Positions 1 through 32,000 of a stretch of 32,000 nt of DNA are shown in pieces (position 1 is the first letter of the stretch; every line of letters starts with the position of its first letter). Made by a program: the position numbers and the translations under genes. Under the pieces are notes generated by a model. It was not told the origin of the DNA and ran no database searches. It worked only from the letters and a program-made list of their open reading frames with translations. The stretch spans positions 690,001 through 722,000 of the forward strand of contig NC_021219.1 in NCBI RefSeq assembly GCF_000392435.1, given 5' to 3'. The stretch is from Candidatus Saccharimonas aalborgensis. Lineage in GTDB: Bacteria; Patescibacteriota; Saccharimonadia; Saccharimonadales; Saccharimonadaceae.

Positions 1-387
1 AATGACATAGTTGTAGGTATGGATGTGGTCACCGTTAGTGAACAAACGCTGCTCGTCATCAGTCAAAACGGGTACGGAAAGATTACAAAAGTGGCAAACT
101 TTCCGAGCCATAAGCGGGGAGGGGTGGGAATAAAAGCCGCTGTTGTAACAAATAAAACGGGACCTATTATCACTGTTCAAACACTAGAAGCAGGAGCGAA
201 TGAAGCACTACTCATTAGTCAGGGTGGACAGACGATCCGTGTTTTGTTAAGTGATATCCCGACACTTGGTCGAACTACACAGGGAGTGCGTATAATGCGC
301 TTGTCCGAAGGGGATGCTGTTTCTTCAATCGGCATTATGCAAGAAACCGAACTGTCTCTCGATGGAGATCAAGAGGAGAAGGGATAA
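1..387 (+). CDS. gyrA: DNA gyrase subunit A, C-terminal fragment (5' end lies outside the window)
   Basis: Frame 1 is open from base 1 (NDIVVGMDVV...) to TAA at 385-387. The translation shows the repeated GyrA C-terminal beta-pinwheel pattern (GYGKITK..HKRGGVGIKA; QGGQTIRV..GRTTQGVRIMRL) and an acidic tail. Confidence 0.85.
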   Translation, partial: NDIVVGMDVVTVSEQTLLVISQNGYGKITKVANFPSHKRGGVGIKAAVVTNKTGPIITVQTLEAGANEALLISQGGQTIRVLLSDIPTLGRTTQGVRIMRLSEGDAVSSIGIMQETELSLDGDQEEKG

Positions 388-393
388 GCCTAT

Positions 394-828
394 ATGGAAC
401 AAGTCATCTCACCATATATACTCGCCATCATCGCTGCATGGGTGCTGGCACATATCATAAAATACGGCATCGCCTGGCTTAAGGGGAAGCAGCTCGATCT
501 AACCCACCAGCTCTTTATCTCAGGTGGTATGCCGAGTTCACATGCTGCTACTTCAGTTGCGGTTTGGACTGTTGTCCTGCTGAAGGAAGGGTACCGCTCG
601 GCGATTTTTGGATTAGCTACGCTGGTGGTACTAATCGTATGCTATGACGCTGTAAAGGTACGGCGTTCAGTTGGTGAACAGGGGAATGCAATCCAAGAGA
701 TCATCAAGAAAACAAATATCAAGGTAAACGTACCTCGTTCAGCTCAAGGTCATACCCCGCTTGAAGTAATCGCAGGGTCTTTGTTGGGCTGCGTTATTGG
801 GGTGCTCGTGTTTGTCTTTACAAAATAA
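394..828 (+). CDS. Divergent PAP2 / acid phosphatase-vanadium haloperoxidase-related membrane protein (DUF212-like)
   Basis: 144 aa with several hydrophobic helices. Motifs SGGMPSSHAA and GHTPLEVIAGSLLG are as I recall for the divergent PAP2 family. An SD-like GAGGAGAAGGG lies upstream, 6 nt after the gyrA stop. Confidence 0.7.
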   Translation: MEQVISPYILAIIAAWVLAHIIKYGIAWLKGKQLDLTHQLFISGGMPSSHAATSVAVWTVVLLKEGYRSAIFGLATLVVLIVCYDAVKVRRSVGEQGNAIQEIIKKTNIKVNVPRSAQGHTPLEVIAGSLLGCVIGVLVFVFTK

Positions 829-842
829 GATATAAAACACTC

Positions 843-871
843 TTGACGCGATATGCTATCTGCGATATGAT
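843..871 (+). promoter_or_regulatory. Sigma70-type promoter for the 16S rRNA unit (TTGACG-17 nt-TATGAT)
   Basis: TTGACG at 843-848 and TATGAT at 866-871 with an exact 17-nt spacer, about 150 nt upstream of the 16S 5' end. Confidence 0.55.
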
Positions 872-931
872 GGTTTGAGTCTGGTCGTGGGTAAGCGATA
901 AACAACTAATGGAGTTGAACAGATGCGAGAG

Positions 932-955
932 TTATTTAACAATTTGGTTGTGCAA
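932..955 (+). other. 16S leader: boxA-like element (TTATTTAACAATTTGG) overlapping the 5' arm of the pre-16S processing stem
   Basis: 936-955 (ttaacaatttggttgtgcaa) is the exact reverse complement of 2671-2690. The TTAACAATTTG core recurs in the 23S leader at 4606-4616. Confidence 0.7.
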
Positions 956-1019
956 TAATCATCGTCAGTCTATTTTGAGTAGACGCTTCTTTTTTATCTG
1001 AGATAAAGCAGAAGCATCT

Positions 1020-2524
<1,505 letters not shown>

Positions 2525-2670
2525 AGGGAGAAATATGCCTGGCTATCTTGAGAAATCATGGCCAGAGCTAGGTCGGTCTCGTTAATATGCAGAGCTTACA
2601 TATTAATTTACCCTCGCACGTATGTGCAGGGCGAGACGAAAGTTCATTTTGTTAGACAAAACGATAGATG

Positions 2671-2690
2671 TTGCACAACCAAATTGTTAA
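2671..2690 (+). other. 3' arm of the pre-16S processing stem
   Basis: ttgcacaaccaaattgttaa is the perfect 20-nt complement of 936-955, bracketing the 16S as expected for an RNase III-type processing helix. Confidence 0.7.
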
Positions 2691-2693
2691 ATT

Positions 2694-2723
2694 AAAAAAT
2701 CCCCCATAATAGGGGATTTTTTT
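2694..2723. terminator. Bidirectional rho-independent terminator (A-run / 6-bp GC stem / T-run)
   Basis: aaaaaATCCCCcataataGGGGATtttttt. It lies between the end of the 16S unit and the stop of the convergent minus-strand ORF at 2737. Confidence 0.6.
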
Positions 2724-2736
2724 GTGGATAGGTTTC

Positions 2737-2970
2737 CTATCTGTGAAAGAGACCACCAATGAGCATATTGAGAATAAGTGTGTGAAGGTTCAACATCGTT
2801 AAGAGTCCAATCCCACAACCTATAAGCCCCCAAAGTTTATACCGTTCATAGCTACTAACGCCGCTCCCCAAGTTGTCTGCAATCTGTCGATACCAAACTG
2901 TTAGTGCTGCGCCTGCCAACAAAATAAGAAACCCTATGCCGAACCATGTCCAACTAAATTCGTATGTCAT
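2737..2970 (-). CDS. Small membrane protein, two predicted TM helices (hypothetical)
   Basis: 77 aa with two clear hydrophobic segments (WFGIGFLILLAGAALTVWY; LWGLIGCGIGLLTMLNL). On the minus strand TGgTATACT ends 7 nt before the ATG. The terminator lies just downstream. Confidence 0.5.
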   Translation of the reverse strand: MTYEFSWTWFGIGFLILLAGAALTVWYRQIADNLGSGVSSYERYKLWGLIGCGIGLLTMLNLHTLILNMLIGGLFHR

Positions 2971-2987
2971 ATATCATAGTATACCAC

Positions 2988-3016
2988 TTGTCATTTTAGG
3001 TAGTGTACTGTACTAT
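2988..3016 (+). promoter_or_regulatory. Promoter for the tRNA-Ala/Ile/Val cluster (TTGTCA-17 nt-TACTAT)
   Basis: TTGTCA at 2988-2993 and TACTAT at 3011-3016 with a 17-nt spacer, about 20 nt upstream of tRNA-Ala. Confidence 0.5.
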
Positions 3017-3037
3017 GGACAGAGTTCGTTTCCAAAT

Positions 3038-3114
3038 GGGGGCATAGCTCAGTTGGCTAGAGCACCTGCTTTGCAAGCAGGGGGTCCAGGGTTCGAGTCC
3101 CTGTGCCTCCACCA
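3038..3114 (+). tRNA. tRNA-Ala (anticodon UGC), CCA encoded
   Basis: Cloverleaf folds by hand: acceptor GGGGGCA/TGCCTCC includes the G3:U70 alanine identity pair, anticodon loop cTTTGCAag, T-arm CAGGGTTCGAGTCCCTG, and terminal ACCA. Confidence 0.95.
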
Positions 3115-3244
3115 AGATAAGCGATGAATGATAAAATTGATCGTTTATCTTGGTTCCCTGGAATGAGGAACCACGCACCTAATATATGGGGTGAACCAGG
3201 CTTCGGTCTGGATCACTCCACCAGATTGTTTAACACTGACCTAT

Positions 3245-3321
3245 GGGCGATTAGCTCAGCTGGTTAGAGCGCGTCACTGATAATGACGAGGTCGGAGGTT
3301 CAAGTCCCTCATCGCCCACCA
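3245..3321 (+). tRNA. tRNA-Ile (anticodon GAU), CCA encoded
   Basis: GGGCGAT..ATCGCCC acceptor, anticodon arm CGTCA-CTGATAA-TGACG, T-arm GGAGGTTCAAGTCCCTC, and terminal ACCA. Confidence 0.95.
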
Positions 3322-3352
3322 GTTAGTGTTAATCAGTCATGTACTACGGGAC

Positions 3353-3429
3353 GGGCGCTTAGCTCAGTTGGCTAGAGCATCTCGTTTACACCGAGAGGGT
3401 CGGGGGTTCGAGCCCCTCAGCGCCCACCA
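3353..3429 (+). tRNA. tRNA-Val (anticodon UAC), CCA encoded
   Basis: GGGCGCT..AGCGCCC acceptor, anticodon arm TCTCG-TTTACAC-CGAGA, T-arm GGGGGTTCGAGCCCCTC, and terminal ACCA. Confidence 0.95.
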
Positions 3430-3470
3430 AAAGAAATACCCTATCCGAAAGGATGGGGTATTTCTTTTGG
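3430..3470 (+). terminator. Rho-independent terminator after the tRNA cluster
   Basis: aaagaaataccctatcc-GAAA-ggatggggtatttcttt is a long stem with a GNRA loop and a T-rich 3' side, starting immediately after the tRNA-Val CCA. Confidence 0.65.
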
Positions 3471-3605
3471 TGAGAGTCCTGAAAGGACTTTGAATACCCG
3501 AAGGGGGTTCGGTGGAGCGAGAAAGGAAACTCGTGCTTGCACGTGTCCCTTTCGAGCGGAAGAGCGAATAATGTGAGCGACCCTTGTGTTGGTTTTTAGT
3601 TCCAG

Positions 3606-3644
3606 GGGTCGCGGAACGTGACCGAGCCCCTCAGCGCCCACCAA
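3606..3644 (+). pseudogene. Displaced 3' fragment of tRNA-Val (att-like direct repeat)
   Basis: 3623-3644 (cgagcccctcagcgcccaccaa) is identical to 3409-3430, the tRNA-Val 3' end plus 1 nt. Weaker similarity (gggtcg) extends upstream, but the T-loop is disrupted. Confidence 0.7.
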
Positions 3645-3711
3645 TCGGCAGTCTAATGTTTAAGTGAATAAGGAGCTAGCCTGAATACGAAGCTTGAGGT
3701 ATCATTCTTTC

Positions 3712-4293
3712 ATGGATACTTTCTATGTAGTTGCCGAGATGACGTATAAGGGTAATGATTTGGGAGTATCTGTCGATACAAACGCGTCAGATGGTAAGCA
3801 ATCAAAAGCTTTTGTAATGATAGCCCTTGGCTTCCTGCTCAGGGTAGGATTAACCTTATCAGGAAAATATCAGAAAGAATATCTGAGGTTCATGGAGGGG
3901 GGAGTACAAGGGGTTCATGATGCCATGGACTATTTTGAGTACCAGTATTGTGCTGTACATAAAATCGATAGGGTAGGGGTTCTAGATGGACGTATAGCCA
4001 GGCCAGACCGAGAGATTAGTTTCTATATGCACGCAATTGAAGGAGGTTCGCACACCACAAAGTATCGCCAAGAAGGGTTCAGGGTTTTTGATAGACGCGT
4101 AGAACTAGACGCGCTTCTAGGGGCGTTATTGTTGGCGGATTATGTTTTTGCTCGACACTCCGAACAACCGTTATTTGCAGAGGATTATGACATCGCAATT
4201 AAATATCTAGCGTCCAATGTGGTACATAATCGATACAAAATGTCTGTCACCGAAGAGTTAAAACTGATCGACGAGATTGCATATGAGTTCTAG
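3712..4293 (+). CDS. Hypothetical protein (orphan ORF inside the rRNA locus)
   Basis: Long ORF of 193 aa from ATG 3712. The ORF track starts it at TTG 3694. TATCAT at 3700-3705 ends 6 nt before the ATG. I recognise no domain. Confidence 0.6.
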   Translation: MDTFYVVAEMTYKGNDLGVSVDTNASDGKQSKAFVMIALGFLLRVGLTLSGKYQKEYLRFMEGGVQGVHDAMDYFEYQYCAVHKIDRVGVLDGRIARPDREISFYMHAIEGGSHTTKYRQEGFRVFDRRVELDALLGALLLADYVFARHSEQPLFAEDYDIAIKYLASNVVHNRYKMSVTEELKLIDEIAYEF

Positions 4294-4338
4294 TCTGCAT
4301 GTTTTTAGCTATTATCCAGGTATTTTTACAAAAATCCC

Positions 4339-4367
4339 TTGCAATTCTCGCAAAAAGCGAGTACAAT
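4339..4367 (+). promoter_or_regulatory. Promoter for the 23S-5S unit (TTGCAA-17 nt-TACAAT)
   Basis: TTGCAA at 4339-4344 and TACAAT at 4362-4367 with an exact 17-nt spacer, about 300 nt upstream of the 23S. Confidence 0.6.
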
Positions 4368-4603
4368 AGACCCTTAGTAAGCGAATGTTCATATGAACCT
4401 CTGGCGATTTTGGTACAAAACAATCCGAAACGCGAGAGGATTTTTTATCGCGAAAATCACAACGATATTGCCCTGGACACGGTAGTTGACGGGTGGTACG
4501 ATAGGCTGAGTTACGAAACCACCAACACCTTAAACGCAGACAAAATTACATCAAGCATAAGCACGATGTATAGAAATGTGCGCTTAAGATATGGGAGCAC
4601 GAA

Positions 4604-4616
4604 TCTTAACAATTTG
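4604..4616 (+). promoter_or_regulatory. boxA-like antitermination element in the 23S leader
   Basis: tcTTAACAATTTGa shares the TTAACAATTTG core with the 16S leader (937-947) and resembles the bacterial boxA consensus (..CTTTAACAA..). Confidence 0.4.
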
Positions 4617-4673
4617 ATGATGTAAGAAATGAAAGATTGACGGTAATGATGTGGTTGTGAACAACAATTACTA

Positions 4674-7900
<3,227 letters not shown>

Positions 7901-8078
7901 TATTTAGTGAAAATTATCGCTTGCGATAGTGACGCTAAATAAGATAGACTTAACTAGTAATTGGTGTTCATACACCAACGTTCAATCTTTCACAAGTTAC
8001 CGTGTCTATGTCATTGACATCGAAATAAGGCTTTTCCCAGGTTGCCCTGCGCTGGAACCTCAGAGGAGCAAAGCCTTA

Positions 8079-8189
8079 TTTCGGTGCCCATGGCGATGAG
8101 GAAATACCTGTTCTCATTCCGAACACAGAAGTCAAGCTCATCAGCGGCGATTATACTGCCACAAGTGGGAAACTAGCACGGTGCCGAAT
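8079..8189 (+). rRNA. rrf: 5S ribosomal RNA
   Basis: ttcggtgcc..ccgaacacagaagtcaagc..ggtgccgaa. The terminal helix pairs by hand, and the loop C / helix III consensus CCGAACAC is present. Confidence 0.9.
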
Positions 8190-8196
8190 TTTCAAG

Positions 8197-8221
8197 AAGA
8201 CCTCCGAAAGGAGGTTTTTTT
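8197..8221 (+). terminator. Rho-independent terminator after 5S
   Basis: ACCTCC-GAAA-GGAGGT followed by seven T. Confidence 0.7.
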
Positions 8222-8357
8222 GTAAATTCGCTTCTTTTGGTATTTCTGCTTTTGCGCAGGATAAACCCGACGGCGGATAAAACAAGGAGATGAGCGAAAA
8301 GAAAACTTGTTTTCTTTTCCGAGACGACGCAGTTTTACATCTTTGCAAAGCAAAGGT

Positions 8358-8398
8358 ATTATACTGCCACAAGTGGGAAACTAGCACGGCGCCGAATT
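8358..8398 (+). repeat. Displaced copy of the 5S rRNA 3' end (41 nt, 40/41 identical)
   Basis: 8358-8398 matches 8150-8190 (attatactgccacaagtgggaaactagcacggYgccgaatt) with one T/C difference, offset 208 bp. Confidence 0.8.
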
Positions 8399-8404
8399 AT
8401 GCAT

Positions 8405-8429
8405 AAAGCCACCCGAAAGGGTGGTTTTT
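8405..8429 (+). terminator. Second rho-independent terminator, after the 5S fragment
   Basis: CCACCC-GAAA-GGGTGG followed by five T. It has the same architecture as 8197-8221, with paired (compensatory) stem differences. Confidence 0.6.
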
Positions 8430-8544
8430 GCGTGGGCCTACTAGAATGCCTGATACCGTCAGAGTGCTAGCATGAAAGACTGTTTCTAAGAGGCTACCGA
8501 GGTGGCGGGATGTTGCAATGGTGTGGTAGGTCAGCAAGGGAGCA

Positions 8545-8573
8545 TTGACTTTATGAGACGTTTATGATAAGAT
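8545..8573 (+). promoter_or_regulatory. Candidate promoter (TTGACT-17 nt-TAAGAT) for the 8610 ORF
   Basis: TTGACT at 8545-8550 and TAAGAT at 8568-8573 with a 17-nt spacer. Confidence 0.45.
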
Positions 8574-8609
8574 TGAAGTGTAATTTAACTAGGAAATAAA
8601 TATTCAAAT

Positions 8610-9281
8610 ATGTCAACTAACGTAGAGCATCTTCATACTACGCGCTCGTTGTCTTTGAAGCTTGCCGAGGAGCTTCCTCCGTTTGAGGTGGGAGATTTAT
8701 CGGGGTTTCAGAATCGTGCTACATGGGGGACGCTTGAACGTGCTCTTGCTGATCAAGATTGTGAGCAACTTGTTTTGGCTATAGAGGAGTTTAAGAGGCG
8801 CTTGACGGGAGAAGAAAATTCAGTAAAGTGCATGGAGCTCGCAGTGATAATAGCGATGAGTGAAATGTATGAGCAACGAGTCCAGCGCTTGGATCCTAGC
8901 CTGAAATTAATGACTAGCACGGCTGGGGCAATCAACACACTTCGTACCCAAATACTTGATCCAGTCCCTGGCTCTAAAGACGAATCGTATGACTTTGAGC
9001 TGCAAGTACTAGAAGAGCTGTTAAACCACGGTATATCTGCATATATGGCATCGCCTCGAGAAGAACAGAGCCAGTATTCTGCCTACAATCATGATTTATA
9101 TATCTTATCGGGCACAAAAAAGGTTCCTATTTCCGTAAAAATTGGCGGCAAAAGCACTTCTAAATATGCCGGTGGTGTACGATGTATCAGTAAAAAACGG
9201 GTAGCTAGCGACGCAGGAGTGTGGGCTCATTTGCTTAAGCAAATCCCAGAACTCGCGAGTTTCGGTGCCATTGCTAGGTAG
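8610..9281 (+). CDS. Hypothetical protein
   Basis: 223-aa ORF with ordinary composition and no family motif that I can assign. Two hairpins follow it (9301-9330 and 9339-9369). Confidence 0.6.
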   Translation: MSTNVEHLHTTRSLSLKLAEELPPFEVGDLSGFQNRATWGTLERALADQDCEQLVLAIEEFKRRLTGEENSVKCMELAVIIAMSEMYEQRVQRLDPSLKLMTSTAGAINTLRTQILDPVPGSKDESYDFELQVLEELLNHGISAYMASPREEQSQYSAYNHDLYILSGTKKVPISVKIGGKSTSKYAGGVRCISKKRVASDAGVWAHLLKQIPELASFGAIAR

Positions 9282-9485
9282 ACTCGCTATTACCTAGACA
9301 AATACCCCGACAATCGACGGGGTATTACTTGATGGTGGATTCTCGGATCTCGCAGGAAGCGAGAATCCATGTTGTGGTGAACTCGTAGTTTTTTGATCAG
9401 AGTTCAAACAGGTGCCTATATATAATATCGCACAGCAAGCATAAGTGCAACAGTTATTTCACCATAAAAATAATATCTGTAACCA

Positions 9486-9514
9486 TTGACATTTTGTATC
9501 GTTTGTGCTAATAT
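9486..9514 (+). promoter_or_regulatory. Promoter (TTGACA-17 nt-TAATAT) upstream of the KGG-repeat gene
   Basis: Consensus -35 at 9486-9491 and TAATAT at 9509-9514 with a 17-nt spacer. This predicts a leader of about 100 nt. Confidence 0.55.
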
Positions 9515-9623
9515 AGATACATACACATCTCAGATGTGAGGTAAAGCGAGGGTTTTGGCGCTCCTAATCAGGGGTCGCCGGAGCCCTTATTAATTTGCCC
9601 GTTGGGGCAGGGAGAAGCTTGAA

Positions 9624-9830
9624 ATGGCTGGAACAAAAGCTGGCGGCCTGAAGGCTGCACAAAAGAACCTTGCAAAAGACCCTAATTTTTATGCAAAAAT
9701 TGGTCGCAAGGGTGGTCAGAATGGCCACACTGGTGGTTTTGCTGCAAACCCACAACTCGCTCGTATCGCGGGCGCAAAAGGTGGACGCATTTCACGTCGC
9801 ACAAAAAAGACAGTAGCAACTGAAAAGTAA
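9624..9830 (+). CDS. KGG-repeat general stress protein (YciG/GsiB-like)
   Basis: 68 aa, basic and Gly-rich, with repeated GRKGGQN.. / GAKGGRIS and GGFAANP..A motifs typical of the stress-induced KGG repeat family. GGGAGA lies 9 nt upstream of the ATG. Confidence 0.75.
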   Translation: MAGTKAGGLKAAQKNLAKDPNFYAKIGRKGGQNGHTGGFAANPQLARIAGAKGGRISRRTKKTVATEK

Positions 9831-9861
9831 GCCACTGGACAAATAGGAGTCGAAATAGACT

Positions 9862-9891
9862 AAAAAACGTTCGTTAGCGCGAACGTTTTTT
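9862..9891. terminator. Bidirectional terminator between convergent genes
   Basis: aaaaaacgttcg-ttagcg-cgaacgtttttt is a 12-bp stem with an A-run and a T-run. It overlaps the last codons of the minus-strand ORF. Confidence 0.6.
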
Positions 9892-10347
9892 AGTGCTATA
9901 TCGCCTTAGGGCACAGGTTCGCGCTTCATTGACGCGCCATTCATGCTGACAGGCGGCGCAGCGGTAGTGATTTGACGCAGCCTGTAGCCCGGTTGAGTTG
10001 CAGTGAGGACAGAGAGAACGACTATGTAGCCAGTCTCTATAGGTATCAAGTGACTCCTCGATGTCGGAATCATCGATGATGATTTGGTACATATCGGCGA
10101 GCTCTCGGGCTTTGTCCCAGGCGGCTCGTTCCATCTCAAGTAATTGTGTATCAGTCTGGTACCCTTGATGTCCTAGTATCGCATGGCCTACTTCGTGCAA
10201 GAGATACGCGTCACACTTGCGACGCGAGGGGTCGTAGGTGACGGTATGCGTGGAATAATCCCAGCCAAAAGTCGTTCCCTTGGTGAAATTAAGGGGATTA
10301 TCTTTACTGGCTTTGAGCTGCTCTATCAGCCAGGAAGTCTTTGCCAT
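9874..10347 (-). CDS. Putative zinc metallopeptidase (HEXXH, ImmA/IrrE-like) with C-terminal Cys4 zinc ribbon
   Basis: LLHEVGHAILGH motif, then CPHC..(16 aa)..CAAC. 157 aa. The start overlaps the 3' end of the ROK gene by 44 nt. Confidence 0.6.
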   Translation of the reverse strand: MAKTSWLIEQLKASKDNPLNFTKGTTFGWDYSTHTVTYDPSRRKCDAYLLHEVGHAILGHQGYQTDTQLLEMERAAWDKARELADMYQIIIDDSDIEESLDTYRDWLHSRSLCPHCNSTGLQAASNHYRCAACQHEWRVNEARTCALRRYSTKKRSR

Positions 10348-11140
10348 AATAGTAACATCCGTAAATTACTGCCTGTTCTGGGTGTTGAGCCTGGACAAAC
10401 TTGGGGCAGGGGATATGAGGCGGCAGGTGCTCGCGTAATATATCGACCAGCATATCGCCGTAGCGATCAAAATAGGTTCCGACGCTTCCGCCAATAATAA
10501 CGATGTCCGGCTGAATAATGGGGATAACAGCGAGGAAACCACGGCTAATGCGATCGGAGATCTGATGCCAGGTGCGTTTGCTGGTGATATCTCTTGCATA
10601 TTTTTTGTAGGTCTTGACAATGGCATGGCCGGAGGCAAATGATTCCCACTGCCGGACCTTACCATCATATTCAATCAATGCGTGACCAGCTTCGCTGTTG
10701 CGCAGGCCTGGATCGATACGTCCATTAGTAATAACACCGGTTCCGATACCTGTACTGATGGTGACATAGAGCGAGCAGGTAGGAATCGGGTGTAGGCTCC
10801 GTGTCTCGGCTAGTCCTGCGAGCTTGGCATCATTTTCAATCAATAGCGGTACATCTGGAAGGATATCGTGGAGCATTTTGGCAATGGGTACATCTATCCA
10901 GCCGCTTCCAATATTGGGGCACCATACTGCAACCCCGTCTTTCACGACGCCAGGTAGTGCCAGTATAATCGCATCGACTTTTTTTTGTCCGTATTGTTCA
11001 CGCACAACATTCTTTAAAGTAGTTGCATATTCCTTTGGGTCTGCTGGTGTGGGGTATTTGATCGACTCTCCCATTTTGCCATCACTACCAAATGACGCCA
11101 CAAGAGTTTTTGTCCCACCCGTATCAATTGTTATCAACAT
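10304..11140 (-). CDS. ROK family sugar kinase (glucokinase-like)
   Basis: N-terminal ITIDTGGTKT ATP-binding motif, ENDAKLAGLAE, and ISTGIGTGVI..G, as in ROK/glucokinase proteins. 278 aa. Confidence 0.85.
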   Translation of the reverse strand: MLITIDTGGTKTLVASFGSDGKMGESIKYPTPADPKEYATTLKNVVREQYGQKKVDAIILALPGVVKDGVAVWCPNIGSGWIDVPIAKMLHDILPDVPLLIENDAKLAGLAETRSLHPIPTCSLYVTISTGIGTGVITNGRIDPGLRNSEAGHALIEYDGKVRQWESFASGHAIVKTYKKYARDITSKRTWHQISDRISRGFLAVIPIIQPDIVIIGGSVGTYFDRYGDMLVDILREHLPPHIPCPKFVQAQHPEQAVIYGCYYYGKDFLADRAAQSQ

Positions 11141-11221
11141 ATTTCCAGTGTAGCATAAAAAATAAATTGCCTTTTACTCTCAAAGAGGATATAATAATGA
11201 GCAATAACTTGAGAGGTGCAT

Positions 11222-11683
11222 ATGACACGGTTACGACAGCAGGGTTCGGTTCTCGGATATGTGCTGGTGGGGGCGACATTAGTAGCATTATTAGTAGCGG
11301 GTATTTATTTTATCCGTCGAAATACCTCCGCGGCGGTAGTTGCGCAAAATACTAACCAAACAGCTTCGAGCGATCAATCTACCTCGACGGGTCAGGCATC
11401 TACAAACAGCGATAACCAAACAAATCAGACAACAGGCAATACCCAGAAGAGGGAGGAACAAAAAGCTCAGGATCAGAATGCCGCAGCTGCTGCTGAGAAC
11501 AAAACGAATTCACCCGCTACCGATTCATCACAGACCACAAGTGGGACGTCATCATACTCGAGCACAGGTGGTTCATCCTTGCCTCATACCGGCCCCGCGG
11601 AGGATATGTTTGCTGGCATTCTGGGTGCTGGGTTGTTAGCGGGTTCTGTGACGGCCTATCGACGTTCACGTGCCATACTCTAG
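11222..11683 (+). CDS. LPXTG-type cell-wall-anchored low-complexity surface protein
   Basis: N-terminal signal/TM segment (VLGYVLVGATLVALLVAGIYF), a long S/T/N/Q-rich region, then LPHTG, a hydrophobic stretch and the RRSR tail. I chose ATG 11222 (GAGAGG 5 nt upstream) over the ORF-track GTG 11216. Confidence 0.7.
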   Translation: MTRLRQQGSVLGYVLVGATLVALLVAGIYFIRRNTSAAVVAQNTNQTASSDQSTSTGQASTNSDNQTNQTTGNTQKREEQKAQDQNAAAAAENKTNSPATDSSQTTSGTSSYSSTGGSSLPHTGPAEDMFAGILGAGLLAGSVTAYRRSRAIL

Positions 11684-11783
11684 ACTGAGAGCGCTCACTA
11701 GTGTACAATAAGAGATGAGTCTTGGGCGAGCATTTTTTTGCGAGCACTAAGAAAATAATAGCAACTATAAGAGAGGAGTTTTG

Positions 11784-12905
11784 GTGAGTTCGTGCTCTTT
11801 TTATAGAGTGACGGATTTCATTGATAACTTATTTATGGCAACAAAAGCCACTATCACAATGGATGACCTGCTTGCGGGTGACAGCGTTAAACAACTTACT
11901 GCAGGTGAGGTAGTAATCGGACATGTTCTTACGGTCCGAAAACATGAAGTATTGATTGATCTTGGAGCACAGGGTGTCGGTTATGTGCCCCGCCGTGAAG
12001 TTGGATTTAGCCGTCAGTTGAATATCGGCGACGAAGTGACTGCCAGTGTGGTAGATGCGGAGTTGGACAACGGTTACAGCTTACTGAGTCTGAGGAAAGC
12101 TGCAAAGGATCGTGGCTGGGAAGAAGTTCAGGCAAAGATGGATGAGGGAGAGATCATCGAAGTAGCCCCTTACGATGCAAATCGCGGCGGTATGCTTGTC
12201 GAATACGAGGGCGTACGTGGTTTCTTGCCAGTATCGCAGCTTTCTGCTGAGCATTACCCACGCGTAGGAAGTGCCGACAAAGATGAGATCTTAGCTCGCC
12301 TTAATGCACTCGTTGGTCAATCTTTGAAAGTAAGGATTTTGGACTGCGATCGAAAAGTAAACAAACTCATTTTTAGCGAGAAAGAAGCGATTAAAGATGG
12401 GTTAGCAGCTCGATTTGAGAAGTTAAAGATTGGCGATACGGTTAATGGCGTGGTGACGGGTGTTGTAGATTTCGGAGCATTTGTGAATGTCGATGGCATT
12501 GAGGGGCTCGTGCATATTTCTGAGATCAGCTGGGAGCGTGTCAATAATCCAAGTGATTATGTGAAAGTTGGTCAGACAATCGAAGCTAAGATCATCTCAA
12601 TCGATAAAGAACGACTTAGCTTGAGCATGAAGCAGCTCACAAAGGACCCATGGCTTGATGAGGTTGAAAAATTCAAGAAGGGCGAAAAAGTAGAAGGAAC
12701 GGTCACGCGCATTACACCATTCGGCGCATTTGTGCAAATCAGTCCAGCAGTTGAAGCACTTGTCCATATCTCTGAACTAGGGAGTGGCAGTGATGTCGAC
12801 CCAGAAAAAGTCTTTACGCTCAATGAACGCAAAGAGTTTGTTATTCTTGATGTCGATAAGGAAAATCGCAAGATTTCACTGAGTCTCGCCGGTAAAAAGA
12901 AATAA
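11784..12905 (+). CDS. rpsA: 30S ribosomal protein S1 (four S1 domains)
   Basis: Four repeats of the S1 OB-fold pattern (G..v.G.V..v..fGafV.l.g..Gl.h.Se.s). The start is ambiguous: TTG 11781 (ORF track), GTG 11784 (5 nt after GAGAGGAG) or ATG 11835. Confidence 0.88.
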   Translation: MSSCSFYRVTDFIDNLFMATKATITMDDLLAGDSVKQLTAGEVVIGHVLTVRKHEVLIDLGAQGVGYVPRREVGFSRQLNIGDEVTASVVDAELDNGYSLLSLRKAAKDRGWEEVQAKMDEGEIIEVAPYDANRGGMLVEYEGVRGFLPVSQLSAEHYPRVGSADKDEILARLNALVGQSLKVRILDCDRKVNKLIFSEKEAIKDGLAARFEKLKIGDTVNGVVTGVVDFGAFVNVDGIEGLVHISEISWERVNNPSDYVKVGQTIEAKIISIDKERLSLSMKQLTKDPWLDEVEKFKKGEKVEGTVTRITPFGAFVQISPAVEALVHISELGSGSDVDPEKVFTLNERKEFVILDVDKENRKISLSLAGKKK

Positions 12906-12955
12906 GCTTACGCATATATAAAATAGTTTCTTTGATAGAGACGGAAAGGAGAGCC

Positions 12956-14734
12956 ATGAGCCAGCCAGAGAAGAAAACGCTCATTATCGCTGATTCAATC
13001 ACGGTAGGTGAGCTGGCCGAAACGCTTAATCTTCCCGTGACACAACTTGTCGGAGAACTGTTTAAAAACGGTATTGTGGCGACAATCAACCAGCGCATTG
13101 ATTTTGAGACCGCTACTATTATCGTGGGTGAGCTCGGTCTTGATGTGGAGCTGCAACGTAAACAGGTTGATACGACAGCAGTACAACGGCTTCATACTCC
13201 GTCGGAACGAGCTGTCGATCGACCACCAATCGTCGCAGTAATGGGCCACGTCGACCATGGAAAAACCTCATTGCTTGACGCGATTCTCAGCACTAAGACT
13301 GTCGCTGGTGAGGCTGGCGGGATAACGCAGCATATATCTGCGTATCAGACTGTGCGAAATAACCGACCTATTACCTTACTTGATACTCCAGGCCATGAAG
13401 CGTTTGCTGCACTTCGTCAGCATGGCGCAACACTTACAGATGTGGTGGTGATTGTAGTTGCGGCCGATGATGGAGTAAAACCACAAACAATCGAGGCAAT
13501 TCGATTTGCAAGAACTGCTAACGCAAAAATTGTTGTGGCGATAAACAAAATCGACAAAGAAGCTGCAAATGTCGATATGGTCAAGGCGCAGCTAGCAAGC
13601 GAACACCAACTTAACCCCGAAGAATGGGGCGGTGATACGGTGATGGTGCCAGTAAGTGCAAAAACGCGCGAGGGGCTGGATAAGCTTCTTGATATGGTAC
13701 TGTTGGTCGCGGATATGGAAGAACTACGAGCCGATGTTGATGTGCCGGCGGAAGGTCTTGTCATTGAAGCCCACATGGAAACAGGTCGCGGATCAGTAGT
13801 GGGTCTCTTGGTTGAACAGGGTATGCTGAAACCTGGACATTTCCTCGTTGCAGGAATCTCTTATGGAAAAGTCAGGACTCTGCTTGATTTTGCAGGGAAA
13901 CCACTGAAGTCAGCGGGTCCATCGACGCCCGTGACAGTCACCGGGTTCAAAGTGTTACCACAATTTGGTGATGTGTTCACCACTGTAAAAAACGAACGTG
14001 AAGCGAGGCTGCTCGTCGAGAGAGCGCGCCAAGAGGCCGAAAAGTTTGCCGCCAGTACAAACGTAACTGGTGCTGATCTCCTAAAACTTATGACACAAAA
14101 GCACGACACCCAAGAGCTGAATGTTATCGTGAAAGCTGACGTGCAGGGTTCGCTGACGTCAGTAATGGATAGCCTACGTATGGTAGACACGGGTGGTGAA
14201 GTGAATCTAAGAATTATCGGTAGTGGGGTGGGTAATATCACCGAGAACGATGTTCGACTTGCGGGTAGTTCAAGTGCTATTATCTACGGATTTAATATCG
14301 AGTTGCCGCCTGCAGTGAAGCGACTTGCCGCAAGAGATAAAGTAGAGGTGAGACTCTATAAGGTGATCTATGAGCTCCTTGATGATGCGCGAAACACTAT
14401 AGAAAGACTACTTGTGCCTGAAGTTGTTGAGACAGAAGTTGGTACGATGACACTGAAGGGTATATTTAGGACCGTAAGAGACGAAGTGATATGTGGCGGT
14501 GAAGTAACACATGGTAAAGTGACTACCGGCTTGCTTGTCCGCGCAAAGCATGCAGGTGATCAGCTCGCCGAAGTCGAAGTAGTGAGTGTGCAGCGACAGC
14601 AACAAGAAGCCAAAGAGGTGTTTGAGGGTGAAATGTGCGGGTTGAGTCTCAAGACTCACAAAAAACTCTCACTTGAGATCGGTGATACACTTGAGTTCTT
14701 TACCCGCGAACTCGTAAAACGTACCCTCAAATAG
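12956..14734 (+). CDS. infB: Translation initiation factor IF-2 (short form, 592 aa)
   Basis: G-domain motifs GHVDHGKTSLLD, DTPGHEAF and NKID, followed by the IF-2 domains. I chose ATG 12956 (AAGGAG 5 nt upstream) over TTG 12932. Confidence 0.95.
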   Translation: MSQPEKKTLIIADSITVGELAETLNLPVTQLVGELFKNGIVATINQRIDFETATIIVGELGLDVELQRKQVDTTAVQRLHTPSERAVDRPPIVAVMGHVDHGKTSLLDAILSTKTVAGEAGGITQHISAYQTVRNNRPITLLDTPGHEAFAALRQHGATLTDVVVIVVAADDGVKPQTIEAIRFARTANAKIVVAINKIDKEAANVDMVKAQLASEHQLNPEEWGGDTVMVPVSAKTREGLDKLLDMVLLVADMEELRADVDVPAEGLVIEAHMETGRGSVVGLLVEQGMLKPGHFLVAGISYGKVRTLLDFAGKPLKSAGPSTPVTVTGFKVLPQFGDVFTTVKNEREARLLVERARQEAEKFAASTNVTGADLLKLMTQKHDTQELNVIVKADVQGSLTSVMDSLRMVDTGGEVNLRIIGSGVGNITENDVRLAGSSSAIIYGFNIELPPAVKRLAARDKVEVRLYKVIYELLDDARNTIERLLVPEVVETEVGTMTLKGIFRTVRDEVICGGEVTHGKVTTGLLVRAKHAGDQLAEVEVVSVQRQQQEAKEVFEGEMCGLSLKTHKKLSLEIGDTLEFFTRELVKRTLK

Positions 14735-14768
14735 GGTACGTTTCTACGGAAAGACTTAGAGGGCTTCT

Positions 14769-15080
14769 CTATTGTATGTTGTCTGCATTGGCGGCTATTT
14801 CACCCATAAGAATATCATATTCATCCTGAGCGATCTCTTGGAGATCAGAGACGTTTGCAACAAGCCAGTCTTGTACGGCCTGCGTGTTTCCAGACTCCTG
14901 GACATCTACTAATTCTTTTAGCTGATTATCATCGAGAATATTGGTTACTTCTGTGCCAATGCGTTCTTGAAGTGTGCTATTGAATTGCTCGATCAGGGTA
15001 TCCGCATTCGCGTCGGCAAGCTGAATACCGATGAGCGCCAGAGATTCGCGGGTAATAAGGGGGGGTTGTTGCTGGTTCAT
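14769..15080 (-). CDS. Small acidic helical protein, paralogue A of a three-member family in this window
   Basis: 103 aa and strongly acidic. It aligns by eye with the 21444 ORF (..G(I/L)..L...(I/L)(E/D).F...L..R(I/V)GT......L.D.QL.E......V..W(L/I)...V...QE). Confidence 0.65.
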   Translation of the reverse strand: MNQQQPPLITRESLALIGIQLADANADTLIEQFNSTLQERIGTEVTNILDDNQLKELVDVQESGNTQAVQDWLVANVSDLQEIAQDEYDILMGEIAANADNIQ

Positions 15081-15139
15081 ATTATTTTTTATCTACCTTC
15101 TGTTCTTATTGGGCTACTACTGTCGTTTTATTATACTTG

Positions 15140-15976
15140 TTAGAAACGATTTTGTTCACGGTGAGTGTCACGGGTGGTAACAAATGCTTCCTTTGCGGCG
15201 GTCGTTGAGGCACGTAACTCATGATAGCGGGCTTGACCGCGGGCCATTGCTACTCGACCAAGGATACGCGCGCGTCTAGCCGCCGCTTTTGATTTTTCAT
15301 GGGTATCGCCTGCAAATGACTCAACACTCTTTCGTGCGGAACGTGCGCTTTCAATAACATTTCGTTTCATAGTCATCCATTTCGCATGTCGACCCCATCT
15401 TCGTGTCTCAGCCTCATTTGCGCGTTTTTCTAAGCGTTTACGAAAGTTTGCCATCGCCTCTTTAGAGGCACCCGCAACATCAGAAACGTACTCAGCACCC
15501 TTATTGATCTTGTTGCCAACTTTTTCGCTGCCATCGGCCACCCACTGACCGGCACGGTCAAGTAAGTTGCCAGTTTTTTTAGTAGCATCGGTTACGTTCT
15601 CCTTTGCAGAGTTGAGTGCTTCATAAACAACGTCCCTAGAAAAGCCAACATTACTTTTGATATCATTTTTGACAGATTCCACGCCTCTCGTACCCACTTT
15701 TCCCGCACCCTCAACAGCAATAACGGTCAATCCGAGCACTCCTCGGCCGATATTACCTAGTATTGCTTTACCGCGCTCAAGTCGTTCACGACCCGCAAGT
15801 AGCTTACTGTCAACAAATGAGGCGACTCGCTCAGATGCTTGTGCGGCGTTAAGGCCAAAGTCACGGATACGATCTCCGGTGCTGGTTGTGGGAGCTTCGT
15901 GTCGGCCAGTGTATTCTTCATCGGCTGGCTTGCTCTCTTCGGGAGCGGCGTGTCGAGGCTGGTAGGTTTCTTTCAT
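15140..15976 (-). CDS. Hypothetical membrane-associated protein with long charged amphipathic-helix region
   Basis: 278 aa: a disordered acidic N-terminus, one hydrophobic segment (AILGNIGRGVLGLTVIAVEGAG), then about 180 aa of K/E/A/R-rich helical sequence. AAGGA lies 8 nt upstream of the ATG. Confidence 0.6.
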   Translation of the reverse strand: MKETYQPRHAAPEESKPADEEYTGRHEAPTTSTGDRIRDFGLNAAQASERVASFVDSKLLAGRERLERGKAILGNIGRGVLGLTVIAVEGAGKVGTRGVESVKNDIKSNVGFSRDVVYEALNSAKENVTDATKKTGNLLDRAGQWVADGSEKVGNKINKGAEYVSDVAGASKEAMANFRKRLEKRANEAETRRWGRHAKWMTMKRNVIESARSARKSVESFAGDTHEKSKAAARRARILGRVAMARGQARYHELRASTTAAKEAFVTTRDTHREQNRF

Positions 15977-16191
15977 GAGGGATTTCCTTTTTTGATTTTT
16001 ATATGTTTATATTATCATTATAAGCATAAATAGTATAAAAAGTCAATACAATTAACACAATAAAAATGACAAATAGCAACTCATCACGGGAGAGAAATAG
16101 TATTGCGCTTGTGGTAAACCCTGTGTTACCATAACCAAGTAAGTAATATACATCAAAATATAGAGAAAAAATGACAAGAGGATAGGTCGCC

Positions 16192-16503
16192 ATGCAACAA
16201 GATCCGATGAATGATTTTATCAATGATATGCTTGATAAGAAGCAGCTCCCGGGGCTTGAGGAAGAGGGGGTCCGAGAGACCGTCATTGATGATATTCGGA
16301 CACGACTCTTGAACCAGATTGACAGAGCAATCCTTGAGGCGATGCCAGAAGATAAAATGGATGCACTTAACTCCCTGCTCGATAGCGGTGCGTCAGATGA
16401 AGAAGTCCAACGACTTGTTGGTGAGTCCGGGGTTGACATTCAGAAAGTGACACTGCAAACAATGTTGCGTTTTCGTGATCTCTATTTAGGAGAGGAAGCG
16501 TAG
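16192..16503 (+). CDS. Small acidic helical protein, paralogue B (divergent)
   Basis: 103 aa and acidic, with the same length and heptad-like pattern as paralogue A. AGAGGA SD upstream. The stop lies 9 nt before the giant ORF. Confidence 0.65.
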   Translation: MQQDPMNDFINDMLDKKQLPGLEEEGVRETVIDDIRTRLLNQIDRAILEAMPEDKMDALNSLLDSGASDEEVQRLVGESGVDIQKVTLQTMLRFRDLYLGEEA

Positions 16504-16512
16504 TAGAGAAGT

Positions 16513-19500
16513 ATGTCTGAGCGACAGGCGCGGCACGATACGTATACTGCTGAAGCGCAAGCAGAGCGTGCGAAGTATCTGACAATGACTAATAAAGAGA
16601 TTGCTGGTGAAGTGAGCGATCTTATTAATGGGCAACTTCACGTGGCAAGTAACGATCGTGTCCAGTATGCGGCTGGGACAACAGCCGCGCACGAGGGAAG
16701 GGCAGGAGAAAGAGTTGGCGGGCGGTTTGTGAGTCAGTCGCAACTCGAAGACATCGCTGCGTTCGCAGATCAAATCCGCGATGGCTTAGCGGATCGTAAT
16801 GAGCCGGGTACCGTCGTAGATGACCATACCGGCGACGATGTAGACCAAGATGCCTACATGCAACGGCATGATGCGCACACGCATGAAGATGAGGCTCCCG
16901 CAGAGGGACCAGATATGCCAGATGATGAGACATCGGATGAGCCGACGACTGATATTTCGCCGTCCACAGAGCCAGAGATGCCTATCGCACGCGAGGACGC
17001 AGCCGATGAGCCAAAAGCGCCTTCTGAACTAAAGCTCTCTTTTGTGGATCAGTCAGTGGATGCAGAAGACGCAGCTCGTTATGCAGCAGAAGCCCGCTTG
17101 ACAGAAGAATTAAATGCTCCTGGCGGCAAAATCAAGAGGTTTTTGAGGAATGCCTGGAAGGGAAGTCTTGCACGTGAATTCTATATCTTAAAGTATAAGA
17201 AACATGCACTTGAGCGCATCAGTGAGGGGCAGGATATCAACCTACTGAACGACGGGTACACTAGTGACCAGCGTGTCGATGCGCAGATGGCACTTGTTGA
17301 TCGATTTAGTTCAGAATATGATGAATCGGTCCATACTACGGCAGGTGAACAACGAAAAGAACTCGCTCCAGATACTGAGTTTGCCGTAGCCACAAAAGAT
17401 CTTATTCGCAGATATGTATCTGGTGAAATCACAGATGCAACTGCACTTCGTGAGGAGCGTGGTCGCTTGCTCGAACGGTTTGGCGGACAACAAAACGGTC
17501 CTCTCATTGGGGAAGGCAAAGTTCGTGTCGATAATCTACTCGCGATAGCGGAAGCTGTCAAAGGTATGGTAGCGCATGGTGAGAGCATCGAACAAGTACT
17601 TGAAGGCATGAAGATTTACTCTGGTGAAGCACGAGAGAGTGCGCGTTACAAAGTGGACTATGGCAAAATTGACTCAGTCATGGAAAAGATGCAGCAGTCA
17701 AAGATCGGATCGCTCGTTGGACCCGAAACAGTCGGTATTGCCGCTGCGCTTGCTCTCACTATTAGTAGGGTGGGTCGTGGAACGGTCCTGAAAGCGACCG
17801 GCGTAACACTCATTCCAGGAGTGATGGGGGGAACACTCGGTGCGCTCAGGGAAAATAAACGCGTCAAAGAAGAGCGAACGCAGCATACGCGTGAGGTAAC
17901 TCAAGGGAGAGATTTCGTTAACGGCAAGCGTCGTGCTGAGATGCAAGAAACAATGTATGAGACGGTTAGCGCGCAGCAAACGACCGATGAGCTAAATCGG
18001 CTGATGGAGGGTGGCCTCGATACTCCCGAAAAAGTCAGGGCTATGTATGAAGCACTTGCTGGCGTGCAGGCGCGGGTTGACATATCTGATGCGAAAGGGA
18101 GTGAGCTATTCTCTTACTCACAGGGGCAGAGATCGGTTGAGATGGGGCTACTCGATATTGCTCGTGGGCGTGCCAAGAAAGCACTCGAAGGTCATTTGGC
18201 TGATCTTGATCCTGCATATCGTTCTTCACTCGGAATGACCGATAGTGATACCGTAAATCAGGCATTGCAACGCTGCGTGAGCGCGGTAGAGTCGATCCAG
18301 CAAGATATGAGCGCAAAAGATAAGGCATTTCAACGCCTTAAGGCTCGTCGAGTTGCTACGGCGGCTGCCCAGGGCGTTATTGTTAGCTCATTGTTTAGCG
18401 TTGGCGTACAAGAAGGAGTTGCATTTGCTAACCCCTCATATGATGGTCTCATTGAGCATATGGTGCATGGGGGTGCACCATCTCCTGATGGAACGCAGAC
18501 AGTACTTGAAGGGTGGTTTCATGGTCAAACTGGAGCTGGGACAAGCGCGAATGTTATCGCGCCAAGTAGTACCTATAATCAACTAAACCTCGGTACGCAC
18601 AGTGGTGCACTTGAGCTGCCATCGAACTATACAATGTCAACTAATCCAAATGGTTCGCTCTTTATTACTGACCCGACAGGAGCAAAAATAGCAGACAATC
18701 TCACGACCAATCCCAACGGTACGTTCACCACTGCTTCCCTAGCTGACTTGCAGCACGCAAATATTAGCGTTGTGGATACTACAAGTACCGTCAATACGCC
18801 CCATAGCGTTACGCAGCAAGTGACAGCAAAGCAATTTTTGGTAAATCATCCAGGTGTCGGGACACCGGCCGGACGAGATTTTTGGTATGACAACAATACT
18901 CCGGCACCAAAGTTTGACAAAAATGAACTTGGTCTTCACTGGGGTGGAGCAAATAGTACGGGCGTAACAACTAACGGTACTGTCCAAATGAGTGTCGCCA
19001 CAATGACAGGAAACGGATCTTTCCATGGTCTCGAACACACAAACTGGGCGACTGAGGCTGACCAGGGGCATCTCAAACTAGCAGTTTCATTGTCGAGGGA
19101 TACACAGGCCATGCCGATTATCTTGGATGTTCATGCGCACGATGGGGTAATCGACATCCCAACCGACCCAAGCGTCATGCCACCGGGAATCTTTACGATC
19201 GAGAATGGCCATGCAGTCTTTCATGGTGCCTATGCTGAGGTGGTGCAGACAAATGGTATGAGCCAAAACGGAGAGCTTCACATCCGTCCACTCGCAACGA
19301 TTACTGGGCATAACACGCTACATTCAATGGCAGATACAGTCACGACACACGAAAAGCAAGTAGTACCGCATTATAAGCTGACTCCCCCTGTTCATGAGGG
19401 TATCGATCGTGTCGTTGAGCCCATCGTGATGCCACCACTGGTACTTCGCCGGCCGCTTGAAGCGCTTGTTAAGCGCCGCAACGGAGATCCAGGCCCGTAT

Positions 19501-21045
19501 GGCTATGGTGGTGGGGCCAGCGGAGAATATGGACACCGCCAACTCTCTCTAGAGGCTATTGAGCAGATGCGGTCCGAGCGTTCACCAAGTTTACTTACCG
19601 ACTCTTCCGCCGATCTAAATCCAAAACATGAACTTGATTGGTATAGATCAGAGCTGGAGAGGAGGCGGGGAGCGGATGGGTTGAGAAAGATAGTTGATTT
19701 TGTAAAGAATACGCCGGAACTGGCAACTCTTTCACCAGAGACAAAATCGATAGTCGTTTTACCCGTTGGAGCAGCATTTGAGTCAGAGAATATCTATAAA
19801 GTGCTCTCTCTTTATGCTCAGCAAGATCCCCCTTCACTTGAGAAAACGACATTCCTTCTCAATGTAAACTGGCTCGATGTAGCAAAGGGTGATCCAAAGC
19901 AGGCTCAAGCAATCGCTAAAACACTTGCTGAGATTGAACGTGCTCGTCTTAACTTTCCTCAGCTTAAGCTGGCTGTTATTCAAAACGAATACAATAAGGA
20001 TACAGTTGAAGCGACCGGTGGCGTAATCGGTTATGTTGCCGCAGATATGGTTGATACTGCACTTATGGCATTACAGGTGGCCATGGAAGATGGTAGAATG
20101 AACGGCGATCATGAGGTCGGCATACAACGTAACGACGTTGACACGCTGGGCATATCTCGACACTACTTGAGTAGATATCAAGAGGCACTTGACCAGAATC
20201 CACAATCAGACGTGTTTAGGGGTATGACAAGATTTGATGCGAGGTCTGCCGAACGTTATCCAGGATGGGGAATTGTCAATGACCTTAATTTGATATTAAC
20301 GACACAACACTATTCCCATGGAGGAGCAAATACCGATGGACCGAATTTTTATGTACGTGCTTCAGCGATGGCTGCAATAGGTGGACTTGGTGATGTATCA
20401 CGTTGGAGTGGCGCGGGCTCTGACGATAGTAATGTGGGGATACGGGTTACCCACGCAAGAGGTGGAACTGGCGGTGTGGGCTATAGTGGTGTGAGCGGTT
20501 CAACCGGTGCTTTAGTAACATCTAGTGGTGGAGACAGAAGAGTAGGTAAGTATGTTGCTGGCGCAAATATCGATGTAAACGCTGATCGCTTAATACCACT
20601 CTATCTGGGTGGGGCATGGTGGGGTTCGGCGTGGCGTTCTGATGATGAAGGAGCATATCACAAGGGACCGGGAGGTTACGCAGCGAGAGATGCGAATAAG
20701 ATGAATATCAAAAAAGAGAGATTTGACGGGTCTAAAGATACTGAAGCATTTCAGCGATTACAAACCGCTATTACCTATGAGGTTGGACGTTTGGACGAAA
20801 CGACACGTCAACGACTGCTTGCGCGTTTCTTTCGCAATGCTCCTGCAGGATCGTATATCATCAAGCCTTTGCCGTCGGGTGGTGTAACGTTTGAATTTAC
20901 AAAAGTAGGGCGCGAGTTTGTTAGTCAGCAGATGAAATATGATTCACAAGGTCGTCGACGCAGCTATGGGGAGCGTAAGACCCACGGTCTCTATGGACGG
21001 ACACCACTGAATAAGGAACCTGCGCTTGTTGCGCCAATTCGATAG
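16513..21045 (+). CDS. Giant (1,510 aa) multi-domain membrane protein with C-terminal GT-A/GT2-like glycosyltransferase motifs
   Basis: Uninterrupted 4.5-kb ORF. It has an acidic, disordered N-terminus. Hydrophobic segments lie at about aa 398-447 (two helices) and about aa 614-640. The region at aa 650-1000 is N/T/G-rich. A Gly/Tyr linker follows, and then the motifs SIVVLPVGAAFESENIYKVLSLY, NDVD, GPNFYVRASAMAAIGG and GSDDSNVGIRV..RG. Confidence 0.8.
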   Translation: MSERQARHDTYTAEAQAERAKYLTMTNKEIAGEVSDLINGQLHVASNDRVQYAAGTTAAHEGRAGERVGGRFVSQSQLEDIAAFADQIRDGLADRNEPGTVVDDHTGDDVDQDAYMQRHDAHTHEDEAPAEGPDMPDDETSDEPTTDISPSTEPEMPIAREDAADEPKAPSELKLSFVDQSVDAEDAARYAAEARLTEELNAPGGKIKRFLRNAWKGSLAREFYILKYKKHALERISEGQDINLLNDGYTSDQRVDAQMALVDRFSSEYDESVHTTAGEQRKELAPDTEFAVATKDLIRRYVSGEITDATALREERGRLLERFGGQQNGPLIGEGKVRVDNLLAIAEAVKGMVAHGESIEQVLEGMKIYSGEARESARYKVDYGKIDSVMEKMQQSKIGSLVGPETVGIAAALALTISRVGRGTVLKATGVTLIPGVMGGTLGALRENKRVKEERTQHTREVTQGRDFVNGKRRAEMQETMYETVSAQQTTDELNRLMEGGLDTPEKVRAMYEALAGVQARVDISDAKGSELFSYSQGQRSVEMGLLDIARGRAKKALEGHLADLDPAYRSSLGMTDSDTVNQALQRCVSAVESIQQDMSAKDKAFQRLKARRVATAAAQGVIVSSLFSVGVQEGVAFANPSYDGLIEHMVHGGAPSPDGTQTVLEGWFHGQTGAGTSANVIAPSSTYNQLNLGTHSGALELPSNYTMSTNPNGSLFITDPTGAKIADNLTTNPNGTFTTASLADLQHANISVVDTTSTVNTPHSVTQQVTAKQFLVNHPGVGTPAGRDFWYDNNTPAPKFDKNELGLHWGGANSTGVTTNGTVQMSVATMTGNGSFHGLEHTNWATEADQGHLKLAVSLSRDTQAMPIILDVHAHDGVIDIPTDPSVMPPGIFTIENGHAVFHGAYAEVVQTNGMSQNGELHIRPLATITGHNTLHSMADTVTTHEKQVVPHYKLTPPVHEGIDRVVEPIVMPPLVLRRPLEALVKRRNGDPGPYGYGGGASGEYGHRQLSLEAIEQMRSERSPSLLTDSSADLNPKHELDWYRSELERRRGADGLRKIVDFVKNTPELATLSPETKSIVVLPVGAAFESENIYKVLSLYAQQDPPSLEKTTFLLNVNWLDVAKGDPKQAQAIAKTLAEIERARLNFPQLKLAVIQNEYNKDTVEATGGVIGYVAADMVDTALMALQVAMEDGRMNGDHEVGIQRNDVDTLGISRHYLSRYQEALDQNPQSDVFRGMTRFDARSAERYPGWGIVNDLNLILTTQHYSHGGANTDGPNFYVRASAMAAIGGLGDVSRWSGAGSDDSNVGIRVTHARGGTGGVGYSGVSGSTGALVTSSGGDRRVGKYVAGANIDVNADRLIPLYLGGAWWGSAWRSDDEGAYHKGPGGYAARDANKMNIKKERFDGSKDTEAFQRLQTAITYEVGRLDETTRQRLLARFFRNAPAGSYIIKPLPSGGVTFEFTKVGREFVSQQMKYDSQGRRRSYGERKTHGLYGRTPLNKEPALVAPIR

Positions 21046-21086
21046 GTGTATCATAAGGATAAGAAGTATAAAAGGGAAGGTTAGTG

Positions 21087-29550: not shown

Positions 29551-30102
29551 ATGATTCTTTTGTTTGGTCCAACTGGTGCGGGGAAAAGTATGCAAGGTCA
29601 GATGCTTGCCGTCCGTCAGGGATGGAAATGGCTGAGTACCGGTGAAATGCTGCGCGCAAGTGATGATCCAAAAGTAATTGCCGTCTTGAAATCTGGTGAA
29701 CTTGTCAGTGATGAGCTAACCTATGACGTGTTCGATAAGGCTGTTCAGGATGCGAAGGCTAAGCATTTCAAGAATATCATCGTCGATGGCTTCCCACGCA
29801 CTAAAGAGCAGGCTGCGTGGTTAGCAAAGTATCTCGAGAAAAATAATGAGTCCATCGATTTGGTAGTTGTGCTTGAAGTTCCAGAAGCAGAAATTATGAA
29901 ACGTCTTGAATTACGTGGTCGCATGGAAGATACGCCAGAGACAATCGCTAGGCGTATGACAATTTATCGTCAAAAAATGTATCCGGTACTCGGTATCTTT
30001 GCGGAGGAGGGCATCAGGATCCTCCACCTCAACGGCACCGGAACTGCAGGCGAAGTCCATGATCGTATCTACGCCGAGGTAAGTGAGGTATGCCAGAATT
30101 AG
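29551..30102 (+). CDS. adk: Adenylate kinase (short-LID type, 183 aa)
   Basis: P-loop LFGPTGAGKS, the NMP-binding segment LSTGEMLRA, and DGFPRT. The LID region is short (LRGRMEDTPETIARRM) and has no Cys4 zinc motif. Confidence 0.85.
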   Translation: MILLFGPTGAGKSMQGQMLAVRQGWKWLSTGEMLRASDDPKVIAVLKSGELVSDELTYDVFDKAVQDAKAKHFKNIIVDGFPRTKEQAAWLAKYLEKNNESIDLVVVLEVPEAEIMKRLELRGRMEDTPETIARRMTIYRQKMYPVLGIFAEEGIRILHLNGTGTAGEVHDRIYAEVSEVCQN

Positions 30103-30857
30103 TCACCGGCCAAAAAACGCCGGTACAAATCGAGGCAATGCGTCAAGGTGGTCGTATTTTAGCTCGTATTTTTGCTGATCTTAGGGATTATGTTCACGCA
30201 GGTCTATCGGAAAAAGAGATCGATGCGTTTGTATCGCAGAAAATTGCTGACTATGGTGCGAGCGCAACATACCTTACTGAAGATGTAAACTTTCCAGGAG
30301 TGATCTGTATCAGTGTAAATGAAGAGATTGTGCATGGTATCCCGACCAATTATGTGCTGCAAAAGGGTGATATTGTGAGTTTTGATCTTGTCATAACCTA
30401 TAAAGAAATGGAGACCGATAGCGCCTTTACGATGATGGTTGATGAGCAGCCGACGGGGGCAGCCAAGCACCTGCTTGCCGCAACAGAGCGTAGCCTCTAT
30501 GCGGGAATCGATGCGATTAAAGGACCGGTCTATACTGGCGATATTTCTGCTGCCATTGAGGCAGTATTGCGGGCGTCAAAATTGGGAATTATCCGTGAGT
30601 TGGTGGGTCATGGTGTCGGGCTCTCGATGCACATGCCACCCGATATACCAAATTATGGCCGAAAAGGTACGGGGGTACTACTGAAACCTGGCGATACCAT
30701 CGCGATTGAGCCGATGGCAACACTTGGGGGTGAAGCGATTGCGCAACTTGATGATGGGTGGACATATGTGACGCGCGACGGGAGTCTTGCGGCTCATTTC
30801 GAGCACACTGTTCTGATTACTGAAAACGGTGCAGAAATCTTAACGTTAGCAGTATAA
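30090..30857 (+). CDS. map: Methionine aminopeptidase, type I
   Basis: Pita-bread-fold metal ligands appear in order (D..D in FDLV..D, GHGVG, IEP, and FEHTVLIT). It overlaps the adk stop by 13 nt. Confidence 0.92.
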   Translation: MPELVTGQKTPVQIEAMRQGGRILARIFADLRDYVHAGLSEKEIDAFVSQKIADYGASATYLTEDVNFPGVICISVNEEIVHGIPTNYVLQKGDIVSFDLVITYKEMETDSAFTMMVDEQPTGAAKHLLAATERSLYAGIDAIKGPVYTGDISAAIEAVLRASKLGIIRELVGHGVGLSMHMPPDIPNYGRKGTGVLLKPGDTIAIEPMATLGGEAIAQLDDGWTYVTRDGSLAAHFEHTVLITENGAEILTLAV

Positions 30858-30891
30858 GGTATCCGTAAGCGCTATGCTATAATAGCGGTAT

Positions 30892-32000
30892 ATGCAAGAA
30901 CAAAATCGATATGCAGTCGGTATTGATGTCGGAACAACGATGATTCGTTGCGTGGTGGGACACGTCGATCCGGCGACCGGAACCCCTACGATCGTGGGAG
31001 TCGGACAAGCGCCAAACACAGGAATGAGAAAAGGAACAGTAGTAAATCTCGCCGGTCCAGCACATGCGATCGATGAGGCGCTTGGTGAGGCCGAACGAAT
31101 GAGTGGTTACGAGGTAAACGATGCCACGATGAGTATTAATGGCTCGCACATACTTAGTACGAAAGCCGACGGTATGATTGCTGTCGGGATGGCAGATCAT
31201 GAAATCAATAGTGAAGATTTACGACGCATCGAAGAAGTAGCTACAACAGGCAAGGTGCCCGCTAACCGCGAAATCCTAGAGGTTGTGCCGCATAGTTACA
31301 TACTCGACGGCCAGACGGGCATAAAAGACCCTCTCGGTATGTCGGGTACTCGCCTAGAGATAGATGCAAATGTTATTTCGGCACTGAGTCCGTATGTTTC
31401 TAGTTTGCAAAAAGCAGCCGAAATGGCGACCGTCCACCCCAATGCCCTTGTCGTATCAGTGCTGGCGGCTGCCAAAGCATCGCTTGGTGAGCAACAGATT
31501 GAAAGCGGCGTGGCGGTTGTTGATATCGGCGGAGCCACGACCGGTGTAGCCGTATTTGAAGAGGGTGATCTACAATACGTTGGCATTATACCGATAGGTG
31601 GTGCCAATATTACTAATGATTTGGCGATTGGGCTCAAAGCTGATCCCGAGCTCGCTGAAAAAGTAAAAGTGACCCATGCGGTCGCTGTATCAAGAAAAGA
31701 AAACGAAGGTGTAAGTGTAAAACACGGCGGCGAAGTGATGTCGTTTTCGACCCAGGATATTGATGAGATTGTCGAAGCACGACTTGAAGAACTATTTGAG
31801 GCTGTCCAAAAGGAGTTGAAAAAGGCTGGTAGGGCGGGACAGTTGCCGAGCGGTGTTGTGCTAACTGGTGGAGGTGCCAAACTAAAAGGAATTGCGGAGT
31901 ACGCAAAAGAACAATTAGGGTTAGCGGTGCGTGTCGGTAAACCCGGCGGGTTCGGAGGAGTGGCTGACCAAATAGAAGAGCCGCAGTTTGCGACAGCAGT
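30892..32000 (+). CDS. ftsA: Cell division protein FtsA (3' end outside the window)
   Basis: This gene is absent from the ORF track because no stop falls in the window. Hand translation from ATG 30892 is open to base 32000: MQEQNRYAVGIDVGTTMIRCVV.., VVDIGGATTGVAVFEEG.., IPIGGANITNDLAIGL, VLTGGGAKLKGI. Confidence 0.88.
   Translation, partial: MQEQNRYAVGIDVGTTMIRCVVGHVDPATGTPTIVGVGQAPNTGMRKGTVVNLAGPAHAIDEALGEAERMSGYEVNDATMSINGSHILSTKADGMIAVGMADHEINSEDLRRIEEVATTGKVPANREILEVVPHSYILDGQTGIKDPLGMSGTRLEIDANVISALSPYVSSLQKAAEMATVHPNALVVSVLAAAKASLGEQQIESGVAVVDIGGATTGVAVFEEGDLQYVGIIPIGGANITNDLAIGLKADPELAEKVKVTHAVAVSRKENEGVSVKHGGEVMSFSTQDIDEIVEARLEELFEAVQKELKKAGRAGQLPSGVVLTGGGAKLKGIAEYAKEQLGLAVRVGKPGGFGGVADQIEEPQFATA

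Follow-up and report, generated by a model that had tools for sequence, protein, structure and literature searches.

A giant gene in the genome of Candidatus Saccharimonas aalborgensis raises the question of whether its product, for which Pfam and NCBIfam searches of the whole protein return no match, ends in a glycosyltransferase and, if so, on which side of the membrane such an enzyme would act. Like other Patescibacteria, Saccharibacteria live attached to host bacteria, and to our knowledge most of the conserved large proteins of these groups are without an assigned function. The gene lies in a stretch of 32,000 nucleotides (NC_021219.1, positions 690,001 to 722,000), referred to here as the window, and its parts and neighbours are listed in Table 1. 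An earlier, sequence-only reading had proposed that five GT-A motifs follow one another downstream of the last of three hydrophobic helices, that the domain formed by them would lie outside the cell, and that delivery into a host cell could make sense of such a location.

Table 1. Features of the giant gene and its surroundings, with positions counted in the window.
Feature	Residues	Position (nt)	Strand	Remarks
'up' family gene	103 aa	16192..16503	+	Weakly DUF5663-like (Pfam E 0.062); ends 10 nt before the giant ORF
Giant ORF	1510 aa	16513..21045	+	Scaffold protein with predicted GT-A domain
Acidic N-terminal extension	1-169	16513..17019	+	Specific to this lineage; homologues of ~1345 aa begin near aa 170
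Helical N-terminal region	170-397	17020..17703	+	Conserved in homologue alignments; predicted cytoplasmic
Hydrophobic pair H1 + H2	398-420 and 425-446	17704..17850	+	Putative transmembrane hairpin; KD19 1.45 and 1.19
Charged helical domain between H2 and H3	447-611	17851..18345	+	Predicted cytoplasmic; ~5 K+R per 15 residues at each flank
H3	612-640	18346..18432	+	Ala/Gly-rich glycine-zipper helix; putative signal-anchor; KD19 1.68
Beta-rich domain	~680-975	18550..19437	+	Ser, Thr, Asn and Gly abundant; AF2 beta strands at pLDDT 80-90
RRPLE junction motif	979-983	19447..19461	+	End of beta domain; R and E near-invariant in homologue alignment
Linker	984-1036	19462..19620	+	Gly/Tyr/Arg-rich, disordered; pLDDT <50 for aa 984-1010 (AF2)
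GT-A catalytic core (predicted)	1037-1320	19621..20472	+	From AF2 and Foldseek; includes the interval 19741-20470 of the sequence-only reading
DxD motif D1208-V-D1210	1208-1210	20134..20142	+	Family consensus DAD
xED-type motif S1303-D1304-D1305	1303-1305	20419..20427	+	N-terminus of alphaF-like helix; D1305 is the candidate catalytic base
C-terminal alpha/beta subdomain	1321-1510	20473..21042	+	Family-specific, ~190 aa; variable Gly/Ser loop
'dn' family gene	106 aa	21084..21404	+	Helical, acidic tail
DUF5663 protein	149 aa	21444..21893	+	Pfam PF18908 E 7.7e-19

All five motifs are present in the 1510-aa frame at 16513..21045 (+). The beta1-like motif SIVVLPVGAAFESEN... occupies aa 1079-1105, the second-strand motif TFLLNVNW aa 1113-1120, NDVD aa 1207-1210 (nt 20131-20142), GPNFYVRAS... 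aa 1276-1294 and GSDDSNVGIR... aa 1302-1317. Residue conservation was assessed in 150 family representatives of at most 50% identity, aligned to the domain HMM. The NDVD, on whose conservation among homologues the earlier proposal had been made to depend, proved near-invariant (D1208 in 145/150, D1210 in 148/150), and D1305 is kept in 147 of the 150 representatives, N1119 and N1278 in 144 each, G1276 in 142, and P1084 and E1090 in 137 each. Because they are kept in 137-148 of 150 representatives with no more than 50% identity, the motifs are, as judged by alignment, not chance matches. The DxD is also invariant in two homologue alignments that include distant stand-alone relatives, and stand-alone relatives from other phyla retain the DxD together with the xED-type Asp and the candidate G-loop Gly. 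D1305 corresponds in alignment to the GED of the divergent type-2 domain described below, and the stand-alone relatives L037 and L038 have AED/HEE there. Beside the DxD and the xED-type Asp, about 15 further polar residues are invariant in divergent family sequences.

The core of GT-A enzymes has been defined as a Rossmann-like alpha/beta/alpha sandwich of about seven strands with the motifs DxD, xED, G-loop Gly and C-His (PMC7185993). The conserved DxD and xED-type Asp of the giant protein match the corresponding motifs, with G1276 as candidate G-loop Gly. G1276 and N1278 precede the strand-helix segment VRAS...GG and align with the corresponding segment of PgaC; this alignment is weak (E 0.013) and the G-loop equivalence is a candidate one. 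No His is found among the invariant or near-invariant columns past the xED-type motif, where D1354, R1359, W1374 and R1392 are conserved instead (together with Y1364 these are the invariant residues of the C-terminal subdomain). Loss of the C-His is described for several bona fide GT-A families (PMC7185993).

The AF2 model of aa 1040-1510 has a pLDDT of 88.7 and a pTM of 0.90. Beta and alpha elements alternate at domain residues 40-250, the DxD stands directly after beta4 (domain residues 164-167), and the SDD stands just before a helix at domain residues 269-281, which is the canonical GT-A arrangement. Foldseek gives a probability of 1.00 for about 40 GT2/GT-A structures and for almost nothing else. 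The PDB matches at ranks 1-43 are glycosyltransferase-type structures with TM-scores of 0.3-0.38, the top ones being hyaluronan synthase 8smn (E 7e-6), BcsA, K4CP 2z87, PcManGT, chitin synthases and GlfT2, and the matches in BFVD, a viral structure library, are mostly GT2-like proteins. Searches of Pfam, NCBIfam and PDB by sequence or profile, run with the complete protein, with the domain and with profiles of the family, returned no GT family match; Pfam-A and NCBIfam gave nothing for the GT domain even at E <=1, and Pfam gave no GT match for distant family members and alternative architectures. Alignment to E. coli PgaC with hhalign reproduces the proposed motif register (weak, E 0.013, probability 3%), and alignment to E. 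coli BcsA returns nothing. The GT-A, family-2-like fold proposed from the motifs is thus supported by the Foldseek matches, by the register of the weak PgaC alignment and by the near-invariant DxD and xED-type residues. On the strength of the model, the fold match rules out coincidental motifs; judged by the predicted structure, aa ~1037-1510 are a genuine and probably active GT-A glycosyltransferase domain that was previously unannotated, and it represents a new GT-A family in an unusual architecture.

GT2 enzymes (K4CP 2z87, PgaC, and the hyaluronan, cellulose and chitin synthases) are the top Foldseek matches, and a predicted Rossmann-like GT-A core is common to them and the giant protein. 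With CAZy GT2 the giant protein shares IPVAAxxE (a first strand, then an acidic residue), a DxD after beta4, a G-x-N...R loop and an xED-type motif at the start of an alphaF-like helix. It differs in having Asn (N1119) at the end of beta2, where Asp is usual, in lacking a conserved C-His and a GT2 match in Pfam or NCBIfam, and in having its hydrophobic helices about 400-650 residues upstream of the GT, with the beta domain between. Unlike the processive GT2 synthases (BcsA, HAS, CHS, PgaC), it has no QxxRW in its sequence or in the family consensus, and no transmembrane helices follow the GT domain, the C-terminal part being a soluble alpha/beta subdomain in the model. This subdomain (aa 1321-1510) differs in type-2 relatives.

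The side of the membrane on which the domain lies would be set by the hydrophobic segments. The three helices and the absence of a signal peptide reported earlier are both confirmed; the maximum KD19 over aa 1-380 is 0.82, and the positions of H1, H2 and H3 are kept in 38 of 38 full-length homologues examined. H2 contains a PGxxxGxxxG motif, and H3 has the pattern RRRVAxAAAxGxxxGxxxGxxxQE and reaches a KD19 of 2.2 in homologues. A missed fourth transmembrane helix, named earlier as a way of placing the domain in the cytoplasm, can be set aside, neither the window protein nor any of 150 relatives having a candidate. Every 19-residue window in aa 641-1060 has a Kyte-Doolittle mean of at most 0.94, and no hydrophobic segment is found past aa 1190. 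Mean K+R is 4.2, 5.0 and 5.0 at the predicted inner flanks and 2.0 and 0.95 at the outer ones, or about 14 against about 3 in total; H3 has 5.0 before it and 0.95 after it. Since there is no fourth hydrophobic segment and K+R is biased in this way, an N-in/C-out topology with an extracytoplasmic GT-A is the best-supported prediction.

The proposed order of last helix and domain stands, and the location outside the cell is to be taken as the best prediction only, the helices of the window protein being of marginal hydrophobicity (Wimley-White octanol +0.3 to +2.1 kcal/mol, with H3 at +0.3; KD 1.2-1.7). A favourable Wimley-White segment is present in 70 of 125 full-length representatives, and many homologues have a 19-mer of Wimley-White dG <0 at the H1/H2 position. 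AF2 confidence is low for H1, whose uncharged stretch between E404 and R419 is only about 14 residues long, and in the model H2 and H3 are continuous helices extending from the intervening charged domain. Beyond H3, aa 641-985 contain 3.8% K+R and 38% S+T+N+Q+G, a composition of the beta domain that suggests resemblance to surface proteins. The beta-rich domain carries an RDFWYDN...NELGLHWGG motif and has no counterpart among the listed PDB Foldseek matches of a 1200-residue AF2 model, which are GT-A structures. As far as we know, one would not expect nucleotide-sugar donors on the outside of a bacterium, so an outward-facing Leloir-type GT-A would be without an obvious donor.

Homologues of the giant ORF number 140 in one search, at least 620 clusters at 50% identity carry the family, and most of 36 genome loci bear the label Saccharibacteria or Saccharimonadales. 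A metagenome scan with a five-sequence alignment of the N-terminal region recovered 17 loci, and a homologue search with a single sequence of this region found nothing. By these searches Saccharibacteria have the giant protein almost universally, as a core protein of one uniform architecture. Two loci (L043 and L046) have the divergent type-2 GT-A at the C-terminus, and in L056 the junction is kept as RRPME and followed by an unrelated C-terminus of about 690 aa, the only non-GT C-terminus seen. The assignment of this L056 C-terminus as a DHH phosphoesterase, from an IIDHHG string, was dropped, as it had no support from Pfam, NCBIfam or PDB. The stand-alone relatives L037 and L038 have several cysteines and no hydrophobic segment, which suggests that they are cytoplasmic.

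Small genes accompany the giant gene on both sides. A member of the 'up' family (jackhmmer) ends 3-20 nt upstream of it in 35 loci, and the L056 orthologue of the 'up' gene matches DUF5663 with E 1.3e-6. A member of the 'dn' family begins 11-70 nt past it in 28 loci; Pfam gives no match for the 'dn' gene. The same family is found beside type-2 genes too, inverted, and on this ground a role of the 'dn' gene as a GT-type-specific, immunity-like partner was ruled out: its family does not change when the type of C-terminus does, which is not the behaviour of an immunity gene. The position of the DUF5663 gene is likewise filled in L043 and in Southlakia (SEML1_0163). This small-giant-small cassette recurs in about 28-35 loci despite differing chromosomal location (the S10 operon in L001, the IF-2/fmt region here), among translation genes. 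Promoter and terminator scans around the cassette stayed at chance level, the locus has no linked genes for polysaccharide export or lipid carriers, and literature searches on DUF5663 and on glycosyltransferase effectors of Saccharibacteria turned up no relevant paper. A 12-gene syntenic run (ImmA, ROK, a hypothetical protein, S1, IF-2, the slot, small DUF5663-type genes, fmt, def, priA, PRTase) is shared with Southlakia epibionticum ML1, where the same chromosomal slot holds SEML1_0161, a homology by position only, with SEML1_0162 and SEML1_0163 (DUF5663) as neighbours. SEML1_0161 has 767 aa, about the length of the scaffold without its C-terminal enzyme domain, and has been scored essential in Tn-seq (PMC10633639 Table S1).

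The donor problem would disappear if the protein were an ordinary cytoplasmic, membrane-tethered glycosyltransferase, with an even number of crossings (e.g. only H2 and H3) or with peripheral or re-entrant segments, so that the beta domain and the GT-A stay inside and use nucleotide sugars to make a lipid-linked glycan or an envelope polymer at the inner membrane face. In biochemical terms this is the simplest reading, since donors are available there, and the closest structures (hyaluronan, cellulose and chitin synthases, PcManGT, GtrB) act at the cytoplasmic face of the membrane. The apparently cytoplasmic L037 and L038, the energetically marginal helices of the window protein, and the short uncharged stretch and low AF2 confidence of H1 point in the same direction. 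However, a two-crossing N-in/C-in arrangement would put flanks of about 5 K+R outside and the acidic flank after H3 inside, contrary to the positive-inside rule, H1 is clearly hydrophobic in many homologues, a K+R content as low as that of the beta domain is atypical for cytoplasmic domains, and the expected export or carrier genes are missing from the locus. We consider this reading possible but rather unlikely. A GT-A fold without enzyme activity, either as a pseudo-glycosyltransferase lectin or scaffold or with motifs that agree by coincidence, is very improbable. It would fit the lack of a sequence-family match, and GT-A scaffolds without catalytic activity are known, COSMC among them, but known dead GT-A domains have lost the DxD and xED (PMC7185993), whereas the DxD and the xED-type Asp are kept here in at least 145 of 150 divergent sequences along with the other invariant polar residues; coincidence is excluded by the fold match.

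Delivery into a host cell, raised in the sequence-only reading, found no direct support and is quite improbable for a near-universal, single-architecture core protein encoded among translation genes. The protein, or a fragment cleaved near RRPLE or the linker, would leave the epibiont and insert in the host membrane, and its GT-A would use host UDP-sugars in the host cytoplasm; speculatively, clostridial, Legionella and NleB/SseK glycosyltransferases would be the analogues and the small acidic DUF5663-type neighbours secretion chaperones. TcdA/TcdB (GT44), Legionella Lgt/SetA and NleB/SseK likewise have a DxD-dependent GT-A in a large multidomain protein with hydrophobic helical segments and a putative binding domain, and the organism itself is an obligate parasite living on the surface of other cells. 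Toxins that insert conditionally typically have helical hairpins of marginal hydrophobicity and glycine zippers. The C-terminus is modular past the conserved junction, the small acidic flanking genes recall a chaperone-effector gene layout, and the T4SS of Saccharibacteria, which would offer a route, is essential, has been proposed as a protein exporter and has no known substrates (PMC10633639). Yet none of the toxins named is among the listed structure matches, the domain order of TcdB is reversed relative to the giant protein (in which the GT is C-terminal), no autoprotease domain is recognised, and the giant protein bears neither a signal peptide nor any known secretion signal. The family is a strongly conserved and uniform core gene over at least 620 clusters, outside variable islands, rather than a variable virulence gene, and a single non-GT C-terminus has been seen. 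Contrary to what would mark a polymorphic toxin, the same downstream small-protein family occurs with both GT types, unlike an immunity gene, and one C-terminal type dominates the clusters.

From the predicted fold, motif conservation, architecture, synteny and taxonomic range we infer, with modest preference over its alternatives taken together, an active GT-A as the terminal module of a Saccharibacteria-wide scaffold, N-in/C-out and outside the membrane. The enzyme would be closest to CAZy family 2 and is apparently metal-dependent via D1208/D1210, and it probably inverts configuration with D1305 as base. The scaffold would consist, in order, of a cytoplasmic helical N-terminus, a hairpin and glycine-zipper signal-anchor, a beta-rich stalk or binding domain, RRPLE, a flexible linker and the GT-A, and the small cytoplasmic DUF5663-type proteins encoded on both sides are its probable partners. 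The beta domain and the GT-A would be tethered on the outer face of the membrane in the manner of a displayed Golgi type-II glycosyltransferase, where the GT-A may modify envelope or host-surface glycans. By predicted topology the order of parts is that of Golgi type-II GT-A enzymes (cytoplasmic N-terminus, signal-anchor, stem, non-cytoplasmic GT-A); the N-terminal part of the giant protein is, however, about 600 aa with an additional hairpin, and there is no sequence relationship. Golgi enzymes receive their donors through nucleotide-sugar transporters into a closed lumen, and we know of no such closed, donor-supplied compartment in a single-membrane bacterium. A bolder version, which we regard as improbable, is that this would be the first bacterial Leloir-type GT-A to act beyond its own cytoplasmic membrane, either at the epibiont-host junction with host-derived donors or delivered into the host, with the scaffold as a platform for exchangeable C-terminal enzymes. 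Delivery might then involve cleavage near RRPLE or the linker, membrane insertion by the Ala/Gly-rich hairpin and the glycine-zipper helix, the DUF5663-type neighbours as dedicated chaperones and the Saccharibacteria T4SS as export route.

The analysis provides a concrete predicted biochemical activity for a conserved giant protein that is present in hundreds of lineages, and its gene occupies a chromosomal slot that in Southlakia epibionticum, a genetically tractable species, holds an essential gene. If the predicted topology is wrong, there would still be a new, unannotated GT-A family that merits a Pfam/CAZy entry, together with a conserved DUF5663 partnership. If it is true, a nucleotide-sugar-type transferase would stand outside the cell at the interface of parasite and host, which makes the source of its donor a question and points to a direct remodelling of envelope or host-surface glycans.

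The interval 19741-20470 lies within a single ORF (16513..21045, forward strand) encoding the giant protein of 1510 aa, and all five GT-A glycosyltransferase motifs proposed by the sequence-only reading are found in this ORF where it had placed them. An AlphaFold2 model of aa 1040-1510, built from a 44-sequence alignment, has a mean pLDDT of 88.7 and a pTM of 0.90. Its strands and helices alternate in the order of a Rossmann-like GT-A core, with the DxD directly after the fourth strand and the S-D-D immediately preceding the helix formed by domain residues 269-281. In a Foldseek search of the PDB, ranks 1-43 are glycosyltransferase-type structures, and BFVD, a viral structure library, gives the same picture. 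The best PDB matches are hyaluronan synthases from Xenopus and a Chlorella virus (best E 6.9e-6, probability 1.00); further matches are BcsA, the chondroitin polymerase K4CP (2z87), PcManGT, chitin synthases, GlfT2, LH3 and COLGALT1. For the GT-A common core, K4CP serves as the prototype structure in PMC7185993. The TM-scores are modest (0.30-0.38 over the 471-residue query), and the conserved core accounts for only about half the domain. Aligned to E. coli PgaC by hhalign, the domain scores weakly (E 0.013), but all motifs fall in the proposed register: IPC..NEE pairs with LPVGAAFESEN, DGD with DVD, and FRRSAL..VG with VRASAMAAIGG. Motif order, predicted fold and Foldseek matches thus agree, and the GT-A call was correct.

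The suggested check by profile or structure search came out divided: structure supports a GT-A domain, but no sequence match was obtained. The giant protein has no match in Pfam-A or NCBIfam at an E of 1 or below, and sequence and profile searches of the PDB gave no relevant match for the protein, the domain or the family profiles. No conserved C-terminal His occurs in the domain family and the QxxRW motif of processive synthases is absent; therefore, the domain is filed neither as a GT2 member nor as a processive synthase. Judged by its predicted structure, it is a new GT-A family with its nearest structural neighbours in GT2. Relatives of the giant protein numbered five in a first search, 140 in a profile search, and at least 620 clusters at 50% identity when 1.84 billion representatives were searched exhaustively with HMMER. 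Nearly all members are 1300-1900 aa long with the GT domain at the C-terminus. None of the clusters found carries a Pfam annotation, and the family is unannotated so far.

Conservation was counted in 150 representatives aligned to the domain HMM. The NDVD aspartates, whose loss among homologues had been named as evidence against the GT-A call, are retained (D1208 in 145/150, D1210 in 148/150), as are D1305 (147/150), G1276 (142/150), N1278 (144/150), E1090 (137/150), N1119 (144/150), R1359 (142/150), W1374 (133/150) and R1392 (135/150). Both DxD and the acidic residue of xED type recur in a pair of distant, soluble, stand-alone proteins (~630 aa; L037:5746-7626 and L038:1991-3883, metagenomic loci in MAGs labelled Bdellovibrionota and Pseudomonadota), which have no hydrophobic segment, no Pfam match, and the core motifs IPVAGAQE, DADT and AED/HEE. 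These may represent a cytoplasmic ancestor of the domain, or binning errors. Catalytically dead GT-A proteins have lost these motifs (PMC7185993); because DxD and xED are kept here, conservation argues for a domain predicted to be active, metal-dependent and probably inverting.

The order of parts in the giant protein was read from a second AlphaFold2 model (aa 311-1510, pLDDT 76, pTM 0.49) together with the alignments, and is summarized in the table. Among the Foldseek matches listed, the beta-rich domain has no PDB match. There is no signal peptide, and three hydrophobic stretches (H1-H3) occur, both as first described; the N-terminus is acidic. Within H3 (window 18346-18432) the pattern AxAAAxGxxxGxxxGxxxQE is family-wide, and H2 (window 17785-17850) has a PGxxxGxxxG pattern. 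Such motifs are characteristic of membrane helices that pack against one another or oligomerise.

Features of the giant protein and its surroundings (aa, protein; nt, window)
Feature	Position	Remarks
Acidic extension	aa 1-169	lineage-specific
Helical region	aa 170-397	conserved
H1 and H2	aa 398-420, 425-446	between helical region and charged domain
Charged helical domain	aa 447-611	AlphaFold2 helices continuous from H2 and into H3
H3	aa 612-640	Ala/Gly glycine-zipper helix (RRRVAxAAAxGxxxGxxxGxxxQE)
Beta-rich domain	~aa 680-975	confidently predicted; Ser/Thr/Asn/Gly-rich, K+R only 3.8%
RRPLE junction motif	aa 979-983	near-invariant
Disordered linker		between RRPLE and GT-A domain
GT-A domain	aa 1037-1510	last part, after linker
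Beta1-like start, SIVVLPVGAAFESEN...	aa 1079-1105	
TFLLNVNW	aa 1113-1120	
NDVD	aa 1207-1210	nt 20131-20142
GPNFYVRAS...	aa 1276-1294	
GSDDSNVGIR...	aa 1302-1317	
16S	nt 1020-2522	part of complete rRNA operon
23S	nt 4688-7896	part of complete rRNA operon
tRNA-Ala, tRNA-Ile, tRNA-Val, 5S		same rRNA operon
Fourth small acidic helical ORF	nt 14769-15080 (-)	near giant gene
Upstream partner	nt 16192-16503	
Downstream partner	nt 21084-21404	separate unannotated family with acidic tail
Clear DUF5663 gene	nt 21444-21893	

The positions of H1-H3 are kept in 38/38 aligned full-length homologues and in the majority of the 150 representatives, and none of these has a further hydrophobic segment between H3 and the GT domain. 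A missed fourth helix, which had been offered as a way of returning the domain to the cytoplasm, is thus unsupported; the highest Kyte-Doolittle 19-mer in aa 641-1060 of the window protein is 0.94. Family means of K+R are 4.2 before H1, 2.0 in the H1-H2 loop, 5.0 after H2, 5.0 before H3 and 0.95 after H3; about 14 on the inner side against about 3 on the outer side fits an N-in/C-out arrangement, and contradicts a two-crossing N-in/C-in model. On the other hand, the helices of the window protein are marginal (best 19-mers +0.3 kcal/mol for H3 and +2.1 kcal/mol for H2, Wimley-White octanol scale) and H1 is low-confidence in the AlphaFold2 model. Even so, a segment of negative insertion energy is present in 70 of the 125 full-length representatives, usually at H1/H2. 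The outside placement proposed by the sequence-only reading therefore stands as the best prediction, unproven, and an extracytoplasmic domain with three predicted crossings is modestly favoured.

On the most likely reading, a membrane-anchored scaffold carries a beta-rich stalk and, past it, a flexible linker that would present an active GT-A enzyme, most probably on the external face of the membrane, with envelope or host-surface glycans as its substrates. Outside the cell no supply of nucleotide sugars is expected, so the donor is a problem for an outside enzyme. An ordinary glycosyltransferase in the cytoplasm is possible, though rather unlikely. Delivery of the protein into a host, the earlier effector idea, would fit the marginal, zipper-type helices, the chaperone-like neighbour genes and an essential Saccharibacteria T4SS that has no known substrates (PMC10633639); it has no direct support, and is speculation that we consider improbable. 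A non-catalytic domain is disfavoured by the motif conservation and seems highly improbable.

The window (G+C ~48%) belongs to the core part of a Saccharibacterium chromosome, as judged from its rRNA operon, its housekeeping genes and the source genomes of the giant-protein relatives, which are mostly labelled Saccharibacteria or Saccharimonadales. Its protein genes include ImmA/IrrE-like, ROK, S1, IF-2, fmt, def, priA, PRTase, recJ and DUF5663 proteins. The 16S-23S spacer (2523-4687, ~2.2 kb) holds the three tRNAs and two ORFs without a Pfam match (3694-4293, 199 aa; 4299-4625, 108 aa), and the 23S match of 3209 nt to a 2925-position model suggests an insertion of ~280 nt. Around the giant gene lie four small, acidic, helical ORFs, three of which are DUF5663 or weakly DUF5663-like. 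In ~35 loci the giant gene is preceded, at a distance of 3-20 nt, by a ~103 aa, weakly DUF5663-like ORF (16192-16503 in the window); in 28 loci it is followed, after 11-70 nt, by an ORF of ~100-115 aa whose product is helical and has an acidic tail (21084-21404 in the window). This three-gene cassette recurs in ~28-35 loci regardless of chromosomal location and moves as a unit. It lies between IF-2 and fmt in the window and in the metagenomic locus L043, and between rpsJ (S10) and rplC (L3) in a 629-kb Saccharibacteria contig (L001, 10001-13966), where it splits the otherwise universal S10 ribosomal-protein operon. As the small partners all lack a signal peptide, the part of the scaffold on which they act is probably the cytoplasmic one. 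Divergent from the cassette is a 278-aa ORF (15140-15976, reverse strand) with one short hydrophobic stretch and no family match; L043 has a 306-aa ORF resembling it in size and position.

The C-terminus is modular. A metagenome scan with the N-terminal module gave 17 loci, two of which (L043, 5335-9966; L046, 1672-5559) join the scaffold to a divergent type-2 GT-A domain with the motifs IPAWMEE, EDAD and GEDLTIGERI, homologous through the core (hhalign probability 97.9%) and different after the xED motif. A distant relative (L056, 5956-10350) has retained the upstream DUF5663 gene as well as the scaffold with its beta domain and the junction in the form RRPME, and ends in an unrelated region of ~690 aa; the next gene there (486 aa) weakly matches a WipA-like phosphatase. 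Such variation superficially recalls polymorphic effectors, but here one GT type dominates, and the same downstream small-protein family stands beside both GT types, inverted beside type-2.

Window positions 9874-25987 follow the order of SEML1_0156-0167 in Southlakia epibionticum ML1, a twelve-gene syntenic run (ImmA/IrrE, ROK, hypothetical, S1, IF-2, giant gene, small DUF5663-type genes, fmt, def, priA, PRTase). The giant gene's slot is held by SEML1_0161, a 767-aa hypothetical protein with no Pfam or Foldseek annotation that is essential by Tn-seq (PMC10633639 Tables S1, S2). Evidence for homology is positional only; by its matching length and slot, SEML1_0161 may be a version of the scaffold without the enzyme domain. 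If it is homologous, the essential function would reside in the scaffold and the GT-A domain would be an added module. Widespread in a phylum of which little is understood, the domain may lie on an unexpected side of the membrane, and it gives a conserved giant protein a testable activity.
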